This document shows positions 1 through 55,206 of a stretch of 55,206 nucleotides of DNA, piece after piece. Made by a program: the position numbers and the translations under genes. Every line of letters starts with the position of its first letter. Positions within the stretch are counted from its first letter, which is position 1. The DNA is from an uncultured archaeon (GTDB lineage: Archaea > Aenigmatarchaeota > Aenigmatarchaeia > GW2011-AR5), in the NCBI GenBank assembly GCA_964599215.1, contig CAZRDV010000006.1:1-55206 (forward strand), given 5' to 3'. Below the pieces are notes generated by a model, which did not search any database, had not been told where the DNA came from, and saw only the letters and a program-made list of their open reading frames with translations.

Positions 1-250
1 GCTGGAAAGCAGAGAAAGCCCTTGGCCCTATGTTGCCTGTTATCACTGCATCAACTTCCTTTTCTGCGACAAACTGCGCAGCAGTCATGCCTGCGCCTCC
101 CATCTGGCTTGCGCTCGTATTCTCCAGTGCCTCGCTGCTCTTTATCTCGCCGTTCTCAAGCTCTGCTATAACAAAATACGGGCATCTCCCGAATCTTTCA
201 TCAACAGCACTGTCTAAATTGCCTCCTGTTGAACTTACAGCTATTTTCAT
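1..250 (-). CDS. NifB/NifX (dinitrogenase FeMo-cofactor biosynthesis-like) family protein, 3' end outside window
   Basis: Not in the ORF track. Minus strand from ATG at 250 reads MKIAVSSTGGNLDSAVDERFGRCPYFVI...GGAGMTAAQFVAEKEVDAVITGNIGPRA, with the typical RFGRC and GGAG/GxxGP motifs. Confidence 0.9.
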   Translation of the reverse strand, partial: MKIAVSSTGGNLDSAVDERFGRCPYFVIAELENGEIKSSEALENTSASQMGGAGMTAAQFVAEKEVDAVITGNIGPRAFSAFQ

Positions 251-903
251 TTTTCCACCTCCGCTTTATTTCTACTATCCTTTCTAGCTTTGATTACTAC
301 AAACGAACCTTTACCATAGCCTGGTTTTATTGGTTCAACAGACCGTATCTCTGATAAATTATGAAATATAGTCTGGTTAAAATCAAAGTTTCTGAAACCT
401 GCATTTTCCAAATGCTTAACCACTTCATCAACCGAATAAAAGTTTGCCACCCCATAAAAAACACTTTTTTCTTTACGTTTCTTATACAATCTCCCAATTT
501 CGCTTTCTTTATCAATAAAACCATCTATAAAATAACCATCATGTCCTAATATTCTATATACTTCACTGAAGGCAGCATCTACATCATCAAGAAAACAAAG
601 GGTAGTAACCATCAATGCATAATCAAATGTTTCATCACTATATGGAATATTCTCAGCTACGCCATCTACAACCTCAATACCCCTGTTCTTAGCAATCAAT
701 CTCATCTTTGGTGAGGGTTCAATACCGAATCTAACACCTAATGGGACTGCAAATCTGGCACTACCAACACCAATCTCAATACCGTTACCCTCTTTTGGGA
801 GCATTGCTCTTACAGCCCGGAGTTCAGATTCATAAGCAAACCTGTTTTCATCAAACCAAGCCTCATATTCTGAGGCATGTTCTTCAAATGGCTTTATCTT
901 CAT
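247..903 (-). CDS. Class I SAM-dependent methyltransferase
   Basis: Motif I EIGVGSARFA, GIEPS, VAENIPY..ETFD; ATG at 903 preferred. Confidence 0.85.
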   Translation of the reverse strand: MKIKPFEEHASEYEAWFDENRFAYESELRAVRAMLPKEGNGIEIGVGSARFAVPLGVRFGIEPSPKMRLIAKNRGIEVVDGVAENIPYSDETFDYALMVTTLCFLDDVDAAFSEVYRILGHDGYFIDGFIDKESEIGRLYKKRKEKSVFYGVANFYSVDEVVKHLENAGFRNFDFNQTIFHNLSEIRSVEPIKPGYGKGSFVVIKARKDSRNKAEVEK

Positions 904-923
904 TTTAATCACGATAATACTAT

Positions 924-1262
924 TTACATTGGTCTTACAAAATCATAAAACCCCCTTCCTATCAACCAGTTACCGTAAGATGGAATTGAATCGAAACTAG
1001 TTACGGGATTCCCAGTAACGGACTCTACAAGGAAATCGTTTTTTAAGAGGTTTGGCTCATGTGGTTTTTCTGTTAATATCTCATATGCTTCATTAATCAG
1101 GCACGCTTGCTTTCCTAAAGCAGGGTCGTTTAGATACAGGTCCGGATGATATCTCCGAATTACGGACCAGTATGCACGCTTTATTGCATCATTGTCAGCT
1201 TCTATACCAATACCTAATACACTCCTTGCTCTGCTAAATATCTCATCGTTCTGGGACCACAT
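924..1262 (-). CDS. Stand-alone J-domain (DnaJ-like) protein
   Basis: VLGI...IKRAY...RYHPD...INEAYEIL with intact HPD; ATG at 1262 just after the DUF134 stop. Confidence 0.75.
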   Translation of the reverse strand: MWSQNDEIFSRARSVLGIGIEADNDAIKRAYWSVIRRYHPDLYLNDPALGKQACLINEAYEILTEKPHEPNLLKNDFLVESVTGNPVTSFDSIPSYGNWLIGRGFYDFVRPM

Positions 1263-1267
1263 GCTTC

Positions 1268-1726
1268 TTACTCTCTTTTCATTGAAGATCCGCACTTGGG
1301 GCATTTCTGCTGGTAACAGGGCACGCCTATCTGGTGGACGTCCTTAGCTCCACACTTAGGACAGATACAACTGCCTCCGGGCCCTGCAGCAAATCCTCCC
1401 ATTCTGCCCCTTCCGGGACCGCGACCTAAACCTCTTCCTGGCATCATTTTATATACACCTCCTTTAATCTTAATCGCCTTGCCGTTGACCAGGGCGTCAG
1501 CTATCTGTTTCCTTGCTGAGAGCAGCATCCGATGGAATGTCGGCTGCGATATGCCCATTTTCTTTGCTGCTGCTTCCTGGTCCATTTCTTCATAATCATT
1601 TAATCGCACTGCCTCCAGCTCATCCATGGTAAGCAGCGACTCAGCTAAGCGAACTGCTCCTCGCGGCCTGAAGTAGGTAACACCAGGAGCAAATCTTATT
1701 CTTCTCGTTATCCTTGGTCTTGGCAT
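1268..1726 (-). CDS. DUF134 (UPF0251) HTH protein with C-terminal Cys-rich zinc ribbon
   Basis: MPRP.., ELEAVRL.D, QEAAAKKMGISQPTF HTH, C-terminal CICPKCG...CYQQKCPKCG. Confidence 0.9.
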   Translation of the reverse strand: MPRPRITRRIRFAPGVTYFRPRGAVRLAESLLTMDELEAVRLNDYEEMDQEAAAKKMGISQPTFHRMLLSARKQIADALVNGKAIKIKGGVYKMMPGRGLGRGPGRGRMGGFAAGPGGSCICPKCGAKDVHQIGVPCYQQKCPKCGSSMKRE

Positions 1727-1751
1727 ACCTTTCACCTTTTCCTATTCGTTT

Positions 1752-2057
1752 TTATTCCAGTTTCTCCAGAGCCTCTTTTACGGTCATGCCGGACAATTCC
1801 TTGTATCCTATCCCCTTTTCTTTCAATGCACCTGTCATGTTTGACCCGAATCTGCCGCTGACAACCATGTCAATCTTTTCGTCAGCGAGCATTGAAGCAA
1901 CTGAAAAGCCAGCACCGCCACCGCCTATCCGGAAAGGATTCTTCATTACTTTTTTGAGTTCACCATTTTCGAAAATCAGGTAAAATGGTGCCCTGCCGCT
2001 TACCCCGCTTATCTGCGAATTCTCGTTGTCTCCATCAGAGGCTATTGCAACCTTCAT
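1752..2057 (-). CDS. NifB/NifX family protein
   Basis: MKVAIAS..GRAPFYLI..NPF..GGGAG..SGRFG. Confidence 0.85.
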   Translation of the reverse strand: MKVAIASDGDNENSQISGVSGRAPFYLIFENGELKKVMKNPFRIGGGGAGFSVASMLADEKIDMVVSGRFGSNMTGALKEKGIGYKELSGMTVKEALEKLE

Positions 2058-2557
2058 ACAAAACCACCCCTTTCCAATTCTTCGAATATAATTCCCTGAA
2101 CAATTGAAAACACTATCATGAGAGCCGTAAGTATTGCAGTAAAAGGGAGCCCGAAATAAAATATAAGCATAGGCATTAACGGGATCTTAACAGCCCTGTT
2201 GTAAAGAAAAGCAGCTATGAATCCGTAGCTGACTCCCTTTCTCTTGAGATCCTTCAGCAAGGGATACCACATGTAAATAGGTCCTGTTGATATAATACCG
2301 CCAACTATAGCTATTATCCATTTCTTTATGCCGGATGTCTTTCCTAGGTACCTGCTTATTGCCCTAGGACTTACAAAATAGTTGAATGCAGCCGTGATTG
2401 CAAAAATTAATGCAAAAATAGGAATTACGTTGATAATTATTTTTGATGAGAATTCGAGAGCAGGCGAAACCATATCCGGTCCTAATATTCCTGCAACAGC
2501 ATAAAGTATAACGACAACCAATAAAAAGTACCAGCCAGTATGACTATTCTCATTCAT
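2054..2557 (-). CDS. Predicted permease subunit (DUF318/ArsP-like)
   Basis: Hydrophobic; GIISTGPIYMWYPLL motif; overlaps neighbours by 4 nt. Confidence 0.7.
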   Translation of the reverse strand: MNENSHTGWYFLLVVVILYAVAGILGPDMVSPALEFSSKIIINVIPIFALIFAITAAFNYFVSPRAISRYLGKTSGIKKWIIAIVGGIISTGPIYMWYPLLKDLKRKGVSYGFIAAFLYNRAVKIPLMPMLIFYFGLPFTAILTALMIVFSIVQGIIFEELERGGFV

Positions 2558-2976
2558 ATCAATCCCATTACAAAGACTGTTATAATTGCAACTATTACCG
2601 ACAGCACAAAACTGGTTGCATTCCGCAGAATCGCAAATCGCCTTCCAAGCAATAATGATTCTGCAGGCATCTGAACAATACCAACAGTGACCCAGGCAAC
2701 TATGAATGCTGTAACTGCAACAAGGCTTACTCCCTGTGCTAAGAATTCTCCACCAAGTATGTAGCTTGTTATAGGATTGCCTATAAGCACGCTTCCAATA
2801 CCGCTGCCGATAATCGAATCAGAAACAATATTATTGCTGAAAAGTGCAGCATAGGCAGTCCTTGGTATCATCGCATTTACTAATCCAATAAGCAGAATAA
2901 TGCCTAAAAAAACCGGTATGTTGTTGTAAATAGCTTTGCCTGCCTTTGATACGGCCTCTTTAGCCTTGCCCATCAT
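2554..2976 (-). CDS. Predicted permease subunit (DUF318/ArsP-like)
   Basis: Hydrophobic; GNPITSYILGGE..GVS.AVTAFI..WVTVG motif. Confidence 0.7.
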   Translation of the reverse strand: MMGKAKEAVSKAGKAIYNNIPVFLGIILLIGLVNAMIPRTAYAALFSNNIVSDSIIGSGIGSVLIGNPITSYILGGEFLAQGVSLVAVTAFIVAWVTVGIVQMPAESLLLGRRFAILRNATSFVLSVIVAIITVFVMGLI

Positions 2977-3065
2977 TATCCCTCAGTAATTAGTAAACAT
3001 AGAATAGAAAGCCCTAGGCTCTATGCTAGAGTTTTGTTTTGCTTATGCCTTCTTTCCGTGCTTAC

Positions 3066-3443
3066 TTATTTTTTCTTTTTTTCAAGCTCTTTAAGTCTTG
3101 CATCTATTGCTTTCAGGTCTTCTGCTATTGCCGTTCTCTCAGCTTCAATTGCATCTTTTTCAGCCCTCAGGTTAGCTATTTCTTCTGATTTTGTTGGCTG
3201 CGGCACTGCTTGTGCCTGCGGTACTGCTGGTACTGAATACCATGCATCTTGTGGCATTGCCTGTCTTCGCCATGCGAATCCACGGCCGAAGCCTCTTCCG
3301 AATCCGCGGCCGAAACCACGACCGAAACCAAAGCCTGGTCCAGTATTCATGTAGCCAGGTGCATCAAAGCCAGCGCAAAAGCCAGCTGCTCTTCCTGTTC
3401 TGGGTCCCATTCCCATTGGACCTGTTCTATCTCCTCTCGGCAT
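3066..3443 (-). CDS. DUF5320 family protein
   Basis: MPRGDRTGPMGMGPRTGR..GFC, GFGR repeats, C-terminal coiled coil. Confidence 0.9.
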   Translation of the reverse strand: MPRGDRTGPMGMGPRTGRAAGFCAGFDAPGYMNTGPGFGFGRGFGRGFGRGFGRGFAWRRQAMPQDAWYSVPAVPQAQAVPQPTKSEEIANLRAEKDAIEAERTAIAEDLKAIDARLKELEKKKK

Positions 3444-3465
3444 AACTCTCACCTCTTTATTTTGA

Positions 3466-3512
3466 ATATAATGAATACCTATTCATTATATGTTATGAAT
3501 ATGTATTCATAA
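3466..3512. promoter_or_regulatory. Tandem palindromic operators ATGAATA-NN-TATTCAT
   Basis: Perfect inverted repeats atataatgaata-cc-tattcattatat (3466-3491) and ttatgaata-tg-tattcataa (3493-3512), just downstream of a minus-strand TATA box (TTTAAATA, 3515-3522). Confidence 0.8.
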
Positions 3513-3579
3513 ACTATTTAAAGGTATTGGGTAGGGGGAGGTTATGTAAACGCTTAGGGTATGTCTTATTAAAGACTTA

Positions 3580-3603
3580 AATAGTTAGGCATACCTAACT
3601 ATT
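3580..3603. promoter_or_regulatory. Putative DtxR/MntR-family operator
   Basis: Perfect IR aatagttagg-cata-cctaactatt overlapping the TATA-like cttaaata (3576-3583), 4 nt before the DtxR-family ATG; TTAGG/CCTAA half-sites resemble DtxR boxes. Confidence 0.8.
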
Positions 3604-3607
3604 AGTT

Positions 3608-3982
3608 ATGACTCGAGAAATAAAGCTTTCACAGAGTCTTGAAGACTATCTGGAAATAATATATTTGCTGAAGAAAGAAAAGGGCAATGTAAGGGTCAAA
3701 GACGTAGCTCTAAATCTTAATGTTAGCCTGCCAAGTGTAACAGAGATGATAAGAAAGCTCGCAAAAAAGGGATTTGTTAGATATAAAAGATACGGCATGA
3801 TTGAACTTACAATAAGCGGAGGGGTTATAGCAAGAAATACATATAGAAAACATAAGTTACTAGCTAAATTCTTCTTATCGCTTGGTATTGATGAAAAAAC
3901 AGCACTACACGACTCCTGCCTTGCTGAACACATACTCAGCAAAAAAACCTTAAACAAAATAGAGGAATTTGTAAAGAAGTGA
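3608..3982 (+). CDS. DtxR/MntR family metal-dependent repressor
   Basis: SLEDYLEIIY, VSLPSVTEM wHTH, RKHKLL..F, SCLAEH metal-site residues. Confidence 0.92.
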   Translation: MTREIKLSQSLEDYLEIIYLLKKEKGNVRVKDVALNLNVSLPSVTEMIRKLAKKGFVRYKRYGMIELTISGGVIARNTYRKHKLLAKFFLSLGIDEKTALHDSCLAEHILSKKTLNKIEEFVKK

Positions 3983-4233
3983 AACAAATGGAAGTGTCTT
4001 TATTACAATTACAATCAGGTAGAAGAGCAAGAATAAAATACTTGGGAGGTGGGTTAGCGTTCCAAAGAAAACTTGCATCCCTAAACATCAGAATCGGTAA
4101 AACAATTAAAAAAATAGCAGCGCAACCGTTTGGGGGCCCTGTCGTTATAGAAATTGGTAACACAAGAGTTACTCTAGGAAGGGGTATAGCAATGAGAATT
4201 CTTCTAGAGGTTGAAAATGAAAAAATTAAATAA
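3979..4233 (+). CDS. feoA: Ferrous iron transport protein A
   Basis: RKLASLNIRIG..QPFGGPVVIEIGNTRVTLGRGIA; directly upstream of feoB. Confidence 0.92.
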   Translation: MKQMEVSLLQLQSGRRARIKYLGGGLAFQRKLASLNIRIGKTIKKIAAQPFGGPVVIEIGNTRVTLGRGIAMRILLEVENEKIK

Positions 4234-5926
4234 GGTACTCCTGATAGGAAATCCAAATGTTGGAAAGAGTGCTTTCTTTTCCAGGTTAACAGGCGTAAAT
4301 GTTATAATCTCAAATTACCCCGGGACTACTGTCGAGCTTAAGAAGGGTAAAATGAAGCTTGGTAGAAAACTTGTAGAAGTTGTTGATGTTCCGGGCACAT
4401 ATAACTTAGAACCAACCTCTAAAGCAGAAGAAGTTGCAGTTAAGATGCTGAAAACCGGGGATTTGGTCATTAATGTAGTTGATGCAACAAATCTAGAAAG
4501 GAATTTATATCTGACATTTCAGCTTTTAGAAAAAAATATACCAGTAGTTATAGCACTTAATTTTTGGGATGAAACGAGGCATAAGGGAATTGATGTCGAT
4601 GTAAAAAAACTCGCTCAACTTTTAAAAGTTCCTGTAGTGCCGACAGTTGCTGTAACAGGAGAAGGAATAAAGGAGATTGTTTCTGCATTAAAAAAAGCCA
4701 AGACTCATGCTTATAAGCATACTGATAAAGAAAGGTGGGCTAAGGTTGGTAAAATAACAAAACAAGTTCAGAAAATTAAGCGTAGGCACCATACTCCTTT
4801 AGAAAGATTGGAAGACCTTACAATAAAACCATTAACAGGTATACCAATAGCTCTCTTAACTATGTTGCTTACATTTTACATGATAAGGTTTATAGGTGAA
4901 AATTTAATCGCGTATATGTTTGAGCCTTTATTCAATTTATATCTCCCGATAGTAACAGGCTTGAGTGATATCTTGGGTTCTGGGTTTATTCATGATATTC
5001 TGATTGGGACATTGATAGGAGGGGAGATAGATTTTGTTCAATCAATGGGGTTGTTAACTACTGGCTTGTTTGTTCCATTTGCGATGGTTCTGCCCTATAT
5101 ATTTGCTTTCTATTTAGTTTTGGGTTTCTTAGAAGATATTGGTTATTTGCCAAGGCTTGCAACACTGGTAGATAATGTGATGCATAGAATAGGAATGCAC
5201 GGTTTGGCTATTATTCCAATGATGCTAGGCTTGGGTTGTAATGTCCCTGGAGCTTTATCTATAAGAATCTTGGAAACAAAGAGACAAAGATTTATTGCTG
5301 CAACACTAATGGCTATTGCAGTACCCTGTATGGCCCAGATTGCCATGGTCTTTGGTTTACTTGGTGGATATGGCATACAGGGTTTGGGCATACTCTTTTT
5401 TACTCTTTTCACAGTCTGGGTTGTACTCGGTTTTCTTCTTAACAGACTTATGAAGGGCGTAACTCCTGAAACCTTTACTGAAATCTCGCCTTATAGAATT
5501 CCTTATCTAAGAAGCTTGATTAAAAAGTTATGGATGAGATTAAGAAGTTTTCTGACTACAGCAATTCCCTTTGTGTTGTTAGGGGTATTTATTGTGAATA
5601 TTCTATATATTTCAGGGATAATCAGCTTTATAAGCAATATTACAGCCCCTGTAGTAGTTGGTGTATTAGGCTTGCCAAAGGAAGCTATTGCATCTTTGGT
5701 AATAGGCTTTCTAAGAAAGGATGTTGCTGTTGGTATGTTATTGCCTTTGGGCTTGACCATGAAACAGCTAATAATCGCTAGTGCTGTGCTGACAATGTAC
5801 TTCCCGTGTATTGCAACTTTCATTGTTTTGTTCAGAGAACTTGGAATAAAAGCTATGTTAAAATCTTCTCTCATCATGCTTATTGTGACTTTGTTTGTTG
5901 GGGGAATTCTCAATCTTTTGCTTTAG
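4217..5926 (+). CDS. feoB: Ferrous iron transport protein B
   Basis: G1 GNPNVGKS, NYPGTTVE, DVPG, NFWD; membrane domain with GLGCNVP and YFPCIA. Confidence 0.97.
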   Translation: MKKLNKVLLIGNPNVGKSAFFSRLTGVNVIISNYPGTTVELKKGKMKLGRKLVEVVDVPGTYNLEPTSKAEEVAVKMLKTGDLVINVVDATNLERNLYLTFQLLEKNIPVVIALNFWDETRHKGIDVDVKKLAQLLKVPVVPTVAVTGEGIKEIVSALKKAKTHAYKHTDKERWAKVGKITKQVQKIKRRHHTPLERLEDLTIKPLTGIPIALLTMLLTFYMIRFIGENLIAYMFEPLFNLYLPIVTGLSDILGSGFIHDILIGTLIGGEIDFVQSMGLLTTGLFVPFAMVLPYIFAFYLVLGFLEDIGYLPRLATLVDNVMHRIGMHGLAIIPMMLGLGCNVPGALSIRILETKRQRFIAATLMAIAVPCMAQIAMVFGLLGGYGIQGLGILFFTLFTVWVVLGFLLNRLMKGVTPETFTEISPYRIPYLRSLIKKLWMRLRSFLTTAIPFVLLGVFIVNILYISGIISFISNITAPVVVGVLGLPKEAIASLVIGFLRKDVAVGMLLPLGLTMKQLIIASAVLTMYFPCIATFIVLFRELGIKAMLKSSLIMLIVTLFVGGILNLLL

Positions 5927-6022
5927 AAATCATATTATAGCCCAGAAATAGTGTAATTAATAACTGTACAAGAAGCAGAACTTTGATAAAATCCTTAAAT
6001 AACTAATTATAATAGATATATC

Positions 6023-6256
6023 ATGCTCGGAAGACTCTTAGGTCTGTCTAAAAAATGCTTTTTTTGTAAGAAAGCTATTAACAGGGAGCAGATTACTGCT
6101 GATGTAAAGGTGCCCGGACTGGTAGGTCTGCATGAGAGACATTTCTGTTCTGATGACCATTATGCTAAATATCAAGCTTACATCAAAGAATATGAAAAGA
6201 AAAGGAAAATACCCATGAGCAACTGCTCTGTGTGCACTCGTTGTATGAAGAAATAA
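6023..6256 (+). CDS. Small Cys/His-rich metal-binding protein (TRASH/YHS-like)
   Basis: CFFC...HFCSDDH and C-terminal CSVCTRC; own TATA-like element near 5995. Confidence 0.6.
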   Translation: MLGRLLGLSKKCFFCKKAINREQITADVKVPGLVGLHERHFCSDDHYAKYQAYIKEYEKKRKIPMSNCSVCTRCMKK

Positions 6257-6330
6257 TTCCCATGACCCAGCTTTGTGTAGAAAGAATTAGTTTCTTAAGT
6301 TTTTCTGGTATGCAGGATTAAGGTGAATAC

Positions 6331-6849
6331 ATGCCTGTTGGAGACGTAGATTATATTGACCGGGAGTTTGAGCAGGTGTTCAGGAATAATGAGGTGCCAA
6401 AAGAATTGCTAGTAATAGCCAAAAAATACCGGCCATTTGTAAAGTTTGCTGTTTATGATGAATTAGGTCATAAGCACCAGTCAGATGGTGAAATAAAACT
6501 ATTCGCATTAAAGGCGCAAACCAGCGGAGAACTGGGAAAGGTAAGGTTTGTTTCAAGAAAATTCGCTGATATCATAGACGCCAATTATGCAGCTAGGTCT
6601 AAAGCAAAGACCTATTCGTATTTTGTAGCAATCAACAAAAATCTGGCAACAAAAGAACAGCTGGAGAGTTATCCAACAAGAGAAAGCGTTGCAGAGCATG
6701 TATGCTCAATTCTTCAAGAGATGGATTATAAAACAAGCTATGCTTCTGATGGGGAAATAATCCTAAACAGACCATTAAAGTATATGGACCGTAAGAGATT
6801 GGACAAGGAGGTCGGGCCACCGCTAGTACTATCAGATGATACCATTTGA
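6331..6849 (+). CDS. Hypothetical protein
   Basis: 172-aa ORF with SD-like aggtga upstream; no recognised motif. Confidence 0.6.
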   Translation: MPVGDVDYIDREFEQVFRNNEVPKELLVIAKKYRPFVKFAVYDELGHKHQSDGEIKLFALKAQTSGELGKVRFVSRKFADIIDANYAARSKAKTYSYFVAINKNLATKEQLESYPTRESVAEHVCSILQEMDYKTSYASDGEIILNRPLKYMDRKRLDKEVGPPLVLSDDTI

Positions 6850-6886
6850 TAGTTGTGCTTATATACCCGCACCCACTATTATTACT

Positions 6887-7273
6887 ATGAAAAAAGGCAA
6901 GAATCGTAACAAGCTTTCTATTGAGCTTACGAAAGTCAAGCCCAGGGAGGAGCAAGAGAAGTTCTTTGTACGGTTCTCAAAAACTCAGGTTAATGCAGTA
7001 CTGATGATAATACTTTCTGCTACTTTCCTTGTCCAGGGTATCGTGAGGTACCTGGACATAGTTGGGAAGATAGAATTCCTAAGACCCTGGTTCATCCTGG
7101 TGCTTCTAGCCATGATTTCCCTGGTAACATCCGTGGTTATAATTAACCTGGAAGGCATTGTATGCTCATTGAAAAACAAGAGGAAACTGAATCTGATAAG
7201 CTTTAACACGTTTATTCTAGGGTTTGTACTGTTTCTGCTATCGCTGCTGTTCCTGATGCTGGTTGTAATCTAA
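6887..7273 (+). CDS. Hypothetical membrane protein (3 TM)
   Basis: Three hydrophobic segments; ATG 6887 follows TATA-like cttatata. Confidence 0.65.
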   Translation: MKKGKNRNKLSIELTKVKPREEQEKFFVRFSKTQVNAVLMIILSATFLVQGIVRYLDIVGKIEFLRPWFILVLLAMISLVTSVVIINLEGIVCSLKNKRKLNLISFNTFILGFVLFLLSLLFLMLVVI

Positions 7274-8055
7274 TCCCATTTATGCCTAGGATTCCTTGGT
7301 ATTATTATCCAGGCTATTATATAGGCAAGAACGCCTGAGCCCCAGGTAAGCGCAGCAACAACCCAGAGAAGGCGTATTATCACAGGATCTATCTTCAGGT
7401 ATTCTGCAATTCCTCCGCACACCCCGCCAAGTATTTTGTTCCTGCCTGACCTATAGAGCCTCTTATTCATATCTCTCTTCATAACGACACTCCTGATCTT
7501 TACTGGTTTCTCAAAGTACAGCCTCAGCAAGAGAACAATGTACCCGATAAAAAGAACAAACCAGAATATAAAATAAAGATTGGTTTCTATATAATAAAGA
7601 ATGCTGTAGATTATTGCTATTTCAAGGGATAGGTTTGCCACAGCTATTATATTTATCATCACCCACAGGGTTATTGTAACCCCTATTGCTGTAAAAATAG
7701 GTGATAGCGGCAGATACGATTTCGTGCAGTATCTCGATAGATAGGATTTATAAGAGAAGAATATAAGCATGAAGAAGAGCAAGCCCATGTTAGCTCTTAG
7801 GAATGCGCCTATTTTAGAAAAAATAACTATTCCTGTTGTCTCTGTAACATAGCCCAGCAGCCATATGATAAGAGCTAGTAGTAACAGACCGATTATGCTT
7901 GAGACAAGCGGGCCTATAATCCAGAAGGTCCTGTGAAACCAGCTGTCCCATTCATCGCCTTTTTTCTCAATGCGCTTTCCAAGGCGCTCTATCTCTTTTC
8001 CGAAGTTTTCCAGTCCCTGGTTAGCTTTTTTGCTGCTGCGTGATTTCCTAGCCAT
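7270..8055 (-). CDS. Membrane protein with C-terminal PspC domain
   Basis: KRLYRSGRNKILGGVCGGIAEYLKIDPVIIRLLW is a PspC signature. Confidence 0.88.
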   Translation of the reverse strand: MARKSRSSKKANQGLENFGKEIERLGKRIEKKGDEWDSWFHRTFWIIGPLVSSIIGLLLLALIIWLLGYVTETTGIVIFSKIGAFLRANMGLLFFMLIFFSYKSYLSRYCTKSYLPLSPIFTAIGVTITLWVMINIIAVANLSLEIAIIYSILYYIETNLYFIFWFVLFIGYIVLLLRLYFEKPVKIRSVVMKRDMNKRLYRSGRNKILGGVCGGIAEYLKIDPVIIRLLWVVAALTWGSGVLAYIIAWIIIPRNPRHKWD

Positions 8056-8110
8056 ACAACCTGAATAATATTGAATACTAGTTTTAAATCACTTTTCTTG
8101 CTTCCGGGCA

Positions 8111-8302
8111 TTAAAAATAGTCTTCTGACTTAAGGTAATATGAAAACTCCTCTCTTATTCTCTTCTTCTGCTCCTCTGTCAGATCATGGTAGAAAGTATC
8201 AATCGTTGAGCTAATCAAATCGTTTATTTTATTGCCCATGACCTCTTCACTCGCTATAAGCTTTATTATCTGAATGAAGAGCCTGAAACTTTCTTCATCC
8301 AT
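8111..8302 (-). CDS. Small helical hypothetical protein (paralog of 8362-8643)
   Basis: GGTGGA SD; shares M.EE.FRL and LT.EQK motifs with the neighbour. Confidence 0.7.
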   Translation of the reverse strand: MDEESFRLFIQIIKLIASEEVMGNKINDLISSTIDTFYHDLTEEQKKRIREEFSYYLKSEDYF

Positions 8303-8361
8303 AAATCCACCCTAGATAGTGCTCCCGTAAAGAAAAGCAACGAAAGAAAAAGGGAGCAGGA

Positions 8362-8643
8362 TCAAAGACCGATTTCGTCTCCGTTAAAGAAGGAATACAG
8401 AGCAGACCTGCCTTCTTCCTTCTCCATCCTGTCTATGAACTTAACCCTGTCCATCCTCTCTTTCCTTACCCTTTCGAAATTGAGGATTTCCTTCGTGACA
8501 GTGTTTTTTTGTTCAGTTGTAAGGTGCCTGTCAAAGTTTTTTATTATACGGTGGATTGCGACTTCTAGGTCAGAGTGTCTTAGGTCTTCGTCTTCCATGT
8601 TTCTTAGCAAGGCTGTCAGCAGCCTGAATTGTTCTTCCTGCAT
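8362..8643 (-). CDS. Small helical hypothetical protein (paralog of 8111-8302)
   Basis: Start moved to MQEEQFRL (ATG 8643) with GGTGGA SD at 8648-8653. Confidence 0.7.
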   Translation of the reverse strand: MQEEQFRLLTALLRNMEDEDLRHSDLEVAIHRIIKNFDRHLTTEQKNTVTKEILNFERVRKERMDRVKFIDRMEKEEGRSALYSFFNGDEIGL

Positions 8644-8876
8644 ATATTCCACCAATTCCCTCGATGTGGGAATTATATATAACTGAGAAGGAATATAAAT
8701 GTTTTTTGGGACTAATGTGGGAAATTTTACCCACAGGCAGTGCACAAAATGGGATGCTTGTGGGATAACCCACTTGGTGGGAGATACATATAAATACATT
8801 ACTGTCCTAAAAACTATAGGTTTAACCTACATAGAGTATTTATAGGGATAAGCTGTAGTTTAAATGGGGGATGGTC

Positions 8877-8966
8877 ATGCATGAATACTGTAATTTCTGC
8901 GGTTCAGAGCTGGTTAACTGGATCTGCCCTATCTGTTCCTCGAGATTGTTTTTTGACGTAGGCTAG
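8877..8966 (+). CDS. Zinc-finger micro-protein (29 aa)
   Basis: Below the ORF-track cutoff: MHEYCNFCGSELVNWICPICSSRLFFDVG; two CxxC knuckles, G-rich SD-like run and upstream TATA-like tttata. Confidence 0.65.
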   Translation: MHEYCNFCGSELVNWICPICSSRLFFDVG

Positions 8967-9157
8967 AACCTGAAAGCAAACCAGGCCACTGAAAGCATTA
9001 TGAAAATAGCAGCCAGTATCAGGGAGATGTAAGAGGGTCCAAAGAACCATTCTCTCAGTACTTCTAATGAAAGAAGCAGACCAATAAAAAATCTCAGATA
9101 ACTGCCAGCAGCCATTTCAAGATTATGCCTGTAAATCTTTTTATTCTGCGTATACAA
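8963..9157 (-). CDS. Small 2-TM membrane protein
   Basis: Two hydrophobic helices; true start possibly at MAAGSY. Confidence 0.55.
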   Translation of the reverse strand: MYTQNKKIYRHNLEMAAGSYLRFFIGLLLSLEVLREWFFGPSYISLILAAIFIMLSVAWFAFRF

Positions 9158-9166
9158 AACTAATTT

Positions 9167-9544
9167 ATGATGTTTAGATACATACTGATAGTAATCGGCG
9201 TCATCCTATTTGCCATGCTCATTTATGGTCTGACGCTTGGCGAGACCTGCACCGAAATAGGCAGCTGTCGTGCCTGCTGGTCAACGGTGCCTGTCACAAT
9301 AACAAGCGAGCTTTGCCCTGATCCAGCCAAGCCATGCACAGCAGAGCCGTATCTTCAGCAGCACAACGCACTTGTAGATATGATATTGTGTGCATGTGAA
9401 CAAGCAGTGGCAGGCGATTATTCTGATACCGAGTTAAACAGCAATATAGAAAGCGCTGTCAAGGAGATGACCGGCTATACAGTCACCGCCAGCCAGGTAT
9501 GCGACCAGCCAGGCATGATCCTGACAAAGAGGTCATACAGCTGA
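9167..9544 (+). CDS. N-terminally anchored Cys-rich (8 Cys) extracellular protein
   Basis: Signal/TM segment followed by C..SCRAC..C..C..CAC..C. Confidence 0.7.
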   Translation: MMFRYILIVIGVILFAMLIYGLTLGETCTEIGSCRACWSTVPVTITSELCPDPAKPCTAEPYLQQHNALVDMILCACEQAVAGDYSDTELNSNIESAVKEMTGYTVTASQVCDQPGMILTKRSYS

Positions 9545-9587
9545 TTTCTAAGACTTTTATATTTAATTCCAGAGAATTATTAGCAAC

Positions 9588-9737
9588 GCCACCGTAGCTC
9601 AATAAGCTCCTTTTCTTTGTAAAGAAAAGTAGCTTGCAGTCAAAAGAAACTTTTCACAAAAGATTAAAGGGGCTGGAGAATGGCAGAGCATCTGTTTTGT
9701 AAACAGAAGGTTGGGAGTTCAACTCTCTCCGGTGGCT
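9588..9737 (+). tRNA. trnT: tRNA-Thr(UGU) with a 77-nt intron at D-loop position 16/17 (intron 9604-9680)
   Basis: Acceptor GCCACCG/CGGTGGC; spliced D-arm GCTC-AATTGGCA-GAGC; anticodon arm TCTGT-TTTGTAA-ACAGA; T-arm GGGAG-TTCAACT-CTCTC; relaxed BHB at the junctions; TATA-like element 9555-9565; CCA not encoded. Confidence 0.92.
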
Positions 9738-9778
9738 CTCGATTTCTTTAAGAAGTTTTCTGGGATGGTAATTTTTAT

Positions 9779-10147
9779 ATGACTACAGAACAGCAAGAAA
9801 TTATGGTCACGTTTGAAACTGAGGATATGAAGAGAAACCGTGAAGTCGGTGAATTTATCATAAGTCAAGGGTATGAAATTGATCCAGAGGCTCTATCTTA
9901 CAAAATCAAAATTTTCAATTATAAGGAAAGGAGTTTTTTGGGTATCCACTTTCAGCAAAGAACATCAAAGGCTGGTATTTTAAATCTACATGATGATTGT
10001 CCTATGCACGACCCACATGGATACTGGGAACTTGGAGCTGTTGATGAAGATAATCTACCCAACATGCAAAGTCTTGCAGAAGAGCTTGAGAAAAACTACA
10101 ATATTAAGGTAAAGGTAGGACTTGCTAAAAAACCAATTATCTGGTAG
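9779..10147 (+). CDS. Hypothetical protein
   Basis: 122-aa ORF directly downstream of the tRNA. Confidence 0.6.
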   Translation: MTTEQQEIMVTFETEDMKRNREVGEFIISQGYEIDPEALSYKIKIFNYKERSFLGIHFQQRTSKAGILNLHDDCPMHDPHGYWELGAVDEDNLPNMQSLAEELEKNYNIKVKVGLAKKPIIW

Positions 10148-10260
10148 ATTTAGAGACAGGGCCTTGAAACCCCCATTATGTATTACCTACTTCTGAGTGA
10201 CAACAAAACGAAAGGTTTAAATACATTTTCTTATCTATTGGTTTATCAGGTTAGCTAGAT

Positions 10261-10944
10261 GTGGTTATAATGAAAACAGAAATAGATGAAATATTGGACA
10301 TGGTCAACATCTGCCCCTTAAATATAAAATTCATCGGGGAAACGCTGGGAAGAGATGAAAACCATATTGAGGACCTGGCAAGGATATTAGAAAAACATAA
10401 GTTGGTCAGGCTGAACTATCCAATCGTAGGCAATCCCTTTCTAACGAAGATTAAAGGACATGATAATAATGGGAAAAAACTGATAAATCAGCAATCCGAT
10501 TTTATTATCCCGTATACTATTCCTTTTATAGCAGCTCCGGTAGTTATTCAGAAAAATAATAATGGAAAGAAAATAGTTCCATATACACTCCCTTTTATAA
10601 TAGATGTCCAGAAGCCTGATAATAACGGAAAGAAGGTGAAGAAAGAATCCAGTGATATTGTTCCCTATATGCTACCTGTTTTAACAGTTCAGAAGCCTGA
10701 GGATAACGGCAAGAAAATAGTGCAGCAAAAACTCAATAATATCGTTCCTCATACTGCTCCTGTTGTAGAAGCTGAGAATGATAACAAAAATGAGGTAAAG
10801 AACGAAGCAGAGAAAGAAGTGAAGGAAGGAGAGAATGAAGTAAAGAACGAAGTAGAAAATGAGGCAGAAAAAGAGGTAAAGAACGAAGTAAAGGATGAAG
10901 TAAAGAACGAATTCAGTACTGTACCTTATAGTATTCCTTTTTAG
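10261..10944 (+). CDS. Hypothetical protein: N-terminal winged-helix-like region, xPYxxP repeats and acidic E/K/N repeats
   Basis: KTEIDEILDMV...IEDLARILEKHKLVRLNYP; repeated NNGKK and IVPYTLPF-type motifs; EVKNEAEKEVK repeats. Confidence 0.7.
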   Translation: MVIMKTEIDEILDMVNICPLNIKFIGETLGRDENHIEDLARILEKHKLVRLNYPIVGNPFLTKIKGHDNNGKKLINQQSDFIIPYTIPFIAAPVVIQKNNNGKKIVPYTLPFIIDVQKPDNNGKKVKKESSDIVPYMLPVLTVQKPEDNGKKIVQQKLNNIVPHTAPVVEAENDNKNEVKNEAEKEVKEGENEVKNEVENEAEKEVKNEVKDEVKNEFSTVPYSIPF

Positions 10945-11010
10945 GCAATTCTGATGTCTCTTTCCACAAGTTTCTTAAGGTTTTCTGCGATGGTATTGGA
11001 TTGATTATCA

Positions 11011-12378
11011 ATGATTTCCAGAAAAGCCATTATACTGATTACTGTCCTGTTTCTCATAGGCTTTGCCATAAGGCTCTTTCCCATAAACACAGGGTTTCAT
11101 ATGTGGGACGAGTCTGTCTATCTTCAGCATGCAGAGATTATGTCAGGCTTCAGGCCAGAAGCAAATTATAATGAATTCTGGATAAGGCCTCCGTTGCTGC
11201 CTGTATTGTTTTCAATAGGTTATATTTTTAATCACTCTATCATAACGCTTCATGTTATAGTTGCCTTCTTTACAGCGCTCGGCATAGTTGCCACCTTTCT
11301 TCTGGCTAAGGAATTATTTAACGAGAAAATAGCTTTATTGTCAGCTCTCATATTTGCCCTGAACCCGCTGCACGTTTTGTTATCACGGTTTTTGCTTGTA
11401 GATGCCATGCTATCGTTGTTTTTTGCATTAACGCTCTTCTTTGCCTACAAGGCATTGAAGGCATTGAAATACTCCTTTTTAGCAGGAGGCTTTCTGGCAC
11501 TGGCTATTTTGCTTAAATTCACCTCGTTTATGCTTATTTTCCTGGTATTTCTATTATTCTTCCTATTCCAGAAGAAATCAGGTAACATAAGGCATGCGTT
11601 CAATATAATAACATCAAAGAAATTCCTGGCAGTGATATTTTCCTGTATTATTGTTCTACTTCCTTATCTTGTATGGGAGCAGTTGAAGTTTGGTTCCCCT
11701 TTCTATACATTCGTTAATGCAAGCGTGGTATCTGCTACGCCTTTATTCACTGTATACGATGTTTTCTTTACAGAGATTTTTGAATTCCTGCCATTCGTAT
11801 TGGTTGCCGGCATTATTTTATTCTCAATAAAAGCTGTTATGAAAGTGCATAAAGAGGATATATTTCTTGTTTTATGCGTTATCATCCCGGTTATCATAGT
11901 GCTGTTGATAATTCATATTGAAACAAGGTATTTTATGCCGGTTTTGCCATTTCTAGCTATAATGGCTGCCAAGGGATTCCTGTCCCTGCCTAAAAGGCAA
12001 TATATTTTCTGGTTTGTACTGCTCTTTGTTTCCCTGGGCTCTGTTTTTTCACTTTTCTCAGCATCTGCTATCCACTTCGATACAGAGGTATCATGGGAAT
12101 CAGCTGTTATGGATGCAGGGATATGGGTAAATAGTAATCTGCCAGATGATATCACTATTTACAGTAATTATGATTACCCGCCTATTGCTTATTATTCTGA
12201 TAGAAAGCTGATTGTTCTGGACAATATGGATGATGTTACCCAGGGCGCGTATATCATTACATCCAGTATAACAGATATAGAGCCTACAAAAGACACCCTG
12301 CTCAACAACGAAAACTTCAGCCTAATAGAAAGCTTTGATGACGGGTACGAAGTTGTATATATTTTCAGGCATGGTTAG
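11011..12378 (+). CDS. GT-C fold glycosyltransferase (ArnT/PMT, GT39-like)
   Basis: WDESVY, RPPLLP, LAILLKF, ETRYFMP; many TM segments. Confidence 0.88.
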   Translation: MISRKAIILITVLFLIGFAIRLFPINTGFHMWDESVYLQHAEIMSGFRPEANYNEFWIRPPLLPVLFSIGYIFNHSIITLHVIVAFFTALGIVATFLLAKELFNEKIALLSALIFALNPLHVLLSRFLLVDAMLSLFFALTLFFAYKALKALKYSFLAGGFLALAILLKFTSFMLIFLVFLLFFLFQKKSGNIRHAFNIITSKKFLAVIFSCIIVLLPYLVWEQLKFGSPFYTFVNASVVSATPLFTVYDVFFTEIFEFLPFVLVAGIILFSIKAVMKVHKEDIFLVLCVIIPVIIVLLIIHIETRYFMPVLPFLAIMAAKGFLSLPKRQYIFWFVLLFVSLGSVFSLFSASAIHFDTEVSWESAVMDAGIWVNSNLPDDITIYSNYDYPPIAYYSDRKLIVLDNMDDVTQGAYIITSSITDIEPTKDTLLNNENFSLIESFDDGYEVVYIFRHG

Positions 12379-12403
12379 GACAAGAGTGTAAAGAATCTGC
12401 ATG

Positions 12404-12592
12404 TTATGTTCCTTCCTGGGTGAGTTTTTCTCTTATCGCATTTTCTATTATATCTAGGGCGCTGCCTTCTTCGTATGTGGTTGTGGTTTTATCCGGAATA
12501 GTGGTTGTTACAGTATCGACAGTCTGGGAAACACATAGGCTTACTGTAATGATCAGGATTAAAACCAATGTAATTATAATTCCTGTTTTCAT
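12404..12592 (-). CDS. Small secreted Thr-rich protein, possibly a fragment
   Basis: Signal peptide ending VSLC, Thr runs; SD gaggtg upstream. Confidence 0.5.
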   Translation of the reverse strand: MKTGIIITLVLILIITVSLCVSQTVDTVTTTIPDKTTTTYEEGSALDIIENAIREKLTQEGT

Positions 12593-12594
12593 CT

Positions 12595-13416
12595 TTACAC
12601 CTCACTTTTAGCGATTGGGTCCCCGACCTGTATTAAAGTTTCTAATTCAGCCCTGTAAACATTTTCTGTGACTGTAAGATTAAGAATTGTGAGATTAGAT
12701 TCAGGCTCTTCTTTAATTGTAGTTGTTGTAGTTTCTTCTGGTACCTTCTCCAGTGTTGTAGTTGTTTCTGCTGGAATAGTAGTGGTAATAGATGTTGTTG
12801 TAGTTGTTGATGATGTAGTGGTCGTTCTTTCCTTTGGAATTGTAGTCGTGGTTGTTGTAGGCACTGTCGTTGTGGTTGTCTGAAATGGGTTGTAGGTCCA
12901 GAATTCTTCTACAGCCGTTTGACCATCGTTTGATGCAGTCAAAACAATGGCATCTATATTCTGGTTTTCGTCAAATCTCCTGAAAAGACTTAGAGATTTT
13001 ATAGGCAACGTGAAATCCTTGATCACGGAATTGCCAACTAATTTCTTGGCTGACCAGAAGAACGTTGCTATCTGTCTGTATTTGCCTGTTCCTTCATAAT
13101 AATCCCACCTTCCAGAATTCATTAGAAACCTTTCAGAATCAGTCTCACCTGTAACCTTGATAAATTCTTCAGAAAATCCCGTTTGGCCGCCTTTCTTCAG
13201 ATTTACAACCCCGTATAATACATTAACCGGTTTATCTGGCCCACCTGCGAGTTGAACCAACCAGTTATCCGTATCTGTGCCTATGGGCGTTATAGTGAAT
13301 TCAGCAGCGTAGACAACTTCAACTTCATCAAAGTCGTATACAATGCCTTCTGCAACTATTATAGAAGAGAATAGAAATATACACAGACCTGCAGCAACTA
13401 GAATTCCATATCCCAT
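12595..13416 (-). CDS. Secreted protein with mucin-like poly-Thr linker
   Basis: Signal peptide; TTTTTVPTTTTTTIP... tract; no C-terminal anchor. Confidence 0.7.
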   Translation of the reverse strand: MGYGILVAAGLCIFLFSSIIVAEGIVYDFDEVEVVYAAEFTITPIGTDTDNWLVQLAGGPDKPVNVLYGVVNLKKGGQTGFSEEFIKVTGETDSERFLMNSGRWDYYEGTGKYRQIATFFWSAKKLVGNSVIKDFTLPIKSLSLFRRFDENQNIDAIVLTASNDGQTAVEEFWTYNPFQTTTTTVPTTTTTTIPKERTTTTSSTTTTTSITTTIPAETTTTLEKVPEETTTTTIKEEPESNLTILNLTVTENVYRAELETLIQVGDPIAKSEV

Positions 13417-13472
13417 AATTAATTTTATTTTAGTGGTTTATAAAAATATATGATTCTTCTTAGACTTGTAAA

Positions 13473-13943
13473 TCATACAAGTGTTGCTACCCAGTCCCCG
13501 ATAGCATGGGTCACGATGATAACAAACACTGCAATAACCAGGTGCTCTGCAACTGCCTTGTAAGGCTTCATGTTCTGCTGCCTGGCCATGTGGAAGCTGA
13601 ATACCGCTATCAAAGACAGCCCCCATACAATACTGATAATTATTGCAAGGTCTGGCATAAGCAGGAAAGGAACTATGAATGTCAGTGCAAAGATGAATTT
13701 TGACAGGAAGGTCGTGGCTGTTGCTTCCCATATCTCCCTTGGCGTGTGCTTATTCTCTGATTCCTCAGAGATGTGAATGCCCAAGGCATCGGAAAGGGCG
13801 TCTGCTATGGCTATCACAAGCACGCCGCCGATGACAACAATCGCAGAATGTGTGCTTGAATGCAGCCCTACGATAAGCCCGAGCGTGGTAATGACGCCGG
13901 ATGTAAGGCCGAAGCTAAATCCCTTTCTGATAGAGAGCCTCAT
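13473..13943 (-). CDS. VIT1/CCC1-family (Fe/Mn) transporter-like protein
   Basis: GFSFGLTSGVITTLGL, AIADALSDALGIHISEE. Confidence 0.8.
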   Translation of the reverse strand: MRLSIRKGFSFGLTSGVITTLGLIVGLHSSTHSAIVVIGGVLVIAIADALSDALGIHISEESENKHTPREIWEATATTFLSKFIFALTFIVPFLLMPDLAIIISIVWGLSLIAVFSFHMARQQNMKPYKAVAEHLVIAVFVIIVTHAIGDWVATLV

Positions 13944-13982
13944 GATTAGTAATTATTATATAAGCTATAAAAGATTTTCATT

Positions 13983-14732
13983 CTATAACTCGCTCTTACT
14001 GAATAGATATGTCCCTATAAGAACAATTGAGATGCAAAATGCAGATAAAACAATGAAATCAACAAACAAAGGGAGAATAGAGATTCCTATTAACGAGCCG
14101 CGGAGCCCGTCTACGCCGTAAAAAAGAGGGTCAAAGTGAGCAATGGTCTGCATCCACGCAGGCGTCTGGTCTATAGGAAAGAATACGCCTGAAAGCATGA
14201 ACATAGGCATTATTAGAAAGTTCATGATCATCTGGAATCCGCTCATGTCGCTCATTCTCGATGCAATAGCCACGCCTAGCGAGACAAAGCTGGCTGATAT
14301 CAGCAGCATGAATACTATGGAAATGAACATGCCAGTTAAGCCGGCAAAGTGCACTCCTATTATTATAGCCAGTACCAGTATAATCAGGCCGTTTAGCAGT
14401 GCAGTTGTCGCGCCGCCAACTGTCTTTCCAACCATGATTGACAGGCGGGATATAGGAGCAACCAGTATCTCTTTCATGAAACCGAACTGCTTGTCAACAA
14501 TAACAGAGATGCCCGAAAACATTGAAGAAAAAAGCAGGGTCATCCCGATTATGCCTGGTATCAGGAATTCAATATAGCTTGCACCACCTACACCAGGCAC
14601 TATGCTGCTGAGCCCTGTTCCCATTATAGCCAGCCATAAGAACGGCATTGCAAGGCCGCCGATTACTCGGGACTTTGAGCGCCAGAACCTTATCATCTCC
14701 CTTAGCCATACAGTAAAAGCATCGTATATCAT
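13983..14732 (-). CDS. ABC-2 type exporter permease
   Basis: FLIPGIIGM, DKQFGFMKEILVAPISR, LSGVFFP, DPLFYGVDGLR; start moved to ATG 14732. Confidence 0.92.
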   Translation of the reverse strand: MIYDAFTVWLREMIRFWRSKSRVIGGLAMPFLWLAIMGTGLSSIVPGVGGASYIEFLIPGIIGMTLLFSSMFSGISVIVDKQFGFMKEILVAPISRLSIMVGKTVGGATTALLNGLIILVLAIIIGVHFAGLTGMFISIVFMLLISASFVSLGVAIASRMSDMSGFQMIMNFLIMPMFMLSGVFFPIDQTPAWMQTIAHFDPLFYGVDGLRGSLIGISILPLFVDFIVLSAFCISIVLIGTYLFSKSEL

Positions 14733-14736
14733 AATT

Positions 14737-15522
14737 TCACCCGCGGAAGCGCATTCTGCGTCTGTTTCTTTCAGTAATGCCTGCTTCTTCATCGCGTATA
14801 CGCCTTCCAGTGTAATGGAGAAAAACATCTTCCAGCGTCTTGCCTTTGTGCTTTTTTTTCAGTCTATTCGGGCTGTCCAGTGCAATTATCTTCCCGTGGT
14901 CGATTATTGCAACACGGTCACAAAGATACTCAGCCTCTTCCATATAGTGGGTTGTCAGTATTATGGTTACGCCTACCTTTTTCAGTTTCTTGATAAAATC
15001 CCAGATGCTCCTCCTGGTCTGGGGATCCAAACCAAGAGTAGGCTCGTCCAGAAAGAGGACTTTCGGCCTGTGCATAAGCCCTCTTGCTATCTCCAGTCTC
15101 CTTTTCATGCCGCCTGAGTAAGTTTTTACCTGCATATCTGCTTTTTGCGACAGGCCAACCAGCTTCAGGACCTCTGAGATTCTTTTTTTCCTTTTGCCCT
15201 TTTCTAGGTGGTAGAGTCTTCCATGTATATCTAAATTCTCTTGTCCTTTGAGCTCCTCATCAAGCGTTGGGTCCTGGAAAACAATGCCAATACATGACCT
15301 GACCTTGCTCTGTTCTCTTTCAATGTCATGCCTGCAGAGCCTTGCTGAGCCTGACGTAGGCTTCTTTATGGTTGCAAGCATTGATATCAGCGTGGTCTTG
15401 CCTGCACCGTTCGGCCCAAGCAGGCCGAATAATTCGCCCTTCTTAACAGCTAGGCTTACAGAGTCAACAGCTGTAAAGCTGTTGAAAGTCTTTGTAAGTT
15501 TATCTGTAGTTATAGAGATCAT
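14737..15522 (-). CDS. ABC transporter ATP-binding protein (DrrA-like)
   Basis: Walker A GPNGAGKT, YSGGM signature, FLDEPT. Confidence 0.95.
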   Translation of the reverse strand: MISITTDKLTKTFNSFTAVDSVSLAVKKGELFGLLGPNGAGKTTLISMLATIKKPTSGSARLCRHDIEREQSKVRSCIGIVFQDPTLDEELKGQENLDIHGRLYHLEKGKRKKRISEVLKLVGLSQKADMQVKTYSGGMKRRLEIARGLMHRPKVLFLDEPTLGLDPQTRRSIWDFIKKLKKVGVTIILTTHYMEEAEYLCDRVAIIDHGKIIALDSPNRLKKKHKGKTLEDVFLHYTGRRIRDEEAGITERNRRRMRFRG

Positions 15523-15669
15523 GTTATCACAGTACAGCTTTATTTATAAAAAAATCTTTAAATATTCTCTTTATCATGTTATAGCAGTCATGCATACTTG
15601 CTGTCTATTCAGGAAGTAAGAGTCAGTAAAAAGTATGCGTGGTTTATTCTCACGCACTTAGGTGATATA

Positions 15670-17097
15670 ATGGACACAGGCAAACTGAAAAAGAACATGG
15701 ACTTCGAATGGGAAATCCCGAAATCAGGCGAGATGAATGTTCCTGGAAGAATATTTGCAAGTAAGTGGCTTATCAATGAAATGGATGATAAGGTATGGGA
15801 GCAGGTAAGCAATGTTGCGTGCCTCCCAGGCATCCAGAAAGCTTCAATAGCAATGCCTGATGCTCACTGGGGTTACGGCTTCCCTATCGGGGGTGTAGCT
15901 GCTTTTGACCTAGAAGAGGGTGTTATATCTGTAGGCGGAGTAGGATTTGATGTCAACTGCGGTGTCACTACAGTCAAAACTAATCTTTCATTGGATGATG
16001 TCAAGCCAAAAATAAAGAAGCTGGTTGATGTACTGTTCCAGACAATACCTGCAGGCCTCGGAGAACGAGGCGAGATAAATCTGAGCAGAAGCCAGCTAAA
16101 TGAATTACTGGTAGAGGGTGCTCCGTGGGTTGTGAAAGAAGGTTACGGCACAGAGGAAGACCTTGACTATATAGAAGAGAACGGTTATGTGAACGGGGCT
16201 GACCCAGCTAATGTAAGTGAGACTGCTCTCAAGAGGGAGAAAAACCAGGTAGGCACACTCGGCTCTGGCAATCATTATCTTGAAGTTCAGTACATAGACG
16301 AGATATATGACGAAGGCACTGCCAAAAAATTCGGTCTAGCACTCAACCAGGTCGTCGTTTCAATACACTGCGGTTCCCGTGCTCTTGGCCATCAGATAGG
16401 AACTGACTATTTGAAAACATTGGCAGAGGCATCAAGAAAGTATGGCATTCCTATCAGGGAGCGCGAGCTTGTCTGCGCGCCAATAAACTCAAAAGAAGGC
16501 CAGAAATATCTTTCTGCAGTAAACTGCGCAATAAACTATGCCTTTGCGAATCGCCAGGTTATTGTTCACCTTACAAGAAACGCCTTTCGACAGGTCTTTC
16601 GCAATGCAGAGCTTCCGCAGCTTTATAATATTGGCCATAATACAGTGAAGCTGGAAAAGCATAGGCTAGACGATAAAGAAAAAGAGGTCTACGTGCATAG
16701 GAAAGGTGCAACCCGTGCTTTCGGCCCTAGTAGAAAAGAGCTTCCAAGGCCTTACCAGGGTGTTGGCCAGCCTGTAATAATAGGCGGTACAATGGGCACT
16801 GCTTCCTATATAATGTGCGGTACTGATTACGGTGAAGAGCGGGCGTTTGCGTCGACATGCCACGGCTCCGGCAGAACCATGAGCAGGATAAGTGCGAAAA
16901 AGAGGTGGCGCGGTGATAGGCTGGTAAATGAGCTGGCAGCAAAGGGAATAATAATCAGAACCCACTCATTTCCTGGCCTGGCAGAGGAAGCACCAGGTGC
17001 ATACAAGCCTGTTGAGGATGTTATTGATTCTGTCCACAATGCAGGCCTTGCAAAAAAAGTAGTGAGGATGCGACCGCTTGGCTGCATAAAGGGATGA
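15670..17097 (+). CDS. rtcB: RNA-splicing ligase RtcB
   Basis: MPDAHWGYGFPIGG, GFDVNCG, GSGNHY, HCGSR, HN, HRKGAT, CHGSGR, EEAPGAYK; SD ggtga before ATG 15670. Confidence 0.97.
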   Translation: MDTGKLKKNMDFEWEIPKSGEMNVPGRIFASKWLINEMDDKVWEQVSNVACLPGIQKASIAMPDAHWGYGFPIGGVAAFDLEEGVISVGGVGFDVNCGVTTVKTNLSLDDVKPKIKKLVDVLFQTIPAGLGERGEINLSRSQLNELLVEGAPWVVKEGYGTEEDLDYIEENGYVNGADPANVSETALKREKNQVGTLGSGNHYLEVQYIDEIYDEGTAKKFGLALNQVVVSIHCGSRALGHQIGTDYLKTLAEASRKYGIPIRERELVCAPINSKEGQKYLSAVNCAINYAFANRQVIVHLTRNAFRQVFRNAELPQLYNIGHNTVKLEKHRLDDKEKEVYVHRKGATRAFGPSRKELPRPYQGVGQPVIIGGTMGTASYIMCGTDYGEERAFASTCHGSGRTMSRISAKKRWRGDRLVNELAAKGIIIRTHSFPGLAEEAPGAYKPVEDVIDSVHNAGLAKKVVRMRPLGCIKG

Positions 17098-17135
17098 TAT
17101 CTAAAAAATTCTAAATGTTATATGGAGGGTTCTTA

Positions 17136-18026
17136 ATGGAAGATAATATAAAGGCTTATAGCTTTGCGCTGATAGCTTCGCTGATTGTAGGAATAACAGT
17201 TGTAATGATAAAAATGATTCTGCAGGACATTAACCAGCTCTCGACCATAGTATACTCTCACTTTTTCGGTTTTGTTGGCTCCATGATATTCATGACATTC
17301 ATAAGGAAGCGTAAGTGGCTAAGGCCTTTCAGAGAGCACTGGAAGCATATGTCTTTGTATGCTCTTTTTTCTGTAATCGGACTCATAACACTGACCTACT
17401 CGATAGACGCAATAGGCCCAAGCCTGACCTCATTTCTTACAAGGTTCGTAATGATATTTACTGTAATGATTGGCTTCTTCTTCCTCAAGGAGAGGTTCAA
17501 CAAGCCTGAGGTTGTTGGTATGATAATAGCAGTAATCGGTGCGTTTATGATAACATACACAACAGACCAGGTTATACTGATGTGGTCTGTTCTTGTTATC
17601 GGGGTGTGCGCATTGCTTGCCTTCTCCCAGCTAATAGTGAAGATGCACATAAAGAAGATAGACTACTTTGTATTGAACCATATAAGGATTGTGTCCAGTT
17701 TCTTTATCGTAACTGTTTTAGCGATTGTGACATCGAGCCTGCAGGCGCCATCTGTAAGCAACCTTATCATGTGCTTCATAGTAGGCATAGGGAACGGTAT
17801 CATTGGATTCGGCCTTTTCTATAAAGCACTGGAGATTGCAGAGATGTCAAAGGTAAATATAATAAGGGTAGCTGACCCGTTCCTTGTTGTATTGTTTTCG
17901 TTCATATTGCTGAGCAGCATACCCACAACACTGCAGCTCCTGGGCGGTCTGGTGATAGCGCTAGGAGTGGCCGTAATTGTCATCGCAAGGCAAAAACCAA
18001 AGATAGTAGAGAGATGGGTCACGTAG
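17136..18026 (+). CDS. DMT/EamA family transporter
   Basis: About ten TM segments in two repeats; FFLKER motif. Confidence 0.85.
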   Translation: MEDNIKAYSFALIASLIVGITVVMIKMILQDINQLSTIVYSHFFGFVGSMIFMTFIRKRKWLRPFREHWKHMSLYALFSVIGLITLTYSIDAIGPSLTSFLTRFVMIFTVMIGFFFLKERFNKPEVVGMIIAVIGAFMITYTTDQVILMWSVLVIGVCALLAFSQLIVKMHIKKIDYFVLNHIRIVSSFFIVTVLAIVTSSLQAPSVSNLIMCFIVGIGNGIIGFGLFYKALEIAEMSKVNIIRVADPFLVVLFSFILLSSIPTTLQLLGGLVIALGVAVIVIARQKPKIVERWVT

Positions 18027-18084
18027 CTGTAATTATCAGGCCGGTGAAAGAATCTTTAAAAATGATTTAATTTAATGAACTAAT

Positions 18085-18315
18085 ATGTGGGATACAATAG
18101 CTCAGATTGCAATACTTATCCTGGGAGCCTGCGCTATCATTCTAGTTGCTAAGAAGAATAAATGGGGGTTTGTGATTGGGTTACTATCCCAGCCGTTCTG
18201 GTTTATCACCTCGTTTATCAACCAACAATGGGGAGTGTTTTTCGTGAGTATTGTTTTTACCATGTCTTGGGCATTCGGGATATACGAATGGTTTTTTAGA
18301 AATAAGAAAAAATAA
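18085..18315 (+). CDS. Small PnuC-like/SemiSWEET-like 3-TM membrane protein
   Basis: KWGFVIGLLSQPFW...GIYEW. Confidence 0.65.
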   Translation: MWDTIAQIAILILGACAIILVAKKNKWGFVIGLLSQPFWFITSFINQQWGVFFVSIVFTMSWAFGIYEWFFRNKKK

Positions 18316-18370
18316 ATTTTTTAAGGCTTCTCAATATCCTGATAAAAAGCTTTCTTCTCTTAGTAGAATA

Positions 18371-18817
18371 GTGATAAGGAAGTTTGATGTAGAGGATATC
18401 GAGGCTGTGCTTGCACTGGAAAGAAACAGCTCGCCCAAGGCACCGTACAGCAGGAGGACGCTGCTTTTCTATTCTGTGATGTACCCTGATTCCTTTCTTG
18501 TTTCCACAGATGGAGGCAGGATTCTAGGCTGCGTTATATTCGAGCTTGACGGCCACGTGCTCTCAATAGCTGTTGACCCTTCCAGCAGGAGAAAGGGCAT
18601 AGGAACAGAGCTTATGAAAGAGGTCTTCAGGACGGCAAAGCAGCCGTGGGTAGAGGTCAAAAGCAATAATAGAGATGCACAGAGATTTTATGAGAACCTG
18701 GGCTTCAGGCAGAAAGGTATTATAAAGAACTATTACAAAACAGGAGACGGCCTGATAATGGTTTACGATAAGAAGAATTATTTAAAGGTGGATGACAAAA
18801 TAGTAAAAGGTGTTTAG
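18371..18817 (+). CDS. RimI/Ard1-like GNAT N-acetyltransferase
   Basis: GHVLSIAVDPSSRRKGIG, EVKSNN..A..FYENLGF, NYY..GDG; GTG start 18371. Confidence 0.85.
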   Translation: MIRKFDVEDIEAVLALERNSSPKAPYSRRTLLFYSVMYPDSFLVSTDGGRILGCVIFELDGHVLSIAVDPSSRRKGIGTELMKEVFRTAKQPWVEVKSNNRDAQRFYENLGFRQKGIIKNYYKTGDGLIMVYDKKNYLKVDDKIVKGV

Positions 18818-19567
18818 ATGTTCGAGTTAAACGATAAGGTAGCTGTAGTAACCGGCGGCTCAAGAGGCATAGGAAAAGGGATTGCACTTGTTCTTGCAAG
18901 AGCAGGAGCAGATATTGCAATAGCAGATGTACTGGATGCAGGCGATGCAGTAAAAGAGATAGAGGCTCTTGGAAGAAAGGCTATATCGGTAAAAACAGAT
19001 GTCTCCAATAAAAAAAGCGTCGACTCCATGATAAAGGAGGTTGTAAGCAATTTCGGGAAAATAGATATAATGGTGAACAATGCAGGAATCCTGAGACTTG
19101 CTCAGATTGAGAACATGGAAGAAAAGGAATGGGAAAAGGTTATTGACGTAAACCTCAAGGGCTGTTTTCTCTGCTCGCAGGCTGCTGGAAAGGAGATGAT
19201 AAAGCAGAAGAGCGGTAGTATCATCAATATAGCATCTGTAGCAGGCATAGCTGCTTACCAGCAGGGAGCTGCTTACTCTGCTTCCAAGGCAGGCATAATA
19301 CTACTGACAAAGGCCCTTGCAGGTGAATGGGGCAAGCACGGTATCAGGGTCAATGCTATCTGCCCAGGCGCTATCCAGACTGACATGACAAAGGGTATGT
19401 TAGAGGATGAAAAGATGAAGCAGGGGATAATCATGCAGGTTCCCCTGGGAAGGATAGGAGTGCCAGAGGATATCGGCGAAGCTGCCTTGTTTCTTGCATC
19501 TGATGCAGCTGGCTATGTAACAGGCCATGCACTGGTTGCTGATGGCGGATGGACAGCCAATCTGTAA
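18818..19567 (+). CDS. Short-chain dehydrogenase/reductase (FabG-like)
   Basis: TGGSRGIG, NNAG, YSASK catalytic motif. Confidence 0.95.
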   Translation: MFELNDKVAVVTGGSRGIGKGIALVLARAGADIAIADVLDAGDAVKEIEALGRKAISVKTDVSNKKSVDSMIKEVVSNFGKIDIMVNNAGILRLAQIENMEEKEWEKVIDVNLKGCFLCSQAAGKEMIKQKSGSIINIASVAGIAAYQQGAAYSASKAGIILLTKALAGEWGKHGIRVNAICPGAIQTDMTKGMLEDEKMKQGIIMQVPLGRIGVPEDIGEAALFLASDAAGYVTGHALVADGGWTANL

Positions 19568-19654
19568 TTTTATTTTTTATTTTTCAATTCAGCCCTAATT
19601 AAGTAAAAGGTTTAAATACATTTCCTTCTGAATAGATTAAGATTGATGATTTCT

Positions 19655-20668
19655 ATGGCAAAACATCATAAACATGAGGAACATAGCCACGAAGAACATA
19701 GCCATGAAGAGCATAAGCACAAGGCTAAGAACTACTGGCTGTTCTCGACTATTGTGCTGGCAGTCCTGCTGGTAGCAGTCGTGGCCTTCTACTCATTAGC
19801 AGGGTCAGGAGCAGATGTTGGTGCTCAGGCAGCAACAGACAAGGCTCTGACTTTCATAAACAACTACATGCTTAGCGGAGTAGCTGCTACAGTAGTAAGC
19901 ACTGAAGACACAGGCGGTCTTTACAAAATAAGTCTGGACATAGCTGGCAGCGGCGTCGATGTCTACGTGACAAAGAACGGCTCATTACTTTTCCCTTCTG
20001 TTGTTGATATGGATGAGGAAGTTGAAGTGCCGGCAACTGATGAGGTTCCAAAAACAGCCAGGCCTGAGGCGCATGCCTTTATAATGTCATACTGCCCTTA
20101 CGGCCTGCAGTTCCTGAAGGCCTACATACCTGTTATAGAGCTGCTTGGTGACAAGGCAGACCTGGAGATTAACTTCGTGCACTACGCAATGCACGGTGAA
20201 AAAGAGATACAGGAGAATAACAGGATATACTGCATACAGGAAGAGCAGAGCGAAAAATTAACTAACTACCTGAGATGCTTTGTTGAGAGTGATGATTATG
20301 AGAGCTGTCTTGCTAGTACAGGAATAGATACAGCAAAACTAGATGCCTGCATAGCAGCAGCAGATGAGCAGTTCAAGATAACAGAGATGTACAATGACAA
20401 GGACACATGGTTAAGCGGAAGCTATCCGCAGTACCTAGTTGATGCTGAGCTTGCAACCCAGTACAGTGTAGGCGGCTCGCCAACATTTATTCTGAACGGC
20501 CAGGTATTGAGTGTAACAAGGTCAGCTGACGCTATAAAACAGGCTGTGTGCGATGCATTTACAGATCCTCCGTCTGAATGTGAGCAGGTTCTAAATACGA
20601 ACGCAGAATCCCCTGGCATCGGCCCTATAGGCTCAGGCAGCGGAAGCGGAACACAGGCACAATGCTAA
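19655..20668 (+). CDS. Membrane-anchored DsbA/thioredoxin-fold protein with His-rich N-terminus
   Basis: MSYCPYG, MHGEKE, GSPT cis-Pro loop; N-terminal HEEHSHEEHSHEEH then a TM helix. Confidence 0.8.
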   Translation: MAKHHKHEEHSHEEHSHEEHKHKAKNYWLFSTIVLAVLLVAVVAFYSLAGSGADVGAQAATDKALTFINNYMLSGVAATVVSTEDTGGLYKISLDIAGSGVDVYVTKNGSLLFPSVVDMDEEVEVPATDEVPKTARPEAHAFIMSYCPYGLQFLKAYIPVIELLGDKADLEINFVHYAMHGEKEIQENNRIYCIQEEQSEKLTNYLRCFVESDDYESCLASTGIDTAKLDACIAAADEQFKITEMYNDKDTWLSGSYPQYLVDAELATQYSVGGSPTFILNGQVLSVTRSADAIKQAVCDAFTDPPSECEQVLNTNAESPGIGPIGSGSGSGTQAQC

Positions 20669-20680
20669 TTCGTGATCTAT

Positions 20681-20914
20681 ATGGTAGTAAAAGTATATTC
20701 AACTCCTACATGTCCTTATTGCGTTATGGCAGAGGATTTCTTGAAAGAGCATAACATAGAATTCCAGGAGATCAACGTAGCAGAGGATGAAAAAGGCCGA
20801 GAAGAGATGATTGAAAAGAGCGGCCAGCTGGGTGTTCCTGTAATAGAGATAAACGATAAGATAATAATAGGATTCAATCAGGAGGCAATAAAGAAGGAGC
20901 TGAAATTAGAATGA
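20681..20914 (+). CDS. Glutaredoxin-like protein (NrdH/YruB type)
   Basis: YSTPTCPYC, SGQLGVPVI, IIGF. Confidence 0.92.
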   Translation: MVVKVYSTPTCPYCVMAEDFLKEHNIEFQEINVAEDEKGREEMIEKSGQLGVPVIEINDKIIIGFNQEAIKKELKLE

Positions 20915-21039
20915 GATTTTAATAATTATAAGAATAACTATTGTTGATAAATATAGCAAAGAAAAAGCAAAAAAGAAGACAAAGAAGAAATGCAGTTGTT
21001 GTTAAATAGAAATCTATTTTTCTCTTTAATTCTTGTTTA

Positions 21040-21810
21040 TTATTCCAGAAAATAGCTTACAGCTTCTCCTATGTTGCTGACTTCTACTATTGTCATGTTT
21101 AGCTCTTTACTAAGATCTAACGAATAGCTGTAATCAACCTCGCAGTATTCCATCGAGTTCAGTATCTTACAGTGTCTGGTCTTTCCTGCACGGCTTGCTG
21201 ATTGATTAACAGGCACCAGAAACGTTGTTATGTTCATCTGCCTTGATGCACTGGCCTTCTCTAGTATACCGCCGGCCTGGCCTATTGAACCGTCCTCGTT
21301 TATTGTTCCTGTCATCATCACGCCTGCTTTGGGCGTCCTGTTCAGCAGGGCAAGCAGAATGGATACAGACATTGCTGACCCTGCTGAAGGCCCCTCTACA
21401 ACAGAGGCATTCACCATAACAGAATATATCACATCGTAGCTTTTCAGCGATATGTTCATGTAATCAGCAGCTGCCTTTGCAGCTGTCCTGCCTGATATCT
21501 GGGTGTCATAATTGGCAAGTACATCGTTAACATTAACCAGGACAAGGCCAGAGCCAGGCCTCACTGTTGTCATAAGCCTTGCAACAACACCATTGCCTTC
21601 AGCATCAACAGCTGGAATAAGCATCTCTATGCTGTTTTCTGTAATATTAGCTGCAATAGCTGGCTCGCAGACTGGCATGGAGTAAGGCGAGAGGTTTGTG
21701 CCTGCTATGAAGCCTACAAGAAATACCATAATAAGTGATAAGACTACGTTTTCTTTCTTTATTTGGTACAGCTTTATCCTGTACTTTGTTTTTCTTCTTT
21801 TACCAGCCAT
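21040..21810 (-). CDS. Membrane-anchored Lon-type (S16) serine protease domain protein
   Basis: Ser-Lys dyad motifs VEGPSAG and GGILEKA, MTGTI; N-terminal TM; no ATPase domain. Confidence 0.88.
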   Translation of the reverse strand: MAGKRRKTKYRIKLYQIKKENVVLSLIMVFLVGFIAGTNLSPYSMPVCEPAIAANITENSIEMLIPAVDAEGNGVVARLMTTVRPGSGLVLVNVNDVLANYDTQISGRTAAKAAADYMNISLKSYDVIYSVMVNASVVEGPSAGSAMSVSILLALLNRTPKAGVMMTGTINEDGSIGQAGGILEKASASRQMNITTFLVPVNQSASRAGKTRHCKILNSMEYCEVDYSYSLDLSKELNMTIVEVSNIGEAVSYFLE

Positions 21811-21814
21811 AGCA

Positions 21815-22339
21815 TCAACAGATTTCAACACCATACTCGTTAAGCAGAGCCTCTTTTACATAGACCTGCTTGTTCATCCTCACTGCAAGGGCAACAGCAT
21901 CGCTGGGCCTTGAATCTATGTCAAGTATTTTGTTGTTCTGCCTTACCACAATCCTGGCCCTGTAAGTGTTGTCCTTAAACGAATCTATCTTAATAATCAG
22001 TACCTCCAGCCCGAAGTTGTCAGCTACCTCAGCAAAGATGTCATGGGTAAGAGGCCTTGTAACTATGTTATCCATGCCTCTTTCTATTGACAGGGCCTGG
22101 TCATCGCTTATCAGCATGCTGAGCTGGTAGCAGCCAGCAGAGAGATAGAGAGTATCCTCGTCAACAGCAACAGAAGCAGCTTCATAACCAAGCGTTGACA
22201 GCTCCGGAAGTAGTATTCCGCTTTTTACAAGCTCTTCTATCACAGGCTCATAAAAGTAAAGCCCTATCATTAATCCAACCAAAAAGGAGACAAATATTAT
22301 TGTTAGTAATCTTTCTCTGTCACGGCTTTGCCTTCTCAT
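21815..22339 (-). CDS. Bifunctional nuclease (DUF151/BFN) family protein with N-terminal TM
   Basis: RPLTHD and DSRPSDAVALA signature. Confidence 0.9.
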   Translation of the reverse strand: MRRQSRDRERLLTIIFVSFLVGLMIGLYFYEPVIEELVKSGILLPELSTLGYEAASVAVDEDTLYLSAGCYQLSMLISDDQALSIERGMDNIVTRPLTHDIFAEVADNFGLEVLIIKIDSFKDNTYRARIVVRQNNKILDIDSRPSDAVALAVRMNKQVYVKEALLNEYGVEIC

Positions 22340-22425
22340 ATCAATAAAATGACTTCCTATATTTTAAAGTTTTTCTCAGGTGCCCCTGCAAAAACTATAA
22401 ATAGGGGTTTAATCAAAGCTTAAGT

Positions 22426-22503
22426 ATGAATATGAAACTAATAGGTGCCATTGTTGTAATAGTGGTTGTTGCAGCAGCGGCATGGTATATGGGTCTGATT
22501 TAG
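22426..22503 (+). CDS. 25-aa single-TM micro-protein
   Basis: MNMKLIGAIVVIVVVAAAAWYMGLI; BRE/TATA-like aaaactataaata at 22391-22403 positioned for a leaderless transcript. Confidence 0.6.
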   Translation: MNMKLIGAIVVIVVVAAAAWYMGLI

Positions 22504-22577
22504 TCCCAGAGCGCGGCATCTTCTGATATAGACTAGTTGATACTAGTAGTAATTATTAGAATATATGAGATAAAGAA

Positions 22578-22850
22578 CTATTTCCTGAGCATGAAGCCGC
22601 AGTCGCATCTTTTCCTGCTTTCAGTTAGAATGTGCTCTCTTTTGCAGACAGGGCACACCATCCTTACCTTGCTGGATTCCCTTTCTGCCCTTTCCATTCT
22701 CTTCAGCTCAGCCATCTCCCAGTTTGAGCCCCTGCGGGTTTTGCAGGTGCGACAGATACCATCAATGGCCAGGTCTGTTTTTGCAACAACACCGTTGCAC
22801 CTCGGACATCTTGCAAACTGCCGCTCATCAAAACTGTCGATGGAAACCAT
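22578..22850 (-). CDS. Double zinc-ribbon protein
   Basis: CPRC, CRTC, CPVC and CDCG knuckles. Confidence 0.7.
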   Translation of the reverse strand: MVSIDSFDERQFARCPRCNGVVAKTDLAIDGICRTCKTRRGSNWEMAELKRMERAERESSKVRMVCPVCKREHILTESRKRCDCGFMLRK

Positions 22851-22933
22851 AAATCAATAATTGTTTCCAAAGGTATATAAACGCCTGCGCTCTGCAGAAA
22901 CTAAAACTTTTTACATCTTTACAATAACTGATA

Positions 22934-24172
22934 TTGATGGGGCTTCTCGATAGACTAAGAAATTCCTTCAGAAAGGAAGAAACTGTCAAGGAGGTAGAAT
23001 TATCCTTAGATGAAATCATTGCCAGGGCAGACAAAAAAATCGAAGAGGCTGAATCAGAAGCAGTTGCAAAGGCATATGAATCTGTGGAAAAAACAGCAAA
23101 AGAGCTGGAGGCCCTTTCCGTCCTCATTGATAACCTGGAAAAACTGAGTCCAGAAGGGGTCATGCAGGCGCCAAAGGCAGTTAAGAAAAGGTTCTGCAGC
23201 TACTCGAAGAACCAGATAGCATCAATAAAAACGCCTCCAAAAGAGCTTGCTGCAATAAAGGAGTTCCTCAACAGAACGTATACAACAGTGCATAACCTAG
23301 GAGGCCTTACCCAGAAACAGATAATGCACATCGAATTCTTTTTCAAGGAGGATTTCAGGCCAGTTATCAAGAAGTCAAGGGAGATAAGCGATATTATCGA
23401 CGAGGCACGGCAGTGCATAAGAGCCGGCAATACAGATGCCTACAGAAAGATAAAGGATATGCACAAGAATATGCAGGAGCTTGACAGAAGTATTAACGAA
23501 AATAACAGCAGGGTAGCTGTTATACACAGCGGGATAGAAAGGCTAAGAAACGACCAGAAAGAGCTCTCTGATAAGATAGACAGTATAGACACAGGCGATT
23601 TTAGGCAATATAGTAATGAAATAGACGAAGCAGAAAAGAAAACAAGGCTCATAGAGCAGGATCTGGCTTCTTACCTCTCCATAGAAAAGCTTCTGAAGAA
23701 GCTGGTTCATGAGAAAGAGATGAAGAACGAGCTACTTGATGCTTATACAGAATCGCCAGTGAAAGCTCTGCTCCAGGACGAAGAAATGAAAATAATGGGA
23801 TTCGTGAAGGAGGCACTGGAGCTTCACAAGAAAGGCAGCATAGATGTTGATGAAAAGAAGATAGAGAAAGCGACCAACATAATAGGCAATCCCGGCTATC
23901 TAAAAGAGCAGAGAAAGAGGCTGCTTGAGGCAATGAAAGAAACTGATAAAAAGAAGGAGCACATGAACAAAATAATAATGCCCAGGCTTGAGAGTAAGGA
24001 AGCACTGGAAGAAGAAAAAAGCAGGGTTGGGTCCGATATAAAGAAGCTTGAGGAAAGCCTCACGAAAATACCAAAAGAGATTGAAGGCATAGAGCAGCAA
24101 AAGAAACTGCTGAAAGAACAGATAGAAGGCGCAGCCTCGGAAATAATGAAAGCAAAGATTAGGATAAAGTAA
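22934..24172 (+). CDS. Long coiled-coil protein
   Basis: E/K-rich heptad pattern over about 400 aa; no Walker motifs. Confidence 0.75.
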   Translation: MMGLLDRLRNSFRKEETVKEVELSLDEIIARADKKIEEAESEAVAKAYESVEKTAKELEALSVLIDNLEKLSPEGVMQAPKAVKKRFCSYSKNQIASIKTPPKELAAIKEFLNRTYTTVHNLGGLTQKQIMHIEFFFKEDFRPVIKKSREISDIIDEARQCIRAGNTDAYRKIKDMHKNMQELDRSINENNSRVAVIHSGIERLRNDQKELSDKIDSIDTGDFRQYSNEIDEAEKKTRLIEQDLASYLSIEKLLKKLVHEKEMKNELLDAYTESPVKALLQDEEMKIMGFVKEALELHKKGSIDVDEKKIEKATNIIGNPGYLKEQRKRLLEAMKETDKKKEHMNKIIMPRLESKEALEEEKSRVGSDIKKLEESLTKIPKEIEGIEQQKKLLKEQIEGAASEIMKAKIRIK

Positions 24173-24203
24173 GGTTTAAATAATTGAAAATTTAACTTAT
24201 TCT

Positions 24204-25052
24204 ATGCCTGTTAATTTCGGGAAAACATTCTCATCAGCACTTAGGTATGCACTCAGCCTCAAAAGAATCCTGCCTTTCTTCCTGATAAATCTTATTGTTG
24301 CTGCATTTGTCTTTGTATTCATAGATTATGCTGTTGATATCCTTCCTATGGTCATATCAGGCTCATTTACCAGCATACCTATTACAACACTGATATATGC
24401 CACACTTGCGTTTGTAGCGATTATTGGTGTTACAGCTCTGCTCAGGATTTATGTGCAGGCAGCAATAACTGACAACGCAGCTTCATACTGGCAGAAAAAG
24501 AGGAAGAAGCTTACCAAATCCTTCCCCGGCAGCAGGAAATACATTACCGTGCTTCTGGCACTTGTCCTTGCAGGAGTGATAAGCAGCATAATAACCGCAG
24601 TTCTTGCATATATACCAACAGCAGGAAACTTCCTTTCAGCACTAGCATCCATATTGTTCGGGCTTATATTCCTGTTTATTATACAGATAGTGGTCATATC
24701 AAACAAGGGAGTTGTTGATTCGATCAAGGCTGGTTACGCACTCTTCATGAAAAGCAAGCTTGATGTATTGGTTTTCTGGATTGTCCTTGTCATACTGTCT
24801 ATTATAATTGCGTTGGTTGCAATAATACCGATAGCAGTGGCTTTAATCCCTGTAATAGGCCTGCTGGCGGAATCGTTAATAGTGCCTGGAGCATCCACAG
24901 CTGCTATACTGGGTGATATAATACCTTTGATAAAGGCGAACATGCTCTCTATTGCTGTTGCCAGCATAATAACCTCGTTTATAATTGCTTATCTATCCGT
25001 ATTCCAGGAAGCAGCAAAAACCTTTTTCTACCTGCAGAAGAAGAAACGATAA
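24204..25052 (+). CDS. Integral membrane protein (~6 TM)
   Basis: Multiple hydrophobic segments, basic C-terminal tail. Confidence 0.75.
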   Translation: MPVNFGKTFSSALRYALSLKRILPFFLINLIVAAFVFVFIDYAVDILPMVISGSFTSIPITTLIYATLAFVAIIGVTALLRIYVQAAITDNAASYWQKKRKKLTKSFPGSRKYITVLLALVLAGVISSIITAVLAYIPTAGNFLSALASILFGLIFLFIIQIVVISNKGVVDSIKAGYALFMKSKLDVLVFWIVLVILSIIIALVAIIPIAVALIPVIGLLAESLIVPGASTAAILGDIIPLIKANMLSIAVASIITSFIIAYLSVFQEAAKTFFYLQKKKR

Positions 25053-25063
25053 AATGCTCTCTA

Positions 25064-25351
25064 TTAGAATAGGCCGCGGTTGAACTGGTCTATAAATTCT
25101 CTTGCTGCTACAACGAATTCTTTATGACCGTAGCAACTAAATGATACGATTTCGACTTCCTTGTACGGCTCGTTTCCGTTCTTCGGTATAAGATAAATGC
25201 TTATTCCGCCATCAATTGTTTTAGGAAGGTTATCTCTGTTAACGTGGTAGGAAATAGATGCCCCGATTAAACGGTACTCTGGGTATAGCTTTGCCATCTC
25301 AGGCGATAATGGCACTCTGCTTTTTTCCAGGTGGTTTATTCCGTCTGTCAT
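25064..25351 (-). CDS. Hypothetical protein
   Basis: 95-aa ORF downstream of tfs. Confidence 0.5.
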   Translation of the reverse strand: MTDGINHLEKSRVPLSPEMAKLYPEYRLIGASISYHVNRDNLPKTIDGGISIYLIPKNGNEPYKEVEIVSFSCYGHKEFVVAAREFIDQFNRGLF

Positions 25352-25382
25352 AGGATACGACTATAGTAGAAATCTTTTTAAG

Positions 25383-25406
25383 AATAATCCTTTGGAAAGG
25401 ATTATT
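25383..25406. terminator. Perfect 11-bp inverted repeat at the tfs stop (terminator or operator)
   Basis: aataatccttt-gg-aaaggattatt. Confidence 0.4.
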
Positions 25407-25755
25407 TGTATTCTCGCCAGACGTGATGGCACTTCGTGCATCTAAAGAATTGAGTAGGCGGCTCGTCTGCAGAGCGTGTCTGCTGCAGCCACCAGTAGGC
25501 TTTTTGATTGTCGCACTCAGGGCAAGCCTTGTCTGTAGTCGGCAGCATTGTCTCGTTTTTCTCCAGAACAACGATACCCTTGATCTTCTTTTTTTCCTCG
25601 ACTATCCTGAGGTCCTTTATTGACCTCTTTTTCTCAGAACCGCAGCTTCTGCACTTCAGTACAACGCTCTTTCTTTTCTTAACCGGCAGCATTATTGCTC
25701 CGCACTTGGAGCAGAATTCGATTTTGCTTCCCTTTTTGCTTGTTTTTTTCTTCAT
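25402..25755 (-). CDS. tfs: Transcription factor S (TFS)
   Basis: FCSKCG, CRSCG, CPEC, QTRSADEPPTQFFRCTKC with the acidic DE hairpin. Confidence 0.95.
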   Translation of the reverse strand: MKKKTSKKGSKIEFCSKCGAIMLPVKKRKSVVLKCRSCGSEKKRSIKDLRIVEEKKKIKGIVVLEKNETMLPTTDKACPECDNQKAYWWLQQTRSADEPPTQFFRCTKCHHVWREYK

Positions 25756-25920
25756 TCGCTTTCACTTTTTATAATTATTAGTCTTTCTTCTTTGTTCACT
25801 TATGTTTAAATCTTTATTTATCATAATTTTATAAAAATCATTTTCCCACCAGAAGGGAATAATTTTGGTTTCCTTATATTTTAAAGGCAATAACTTTATA
25901 TAATTTGAGTGGGAAGGTAA

Positions 25921-26349
25921 ATGGGATGGGTCAGTCTCATTAATGGGGTGATTGGTATCAAAAATTTTAATGTTGTGAAGCTTGACAGCAAGGGAAGGAT
26001 AATAGTTCCGTTCCACATAAGGGATTACCTGGGGCTGAAAGAGGGCACAGAGCTCCTTGTAACCAACAATGAAAAAAGAGAGCTGAAAATACTTCCTTTG
26101 ATGAACGGGAAGACAAGTGAGATAAGAATCATGCTTTCTGATATGCCTGGCTCCATGGCAAAGATAGTCAATACAATAGCAAAGCACAACGTAGACGTGC
26201 TCATGAGCATGAGCCAGACAATAGAAAAAGGCAAGTCAGCTGAGTGGACAGCCATGGTTGACACAAGCAACTGCAAGGATTTGAAAAAGTTGGAAACCAG
26301 CCTCCTTGCACTGAGCGTAGTCAAAAAGGTAGAGGTAGAAAAGCGTTAG
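25921..26349 (+). CDS. AbrB/MazE-type DNA-binding domain fused to an ACT domain
   Basis: KLDSKGRIIVPFHIRDYLGLKEG followed by SDMPGSMAKIVNTIAKHNVDV. Confidence 0.85.
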   Translation: MGWVSLINGVIGIKNFNVVKLDSKGRIIVPFHIRDYLGLKEGTELLVTNNEKRELKILPLMNGKTSEIRIMLSDMPGSMAKIVNTIAKHNVDVLMSMSQTIEKGKSAEWTAMVDTSNCKDLKKLETSLLALSVVKKVEVEKR

Positions 26350-26361
26350 AGGTTGAATGAT

Positions 26362-27228
26362 ATGGTATTAGAAACGGAGGAAAAGCCTGTAGAGAAACCT
26401 GTTGTTTTGCAGGAATTATTCATACCTACAAATGAAAATATGCAGAAGAATCTTCACACAAGCCTTACGCGTCTCTACGGAGAATACGTTACTCAGGAAA
26501 TAGAAAGACATTCCAGAGACAAAGAATATGTTATTCATATAGCCGGGAATAACGGAGACGGCTCTGGTATAGTGTCCTATGTACGTGCAGCTGAAGAAAT
26601 ACCAAAAGAGATACTTGACAAATCAGGCAAGAACAAAGCCAAAGGCATAACCGGTTCTGATTTCCTGCTTGAGGAGCTGTACAAAAGGCCAAGCTGGGGA
26701 TTTAAAACAAATGGCAACGCCATAGATCCTAGATACATCTATCCTGAGGCAATTGATACGTATAGAGAGTATGTTTTTGACGAAGACAAAAAGCTGGTTC
26801 CCAAGAACGAGGCAAAAGAGCGGCAGTATGTTAACGGGAAATTGCTGGTCGTCAGGTTCCTTGACCAAGGCTCAACCCCAAGAATGTGCATACTTGGAGC
26901 GAATGACAGGAACATGGATGAGATTATAGAGCAGAGGAAGAAGGAAGGGAAAAAAGTAAAGGTTGTATTCGAGAACAGGTTCAGGAACATTGCCAAAGCT
27001 GTTCTGGATAATCTGGGCATTGATTATGACCCCGATACTGTAGTCAGGAAGGCTGAATCTTACATCAACAGGCCTATCTACCTGCCTGACGGAAGAGACA
27101 GGACCGGCGATTATGATATAGGTATAGAAATAGGCGAGACCTTCAACACAGCCAGGGCAAATAACCTGAAACCGTATATGGAATTGTTCAAAACATATCC
27201 GGTAGAGATAAGCTGCTACAAAAACTAA
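26362..27228 (+). CDS. Highly divergent short-form HisG (ATP phosphoribosyltransferase)-fold protein
   Basis: VRAAEEIP, KGITGSDFLLE, RFRNIA, DIGIEIGETFNTARANNLK correspond to HisG R..DIP, DxGITG.D, Y.NIA and D.IVD.V.TG.TL..N.L; ATG 26362 after SD gaggt. Confidence 0.6.
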   Translation: MVLETEEKPVEKPVVLQELFIPTNENMQKNLHTSLTRLYGEYVTQEIERHSRDKEYVIHIAGNNGDGSGIVSYVRAAEEIPKEILDKSGKNKAKGITGSDFLLEELYKRPSWGFKTNGNAIDPRYIYPEAIDTYREYVFDEDKKLVPKNEAKERQYVNGKLLVVRFLDQGSTPRMCILGANDRNMDEIIEQRKKEGKKVKVVFENRFRNIAKAVLDNLGIDYDPDTVVRKAESYINRPIYLPDGRDRTGDYDIGIEIGETFNTARANNLKPYMELFKTYPVEISCYKN

Positions 27229-28295
27229 GGATTATGATTGTTTTCATCGTCATTCAAGATTGTCACTGACTTTATAGGAGTAGTTAACATTGATTTAGCG
27301 CCCCTTTTCAACAGTTCTCTACGAATGCTGTGAGCCCTTTTCTTTGGTATCAGAAGCCTTGTTTCAATATAAATATTTCCGTATGATTTTATTGCCTCCT
27401 TAGCAAATAGCTTTTCCTTATTTATATAATCAAAAACCTCGGTTTCTCTGGGGTACGGGACATCCACTTCATAATAACCGTAGTTTTTTGCTAAAGCTGC
27501 ACCTTCTAATGCAATTTTGATTATCTGTGCTTCTTCGTATTTCCACTGGTCTTCCATATCCTCCATTATATGCGGCCCGGTATACAAACCAGCTACTGAA
27601 GTATATAACTTGTCCACTACATTATAGTCATTTGAACTAATTGTTGTACCTGTCTGTGTATTTTCAATTATAATATTCCCAAAACCAGAAGGCCCAGCCA
27701 GCTCTGTTGTGCCTTCTGAATCCCAAATCTGAACTTGGTCGTTTTTACCGCCTATGTTGTTTCCTTTTATCATTATATATGGTGCTTCATCACCGTAGAG
27801 TTCTTTATAAGTATCATTATTGAGAAAGAGCTCTTTCGCAGTACTGGTATATTCAGTATAGCACCACAGAATCCTGTCTTCCTTCCTTCTCTCGTTTTTT
27901 TTAAGTTTTAGCAATTCTGAGAGGTCCGCAGCATCTAGATTTTTATAAAAGGCAAGAACTATATCAACGTCACCATAACCAAGGTCACAAAGTTTTTGCA
28001 TATCATAACCCCTAAGCATCCCTTCCTTTGCCCAGTCACTACCAGTAATAGCTATATCTAAAGCAAGCTTATCTTTTCTACAAAGCTCTGCAGGCACGAG
28101 CTGCGGTCTTACAGCAACAGCCTCTAAAGCAACATCCCCGGTCTTTACATAACCTGTAAACTTTGGGGAATATTTTCTAGAACCGGGCTCGTATCCAGAG
28201 GTATATAAATCAGCATCATCTAAAAGGGCTTTAGTACTCCATCTATCAGGATGATTCAAAGATCCTACAGGAAGACCAAACCTAAGTTTTTTCAT
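27225..28295 (-). CDS. hisG: Long-form ATP phosphoribosyltransferase (HisG, archaeal HisG2-like), divergent
   Basis: LPVGSLN, GYEPG, RPQLVPAEL, DIAITGSDW, DLGYG, TEY, GTTE...IIENTQTGTT..N, C-terminal regulatory domain. Confidence 0.8.
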   Translation of the reverse strand: MKKLRFGLPVGSLNHPDRWSTKALLDDADLYTSGYEPGSRKYSPKFTGYVKTGDVALEAVAVRPQLVPAELCRKDKLALDIAITGSDWAKEGMLRGYDMQKLCDLGYGDVDIVLAFYKNLDAADLSELLKLKKNERRKEDRILWCYTEYTSTAKELFLNNDTYKELYGDEAPYIMIKGNNIGGKNDQVQIWDSEGTTELAGPSGFGNIIIENTQTGTTISSNDYNVVDKLYTSVAGLYTGPHIMEDMEDQWKYEEAQIIKIALEGAALAKNYGYYEVDVPYPRETEVFDYINKEKLFAKEAIKSYGNIYIETRLLIPKKRAHSIRRELLKRGAKSMLTTPIKSVTILNDDENNHNP

Positions 28296-28410
28296 TCTTC
28301 TCACGCAATACAATTCTAAAAATCTGGATTTGCAGTATTCCAGGTATAATTTTTGGGATTATTATGGTGCCAGAAAAGTTTTTAAACCTTATGAAAAGCG
28401 GGAAAAATGC

Positions 28411-28812
28411 CTATATTCCGACAAAGTACAGGGCAAGCCTTGGATAGCCGAGCAAGGGCACGGCAAAAAGAACCTTGCCGATTATCTGCTCCTTCTTTAC
28501 AATGCCTGAATCAGGAACAGGATTGTTGTCGCCTTTTATAATATAACCGTCCTCCTGAACTTCGATTATTCTGTGAACAATCGTATACTGCACATCGCTT
28601 CTCTGGTAAATAACGATGTCATTGACCTGAAAATCACCCGCGCCGGTAACAAACAGCAGGTCGCCTCGATGCAGTATAGGCTCCATGGAGTCAGAAACAA
28701 CAGAGACAATAGGCATTGAGGTGCCTGTTGCAAATGCAAGCCCCTGGTAGAATATCCATGCTACCAAGAAAGCCACGAGAATCTCGCCGAAATCCTTCAG
28801 GTAATTAGACAT
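28411..28812 (-). CDS. sec11: Signal peptidase I (archaeal Sec11 type)
   Basis: VSDSMEP, GDL, IVHRI, KGDNN. Confidence 0.93.
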   Translation of the reverse strand: MSNYLKDFGEILVAFLVAWIFYQGLAFATGTSMPIVSVVSDSMEPILHRGDLLFVTGAGDFQVNDIVIYQRSDVQYTIVHRIIEVQEDGYIIKGDNNPVPDSGIVKKEQIIGKVLFAVPLLGYPRLALYFVGI

Positions 28813-28844
28813 TAGAATACCTTGTAATAGATAACTTAAAAAGT

Positions 28845-29417
28845 TTAAGCACCGCCCCTTGACTCGCCTGAGAGGCCTGAGGCAATTAAGTGCGCAACCC
28901 TCAAAGGCTCAGGAAGTGCAGACCTAACGCAGGTGATATTCAGTATCTCTTTTGATTCTTTGTCATCAATACCAGCTCTTTGATAGTAAATGCTCTTGCT
29001 GTTTTTAGTAAATGTATGGATTCTGCCTGCCTTTTTCACTATAGCAAGCCTCTTTTTATAATCATTGAATATCTTCGTTGTTTTCCTGAACCTCTTCATG
29101 TCAGGCTTTTTTCTTTGCACAGCTATTACCGGCAGCTTTGTTATTCTGTTTAGCTCTTTTAAATCAACCAAATTAAAGCCTGCCATTGTTATTCCCCCAA
29201 GCATTATTACTGATAGCTGGTCATAGTGCCTGCTCTTCAGTATGCTGTCGGCAATTCTTTCTGTCGCATCCAGCCCGTCTTTTTCTATTCTTGTTGAGAG
29301 CAGGCCATCCATAAAAGAGCTGCCCCGGAAAACAGCTCCGATTATCAGAACCCTCTTCTGCGAGAATCGAAATGCGCAGTCATCCCAGGCAATTATGCGT
29401 ACCTCTTTTTTTATCAT
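28845..29417 (-). CDS. DUF99 family (endonuclease V-like) protein
   Basis: AWDD, DGLDAT, GITMAGFNLVD, PEPLRVAHLIASG. Confidence 0.9.
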   Translation of the reverse strand: MIKKEVRIIAWDDCAFRFSQKRVLIIGAVFRGSSFMDGLLSTRIEKDGLDATERIADSILKSRHYDQLSVIMLGGITMAGFNLVDLKELNRITKLPVIAVQRKKPDMKRFRKTTKIFNDYKKRLAIVKKAGRIHTFTKNSKSIYYQRAGIDDKESKEILNITCVRSALPEPLRVAHLIASGLSGESRGGA

Positions 29418-29462
29418 AATCAATACAATTAGTTATTAGAGAAAGAAGATAAAACTCTTTTC

Positions 29463-29723
29463 TTACTTCTTTGCGTGCTGGAACTTCTTTCTGAGATCCT
29501 TTGCATCGGCAATTATCTGCTCTGCTGCGTCGAGCAGCGATTTCTTTGGGTCTGTGCTCTTGACAACAAGCACAGGCTTTGACAGGTAGGGATGATCCAC
29601 AGCATAAGCGCTGTAGTTGATCTTGCCCTTCCACAGCTTTTCATTAATCAGGTTGACAAAAGTCAGGTTGCTCAGGCTTATCTTCAGCCTGTCTTTCTTC
29701 TTTTCAAGAACATCGATTTTCAT
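29463..29723 (-). CDS. rpoL: DNA-directed RNA polymerase subunit L (Rpo11), divergent
   Basis: TFVNLINEKL, SAYAVDHPY..P.L; conserved position beside DUF99 and dph2. Confidence 0.8.
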   Translation of the reverse strand: MKIDVLEKKKDRLKISLSNLTFVNLINEKLWKGKINYSAYAVDHPYLSKPVLVVKSTDPKKSLLDAAEQIIADAKDLRKKFQHAKK

Positions 29724-30586
29724 CCAAAAACCTCTTCCAGGTCGTCAATATTAATTGTCTTTCTGAGCTCGATTCTCGGGCAGGCCGTATTCACGAACGA
29801 ATCTGCCTTGATGCCCTCTAGTTTTTCGTTGCTTATCTCATCCATTATTAGGATGAAAGCCTTTTTATCTTTATTTTTCAGGTATTTTCTTGCTTCTTCT
29901 GCTTTTTCAAGATTAAACTGGCCTTTCTTTGACGAGACCAGTATGCCAAATGTCTCTGCCTCTTTGGCCTTTGCAATTCTCGCATACCTTTTCTTCTCAG
30001 GCAGGTCAGAACTGACCTCTATTCTTCTTTTTTCCAGGTCAAGTACGTAGGTTTTTTTACCTTTAACTGCAGTTGAATGAAACGTGCCAGACCCGATGAA
30101 AAGGAAGGCGTCTACTTTATCTTTTATTTTTTCTGCACTGCCTGTGAAGCAGCCAAGTATCTTTCCGCCAATCACAGGCTTTTTCCCAGCCTCCTTTAGC
30201 TTAGAGGAGGCTACATCCAGCAGGTCTTCATATTGAAGAGATGTCAGTAGCCCTATTCTCTCTTCCCCGATAACAGAAAAATCAATATTATCTATATTCA
30301 AATCCATTTTCCATGGATAATAAAGAACAGACACGCTGGTTTCAAAATTTTTATAGAAACTCTCATGGCCAACATGGACCAGTAAATCGCATTTCAGCTG
30401 CATTGCTTCATCATCCCTCAGGTCGCAGGCACCGTAGCAGGGATCTGCTGATAATATAACCTCTATGCCTTCTTCTTCTATGCCCTTGGCTATCTCCAGG
30501 GCCCTTGTCTTCAGGCCCTCTGGCAACTGCAGTAAAATGCGCTTAGGATTCTTTTCCTTGATGTGCTCAACCAGCTCTTTAATCAT
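29720..30586 (-). CDS. dph2: Diphthamide biosynthesis enzyme Dph2
   Basis: LQLPEGLK, PCYGACD, HVGH, ILGC, SSKKGQ, NTACPRI (three Fe-S Cys). Confidence 0.93.
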   Translation of the reverse strand: MIKELVEHIKEKNPKRILLQLPEGLKTRALEIAKGIEEEGIEVILSADPCYGACDLRDDEAMQLKCDLLVHVGHESFYKNFETSVSVLYYPWKMDLNIDNIDFSVIGEERIGLLTSLQYEDLLDVASSKLKEAGKKPVIGGKILGCFTGSAEKIKDKVDAFLFIGSGTFHSTAVKGKKTYVLDLEKRRIEVSSDLPEKKRYARIAKAKEAETFGILVSSKKGQFNLEKAEEARKYLKNKDKKAFILIMDEISNEKLEGIKADSFVNTACPRIELRKTINIDDLEEVFG

Positions 30587-30637
30587 GCTCAGTCTTTGAT
30601 TATTACATATTTAAATATTGAAGATTGATTTATTTCT

Positions 30638-31321
30638 ATGCACATTCTTAAGCTGGAAAACGTGGAGAAGACCTACAAGCTTGGTGATGTCAGGCTCAAA
30701 GTCCTGAACGGCATTGACCTGGCAATAAAGAAAGGCGAGCGTATTGCAGTGATGGGGCCTTCCGGCTCTGGCAAGTCAACAGTGCTGCACATAGCTGGCT
30801 GCCTTGACAGGCCGACAAAAGGCAGGGTTTTTGTTGATAACAAGGATGTATCAAAACTAGGCGATTCGGACCTTGCGCGAATAAGAAGAGAGAAGGTCGG
30901 TTTCGTATTCCAGTTCTTTTATCTTGTGCCGTCGCTTACCTCTCTGGGCAACGTGATGCTGCCTATGATATTTTCAGGGCGGCAGAACAAGGAAAGAGCA
31001 GTTAAACTGCTAAAGGGCGTAGGGCTTCCTGAAAGAATGGAACATCTGCCATCCCAGCTCTCAGGCGGCGAGCGCCAGCGGGTAGCAATAGCAAGAGCCA
31101 TGGCAAATGAGCCGGATATAATCATGGCTGACGAGCCTACAGGCAATTTAGACTCAAAGTCAGGAAAAGAGGTAATTGATTATCTGTTGAAATTAAACAA
31201 GGAAAAGGGCATAACACTTATCATAGTTACCCATGACAAGAATATTGCATCCTGTGCTAACAGAATTATTTATTTAAAGGATGGGAAGATAATAAAAGAA
31301 GAAAGGAAGAAGAAAAAGTGA
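30638..31321 (+). CDS. ABC transporter ATP-binding protein (LolD/MacB type)
   Basis: [32 protein letters not shown]. Confidence 0.95.
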
Positions 31322-32475
31322 TTAACATGAAAATACTGCTGCCGTTATTCCTGTTGCTGCTGGCATGCACAGCCAATGCTTTGACGGTCACTGTCCAGTC
31401 AAGCGTAACACCGTCGACAATAGTGCCGGGCAACAGCGGTTACCTGGAATACATAATCACTAATGCAGGCACAAATCCTGTTTCAGTCAATCTTTTGTCA
31501 CTGCAGCTGGATTCACCTATGATAGCAGACAGCTATTCAAAGAGTCTAGGAAGCGTGGCTGGATCAAGCAGCGGGTCTGCTATAATAAAGTTTACAGCCC
31601 CGTCAGGCACTGCTTCTGGCTTCTATTCTGCCAAAGCGACCATAAGAGTATGCGACACCTCCTGCGAGGATTATATACAATACAGCATAATAAAAGTACA
31701 GTCACCATCTACCATAGAAATAACAGCTGAGCCTGACTCACTAAAGCCTGGCCAGAACCAGACAGTAACATTTACTTTAAGAAACAAGGGCGAGGCTGTT
31801 AACAGTATCGTGTTCACGTGGGCAGATGCAAGCGGGAATATCCTTCCGCTTGGCTCTGACAATCGTAAGCTTATTACCAGCATAGGCAGCAACTCTGCCT
31901 ACCTTGTTCCGATAAAGATGGTTGTCAGCCCTGATGCTAATCAGGGTATCTACCCTCTCTCCATAAGCCTGTCCTACAGCGACCAGACAGGAAGAGAGCA
32001 GAATATCTCATCAACACTCGGCATAAGAGTAGCAGGGGATTTCAAATTCATAGTTTCTATTGAGTCGCAGAGCCTTGTTGCGCCAGGCATGCCAGGTACA
32101 GCTGAGATAAAAATTGCAAATGCCGGCACCCAGGAAGCCCAGTTCCTTACAATAAGCCTGCTCGAGTCGTCTCCGCTAGGAAGCATAAAGCCAGCAGTAA
32201 TCTATGTCGGGAACCTGGAATCAGATGACTATGATACTGAGACAGTCAGTTATGTAGTAGGCAGCACAAGCCCGGGCGATTATCCTCTTAATATGGAGAT
32301 CTCTTACAAGGACATATACGGTAATTCTTATTCAGACATTTACAGTGCAGGCATCACCGTATCTTCAAGCGACTATGTAGCTGCACAGACAAGGGACTAC
32401 AGTTTTATATTCTACATAGCTATTGCTGTAATCGCCTACCTGCTCTACAGGAAGTTCAGGAAGAAGAAACGATAA
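31318..32475 (+). CDS. COG1361 S-layer-like Ig-repeat protein with C-terminal TM
   Basis: Signal peptide, repeated PG..NxG Ig units, YVGNLESDDYDT, TM plus RKFRKKKR. Confidence 0.85.
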   Translation: MINMKILLPLFLLLLACTANALTVTVQSSVTPSTIVPGNSGYLEYIITNAGTNPVSVNLLSLQLDSPMIADSYSKSLGSVAGSSSGSAIIKFTAPSGTASGFYSAKATIRVCDTSCEDYIQYSIIKVQSPSTIEITAEPDSLKPGQNQTVTFTLRNKGEAVNSIVFTWADASGNILPLGSDNRKLITSIGSNSAYLVPIKMVVSPDANQGIYPLSISLSYSDQTGREQNISSTLGIRVAGDFKFIVSIESQSLVAPGMPGTAEIKIANAGTQEAQFLTISLLESSPLGSIKPAVIYVGNLESDDYDTETVSYVVGSTSPGDYPLNMEISYKDIYGNSYSDIYSAGITVSSSDYVAAQTRDYSFIFYIAIAVIAYLLYRKFRKKKR

Positions 32476-32511
32476 TATTTGAAGATTAGTTATAAGAATA
32501 ATTGATTGATA

Positions 32512-33738
32512 ATGATTACTGACTTGTTTTCAATTGCCTACAGGAACCTGAGAAGAAGGAAACTGAGGACGTTTCTAACCCTGCTTGGAATAGTTATTGG
32601 AGTTTCTGCTGTTGTTGCCCTGATATCTGTTGGCCAGGGCATGCAGATGGGCATCAACGATATGTTCGAGGGTATTGGTGCTGACATGTTAATAATAACG
32701 CCTGGCGGCGGGGTGGAAACAGGTGTCACGCCAGTTAGTTCCGGCATCTCTGCCTCCAAATTATATAAACACGATGTAGATGTTGTTAATTCTGTGTCAG
32801 GCATTGAGCATGCCTTTGGTATGATTTCAGACATAGCAAAGGTGGAATTCAGAGGCCAAGTAAGATATCTAATGATTTTCGGCGTTCCTACCGATAAAGA
32901 GTCAAAGGAGATGTCAGAGGGCATCAATCTCTTCAAAATAGAACAGGGCAGGAGACTGGATGCAGGCGACCAGTACAAGGCAGTTGTAGCAGGCGTGGTT
33001 GCAAGGGATTTCTTTGATAAAGAAATTGAGATTGGTGACAAGCTTCTTATCAATGATGTGGAATTCAGGGTTGTTGGCATCCAGAAAAAGAGCGGCTCTC
33101 CTATACATGACAGGATGGTAGCAATCCCTTCAGACACAGCGCGAGAGCTGTTCGACAAGCCTGAAGAGGTCTCTACAATATTCGCAAAGGTCAAAGAGGG
33201 TGTCTCACCGAGCGAGGTTGCTGAGAAAGTGGAAAGAGCCATGAGGGATGACCACAATGTAGACGAAGGCGAGGAAGACTTTACTGTTGAATCAGCTGAG
33301 CAGATGATCTCAAGTTTGAATACAATCCTGGCTGCTGTCCAGGCTGTTTTGATAGGCATTGCTGCAATATCCCTGCTTGTGGGCGGCATCGGCATAATGA
33401 ACACAATGTATACTTCTGTTGTGGAGCAGACAAGCAATATCGGCCTTATGAAGGCCATAGGCGCAAGAAACCATGATATAATGCTTTTATTCTTGTTAGA
33501 GGCAGGAATAGTCGGCCTGATTGGAGGGGTAATAGGAGTCAGTATAGGTATTGTTTTGGGGAAAATAGTCGAAGCAGCAGCTGTTGGTTTTGGCATCGAT
33601 ATATTCAAGGCAGCTGTAACACCGGAACTGGTTATAGGTGCTCTGCTGTTTTCATTTATAATCGGCACAGTATCAGGGTTATTTCCAGCACGGCGTGCAG
33701 CAAAGATGAATCCTGTTGATGCAATGAGGTACAGATAA
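32512..33738 (+). CDS. ABC transporter permease (MacB/FtsX-like)
   Basis: RTFLTLLGIVIGV, ISLLVGGIGIMNTM, PARRAAKMNPV. Confidence 0.93.
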   Translation: MITDLFSIAYRNLRRRKLRTFLTLLGIVIGVSAVVALISVGQGMQMGINDMFEGIGADMLIITPGGGVETGVTPVSSGISASKLYKHDVDVVNSVSGIEHAFGMISDIAKVEFRGQVRYLMIFGVPTDKESKEMSEGINLFKIEQGRRLDAGDQYKAVVAGVVARDFFDKEIEIGDKLLINDVEFRVVGIQKKSGSPIHDRMVAIPSDTARELFDKPEEVSTIFAKVKEGVSPSEVAEKVERAMRDDHNVDEGEEDFTVESAEQMISSLNTILAAVQAVLIGIAAISLLVGGIGIMNTMYTSVVEQTSNIGLMKAIGARNHDIMLLFLLEAGIVGLIGGVIGVSIGIVLGKIVEAAAVGFGIDIFKAAVTPELVIGALLFSFIIGTVSGLFPARRAAKMNPVDAMRYR

Positions 33739-34943
33739 TGTTGAAGGAATATGTAAGATTCACGATAAGCAATATTGCAGCTAGGAAAAAAAGAAGCATG
33801 CTGACAATACTCGCTATAGTGATAGGCATAGCTGCTGTAGTTGCTTTAATCTCACTAGGCTATGGCCTGCAGAATACCATTGACGAGCAGTTCGAATTAA
33901 TGGGCACTGATAAGTTAATGATAATGCCTGGTGACCTTATGTCCACCTTCATGGGATCAGGAACAGAGTTCACACAACATGAGCTGGATATTGTCCAGAG
34001 GGTTAACGGAATCAAGGTAGCTGGCGCCATGATATACAAAGTTGCAAGGGTCGAGTTCCGCGGCGATACAAAATACACGTATGTCTCAGGCATACCAACG
34101 GATGAGACAAGGGAAGTGATAGAAAGCATGCAGAATTTCAATGTAGTAGAAGGCAGGGACCTCAAGGAAAGCGACACCAATGCTGCGATTGTCGGCTATC
34201 TTGTTGTAAACAACGGCTTCTTTGAGAAGAACCCTGAGGTAGGGGATAAGATTGATGTAGAGGGCAGAAGCTTCAAGATTGTCGGTGTTATGGGGAGGAT
34301 AGGAAACGAAGGCGATGACACTCAATTGCTGATTCCGTTAGACACAGCAAGAGAGGTGTTTGACGAGCCGGACAAGATAGACATTATAATTGCGCAGACA
34401 GAGGATGGTTATGACCCAGGCAGTGTTGCCGAGGATGTGTCAGAGGCACTCAGAAAAGACCGCAGCCTGAAGAAGGGCGAAGAAGATTTCACAGTACAGA
34501 CATCCGAGCAGCTGATGGATACGTTTTCCTCTATTTTTTCTTTAGTTCTGATGGTTGTGATAGGCATTGCTGCAATATCCCTGCTTGTCGGAGGTATTGG
34601 AATAATGAATACAATGTATATGTCTATACTGGAGAGAACAAGGGAGATAGGTGTCATGAAATCCATAGGAGCAATGAATAAAGACGTTCTGACCATCTTC
34701 CTTATAGAGAGCGGTTTCCTCGGGCTGTTTGGCGGTGCAGTAGGCTGTGCAATAGGAATAGGCATAGCCAAGGCAGTAGAGCTGGTAATCAGTCAGCAGT
34801 TCATCGCACTGAAGACAGCAGTCACATGGGAGCTCATAGCAGGCGCACTTTTGTTCTCATTCATAATCGGAATAATCTCAGGCTTTTTGCCAGCTAGGCG
34901 CGCAGCAAAGATGGATCCTGTTGTTGCACTGCGATACGAGTAA
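33738..34943 (+). CDS. ABC transporter permease (MacB/FtsX-like), paralog
   Basis: Same motifs; ERTREIGVMKSIGA. Confidence 0.93.
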   Translation: MLKEYVRFTISNIAARKKRSMLTILAIVIGIAAVVALISLGYGLQNTIDEQFELMGTDKLMIMPGDLMSTFMGSGTEFTQHELDIVQRVNGIKVAGAMIYKVARVEFRGDTKYTYVSGIPTDETREVIESMQNFNVVEGRDLKESDTNAAIVGYLVVNNGFFEKNPEVGDKIDVEGRSFKIVGVMGRIGNEGDDTQLLIPLDTAREVFDEPDKIDIIIAQTEDGYDPGSVAEDVSEALRKDRSLKKGEEDFTVQTSEQLMDTFSSIFSLVLMVVIGIAAISLLVGGIGIMNTMYMSILERTREIGVMKSIGAMNKDVLTIFLIESGFLGLFGGAVGCAIGIGIAKAVELVISQQFIALKTAVTWELIAGALLFSFIIGIISGFLPARRAAKMDPVVALRYE

Positions 34944-34989
34944 AGATTTGAGAACTAACTGAAAAGGCTTTAAACAAATTTAGAATAAA

Positions 34990-35280
34990 CTAATCTCCAT
35001 AATGCCTGCGAACCGCGTCTGGAACCCCATCTAAAACGACTTCTCTATATTTTTCAGTTTTTGGGTCTATTGATCCGACTGTTCTGCCGTTTTTATACTG
35101 TTCAGCATACCAATTTAACAGGGTAAGTGCTGAGTTTAAGACCTCTACACGAGTAAGTACTGGTGGGTCTCCGCGCAGGGCCTCGAATTCCTTGAAGTTT
35201 CCGGGTGTGGTCTGAAGTTCCATTACATACGGTCCTCTCATCCAGTCCGCGATTTTCTTGAGTATGTTCATATATTTCAT
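34990..35280 (-). CDS. Hypothetical protein, possible ribbon-helix-helix-like
   Basis: TRVEVLNSALTLLNWY..NG pattern resembles RHH helix B plus a beta tail. Confidence 0.45.
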   Translation of the reverse strand: MKYMNILKKIADWMRGPYVMELQTTPGNFKEFEALRGDPPVLTRVEVLNSALTLLNWYAEQYKNGRTVGSIDPKTEKYREVVLDGVPDAVRRHYGD

Positions 35281-35395
35281 AGATTATTTCTACCCTTCAA
35301 AATATTAAAACTTTCCCATATGCTAATATGTTTTGTACCAGAAGACGAACTGCAAACGAATTTAAAATTACCAGGCAATCTATAGGCAGATAGCA

Positions 35396-35632
35396 ATGGC
35401 AGCTGTTCTTGAAGAGATTAAAAAACAGACCCTTATCCTGATAACAGCAGCACTTGGTTTTGTGGCAGCGCTTATCTGGAAAGACGCAGTTTCAGCCTGG
35501 CTAAAGCCTTTGTATGAAAGTGCAGAAGGCGCAACAGGCCTGACAATCGCAGCAATAGTAATAACAGTAGTCGTAGTAATAATAACCATCATACTTGCAA
35601 AGATACTAATGCCGAAGGCCGGCAAAAGATAG
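35396..35632 (+). CDS. DUF5654-like small membrane protein
   Basis: LITAALGFVAALIWKDAV motif. Confidence 0.8.
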   Translation: MAAVLEEIKKQTLILITAALGFVAALIWKDAVSAWLKPLYESAEGATGLTIAAIVITVVVVIITIILAKILMPKAGKR

Positions 35633-35722
35633 GGTCGCTGTTTCTTTTTTCTTTTTTAATTCATTGTCGCCTGCGCAAAGTTTTAAAAAGAATATAGTCA
35701 ATTATCATAGTTCAGTGGTTCT

Positions 35723-35887
35723 ATGATTGTTAAGAAGACATGTGCAGCATGCGGGACATGCGTTGCTGTGTGCCCGTTTGATGCGATTCGGATAAAGGAC
35801 ATAGCTGTTATCGATCCTGTTAAATGCACGAATTGCGGGCTGTGCGTAAAAGCCTGCCCTGTTTCAGCAATTGAGGTAGAAAAATGA
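35723..35887 (+). CDS. 2x[4Fe-4S] ferredoxin (54 aa)
   Basis: Missed by the ORF track: MIVKKTCAACGTCVAVCPFDAI...CTNCGLCVKACPVSAIEVEK; ATGA overlap with the next gene. Confidence 0.93.
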   Translation: MIVKKTCAACGTCVAVCPFDAIRIKDIAVIDPVKCTNCGLCVKACPVSAIEVEK

Positions 35888-37071
35888 TTAAAGACAGATA
35901 CGATGCTGTTGTTATTGGTGCAGGGCCTGCTGGCTCTGTTGCAGCCAAGGTCATGGCTGAGGCAGGCATGGACGTTTTGCTTATTGACAAAAAGAGCGAG
36001 ATAGGCCATGTAAAGAGGTGCGGCGAGGGCTTGGGAGCAAATCATTTGAGATTAGCAGGAATAGAACCAAACCCATTATGGATAAGAAGGCAGATAAACG
36101 GTGCTCTTGTTTTCTCGCCAGATATGACAAAGATTACGATGGATACAAAGGAGGTCAGCAGCTATCTTATTGAGAGAAAGGTCTTTGATAAATTCCTGGC
36201 AATAGAAGCGGCAAAAGCAGGAGCAACTGTGCAGGCAAGAACAGAGGCGGTTGATTTGATAAGAAACAATGGCAAAATTGCAGGCATTGTTGCAGAGTAT
36301 ATGGGAGGCAGGTACGAGATAAAAGCAGACCTTGTTGTTGCTGCTGATGGCGTTGATTCTGTTATTGCAAGGCAGGCAGGCATCAACACTACGCTGAGAT
36401 TGGATGATTTGAACTCCTGCGCAGAGTTCGAGATGTCTGGCATAAAGATGGAAGATCCAAACAAGATAATGATATACTTCGGCAATGATATTGCTCCAGG
36501 AGGTTATGCCTGGGTTTTCCCAAAAGGCGATGATACTGCTAATGTCGGCCTTGGCATACGGGCATCAAAAGCAGTTAATGCCTACGAGTATTTGCAGAGA
36601 TTTGTGAAGAAAATGGGTTTTGATTCTGCATCTGTTATAGAGGTCAATATAGGCGGCGTGCCTGTTGGAGGCAATATTAACGAGTACGTTCTCGACAACT
36701 TCATGGTTGTTGGTGATGCAGCACGCCAGGTCAACCCAATTCATGGTGGCGGCATCGGGCTGTCAATGGCTTCTGCCAAAATATTGGCTGAAACTGCTAT
36801 TAAGGCATATAAAGAAAAGGACTTCTCTAAAAAGAATTTATCAGACTATGAAAAACAATGGGAAGAGCAGTTCAGTAAGAAGATGTCGAAGCTCCTGAAG
36901 CTCAGGAAATTCGCAGAGAAATTATCAGACGAGCAGATGAATGACATAGCAGCAAAGGTTGCCGGCACTGACCTCTACGAGCTCAGCCAAGGCAGGTTCG
37001 CGTCTTTCATAAAGCTCGTCGGCAAGTCGCCTGGCATAGTCAAGTACTTACCGATACTGATGATGGCTTAG
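35884..37071 (+). CDS. Digeranylgeranylglycerophospholipid (geranylgeranyl) reductase
   Basis: GAGPAG, RCGEG, AADGVDS, APGGYAWVFPKG (PxxYxWxFP), VGDAA..VNPIHGGGI. Confidence 0.9.
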   Translation: MIKDRYDAVVIGAGPAGSVAAKVMAEAGMDVLLIDKKSEIGHVKRCGEGLGANHLRLAGIEPNPLWIRRQINGALVFSPDMTKITMDTKEVSSYLIERKVFDKFLAIEAAKAGATVQARTEAVDLIRNNGKIAGIVAEYMGGRYEIKADLVVAADGVDSVIARQAGINTTLRLDDLNSCAEFEMSGIKMEDPNKIMIYFGNDIAPGGYAWVFPKGDDTANVGLGIRASKAVNAYEYLQRFVKKMGFDSASVIEVNIGGVPVGGNINEYVLDNFMVVGDAARQVNPIHGGGIGLSMASAKILAETAIKAYKEKDFSKKNLSDYEKQWEEQFSKKMSKLLKLRKFAEKLSDEQMNDIAAKVAGTDLYELSQGRFASFIKLVGKSPGIVKYLPILMMA

Positions 37072-37076
37072 CTGTT

Positions 37077-37418
37077 TCACAGAAACTTAACAAACCTGTT
37101 GGTCTTGTCAACTAGAATATTTTTTGGCTCGAGCTGCTTGTCAGATAGCTCAAAGCCCATAATAATAACTTCTTCGCCTTTTTTGATTAAGCGGGCAGCA
37201 GCGCCGTTCATACATATGGTGCCTGATTTCTTTTCTCCAACCATGACATAGGTCTCCAGCCTTTGGCCGGTTGTGTTGCTTGCAACCAAGACCTTCTCGC
37301 CAGGCAGGAATCCTGCCTTTTCTATGAGGTCCTCATCAATAGTGACGCTTCCTGTATATTCTACCTTAGCATCTGTTACAGTTGCATTATGGATTTTTGA
37401 ACGCAATATCCATCTCAT
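37077..37418 (-). CDS. panD: Pyruvoyl-dependent aspartate 1-decarboxylase
   Basis: SKIHNATVT, YTG|SVTID self-cleavage site, RLETY, ICMNGAAARL. Confidence 0.93.
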   Translation of the reverse strand: MRWILRSKIHNATVTDAKVEYTGSVTIDEDLIEKAGFLPGEKVLVASNTTGQRLETYVMVGEKKSGTICMNGAAARLIKKGEEVIIMGFELSDKQLEPKNILVDKTNRFVKFL

Positions 37419-37471
37419 AATAATACCTGACTATAACTATAATTATAAACTAACACAAAAAAACAAAATAA

Positions 37472-38251
37472 CTACTTTACCAGTTTCCTTAACTCACTGC
37501 CTTTGTCCTCTGCTGTTTCCAGGATACTCCCTATCTCTTCTATTGTAAAGGACGATGTTCCGCCTTTCTGCAAAGAACATATCTTAATGCCTTCTGAGTC
37601 CACAGTGCCTACAGTCAGCCTTGCTTCCAGTGCCTCGCTTTCTGCAAGGCCAGGGTCAACAACGATATAATCCCTTATCTTGGCAAATGTTGTTGAGATT
37701 GGTATGCCTTTCATTGGCAATGCCTTCTTGCCCTTCCTGCTGAAAACAGGCTTTTCATCTTCTATGTCTGGTATCTTTGCGCTTCGCAGAGCAGCCACAG
37801 CTGCAAGGCCTGCTGCATCTATGAGGTTGCCGTCGTTGTCGATGATGTCTATATCGACAAAAACCATCCAGACCTTCTCGCCGGGTGTTATGCAGAGCTT
37901 TTTGAAATCTATTGCCTTGCTCTCTCTTATTGCCCTGTCAACCACTCTCGCAAGCTCTATTGAATCCTCTCCTGGAGGACCGCTCTCAAAGTCCGGCGAA
38001 GCAAGTGGCAGGAATTCTGATGATACGCTCAGCACGCCCTCGTCAGGCGAATCCGGATATGGCTCGCCCATATCCATCTTAACTCCAGCAACAACCTCTG
38101 TGTCGCCAAGCCTGACACGTGCAGAACCCTCTGCTGATGTCACGAAGTTTGTTTCTATGGTAACCTTCCTGTACTTGTCAGCAGCCCTGTTGTCAAGCCT
38201 CTTCTTGTTTCTCATTATCTCCCTTACAAGATCAGTATCTATTCCTATCAT
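37472..38251 (-). CDS. rrp42: Exosome complex component Rrp42
   Basis: AEGSARVRLGDT, FESGPP, ELARVVDRAIRES, DGNLIDA. Confidence 0.95.
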   Translation of the reverse strand: MIGIDTDLVREIMRNKKRLDNRAADKYRKVTIETNFVTSAEGSARVRLGDTEVVAGVKMDMGEPYPDSPDEGVLSVSSEFLPLASPDFESGPPGEDSIELARVVDRAIRESKAIDFKKLCITPGEKVWMVFVDIDIIDNDGNLIDAAGLAAVAALRSAKIPDIEDEKPVFSRKGKKALPMKGIPISTTFAKIRDYIVVDPGLAESEALEARLTVGTVDSEGIKICSLQKGGTSSFTIEEIGSILETAEDKGSELRKLVK

Positions 38252-38985
38252 ACTTTCACCTCTTTTTCATGCATGACCTCTTCCAGCGAATACCTCTTTC
38301 GTAAGGCCTGCTTCTGCTTTTCGTATATCTTTTCGCAGCCCTTGATTGCCAGCTCTATTAACTGTTTAACGTCGCTTCTTTTTGCAAGCCCGTCCATCTG
38401 GAGAAGTGTTATTGCCTTCTTCCTCGGATAGTAGGCAATCGGCAGGTCCAGCTCTCCTTCTGTATCCTCCTTGCCGCTGATATCAAGGACCTTCTTGCCT
38501 TCCACGATGCCAGCTGAGCAGCTTGCTATAAGGTCCCTCATAGGAACGCCTGCATCAGCAAGAGCAAGCGAAGCTGCATTTATGCCAACGCACCTGCTGG
38601 ATGCATTTGCCTGCAGCACTTCAATGTGCACGTCTATTGCTGTTTTCGGGAATTCTTCTAAGAACAGCACAGGCTCTATTGCCTGCCTTGTAACAAAAGA
38701 GATTTCCGTAGAGCGTCGGTTGTGACCTGGCCTGCTCCTGGTTTCTGTAGAGAACGGAGCCATGTTGTACTTTGTTCTCAGGATGGCCTTCTCTGCCTCT
38801 TCAGCATGGCGCGGATGCACTTTCTTCGGGCCGTATACACCGGCAATAGCCATTGTATCACCAAGCCGGAAGAAAGCAGAACCGTCCGCCTTTTTCAGCA
38901 CGCCGACCATTGCCTCTATAGGCCTTAGCTCGTCTAATTTTCTTCCGTCTATCCTCTTATCATTCTTTATCAGTTTTTCTGTCAT
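38248..38985 (-). CDS. rrp41: Exosome complex exonuclease Rrp41
   Basis: RIDGRKLDELRP, ADGSA, YNMAPFS, RRSTEIS, LLQMDG; start moved to MTEKL. Confidence 0.95.
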   Translation of the reverse strand: MTEKLIKNDKRIDGRKLDELRPIEAMVGVLKKADGSAFFRLGDTMAIAGVYGPKKVHPRHAEEAEKAILRTKYNMAPFSTETRSRPGHNRRSTEISFVTRQAIEPVLFLEEFPKTAIDVHIEVLQANASSRCVGINAASLALADAGVPMRDLIASCSAGIVEGKKVLDISGKEDTEGELDLPIAYYPRKKAITLLQMDGLAKRSDVKQLIELAIKGCEKIYEKQKQALRKRYSLEEVMHEKEVKV

Positions 38986-39712
38986 CGTAATCACCTTCCT
39001 TTTTTTCGAATATATCCTCCTTTGCTGGCTTTGCTTCAAACGTCCTGCCCATTCTTTTCTCAAGCATAGCCTTTACCTGGTCTGTAAGTCCCTGTATATG
39101 GCTCTTCTGCTCTATGTAAAGAACAGACTCAGCAGCTATATCCTCGTTTTCGCCTTTGACCCAGACAAGCCCGTTCTGGCCAACAACTATCTGCGTCTTT
39201 GTCAGGTCCTTTATCATCTCAACCATGGACCCGCTCCTTCCTATTATTCTCGGTACCTTTGCAGGAGTGACCTCTATGATCCTTCCTCCACGCAGCTTCC
39301 TGCAGCGTCGGCTTTTCATTGAGAGCTGCACGCTCTTTGCCCTTGTCACTGTTGATATCTCGGCAAAGATAAGGTCGCCGTAATCAAAGTATTTTGTCAG
39401 GTCCGTTTTTGTTAAATCAATGAACTCGTCAACTGCCTCGTTCAGCGGAAGCACTGCCTGGTACGGGGAGTTTATATCAACTATCCACTTTGAAAAGGAT
39501 ATATCCTCTATCTTGCCGATAACGCCGTCTCCCCTTTTCGGGTTGTAGATGCCGCGCAGCGGTATAACAAAAAACAGGTTGTTCTTCTGTTCTGCAAGGC
39601 CTATCACCTTGGAGAATATCTTTCCGTCCTCTTCAAATGTACCGTGTCCTGCTACACCCTCTCCAAGAGGGTCACCAGGAATAACAAGCTTTCTGTCTGA
39701 TTCTTCTGCCAT
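38960..39712 (-). CDS. rrp4: Exosome RNA-binding protein Rrp4
   Basis: VIPGD, S1 domain YNPKRGDGVIG, KH domain PAKVPRIIGRSGSM, GQNG. Confidence 0.95.
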   Translation of the reverse strand: MAEESDRKLVIPGDPLGEGVAGHGTFEEDGKIFSKVIGLAEQKNNLFFVIPLRGIYNPKRGDGVIGKIEDISFSKWIVDINSPYQAVLPLNEAVDEFIDLTKTDLTKYFDYGDLIFAEISTVTRAKSVQLSMKSRRCRKLRGGRIIEVTPAKVPRIIGRSGSMVEMIKDLTKTQIVVGQNGLVWVKGENEDIAAESVLYIEQKSHIQGLTDQVKAMLEKRMGRTFEAKPAKEDIFEKKEGDYDDRKTDKE

Positions 39713-39713
39713 A

Positions 39714-40409
39714 TTAAGACACCTCCTCTATTTTTGCATTTCCCTCTGTTATTGAATTCAATCTTCTAAAAACATCATCTCTCATACCAGCTGGTATTGA
39801 CAGCTTCACAAGCAAGGCACCGTTGCTCAACCACTGCTGGTTCTGCATCTTACCCAGATCCTTGATTATGCCAAAAGCCATGCCAGAATACTGGGCAGGC
39901 ACCTCTATCGAGAGTACGAGCTCTTCTATTGATATGGGTATCACAGGCTTCAGCGCGCTGACCACGCCATCAATCTGCTCATTTGCAGGCCTGAACGGGT
40001 CTATAGAAACCTTTGACTGCTCCATGGCTGTGAGTATCCTCTCAATAGGATGCGGCAGCCTTGTCTGCGGGTTTATCGCATGCCTTGAGATGAAGGAGGC
40101 GATCTGCCTCTTCTTCTCATCCGTCTTTCTTCGCCTAAAATCAGTTGTGGTCTGGAGAAAGCCCTTTTTCACTATAATCTCAGCTATCTCCTCAGCATCT
40201 TGAGTTCTGAACGCGTGCTCAAGATCGCTTTCCGAAGATTTCAAGCCTTTGCCTGAATCGCTGAATACGGAGTTAACAGCAAGCATCTTAGAAACAGACA
40301 CAGACCTGCCTTCCCTGAGCTCGTAAGCAATATCAGGGTCAACCAATACCTCAAAGTGTTTTCCTTCTTTTTCCAACCTGGCAATAATTGCCTTTTCAAC
40401 TGTAACCAT
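39714..40409 (-). CDS. sdo1: Ribosome maturation factor SBDS/Sdo1
   Basis: FEVLVDP, VFSD..KG, INPQTRLPHP. Confidence 0.95.
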   Translation of the reverse strand: MVTVEKAIIARLEKEGKHFEVLVDPDIAYELREGRSVSVSKMLAVNSVFSDSGKGLKSSESDLEHAFRTQDAEEIAEIIVKKGFLQTTTDFRRRKTDEKKRQIASFISRHAINPQTRLPHPIERILTAMEQSKVSIDPFRPANEQIDGVVSALKPVIPISIEELVLSIEVPAQYSGMAFGIIKDLGKMQNQQWLSNGALLVKLSIPAGMRDDVFRRLNSITEGNAKIEEVS

Positions 40410-40603
40410 CTGTTCACCACGTAATGAACAACCCGTTCAGTAACTATAATATAGGGTCGTATCGTAAACTCTTTATAACTTGTATGGAAAAGAATTTAAA
40501 TGGAATTTTACTCTTTGAAAATTATTGCAGTTTCTAAGTCATTTGTCATTCTTTAGTGATTACTATTTAAATATTTCTATTTAATTAATGTCGGTAATCT
40601 CAG

Positions 40604-41500
40604 ATGCAGATATCACCAAAAAGGGCCATAGGAACTGCTGTTTTAGGAGCATCTCTGCTTTTGGGATCGTTGTCTAATAGTTGTGGCGATGCCAAATATG
40701 AACATATGTTTCCTGTTTATGAATACCAATGTGGCTTTCCTCTTCCTAAGGAAATCAGCCCAGAAACAGTAGGCATGTGGTATGATGAAAAATATGCTGA
40801 TAATATCAATATGCTCCAGGGTGATAAAAGCATAGTGTATATCTGGAAAGACACTGTCTTAGAAGAAATACATTATTTTATTTCGCCATCAGTTAAGACA
40901 GTTAACAGCAAGTATCAGGAAGAATTCGATAGATATCTAGAACTGTTAAACAATGGCGGATTACTGGAATCTGGGAATACATTATATGTAACTAAGAACG
41001 GGTACACTACACGTGTTGAATTGGAGAGGTCTGATGGAACCACAGTTAAATATAATGATACAAATGGTGATAGAAAACTAGATTTTGTACATCTCTATGT
41101 TGATTCTAACCTAAGTGAGGAAGAAGCTAAGAATTTATATGATTATTACTTAAATGAGATACTCGAAGCCAAGGCAAATCCAACATTTACTTATAGCGGT
41201 CCAGTACAGTTTGAAGATTGGTACGGCAACATTATTGAAGGACATGCAGAATATTCTGAAAATGAAGTCGAGGGTACCATTCTTCGTGTAGATGGTCCTG
41301 ATGACTTTGAGTTTTTTCATGATATAAACGGTAATCTAAAAATAGACGAGTTCGATGAAGTCTATAAGAGGTCTAAACCATCAGAAGACATACCTGATAA
41401 ATCTCTCTATGTTCCAAGATATTTTTATTTTACTCTTGAAGAAGCTAACAAGAGATTTCAGTCTTATCTAGAGCAAATAGGCAGGACTTTTAAGGCATGA
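40604..41500 (+). CDS. Putative lipoprotein with internal acidic repeats
   Basis: Signal peptide ending SNSC; repeats DTNGDRKLD..YDYYL and DINGNLKID..FQSYL. Confidence 0.65.
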   Translation: MQISPKRAIGTAVLGASLLLGSLSNSCGDAKYEHMFPVYEYQCGFPLPKEISPETVGMWYDEKYADNINMLQGDKSIVYIWKDTVLEEIHYFISPSVKTVNSKYQEEFDRYLELLNNGGLLESGNTLYVTKNGYTTRVELERSDGTTVKYNDTNGDRKLDFVHLYVDSNLSEEEAKNLYDYYLNEILEAKANPTFTYSGPVQFEDWYGNIIEGHAEYSENEVEGTILRVDGPDDFEFFHDINGNLKIDEFDEVYKRSKPSEDIPDKSLYVPRYFYFTLEEANKRFQSYLEQIGRTFKA

Positions 41501-41521
41501 AATGGGTAGAATCTAATAGAA

Positions 41522-42232
41522 TCAGGCGAACTTCTTTGTTGCCTCTTTGATTTCCTGGCTTGTCAGCTGTCGGAATTTCTTATTCTCAATCAAACCGAAC
41601 TCAACGGATTTTGAGGATATCTTCTTCTCGCCTGCCTTGAGCGCCTTGATAGCAAGCTCTATTGCCTTGTCCTTTGTCATATTTTCTCTATACTCTTCTA
41701 TCAGAACTTTCCTTGCTTCTTTGCTGCCCCTGCCAACAGCGTGCGCTGTCCACTCTCTAATAGTGCCGGACGGGTCTGTTTCATAGAGGTGCGGCGAACC
41801 ATCCTCGCCTGCTACAAGCAGGCTGACGCCGTACGGCCTTAGGCCGCCTATTTGGGTGAATCGCTGCTTCCTGTCAGAGATATCCTTGACCAGGGCAGTT
41901 ACCTCTATAGGCTCGCTGTACGTTATTCTATTGACCTGGCAGCGTACCCTGGCATAATCCACAAGCACGCGGCAATCAGCAAGAATCCCGCAAGACGCAA
42001 TTCCGATGTGCTCGTCTATCTTGCTTATCTTCTCAATGCTGTCAGGAACCATTAATTTCTGCACAGATCTGCTGGCTGCAAGAAGCACGCCCCCTGCAAA
42101 GACAATGCCTACTGATGTAGTTGCCTTCTCAACCGCCTTTCTTGCGTATTCTATCTGGTACATCCTTCCCTCAGGGGAGAATACCACGATAGCCCGGTCA
42201 TAGCCCATTTGCTTCATTGGAGAAATTTCCAT
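41522..42232 (-). CDS. psmA: Proteasome alpha subunit
   Basis: GYDRAIVVFSPEGRMYQIEYA, RPYGVSLL, TDPSG. Confidence 0.97.
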   Translation of the reverse strand: MEISPMKQMGYDRAIVVFSPEGRMYQIEYARKAVEKATTSVGIVFAGGVLLAASRSVQKLMVPDSIEKISKIDEHIGIASCGILADCRVLVDYARVRCQVNRITYSEPIEVTALVKDISDRKQRFTQIGGLRPYGVSLLVAGEDGSPHLYETDPSGTIREWTAHAVGRGSKEARKVLIEEYRENMTKDKAIELAIKALKAGEKKISSKSVEFGLIENKKFRQLTSQEIKEATKKFA

Positions 42233-42343
42233 AGGATCAACTTAGAATTCTATCTTTAATTGTACTATTAACTTTATAAAAGTTTCCTTTTGCAGGCATG
42301 TGAACAAATAAATAAGCCTGGAAATAATTATAAATGTGGTGTA

Positions 42344-43219
42344 ATGTTTTTCCTGGGCATTGACGGCGGTGCAACAAAGACCACAGCTGTCATAATCAAC
42401 GAATCCGGTAAAGTGGTAGCAAAGAAAACAGGCAAGGACTCCAATCACAGTATAATCGGCATCAAAAAGGCAGAGCAGCACCTCTACGAACTGATAAGGC
42501 AGTTCAAGAAGAAAATCAGCTATGCATGCTTTGGAATTGCAGGCATAGATTCCAAAAAGCAGTACAATATCGTCTATTCAAAACTGAAGAAGGGCAGAAT
42601 CGGAAAACTGCTGAAGTGCCCTATACTGCTTGTTAACGACTCCCAGATAATACTCCCTGCTATTGGAGAAAACGGCGTTGCTGCAATCGGTGGCACTGGC
42701 TGCAACTTCTATGCAAAGAACAACAAGAAGGAAGCAAGAGCAAGCGGGCTTGGCCACATACAATCAGACCAGGGCTCTGCTTATGATATAGCTGCCATGG
42801 TTTTGAGAGCATCTGTGAAGTCATATGATGGCCGCGGAAGGCAGACACTACTAGAGAAGATGGTAATGAAAAAGGCCAGGATAAAGAATATGAGAGACAT
42901 TGTAAACGTGATGCCGGAGAATACTGAAAAAAAAGATGTTGCAGACTACGCGCCTCTCGCAGAAAAAGCTGCTAAAAAAGGCGATGCAGTAGCAAGGCAG
43001 ATATTATCAGCAGCAGCTGATGAATACGTGCTTGGCATCAGGGCTGTAGCAAAGAGAACCGGCCTCAGAAAATTTGACGTTGCACTGGCTGGCAGCGTCT
43101 TCAATGCCAGGCCGCTATTAAGGTATATCAAAAACAGAATAAAGGCAAGAATCTTTATAGTAAAAGACCCGGCAATAGGCGCTGCGAAACTCGCAATGAT
43201 GAAATATTACAGGAAATAA
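42344..43219 (+). CDS. BadF/BadG/BcrA/BcrD-type (N-acetylglucosamine/sugar) kinase
   Basis: LGIDGGATKT, GIAGID, ND, IGGTG, SDQGSA, LAGSVF. Confidence 0.85.
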   Translation: MFFLGIDGGATKTTAVIINESGKVVAKKTGKDSNHSIIGIKKAEQHLYELIRQFKKKISYACFGIAGIDSKKQYNIVYSKLKKGRIGKLLKCPILLVNDSQIILPAIGENGVAAIGGTGCNFYAKNNKKEARASGLGHIQSDQGSAYDIAAMVLRASVKSYDGRGRQTLLEKMVMKKARIKNMRDIVNVMPENTEKKDVADYAPLAEKAAKKGDAVARQILSAAADEYVLGIRAVAKRTGLRKFDVALAGSVFNARPLLRYIKNRIKARIFIVKDPAIGAAKLAMMKYYRK

Positions 43220-43262
43220 ATATTTATAATATTGAATTCATATCTAAAGCTAATGTGATGCG

Positions 43263-44474
43263 ATGCCGCCGAAACTGAATAACTACAGGAAGATTGTCGG
43301 TAAAGAGACAATCCAAAGGATAGTGGAATCTGCAAAGCCGTTGAAGGGCAAGGACGTTCTTCACGTAAACGCAGTATCCTTTGGCGGCGGTGTTGCAGAG
43401 ATATTGAACACACTTGTGCTGCTGATGACAGACGTCGGCATCAAGGCAGGCTGGAGAGTGCTCAAGGCTACTCCTGATTTCTTTTTCGTAACAAAGGAGT
43501 TTCACAATGCAATGCAGGGATCGCCGATATCGCTGACCCCGAGAAAGAGAAAAACATATATGGAGTATATCCACAGGAATGCGCTCATGCACATAGTCGA
43601 GGACAATGATTTTGTAATAATACACGATCCGCAGCCGGTAGCGCTGATAAAATATTACAAGAAGGAGCAGCCCTGGATATGGCGTTGTCATATTGATATA
43701 ACAACACCGGACCCGGTCATGTGGAACTTCCTTGCACCGTTCATCAGGCGGTACGACGCGATGATAATAACTGACAAGAAATACAGGAAAGAGGAAATGG
43801 ATATCAGGCAGGAGATAATAACGCCTACGATTAATCCTTTTTCACACAAGAACAGGGAGCTTTCTGATAAAGAGGTCAGAAGGATACTATATGAAAATAA
43901 TATCGACCCGAGCAAGCCGATAATAACGCAGGTTTCAAGATTCGATAAATGGAAGGATCCCCTGGGCGTAATAGATATCTACAGGAGGGTCAAAGAAAAG
44001 TTCGACTGCCAGCTGCTGATGGTTGGCAACATTGTCGACGACGACCCCGAGGGCAAGATTATGCTGAACAAGCTGCAGGAGAAGACCAAAGAGTATAATG
44101 ATGATATTCATATAATAACAAACGCAGGGGACCTGACTGTCAATGCCATCCAACGTGCATCCACTGTAATATTGCAGAAGAGCATAAAGGAAGGGTTTGG
44201 AATGACCGTTACCGAGGCTTTGTGGAAAGGAAAGCCTGTTATCGGAACCCATGCAGGTGGCATACCGCTGCAGGTCATAGACGGCAAAACAGGCTTTCTG
44301 ATGGACAGCATAGAGCAGGGAGTAGATGCCTGCGTAAAACTACTGAAAAACGAGAAGCTCAGAGAAACCATGGGCACTGCAGCAAGAGAACACGTAAAGA
44401 AGAACTTCCTTATTACAAAGCACCTGGAGAATTACATAAAGCTCCTGAACTCATTTCTGCCGTATAAGGTGTAG
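43263..44474 (+). CDS. treT: Trehalose synthase TreT-like GT4 glycosyltransferase
   Basis: HVNAVSFGGGVAEIL, HDPQP, WRCHID, QVSRFDKWKDP, QKSIKEGFGMTVTEALWKG. Confidence 0.9.
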   Translation: MPPKLNNYRKIVGKETIQRIVESAKPLKGKDVLHVNAVSFGGGVAEILNTLVLLMTDVGIKAGWRVLKATPDFFFVTKEFHNAMQGSPISLTPRKRKTYMEYIHRNALMHIVEDNDFVIIHDPQPVALIKYYKKEQPWIWRCHIDITTPDPVMWNFLAPFIRRYDAMIITDKKYRKEEMDIRQEIITPTINPFSHKNRELSDKEVRRILYENNIDPSKPIITQVSRFDKWKDPLGVIDIYRRVKEKFDCQLLMVGNIVDDDPEGKIMLNKLQEKTKEYNDDIHIITNAGDLTVNAIQRASTVILQKSIKEGFGMTVTEALWKGKPVIGTHAGGIPLQVIDGKTGFLMDSIEQGVDACVKLLKNEKLRETMGTAAREHVKKNFLITKHLENYIKLLNSFLPYKV

Positions 44475-44475
44475 G

Positions 44476-45780
44476 CTACTTCAGCCCGAACTGCTTCAAG
44501 AAGCCGGATCTCTTCATCTTTTCCGGCGAAAACCTTTTCATCATCTTCTTGGTCTTGTTGTAGTTGGCCAGCAGCTCCCTGACCTCGCTTTCATCGCAGG
44601 CAGAGCCGTGTGCAATCCTGCTTATTCTGGCTGAATTAATTTCCTCAGGCTTTGCCTTTTCCTCAGGTGTCATTGACTGGAGGATGAATTTCCATCTTTT
44701 CATCTTGCCTTCCTGCGCTCCTATGTCAGGCACCTTGCCAGAGAGCTTTCCAAGACCCATCATGTCAAGCACCTGGGTCATGGGCCCCATCTTTTGCATA
44801 GACTCGATTTGCGAATAGAAGTCATCTAGATCGAAATCACCTTTGATAACCTTTTCTGCTTTTTTCTCATCTACAACTAAACGGGCCTTTTCAAGCAGTG
44901 TCTCTAAATCAGGAAAACCAAGCAGGCGCGATACGAACTTGGTAGGGTCATACTCTTCAAGGTCATCGGTCTTCTCGCCAAGGGCAATAAACTTTACTTT
45001 AGCTCCGGTTGTGTAACAGGCAGTTAATGCACCGCCGCCCTTTGCAGTGGCATCAAGCTTTGTAACAATGACATCTGTTATGTTTAGCGCAGAATGAAAA
45101 GCAACAGCCTGCTCCTTTGCTGCCTGCCCTATATCAGCAGGTATGACCAGCATGCGCTCATCTGGCTTAAGTATTTCATTGAGCCTCTTTATCTCGTTTA
45201 TAAGGTCCTTGTCAAGTGCGCTCCTGCCCGAGGAATCGACAATCAGGATATCGGCTTTTACCCTCTTCATGGCCTCCTTCAAAACACTACTGCTGTCTTT
45301 TTCGCCTTTTATTCCAAAAAACGGCACTTCTATCTGCTTTGACAGCTGTTCTAACTGCTCGTAAGCAGCTGGCCTTACTGTGTCGCAGCAGACCAGGCAA
45401 GGCTTAAGGCCCTTTTTCTGGTAGAACCTTGCCAGCTTTGCAGATGTTGTTGTCTTACCTGATCCAAATAATCCGATAAGAAGTATTTTCTTTGATTTCA
45501 GCTCTATTATAGATTTCTCCTTGCCCAGTATTCTCGTGAGCTCGTCGTAAACAACCCTTATTACGTGCTCTTTCCTTGTAAGGCCCGGCAGTAATTTCTG
45601 CATAGATTTTTGCCGTATGCTGCTGCTGAGCTCAAATACCAGCTTCACGTCTACGTCACTGGCTATCAGCGAGCGCTGTATATCCTTTATCAGGTCTTCA
45701 ACAGCTGCCTTGTCAACCAAGCCTATCTTAGTCAGCTTCTCTATGCTCTCCCTTAACTTTGCAGACAATCCCTTAAGCAT
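44476..45780 (-). CDS. srp54: Signal recognition particle protein SRP54
   Basis: GLFGSGKTT, DTVRPAA, DSSGR, TKLDATAKGGG; M domain with SMTPEE and SRIAHGS. Confidence 0.95.
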   Translation of the reverse strand: MLKGLSAKLRESIEKLTKIGLVDKAAVEDLIKDIQRSLIASDVDVKLVFELSSSIRQKSMQKLLPGLTRKEHVIRVVYDELTRILGKEKSIIELKSKKILLIGLFGSGKTTTSAKLARFYQKKGLKPCLVCCDTVRPAAYEQLEQLSKQIEVPFFGIKGEKDSSSVLKEAMKRVKADILIVDSSGRSALDKDLINEIKRLNEILKPDERMLVIPADIGQAAKEQAVAFHSALNITDVIVTKLDATAKGGGALTACYTTGAKVKFIALGEKTDDLEEYDPTKFVSRLLGFPDLETLLEKARLVVDEKKAEKVIKGDFDLDDFYSQIESMQKMGPMTQVLDMMGLGKLSGKVPDIGAQEGKMKRWKFILQSMTPEEKAKPEEINSARISRIAHGSACDESEVRELLANYNKTKKMMKRFSPEKMKRSGFLKQFGLK

Positions 45781-45856
45781 AACAATCACTACTCGATAAA
45801 ACTTCTAATAAAACTTTTTTAAAGGTTGAGTTTACCCTTATAGATAAAAAGTATGC

Positions 45857-46390
45857 TTATTTGGTTATGTACTGCCTTGTCTTGATAAGTATGGCCACAA
45901 CAATTATTAGTATAAAAAGTGCCACGCCTATTTGATAGGTCTGCGGCGAGACTATGAAATTGCCGGTAATCGTGTTTTCCAGCTCGGTTTTCTGTGCCTC
46001 AAGAACCTCCAGCTCTGCCTTATATTCGTCCCTTTCCATCTTCAGCTCATCCAGCTCAGCTAGAAGCTCTGACTTCTCGTCCCCCATCTCTGATATCTGC
46101 TTTTCAACTGCCTCTATCTGAACATTCAGCTGGTCAACCCTGGAGAAGACGTTATTTATTCTCTCTTCCAATGCCTGCATCTCGTTGAAATTCTCGACAA
46201 TTATTCTCCTGTAGCTTGTAAAGCCGTTGTCAAGATAGTTTACTGTAAATTCTCTGTCATCCAGTATTTTGTATGTAACGCCGTCCTGTGTCAGGAAACC
46301 GTCGTCTATCTTGCTCTTGTCTAAATCAAGAACGCCTGCTTGCGCTACGCCAATCATGAATAAAATAGTTAGCAGATAAATTATTCTCAT
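45857..46390 (-). CDS. Secreted, C-terminally anchored coiled-coil protein
   Basis: Signal peptide (AQA), long heptad region, ITGN..VSP followed by TM. Confidence 0.75.
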   Translation of the reverse strand: MRIIYLLTILFMIGVAQAGVLDLDKSKIDDGFLTQDGVTYKILDDREFTVNYLDNGFTSYRRIIVENFNEMQALEERINNVFSRVDQLNVQIEAVEKQISEMGDEKSELLAELDELKMERDEYKAELEVLEAQKTELENTITGNFIVSPQTYQIGVALFILIIVVAILIKTRQYITK

Positions 46391-47334
46391 TTTTTCACCT
46401 TCTTTGTCAGCACCAGGGCATCTATAATCACAACTATCAGGATTAGTGCTACTATTCCTCCTATTACAACGCCTGATGGTGCAACAACAGCATTACTGCC
46501 TATCCTCTGCTCGTATGCATCTATTGTCCTGTTTGTAAGCGGTATTGATTTTTTAATTGCCGCTGTCTCTTCTATAACATCGCTGCTCTCTGCTTTCAGC
46601 TCTTCTATCTCTGATGCCAGGCTGCTTACAACATCCTCCAGCGGCACTATCGTGGTGTTCATGCCTTCAATGCTCTGCTCAAGCTTTTCAGCCCTGTAAG
46701 CAAGCTCTTCTATGTTGCTCCTGTCCTCCAGGAACACCGTCCCGCTAGGATTGAACGCGGAAAAATAAAGCATTATTTCGCTGAAATGATTTGAGCCCGA
46801 TATAATCAATGACCTGGATTTGTAGTCGTAATGCCACCTTACCGGGGTGCCGGCCATTATCACGCTTGGCGCTTCAGAATATATCTGTAAAGTACTTGTT
46901 CCTTCATAATCCTTTTCTATGCTTATTAGCAGCTGTTCGCCTGAATGATAATAGGTTGTTTTTGTCGGGTCTATTACCATAGGTGTCTGAGGCAGTATGA
47001 GCACTCCGTTTACAGACGCATAGGTCCAGGACCTGTCTGCAGGAAGTGTAAGGTTATAATAGATGGTCTTATCATTGAAGACAACAGGGACAATGATGTT
47101 CTTCTCATCATCAGCGTAATTATCAACCCTGCCAAGCACGAGCTTCATTCCGTTTGACGTCTCGTATTCCTTTACAGTAATGTCAGAAAAAGCCTCAACA
47201 ACAGCACTTACTAACTCGCCGCCCTCTGCTTTTTCATTGGTCTGGTAGTAGACGGTATTGCCAGTTACAGAATTCATGGTAACGAAAACTATTGCTGCGC
47301 ATACCATTATCAGAATTATGAAGTCTGACCTCAT
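46387..47334 (-). CDS. Membrane-anchored protein: beta-rich head, coiled-coil stalk and C-terminal TM
   Basis: N-terminal TM plus VTGN; heptad region; N.VVAP followed by TM and KKVKK. Confidence 0.75.
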   Translation of the reverse strand: MRSDFIILIMVCAAIVFVTMNSVTGNTVYYQTNEKAEGGELVSAVVEAFSDITVKEYETSNGMKLVLGRVDNYADDEKNIIVPVVFNDKTIYYNLTLPADRSWTYASVNGVLILPQTPMVIDPTKTTYYHSGEQLLISIEKDYEGTSTLQIYSEAPSVIMAGTPVRWHYDYKSRSLIISGSNHFSEIMLYFSAFNPSGTVFLEDRSNIEELAYRAEKLEQSIEGMNTTIVPLEDVVSSLASEIEELKAESSDVIEETAAIKKSIPLTNRTIDAYEQRIGSNAVVAPSGVVIGGIVALILIVVIIDALVLTKKVKK

Positions 47335-50300
47335 TTCTTTCTCCTTTTTGCTTTCTTCCTGGCAATCATGGATACTGAACCCTTTTTCTTTTTACCGCCG
47401 CCTCTTTTCAGTATCCTGTATAGCAGGTAAGCCAGTATTATTATTCCTATTAAAATAATAAATGCTGTTAATGGGTCAGTTAATGCACCTATCAACAGGC
47501 CTGTTATCCCTACAGCAGGCACCTTGACCTCTTCTTCAGGCTCTTCTTCAGGCACTTCTTCTTCAGGCATCTCACATGCCTGTTCTTCAGCTGGTTTGCT
47601 TGATACTGTGCCGCAGGCATTCTCGTCAATGCATTCTCTTACCTGTGTGCCTGTGCATTCGCTCCATTCACTGCATACCCATTTCTCTACACACTCCTTT
47701 TGTACAGACGAACTGTAATAGCCGCCGCTTGGGCTTCCGCCAGGCGGAGATGGTGGAGATGGAGGAGCTCCTTCGCCTACTATAAGGCCTGTCTCTGCAA
47801 ATGAGTCAGTATCAGCATTGTTCCTTGCCCTGACTCTTATAATATAATTGCCATCAGCTACGTCAGGTATCAGTTCCTCGTCTGCGCAATCCAAACCAAG
47901 GTTGTATGATTCGATTACATCCTCGCCTGACATCAGGAATGCCCAGCAGCTCTTCAGGCCCTGCGGATCATGTCCGTCAGACGTTATATTGATCGTTTCA
48001 TTTCTCTCGGCCTGTGCAGGCGCTGAGACGTAAGTGATTATTGGTGCTGAATTATCAACAGTTATTGTTACTGCGTCATAGCCGTAGAACAATCCGTTGC
48101 TTGCTCTAAGTTCTATTACACATGGCTCTCCGTCCATGCAGCTGGCTGTATCGAAATCAAAATCAGCATTGCAGGTTATTGAAAACCATGCTGACTCTGT
48201 TCCATTGTCCACATACCTGTAATCGCAGACCGTGCCGGCAGTTGTGTGTGAGACTGTTATGATGCCCTTATACCAGCCTGGTGCTGGTGCAGTTATAGTT
48301 ATTTCAGGCCCTTCGTATACAGTGAACTCAGCATAAGCAAACAGTCCCCAGTAGCCGCCGTTATCTTTGCCGTGGACATAGACCCTGTGCAAACCAGGTG
48401 ACAGGCCAGGATCCAGCTCACCGATAACATCCTCTATGTAGCTGTCAAATGTGCCGTCTACTGCATCCATAGGCGTTCCGAGGCCGGAAGGTCCCATCCA
48501 GTCAATGAAGTATTCTGCGCCAACTACGGAAAGGCCTTCTATTGTGGCTGTTACTGTAAGGTCTTCAACATAAACATTGTATGTGGTAGGTGCTGAGTTC
48601 TGCACGATAACCATGTAGAACGTGCATTCGCCCCAGTTTCCAGCTGCATCCTTTGCACGGATCCAGAGGTTGTATGCTCCATCAGGACAAGGCACATTTA
48701 TCAATGCCTCTACTATTTCAGAAGGCGAATCAAAATAACCGTCTTGGGCATTCATGGAAACGCCTGTGCCTGGGTCGCCACATCCGCCCTCAGTAACAAA
48801 GAAGTATTCAGCCTCTACGATGTTGTTGCATCCCATCGGGTCTTCTGCAAGTGCTGTTATCTCTGCTGTTTCGCAGCATCTTGGCGAATTAACAGAGATG
48901 TCGCTTACAACAGGCGGTGTTATGTCCATAGGCCCCAATAACGGATCGCAGTATTCACAAGGCCTTATAGGCTCTTCGTCTATGTAACAGCCTTCTTCGC
49001 TGCAGCTGCCCTCTCCGTAATAACAAATATCATCAACTACTGTGCCCGGCATTGGACAATAATCGTCATAGGCGAACTTGCATGAACACACAGTAGGATC
49101 TGTGTTGCACTCGCCACCATAATAGCAGTAATCACCAATTATTCTTGGCTCGCACTCTTCTCCTGCTCCGTCACACTCTGCTTCGCACACCTGCACGCCG
49201 CCGTGATTGAAAACACCGTCTGTGTCATCACCATCTGCACAGACGTGGCTTACTGTCTCGTCTCCCTGTGAGCAGTAACCGCTGTTGCAGCCATTTTCAA
49301 CGCACTCGCTTACGAATGCACATCTCCAGTCGAACGTAGAAGCAAAGTTATCAGGATCAAAGTAGCAGGTTGCCACTTCCGGAATATCATTACCGCTGCA
49401 GTCAACAGGCTCTCCAGCCTCGCAGTGCACGCCATCTAGCTCGCTACAATACTCCTGGCCATTGCACCATAGATCGTCTCTACAGTCGATTAGTGAAGAG
49501 GAAGGCAGGCACTGTGTTTGTTCCTGGTCTTCGTAGCATGATTCTGTGTAATAGTGCTTGTAATAAGTATCCTGGCAGTCCTCATAATTATAAACTGAAC
49601 AGTCTTCTACCTCGCAGAATTCTGAATCACAGGTAACCGTATCATAATTACAGAATCCTTCTTCTGCCATTCTAGAATCTTCGCTACAGAATTCGTTATA
49701 GAAGTAACAGCTCTCTATAAAGCCTGTCTCATAACTGCAGGTAACCGTTGACTGGTCACAGTAACCCTCGTTGTAAACTATATCATCATTCTCAGAGCAG
49801 TATTCCACATAATAATAGCAGTATTCAACTGGGAATGACTCTGCATAACACTCTCCCTGTGAGCAGTATCCTACATCCTCCCATACGTCATCACCAGAAC
49901 AGTAAGAGGTGTCAAGATAGCTACAGTCAACATCATAATCCTTTACGCAGCTTCCAAGGCCGTCACAATGATCTACTGTACAAAGGTCCTCATCTGCCTC
50001 GCATGGCGTACTTAGAGGATAGTTAGTATAATCAGGTACGCATGAATCTAGTTCTTCGTCGCATACTCCTGCCTGGCACTGGTTATCAAGGCCTGAACAA
50101 TCTCTTTCTGCACCAACACAGGCACCCTGTATACACATATCATCAACTGTACAGTAAAGGCCGTCATCACAGGCACTTTCTTTATATCTTGTACTGCCAG
50201 TATCAACCCACTGGTTGTCAATGACATTGTAAGCGCAGCCTTCAGGGTCGCAGTAATAATCCCTGTACTTCTGCTCTTTCTGCTCTTTCTCGTTGCACTG

Positions 50301-51182
50301 ATCAACAGGTACCCACTGCTTGCTGCATGTATCGTACCAGCCGTCATAGCTGTCGCAGTCCTCTGACTGGAATGAACAGAAGCATGTATCAAGGCAAGCT
50401 CCGCCAAAATACCTTATGTTACCAGAACAGTAACCCTGGCAATCGCAGCCTTCACACTCTGCACCGCAGTAGTCAGTATCACAGTGGTAACCGCAGTCAG
50501 ATCCGCTCTCAACGCATGTTCCCTCATACCACTGATTTACACGTGTGTCATCACAAAGAGGACACCAGTCGCATTCATTCTGCTCGCAGGACGGCATGTC
50601 CGTGTAGCAGTCGCATGGTATTGAGTAGGTAACAGTTAGTTTTACTAGATCATGCTTGGTAACATCTGCTGGCGGGTATGCCGGGTTCAGCGATACCTGG
50701 AACCATATCTTAAGGTTGTTTACATCCTCTACTGTGTTGATATAAGGCGCGTTTATTATCTCTGTCCTGTCTATGTATAGCAGCGGCAAAGGTGTTGGGA
50801 AGTTGTCAATAAACCATGAAGCTGAGCTCTGATCCCATATCTTCAGCCTTGCGGTATTTATGTTGTAGCAGGTGTCAGTCCTCTGCCACTCGAATGTTAT
50901 TATTACACTCTCAACAACAGCGCAGGAAGGCAAGTCTGGCGAAAAGTCAAACTCAATGTAGTCGTAATCATTATAATTCCTGTTGTTCCAGACAGCATAG
51001 CTTACGTATCGGTTGTCATCGCTTGAGGCGAGCTTTTCAAGGTCGCCTGCTGTCAGCACGTACATGCCTGTGCCGTGATAGCTTTCGTCGTATCCCTCTG
51101 TCGGATAGTAATCTCCTGTAAATGCAAGAGCAGGCATTGCGCACATTAGGACTGCAACAATGCTGAAGATTATCTTGCTCAT
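47331..51182 (-). CDS. Giant Cys-rich cell-surface protein (1283 aa)
   Basis: Signal peptide, beta-sandwich N-domain, long Cys-rich region (CDDGLYCTVDDMC-type repeats), two AEYF..G.G..M.A.DG.FDS Ig repeats, Pro/Gly linker, TSP1-like module, ITG-TM-basic tail. Confidence 0.85.
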   Translation of the reverse strand: MSKIIFSIVAVLMCAMPALAFTGDYYPTEGYDESYHGTGMYVLTAGDLEKLASSDDNRYVSYAVWNNRNYNDYDYIEFDFSPDLPSCAVVESVIITFEWQRTDTCYNINTARLKIWDQSSASWFIDNFPTPLPLLYIDRTEIINAPYINTVEDVNNLKIWFQVSLNPAYPPADVTKHDLVKLTVTYSIPCDCYTDMPSCEQNECDWCPLCDDTRVNQWYEGTCVESGSDCGYHCDTDYCGAECEGCDCQGYCSGNIRYFGGACLDTCFCSFQSEDCDSYDGWYDTCSKQWVPVDQCNEKEQKEQKYRDYYCDPEGCAYNVIDNQWVDTGSTRYKESACDDGLYCTVDDMCIQGACVGAERDCSGLDNQCQAGVCDEELDSCVPDYTNYPLSTPCEADEDLCTVDHCDGLGSCVKDYDVDCSYLDTSYCSGDDVWEDVGYCSQGECYAESFPVEYCYYYVEYCSENDDIVYNEGYCDQSTVTCSYETGFIESCYFYNEFCSEDSRMAEEGFCNYDTVTCDSEFCEVEDCSVYNYEDCQDTYYKHYYTESCYEDQEQTQCLPSSSLIDCRDDLWCNGQEYCSELDGVHCEAGEPVDCSGNDIPEVATCYFDPDNFASTFDWRCAFVSECVENGCNSGYCSQGDETVSHVCADGDDTDGVFNHGGVQVCEAECDGAGEECEPRIIGDYCYYGGECNTDPTVCSCKFAYDDYCPMPGTVVDDICYYGEGSCSEEGCYIDEEPIRPCEYCDPLLGPMDITPPVVSDISVNSPRCCETAEITALAEDPMGCNNIVEAEYFFVTEGGCGDPGTGVSMNAQDGYFDSPSEIVEALINVPCPDGAYNLWIRAKDAAGNWGECTFYMVIVQNSAPTTYNVYVEDLTVTATIEGLSVVGAEYFIDWMGPSGLGTPMDAVDGTFDSYIEDVIGELDPGLSPGLHRVYVHGKDNGGYWGLFAYAEFTVYEGPEITITAPAPGWYKGIITVSHTTAGTVCDYRYVDNGTESAWFSITCNADFDFDTASCMDGEPCVIELRASNGLFYGYDAVTITVDNSAPIITYVSAPAQAERNETINITSDGHDPQGLKSCWAFLMSGEDVIESYNLGLDCADEELIPDVADGNYIIRVRARNNADTDSFAETGLIVGEGAPPSPPSPPGGSPSGGYYSSSVQKECVEKWVCSEWSECTGTQVRECIDENACGTVSSKPAEEQACEMPEEEVPEEEPEEEVKVPAVGITGLLIGALTDPLTAFIILIGIIILAYLLYRILKRGGGKKKKGSVSMIARKKAKRRKK

Positions 51183-51241
51183 TTATCACACCTAATGAGT
51201 GATAACTAAAACTGAAAGATTTATAAACTTAATGCCAGAAT

Positions 51242-51300
51242 TTAGCCAAAAATGTTGCAAACGTAATTACTTCGTAATTGCCTCGTGATTTCTTGGCTAA
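51242..51300. promoter_or_regulatory. Phased CGTRATT repeats enclosed by an inverted repeat, upstream of the giant-protein promoter
   Basis: CGTAATT at 51262 and 51273, CGTGATT at 51284 (11-bp period); ttagccaa/ttggctaa flanks; TATA tttataaa at 51220-51227. Confidence 0.5.
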
Positions 51301-51309
51301 TTAGTGGAA

Positions 51310-52041
51310 TTAAAATGGAATTGGCTTGAAAGCTCCAGTAGCCTTCTTCCTGAACTTGATCAGATACACTGCTGTTACTACTATTATGACTACAACTATT
51401 CCCACAAACGGGTTGCCCACTACGCCGGCAAAGAGGCCAGTCATGTCAATGCCAGAACTGTCTGCCTCCTCAGCTGAGCACGGATTCGATTCAAACGGCC
51501 TGTCGTTCTCAGTGCCGCACTGGTTCTCGTCAAAGCACAGCCTTGTTTCTATTCCATCCTTGCAAGCTGACCAGTCGGAACAAGTCCACGACTCCTGGCA
51601 TATCGTGGTTGTTGTTACACCAGGCACGATCGTAGTGGTTGTTGTTGCCTCGCTACCACTGCTGCCGCCGGGACTGCCTCCATCGCTTGGCGCTGTTATA
51701 GTAACTGTTAGATTAAGAGAAGTTGACTTACCATTAACAAATGTAGCTGTCTGGCCTGTACTTACATCATCAACAAAGAACTCTATTGTCGATCCTGCCC
51801 TAACACTATTAGGATCAGCAATATAGAATACAGGAGAGTAACCATACCTGCCGTCTGCTGTGGTCGTAGAGGCTACCCCTATTCCGTATATTCTGGCAGA
51901 TACAGTTGTTCCGTCTGAAGCCGGCGCTCCGTTCACAGTAACAGTTCCGTAGAATCGATGAGGCTGGCTTGGAACTGCAAGAGCAACGCTACTTAACAGA
52001 ACAATCATAACAGCTGCCAATATGTATCTCATTTTTATCAC
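51310..52041 (-). CDS. Cell-surface protein: P.P..FYG.V.VNG beta domain, Thr linker, TSP1-like module, C-terminal TM
   Basis: PSQPHRFYGTVTVNGAPA; CQESWTCSDWSAC; MTGLF followed by TM and basic residues. Confidence 0.8.
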   Translation of the reverse strand: MIKMRYILAAVMIVLLSSVALAVPSQPHRFYGTVTVNGAPASDGTTVSARIYGIGVASTTTADGRYGYSPVFYIADPNSVRAGSTIEFFVDDVSTGQTATFVNGKSTSLNLTVTITAPSDGGSPGGSSGSEATTTTTIVPGVTTTTICQESWTCSDWSACKDGIETRLCFDENQCGTENDRPFESNPCSAEEADSSGIDMTGLFAGVVGNPFVGIVVVIIVVTAVYLIKFRKKATGAFKPIPF

Positions 52042-52081
52042 TTAAGAGTTAGAAAATAAATATAAAAAGCTATCTGTAGGC

Positions 52082-55000
52082 CTATGCAAATACTCCGCTC
52101 CAGACGCACTCGAAATCGCTGTTCCAGATGCATGTTGTTGCCGGCACATAGTTGTCAGACACATCCAGCTCTATCCAGTAACCGCGGCCTGCATACATCT
52201 TGTCCTGTGCACTATACATGCTTTCTTCAATGCATGAATTTATTCCCATCCAGTTCGTATTGTGGTTTCCGCAGTTTATGTAAGTCCACAGTGAGCTCCA
52301 TCTTGGATATCCTTCTTGCGTATCAATCAGGGAGTTCAATGCACAATATGACTGGCTTCCATACAGTAACTTGTCTGGCCACTGGTAGGCGTCTCCGCAC
52401 ATGAAGTCGAAGTCGCCCCAGTCATAGTTCTCCCAGTTTATTCCATAGTAGCCTATGAGGTTCCATCCGTCGACCAACACTCTGCTTGGTGGTGTTGTTG
52501 CCGGACTGAACAGGCTTCCGCCTAGGACCATCCATAATGGTTCTTCATTGTCCTTAAACCAGAAGCAATTTGGCTTGAAGCCGCATTCGGTTTCTGGCTT
52601 GTCCTTAATCATTACCCAGTATCCCCAGCCTGGCCATATCTTCAGGTTGTCGTTTTCTACGCCGTCAGGGCTCCAGACACACCAATCTTGTCCGCACATT
52701 GAGAGGCCTGGATCGTATGCCCATACAGAGTCTATATATTCTCCGATGTCTTCTACAAGCTCCCCGTCAAAGTATATCTTGTCAAAGACAACCTCTGGAT
52801 CGTCATTCAACAGTGTGAATGGTACTGATATCAGGTTCCATTTCTTGAACAGAGGTATCTCGAACTTGTTTCCCTCTACCTTGAACTTTTCTTCGTCTAC
52901 TGGACCTACATTCCATAGCTTGTCAACACAATAGTACTTCAAATTGTGTTCTGTCTCCTCAAGGAAGTAGAACAGCTTTCTGTTGTCGTAGCACTCGATT
53001 TCCTGTACCTCGTCACAGTGGTCTTTGTATGGGAAGAAGTCACAACCATCGTGATTATAATTATCATCCTCTGGACCAAGCCATCTGCAACAGTAACCAC
53101 TAAACCAGTTGTACCATCCGCCGTATTCTCTACAGTAACTCATTGTTTCGTCTTCACCATCAACATCAACTTTGAAGCATATCTTGTTTTCGCCTACCGG
53201 ATGAGTATCTTGTCCGCCCAGACTGTCGTCACACTCCATCAGTATTGGCGTGAGTGTTGTGGCCTCCCAGCATTCTATTTCATCGCTTGTATTGTCCCAG
53301 CAGTGAGCAGTTTCCTCAGGATAGAAGTAACTCTCTGGGTCTCCATTCTCGCCAGGTGTCCAGACATCCTTTGGCTCGCCGATTGTCTTTACCGGCTCTG
53401 GTCCTGTGTTATCAACGAAGACACACTGTTTGTGTGTTGTATCTTTTCCAACACCGTCTTTACTGTATATCTCTATCAGGTGACAGGACTCATCAGCTAT
53501 CTTGAACTCCTCGTATGTAGGATCAGCCATTGTTGTCCATTCCTTTTCTGTAGTGGCGTCCTCACAGTCCAATATGCCCCAACAATAGTCGTCAGGAACC
53601 ACGTCGTACCTGTATTTGCTCTCAACTACTCCTGAATCATGAGGCCCGTCAGTATCATCTATATTTATTGTTATTTCTGTATCACTGCTTATCCATTCCA
53701 CTGTTGCCCATTCTAAACAATCTGGTTTACATCTATAACATTCTTCCCAGTTCAGGCAGATTTCCTTTTCATAATAAGGCCATCCGTAGTCTTTGTCTAT
53801 CCTTGGCGGTGTCTTGTCAACTATGAACATTTCAACATCATCAACGCTGTTATCCAGCCCGTCCTTGCAGTACATGTGCAGGATGTGCTCTGATTCCTCA
53901 GGGAAGCTGAACCAGAACGGTACTGGCACATCAAAGACTCTTCCTCCAACTTGTACCCAGTCAGTTCCGTTGTATTCAGCGTGATACTCTCCGCAGTCTC
54001 CACTCCATGTATACCACCAGTCACACTCAACCATTCCAATCGGGTGTGGCTCTGGGTCATATGCGTCTATGTGTACTTCCGTTACACTGTCTACCTGGTA
54101 GCAGTCTTCTATAGGGATGTGTGTTTCCATGGCAAATATGTGGAATCCAGGTATCTCATCTTTAGGGTTTCCAGCCCAGTTCAAAGTTACCTTTCCAGTT
54201 AAAGTAAATCCGCTAGCTTGTTCAGCATCAGTTAATGGAGCGTTAACTCCCTTGTAACCACTACCAGAGTCTACATCAGGAAGTGGCATACCATTTAGCA
54301 TCATGTTTGTTAATTGAGCACTGTTACCATTAGCATTTCCTTTGGCAAATGCAACTATGTAACCAAATGCCTTTCCTGAATCATAATTCCAGTTCAATGT
54401 CTTGTCGCCGACAGTGTATACAACACTGCCATCACTTGGGTCATAAGTTAGTGAGAAGTCAACGGCTACTCCACTAGTCCATACATAATTATCTTGATCT
54501 TGAACTGTTTCAGGATTAACACTCTTTATTGCTAACTCCCATGATCCTGTAGGGTTGTTTGCTCCGTATCTTCCAGTTGTCATGAAGTCTTTCTTTTCTT
54601 CAACCACTTCACAATCTACCCAGCCATCACACAGCTCTGGTTCACCTGCCTCTTGGGGTGGGCAGTCTATCTTAGGGTCGCTTACTGTTTTCTCTATAAC
54701 AGGCGGGGTATTGTCAACAATATCAATCTCGCTGTATACCGGTGTTGGATTGCCAAGACCGTCTACGCAGTAATATTCCAGCTCATGGCAGGATGATTCA
54801 GGGAAGTATATTGTTTTCTCCAGCAGATACGGGTTGCCGTTAGGCATCGCTGGTGGATTAAACCATCCCATCCATGTGGCTTCTTCAAGATCATTGCAAT
54901 CATCAGCATACCTGTATCTATAGAACAGTGAAACATGGTCAACAGGGTGGTCTGCTGTCTCGTTCCAGGTGTCATCGCAGTTAAGTATTATTGGTGTTTG

Positions 55001-55204
55001 TCCACCGATGTAGTAGATGAGAGGGTCTGCAGAGTAAACAAACTTTGGTTCACCAATATCTTTCCATACCTCAGGGTATGTGTTGTCAACGAATACGCAC
55101 TGTGCCTTGACTGGCTCTTCATTACCCAGCAGGTCTACAGAATAATATTCTATCATGTGGCATGATTCCTCTGGCTTTGTGAATGGGTCTATGTATTCAT
55201 TCCA
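52082..55204 (-). CDS. Giant secreted Cys-rich Ig-repeat protein, 5' end outside window
   Basis: Frame stays open to the window edge (WNEYIDPFTKPEESCHMIEYY); five H.(I/L)..Y.(V/K)D..GN-type repeats with VDxTxP linkers; C-terminal WNLIS/GWNLIG and GYW repeats. Confidence 0.85.
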   Translation of the reverse strand, partial: WNEYIDPFTKPEESCHMIEYYSVDLLGNEEPVKAQCVFVDNTYPEVWKDIGEPKFVYSADPLIYYIGGQTPIILNCDDTWNETADHPVDHVSLFYRYRYADDCNDLEEATWMGWFNPPAMPNGNPYLLEKTIYFPESSCHELEYYCVDGLGNPTPVYSEIDIVDNTPPVIEKTVSDPKIDCPPQEAGEPELCDGWVDCEVVEEKKDFMTTGRYGANNPTGSWELAIKSVNPETVQDQDNYVWTSGVAVDFSLTYDPSDGSVVYTVGDKTLNWNYDSGKAFGYIVAFAKGNANGNSAQLTNMMLNGMPLPDVDSGSGYKGVNAPLTDAEQASGFTLTGKVTLNWAGNPKDEIPGFHIFAMETHIPIEDCYQVDSVTEVHIDAYDPEPHPIGMVECDWWYTWSGDCGEYHAEYNGTDWVQVGGRVFDVPVPFWFSFPEESEHILHMYCKDGLDNSVDDVEMFIVDKTPPRIDKDYGWPYYEKEICLNWEECYRCKPDCLEWATVEWISSDTEITINIDDTDGPHDSGVVESKYRYDVVPDDYCWGILDCEDATTEKEWTTMADPTYEEFKIADESCHLIEIYSKDGVGKDTTHKQCVFVDNTGPEPVKTIGEPKDVWTPGENGDPESYFYPEETAHCWDNTSDEIECWEATTLTPILMECDDSLGGQDTHPVGENKICFKVDVDGEDETMSYCREYGGWYNWFSGYCCRWLGPEDDNYNHDGCDFFPYKDHCDEVQEIECYDNRKLFYFLEETEHNLKYYCVDKLWNVGPVDEEKFKVEGNKFEIPLFKKWNLISVPFTLLNDDPEVVFDKIYFDGELVEDIGEYIDSVWAYDPGLSMCGQDWCVWSPDGVENDNLKIWPGWGYWVMIKDKPETECGFKPNCFWFKDNEEPLWMVLGGSLFSPATTPPSRVLVDGWNLIGYYGINWENYDWGDFDFMCGDAYQWPDKLLYGSQSYCALNSLIDTQEGYPRWSSLWTYINCGNHNTNWMGINSCIEESMYSAQDKMYAGRGYWIELDVSDNYVPATTCIWNSDFECVWSGVFA

Positions 55205-55206
55205 CG

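What the first reader, a model, noticed from the sequence alone, without database searches (positions are those of the whole stretch)
45857..55204. Cell-surface apparatus cluster: giant disulfide-rich proteins plus two coiled-coil stalk proteins
Seen: five co-oriented genes for predicted exported proteins. The last three (1283-aa Cys-rich protein, 315-aa head+stalk, 177-aa stalk) are translationally coupled by 4-nt overlaps. The two coiled-coil proteins have parallel C-termini (TITGNFIVSP-TM versus RIGSNAVVAP-TM), suggesting paralogs that co-assemble. Known: DPANN episymbionts attach to host cells and often encode very large surface proteins. Inference: a multi-component adhesion or host-contact structure, with a membrane-anchored hetero-oligomeric stalk presenting Cys-rich adhesins that are oxidised by the DsbA-like protein at 19655.
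Basis: partly seen in the sequence, partly recalled or inferred. Interest (0 to 1): 0.7.

Follow-up and report, generated by a model that had tools for sequence, protein, structure and literature searches.

The report
Two-protein membrane stalk beside surface giants
A small symbiont-type archaeon encodes two related membrane proteins that very likely zip together into a 12-nm stalk carrying a small head, much like the anchor of the Sulfolobus cell coat, while the giant cysteine-rich proteins next to it are separate, swappable surface genes rather than fixed parts of one machine.

Summary
The five co-oriented minus-strand genes, the ATGA overlaps, the cysteine richness and the parallel C-termini are all real. 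They are not one conserved apparatus.

The conserved unit is the last gene pair, 315 aa and 177 aa.
- It is adjacent in 20 of 20 related loci and present in 25 of 70 genomes of the order.
- The two proteins are paralogous from a neck strand through the coiled coil to the C-terminal membrane helix.
- Stalk lengths step in heptads and agree within one residue in 21 of 21 genomes. The 82-to-89 change happened at least twice, in both genes together.
- A complex prediction gives an in-register parallel heterodimer (ipSAE 0.73, best control 0.00).
- Both family profiles have Sulfolobus SlaB as their best solved-structure hit (E 1e-7 and 7e-7).

My reading is a heterodimeric, SlaB-like membrane pillar.

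The neighbours are separable.
- The giant anchorless protein and the 243-aa anchored protein form a cassette of their own, adjacent in 4 of 4 genomes. The other three lack the stalk pair.
- The 1283-aa protein is a self-anchored mosaic adhesin with a carbohydrate-binding-module-like tip.
- All sit in a variable surface-gene island at the ftsY–srp54 position.

The function of the stalk is inferred, not shown.

The parts
46387..47334 (-). Large stalk subunit (315 aa). Layout: signal-peptide-like N-terminus, disordered linker 22-49, beta-sandwich head 50-195, neck strand 196-205 (GTVFLED), one helix 206-281 with an unbroken heptad pattern, juxtamembrane IGSNAVVAP, membrane helix 286-312, basic tail.
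   Evidence: AF2 model with mean pLDDT 79.4. Head resembles the C-terminal beta-sandwich of a GH35 glucosaminidase: Z 7.5, rmsd 3.6 over 122 residues; Foldseek E 1.3e-3. Family has 42 representative clusters among 1.84 billion proteins. Strong full-length matches in 25 of 70 genomes of the order.
45857..46390 (-). Small stalk subunit (177 aa). Layout: signal peptide ending AQA, small N-domain 19-57, neck strand 58-67 (RRIIVEN), coiled coil about 68-144, juxtamembrane ITGNFIVSP, membrane helix, short basic tail. It is paralogous to the C-terminal half of the 315-aa protein.
   Evidence: E 7.4e-15 to the 315-family profile. Lies immediately downstream of the large subunit in 20 of 20 related loci. 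Complex prediction.
47331..51182 (-). 1283-aa self-anchored Cys-rich adhesin-like protein. Layout: signal peptide, jelly-roll tip (residues 21-190), about 570 aa of Cys-rich repeats, four Ig-like repeats (about 755-1140), Pro/Ser linker, Cys module C-x3-W-x-C-S-x-W-S-x-C...C-G-T, Glu-rich linker, TGL..DP motif with membrane helix, long basic tail. It is the first gene of the operon that ends with the stalk pair.
   Evidence: One full-length ortholog (48% identity, 98% coverage); the other 23 hits are partial or mosaic. Tip domain AF2 pLDDT 90.5. The tip resembles a phage phi812 baseplate protein, the BcsB carbohydrate-binding domain and CBM15, Foldseek E 4e-5 to 1e-3.
51310..52041 (-). 243-aa anchored protein (240 aa from ATG 52032). 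Layout: signal peptide, about 95-aa beta domain, Thr-rich linker, the same Cys module, TGLF..GNP motif with membrane helix. It is the conserved partner gene of the giant anchorless protein.
   Evidence: C-terminal module shared with the 1283-aa protein, BLASTP E 1e-11. 41% identical over its full length to L039:7723-8487, from a genome without the stalk pair. Full-length orthologs only in G016, G066 and G014.
52082..55204 (-). Giant anchorless secreted protein, at least 1040 aa, cut at its 5' end by the contig end. It has OmpL47-type barrel repeats, a choice-of-anchor W domain, 4% Cys, and a conserved C-terminal module of about 260 aa (52082-52864) built from two WNLI...GYW units. It has no membrane helix.
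   Evidence: NCBIfam choice_anch_W 105 bits and barrel_OmpL47 39.8 bits. The C-terminal module sits at the C-terminus of other giant proteins. It is found in G016, G066 and G014, each time directly upstream of the 243-like gene.
51220..51227 (-). TATA-box-like TTTATAAA about 40 nt upstream of the 1283 ATG, with AGGTG at 51189-51193. This is the likely promoter and ribosome-binding site of the 1283-315-177 operon.
   Evidence: Read directly from the sequence. Inference only; no transcript data.
52053..52068 (-). T/A-rich TATA-like stretch about 30 nt upstream of ATG 52032 of the 243-aa gene.
   Evidence: Read directly from the sequence. Inference only.
45846..45850 (-). T5 run 6 nt after the 177-aa stop codon, the likely end of the operon. 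A separate TTTAAAAAA box (45814-45823) precedes SRP54.
   Evidence: Read directly from the sequence. Inference only.
44476..45789 (-). SRP54, the housekeeping gene that flanks the island. It is not part of the apparatus.
   Evidence: Pfam SRP54, SRP_SPB and SRP54_N. SRP54 lies downstream of the pair in 6 of 16 related loci.

Best explanation
The region is a composite island of surface-protein genes, not a single machine.

The conserved core is the 315-aa/177-aa gene pair. These are two paralogous single-pass membrane proteins with the N-terminus outside and a C-terminal membrane helix. They pair in parallel and in register through their neck strands, an 11-heptad coiled coil and the juxtamembrane segment. 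The product is a two-chain stalk of about 12 nm. It holds one beta-sandwich head, capped by the small subunit's N-domain, above the membrane.

In architecture it is a short, heterodimeric counterpart of SlaB, the membrane stalk that holds the Sulfolobus S-layer canopy. I propose that it works the same way: as a fixed-length pillar whose head binds and spaces outer surface proteins or a coat. The rapidly changing giant proteins encoded beside it would be the exchangeable outer layer.

Shown: the genes, their paralogy, their strict adjacency, the concerted heptad changes, and the modular make-up of the neighbourhood.
Predicted: the heterodimer and its register.
Inferred: the pillar or anchor function and what the head binds.
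For: Adjacency.
- The pair is adjacent in all 20 related loci fetched.
- In the window plus the first 16 loci, 11 of 17 pairs have an ATGA-type overlap of 4 nt.

Paralogy.
- BLASTP E 1e-7.
- Profile hit E 7.4e-15.
- Both proteins carry a hydrophobic-hydrophobic-E-D/N neck motif and an I-T/S-G/S-N-h-h-h-S-P juxtamembrane motif.

Matched stalk length.
- The distance from neck to juxtamembrane proline is 82/82 in 13 genomes, 82/81 in 2, 89/89 in 4, 88/89 in 1 and 80/81 in 1. All 21 pairs agree within one residue.
- Across 40 family members only 75, 82, 89 and 96 occur.
- On the large-subunit tree the long state needs 3 changes, and at least 2 are forced by well-supported branches.

Complex prediction.
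- ipSAE 0.73 in three runs; best of 3 controls 0.00.
- Partner pLDDT at least 82; at least 86% of contacts shared between runs.
- That mark was reached by 116 of 157 solved complexes and 2 of 215 mismatched pairs.
- The interface is a parallel a/d heptad ladder, 207-281 against 70-144. It also includes strand pairing of 196-205 with 58-67.
- This is the same register the length analysis implies.

Core residues.
- The core has Ile/Val at a positions and Leu at d positions.
- Asn faces Asn at the last d layer in both chains.
- The small subunit carries basic residues at core positions 106, 120 and 134.
- From general coiled-coil knowledge, this fits a two-stranded heterospecific coil.

SlaB likeness.
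- Both family profiles have PDB 8QOX chain B as their best hit, at E 1.3e-7 and 6.9e-7.
- The alignments are colinear through the stalk and membrane helix.
- The eLife paper's data-availability passage lists 8QOX as the SlaA/SlaB assembly, and its text gives SlaB as 475 aa, the length of chain B.
- The NCBIfam SlaB model gives a weak hit of 23 bits.

Operon and literature.
- In this genome the operon is 1283-315-177, with a promoter-like box and a T-run.
- A review notes that the SlaA/SlaB split lets the exposed protein evolve freely while the anchor is preserved (passages). That matches variable neighbours beside a conserved pair.
Against: - There is no expression, proteomic or imaging evidence, so the function is inferred from architecture alone.
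- The pair is missing from 45 of 70 genomes of the order, including good assemblies: G011 (97% complete), G014 (93%) and G003 (90%, 2 contigs). It cannot be a universal envelope component there.
- In 8 of 20 assessable loci no surface-protein gene lies upstream.
- The 1283-aa and 243-aa neighbours have their own anchors.
- The giant+243 cassette exists without the pair.
- The SlaB similarity covers only the coiled coil and membrane helix. It could reflect shared architecture rather than descent. The NCBIfam SlaB score is 23 bits against a cut-off of 700.
- SlaB is a homotrimer, whereas this looks like a heterodimer.
- The controls were unrelated natural proteins, not other coiled coils, so general coiled-coil stickiness is not excluded by that test alone.
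- Only 1:1 stoichiometry was tested.
- The head has only generic beta-sandwich matches.
Confidence: 0.5

Rival explanations
1. All five genes build one host-contact apparatus, in which the hetero-oligomeric stalk presents the giant Cys-rich adhesins.
For: The genes are co-oriented. The 1283, 315 and 177 genes are translationally coupled in this genome. A secreted or anchored surface-protein gene lies directly upstream of the pair in 12 of 20 assessable loci. The large neighbours carry adhesin-type domains: Big_13, VWA, LTD, LamG, CARDB and a CBM-like tip.
Against: The upstream proteins are not homologous between genera. The 1283-aa and 243-aa proteins are self-anchored. The giant+243 cassette is found in G016, G066 and G014, which lack the pair. 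Giant secreted proteins occupy the ftsY–srp54 site without the pair in L038 and L039. The pair sits directly after ftsY, with no giant gene, in L013, L014, L024 and L025.
Confidence: 0.15
2. The pair is a stand-alone heterodimeric adhesin or lectin. The head on its stalk binds a host-cell or environmental ligand directly and anchors nothing else.
For: The head's best fold matches are accessory beta-sandwich domains of glycoside hydrolases. In another order, G344 (L030), a related head domain is fused to a different type of anchor, so the head behaves as a portable functional module. The patchy distribution, 25 of 70 genomes, suits an accessory host-interaction factor.
Against: The fold matches are weak and generic: Z 7.5, Foldseek E 1.3e-3. 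The head is more conserved than the neighbouring adhesin-like proteins, with invariant or near-invariant residues across 40 sequences. It is inherited vertically, with f1 and f7 separated at 98/98 support. Host-range determinants are usually more variable. The stalk length is held to heptad steps, which suits a spacer.
Confidence: 0.25
3. The pair is a membrane-tethering or fusion device, a SNARE-like or class-I-fusogen-like coiled coil with a C-terminal membrane helix, used to bridge symbiont and host membranes.
For: The topology of N-terminal head, long coiled coil and C-terminal membrane helix resembles viral class I fusion proteins (recalled, not tested). Weak coiled-coil profile hits to spike and haemagglutinin chains appear far down the list.
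Against: There is no fusion-peptide-like segment, and the model shows only one long helix with no sign of a hairpin-forming second heptad region. No match at E 0.001 or better in the viral structure library. The viral hits are 4 to 5 orders of magnitude weaker than SlaB.
Confidence: 0.05

Closest known systems
SlaB, the membrane anchor of the two-component SlaA/SlaB S-layer of Sulfolobales (PDB 8QOX chain B; eLife 2024, PMC10903991)
   Same: The order of parts is the same: signal peptide, N-terminal beta-sandwich domain(s), one long C-terminal helix forming a parallel coiled coil, a C-terminal membrane helix, and a gene placed directly after a large secreted surface-protein gene (passages). 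It is the best solved-structure hit of both family profiles, colinear through stalk and membrane helix. The partner on the outside is variable and the anchor conserved (passages).
   Different: SlaB has three beta-sandwich domains, a 132-residue helix and forms a homotrimer. Here there is one head domain and a 76-82-residue helix. A second, truncated paralog replaces the self-association, giving a predicted heterodimer. The NCBIfam SlaB score is 23 bits against a cut-off of 700. No SlaA-like protein is present, and the upstream 1283-aa protein has its own anchor.
Mycoplasma MG_279/MG_280 family (Pfam PF23067, NCBIfam TIGR04527 'mycoplas_twoTM')
   Same: These are adjacent paralogous genes in a very small genome. 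Their proteins have hydrophobic segments at both ends and a coiled coil between. Hits are weak: 315-aa protein against PF23067 at E 6.4e-5; 177-aa protein against TIGR04527 at E 0.007.
   Different: Both hits are below the curated cut-offs and cover only the coiled coil and membrane helix. The Mycoplasma gene adjacency and the lack of a known function are recalled, not tested here. No beta-sandwich head was compared.
Archaeosortase substrates with a tripartite C-terminal signal (PGF-CTERM type), such as the Haloferax S-layer glycoprotein
   Same: The stalk subunits and the neighbouring anchored proteins end in a short motif (TG-x-F/L ... D/N/S-P), a membrane helix and a basic tail. The genome encodes an exosortase/archaeosortase-family protein, TIGR04178 at 52 bits.
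   Different: No known C-terminal sorting model matches the tails. The sortase is present in 52 of 70 genomes and does not track the pair. It is absent by two queries from G055, G060, G068 and G069, which keep both the pair and the motif.

Membership tests
SlaB (S-layer anchor of Sulfolobales) | Sequence membership by the curated model (NCBIfam NF040788, cut-off 700 bits) | tested here: not met
   23.2 bits, E 2.9e-5, covering only residues 199-309.
SlaB (S-layer anchor of Sulfolobales) | Domain order: signal peptide, beta-sandwich domain(s), long C-terminal helix, C-terminal membrane helix | tested here: met
   AF2 model with strands at 52-190, a helix at 206-281 and a helix at 286-312, plus the hydropathy scan. 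There is one head domain where SlaB has three.
SlaB (S-layer anchor of Sulfolobales) | Remote homology of the stalk and membrane anchor | tested here: inconclusive
   8QOX chain B is the top PDB hit of both profiles, at E 1.3e-7 and 6.9e-7, against 5e-5 and 1e-4 for the next coiled coils. The match is limited to the coiled coil and membrane helix, so shared architecture cannot be told from descent.
SlaB (S-layer anchor of Sulfolobales) | Homotrimeric coiled coil | tested here: inconclusive
   A 1:1 heterodimer with the paralog is predicted at 0.73 against 0.00. The core is Ile/Val at a and Leu at d. Homo-oligomers and higher stoichiometries were not folded.
SlaB (S-layer anchor of Sulfolobales) | Binds and anchors a lattice-forming outer protein (SlaA) | not testable with these tools
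This needs biochemistry or cryo-tomography.
MSTP-type archaeal S-layer protein (Pfam PF07752), predicted for Aenigmatarchaeota in bioRxiv 10.1101/2024.05.28.596244 | PF07752 domain present in the genome or in relatives | tested here: not met
   0 of 1 in the window's own genome at E 0.1 or better. 0 of 70 genomes of the order score over the cut-off. The window's genome is 86% complete.
Archaeosortase substrate (PGF-CTERM-like sorting signal) | Known C-terminal sorting-domain model, and co-occurrence with the sortase | tested here: not met
   No sorting-domain hit for the four tails at E up to 10. The pair occurs without a detectable sortase in 4 genomes.
Mycoplasma MG_279/MG_280 two-TM family | Score over the curated cut-offs (PF23067 at 27.4 bits; TIGR04527 at 125 bits) | tested here: not met
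   23.0 bits for the 315-aa protein and 16.1 bits for the 177-aa protein.
   Only a GILT match at E 0.051, 14.3 bits, below its 22.4-bit cut-off. The motif is CPYG with one cysteine.

The most novel reading that the evidence does not exclude
The 315/177 pair is a previously undescribed class of archaeal envelope pillar: an obligate heterodimeric, SlaB-like stalk. It would set the width of the space under the surface coat in one DPANN order, with its length tuned one heptad at a time in both subunits together. It would be the conserved docking post onto which fast-evolving giant surface proteins are hung. That would make it the first identified anchor component of a DPANN cell envelope, and an independent or very ancient relative of the Sulfolobus two-component S-layer design.
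Probability: 0.3. Interest if true: 0.75.

Novelty: new variant of a known kind. Interest (0 to 1): 0.6.

Why it matters
A 2023 preprint on Nanobdella states that no S-layer proteins had been determined for DPANN archaea (passages). How these tiny symbionts build their envelope and hold their giant surface proteins is therefore open.

This pair gives a small, conserved and experimentally tractable handle. The two ectodomains, of about 240 and 130 residues, should form a defined heterodimer whose length can be read from the sequence.

The concerted heptad changes are a clean natural example of two genes co-evolving to keep a coiled coil in register.

The work also shows that the showy giant genes are interchangeable cargo in a hot spot between the two signal-recognition-particle pathway genes, ftsY and srp54. 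That changes how such clusters should be read in other genomes assembled from metagenomes.

I found no description of this pair. The searches were DPANN + S-layer + SlaB, Woesearchaeales + S-layer, Aenigmatarchaeota + S-layer + surface protein and Aenigmatarchaeota + coiled-coil. Supplements of the bioRxiv preprint on predicted S-layers were not open to me, and they may list candidate proteins for this phylum.

Tried and rejected
- Pattern scans for relatives of the 315-aa family found nothing in genome contigs or metagenome contigs. The broad alignment was too diverse to scan with.
- The ESM Atlas gave no usable hit.
- Expression: no RNA holder was listed. The laid runs were contigs only and cannot rank genes.
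- Archaeosortase dependence of the shared C-terminal motif was considered and dropped. The sortase is in 52 of 70 genomes, including 11 of 11 in a genus without the pair. It is absent by family and by protein query from four genomes that have the pair. No known sorting-signal model hit the tails.
- MSTP-type S-layer protein as the canopy: PF07752 was not found in the window's own genome or in the order.
- Viral origin or a fusogen fold: no BFVD match at E 0.001 or better.
- N-glycosylation sequons are not enriched in the window's five proteins: 0, 3, 3, 1 and 3 observed against 0.9, 2.4, 6.7, 1.7 and 5.7 expected.
- The 1283-aa protein has no PDB sequence relative at E 0.01 or better.
- Pfam found nothing for the 243-aa protein, the giant protein's C-terminal module or the 1283-aa tip domain at E up to 5.
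- The head-domain fold search gave only generic beta-sandwich matches, and the wide search was dominated by coiled coils. The head was not folded alone, so I make no claim of a new fold.
Full report
The window is one whole contig of a 784-kb, 15-contig genome that is 86% complete.

Five minus-strand ORFs lie at 52082-55204, 51310-52041, 47331-51182, 46387-47334 and 45857-46390.
- The first is cut at its 5' end by the contig end.
- The second more likely starts at ATG 52032.
- The 1283/315 and 315/177 junctions are both ATGA overlaps.
- Cysteine content is 7.5% in the 1283-aa protein and 4.0% in the protein of at least 1040 aa.

A TATA-like box and an AGGTG precede the 1283 gene. A T5 run follows the 177 gene, and SRP54 has a box of its own. 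In this genome, therefore, 1283-315-177 reads as one operon, and the 243-aa gene has a separate promoter-like stretch. These signals are read from the sequence only.

The rest of the window holds archaeal housekeeping genes: exosome subunits, SBDS, proteasome alpha, RtcB, geranylgeranyl reductase and SRP54. A same-family relative's record is titled Candidatus Aenigmatarchaeota. Partial relatives of the 1283-aa protein are labelled Candidatus Woesearchaeota. A DPANN-type archaeon is a fair description.

**The two stalk proteins are the conserved core.**
- The 315-aa family is small: 42 representative clusters among 1.84 billion proteins.
- It is almost confined to one order. There are 25 of 70 genomes with strong full-length matches. 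In the rest of the phylum only 2 of 301 genomes match, and only partially.
- In all 20 related loci I fetched, a gene of 165-237 aa with the same layout follows directly.
- Of the window plus the first 16 loci, 11 of 17 show a 4-nt overlap.

The small protein is a truncated paralog of the large one.
- BLASTP gives E 1e-7.
- The large-family profile hits the window's own small gene at E 7.4e-15, and hits most partners in other genomes.
- Both carry a neck motif (FLED against VEN) and a juxtamembrane motif (IGSNAVVAP against ITGNFIVSP).

The AF2 model of the large subunit has mean pLDDT 79.4. It shows a beta-sandwich head at 50-195, one helix at 206-281 and a membrane helix at 286-312.

**They very likely pair in register.**

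Stalk length. I measured the distance from the neck motif to the juxtamembrane proline in both subunits of 21 genomes.
- It is 82/82 in 13, 82/81 in 2, 89/89 in 4, 88/89 in 1 and 80/81 in 1.
- Across 40 family members only 75, 82, 89 and 96 occur.
- On a maximum-likelihood tree of the large subunit the long state needs three changes, and at least two are forced by well-supported branches. The tree separates the two taxonomic families at 98/98 support, as expected for vertical descent.
- The two genes have therefore gained or lost a heptad together more than once.

Complex prediction.
- The score was 0.73 in three runs, against 0.00 for the best of three controls.
- Partner pLDDT was at least 82, and at least 86% of contacts were shared between runs.
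- That mark was reached by 116 of 157 solved complexes and 2 of 215 mismatched pairs.
- The interface is a parallel a/d ladder, 207-281 against 70-144. It includes pairing of the two neck strands and contacts between the small N-domain and the head.
- The register is the one the length analysis requires. It brings the two juxtamembrane prolines (286 and 149) and the two core asparagines (281 and 144) face to face.

Core residues. The core has Ile/Val at a and Leu at d. The small subunit carries basic residues at three core positions. From general knowledge of coiled coils this suits a two-stranded, hetero-specific coil.

Caveats. The controls were not coiled coils, only 1:1 was folded, and this is a prediction.

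**Likeness to SlaB.**
- Both family profiles have the same best hit among all solved structures, 8QOX chain B. The E-values are 1.3e-7 and 6.9e-7, well ahead of ordinary coiled coils at 5e-5 and 1e-4. The alignments run colinearly through the membrane-proximal stalk into the membrane helix.
- The eLife paper lists 8QOX as the SlaA/SlaB assembly of Sulfolobus acidocaldarius and gives SlaB as 475 aa, the length of chain B (passages read).
- It describes SlaB as three beta-sandwich domains, a 132-residue helix forming a trimeric coiled coil, and a C-terminal membrane helix (passages read).
- The NCBIfam SlaB model also hits weakly, at 23 bits and far below its cut-off.

The order of parts is therefore the same. 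Membership fails the curated test, the oligomer differs, and the sequence similarity may reflect architecture rather than descent.

The head's best fold matches are accessory beta-sandwich domains of glycoside hydrolases (Z 7.5; Foldseek E 1.3e-3). These are generic.

**The five genes are not one unit.**

Upstream of the pair. Among the 20 loci whose upstream side can be read (21 loci counting the window, less L023, which ends at a contig end), 12 have a secreted or anchored surface-protein gene there. The other 8 have ftsY, other small genes or a gene on the opposite strand. These upstream proteins are not homologous to each other. They carry assorted adhesin-type domains.

The 1283-aa protein. 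It has one full-length ortholog, and the other 23 hits are mosaic. It is self-anchored. Its membrane-distal tip is a confident jelly-roll (pLDDT 90.5) resembling carbohydrate-binding modules and a phage baseplate protein.

The giant anchorless protein and the 243-aa protein form their own cassette.
- The giant protein's 260-aa C-terminal module is found in three other genomes of the order.
- The 243-aa protein has full-length orthologs only in those same three genomes.
- The two genes are adjacent in all four.
- None of those three genomes has the stalk pair.

The ftsY–srp54 site. In relatives without the pair, this interval is empty (L041), holds only small ORFs (L040), or holds giant secreted proteins alone (L038, L039). 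SRP54 follows the pair in 6 of 16 loci, and an FtsY-like gene precedes it in 5 of 16. The window's cluster is thus a stack of separable modules in a variable surface-gene island.

**Mechanism and rivals.**

I commit to the pair being a fixed-length, membrane-anchored heterodimeric pillar that works like SlaB. Two membrane helices hold a 12-nm two-chain coil, and its single head binds outer surface material. The pairing I rate as likely. The anchoring role is an inference from architecture, from the operon with a surface protein, and from the pattern of a conserved anchor beside variable exposed proteins, which a review describes for SlaA/SlaB (passages read).

The main rival is a stand-alone adhesin or lectin on a stalk. 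The patchy distribution and the portable head fit it: in G344 a related head is fused to another anchor type. A fusion device has no support.

**What led nowhere.**
- The shared C-terminal motif suggested an archaeosortase signal, and the genome does encode such an enzyme. Its distribution does not follow the pair or the motif.
- The MSTP-type S-layer protein predicted for this phylum in a preprint (passages read) is not detectable in this genome or in the order.
- No RNA data exist for the stretch. Contigs from other runs of the same habitat label show differences clustered in the 1283 gene and none listed in the pair, but that list is truncated.
- The 'DsbA-like' gene could not be confirmed.

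**Verdict.** The new content is a heterodimeric SlaB-like stalk with concerted heptad evolution, which I class as a new variant of a known kind. Its function is still to be shown.

Noticed in passing
own genome, contig C7:8526-48827 (+); also C1:19883-30376 (-) and C3:54976-58599 (+): One uninterrupted ORF of 13,434 aa, about 5% of the genome, with a signal-peptide-like start and a membrane helix near residue 13033. There is also a 3,498-aa ORF and a second 1,208-aa protein with 7.7% Cys, a signal peptide and a C-terminal anchor.
   Followed up: no
loci L011, L013, L014, L024, L025, L035, L038, L039, L040, L041: The interval between ftsY and srp54 behaves as an insertion hot spot for surface-protein genes in this order. 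It is empty in L041, holds giant secreted proteins in L038 and L039, and holds the stalk pair with or without giants elsewhere.
   Followed up: partly
window 52082-52864 and 51310-52032; G016 C7:7022-8475; G066 C106:59-1423; G014 C4:437127-438616: A giant anchorless protein ending in a conserved two-unit WNLI...GYW module is followed by a 240-254-aa anchored protein in 4 of 4 genomes. This may be a second 'large secreted plus small anchor' pair. Binding was not tested.
   Followed up: partly
window 47394-47762 and 51313-51600; own genome C15:7642-7773; L012, L019, L022, L031: A Cys module, C-x3-W-x-C-S-x-W-S-x-C...R-x-C-x-D-x-N-x-C-G-T, sits just outside the membrane anchor of several surface proteins. 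There are three copies in this genome and none in Pfam or NCBIfam. It recalls thrombospondin type 1 repeats, from memory only.
   Followed up: partly
own genome C8:38369-38830 (L027:1483-2025, minus strand): A short (180 aa) exosortase/archaeosortase-family protein fits no named subtype: TIGR04178 at 52 bits, with all subtype models below their cut-offs. It is present in 52 of 70 genomes of the order. Its substrates are unknown.
   Followed up: partly
window 19643-20668 (+): A 341-aa protein with a His/Glu-rich N-terminal tail, one membrane helix and an outer domain carrying CPYG. The only match is a weak GILT thiol-reductase hit, E 0.05.
   Followed up: partly
window 48252-48270 and 50139-50241: Contigs from other runs of the same habitat label differ from the window in tight clusters inside the 1283-aa gene. 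One 8.6-kb contig covers SRP54, the pair and the 3' two-thirds of the 1283-aa gene (to 50138) with 7 differences, none of them in the pair. The list is truncated and depth is low.
   Followed up: no
L030:144-1418 (G344, another order of the same class): A 424-aa protein carries a domain matching the stalk head (profile positions 67-195, E 2e-20). It is fused to a Cys-rich module and a TG..P anchor instead of a coiled coil.
   Followed up: partly
L018:1-1344 and the next ORF (G022): Upstream of that locus's giant protein lies another pair of genes, 447 aa and 178 aa. Both have a signal-peptide-like start and a C-terminal anchor. This may be a second stalk-like pair, but the two were not compared.
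   Followed up: no
L026:1013-9240 (G057): Several short proteins with pilin-like N-termini and a 598-aa ATPase-sized gene lie just upstream of that genome's stalk pair. This suggests a type IV pilus-like locus next door. It is judged from the N-terminal sequences only.
   Followed up: no
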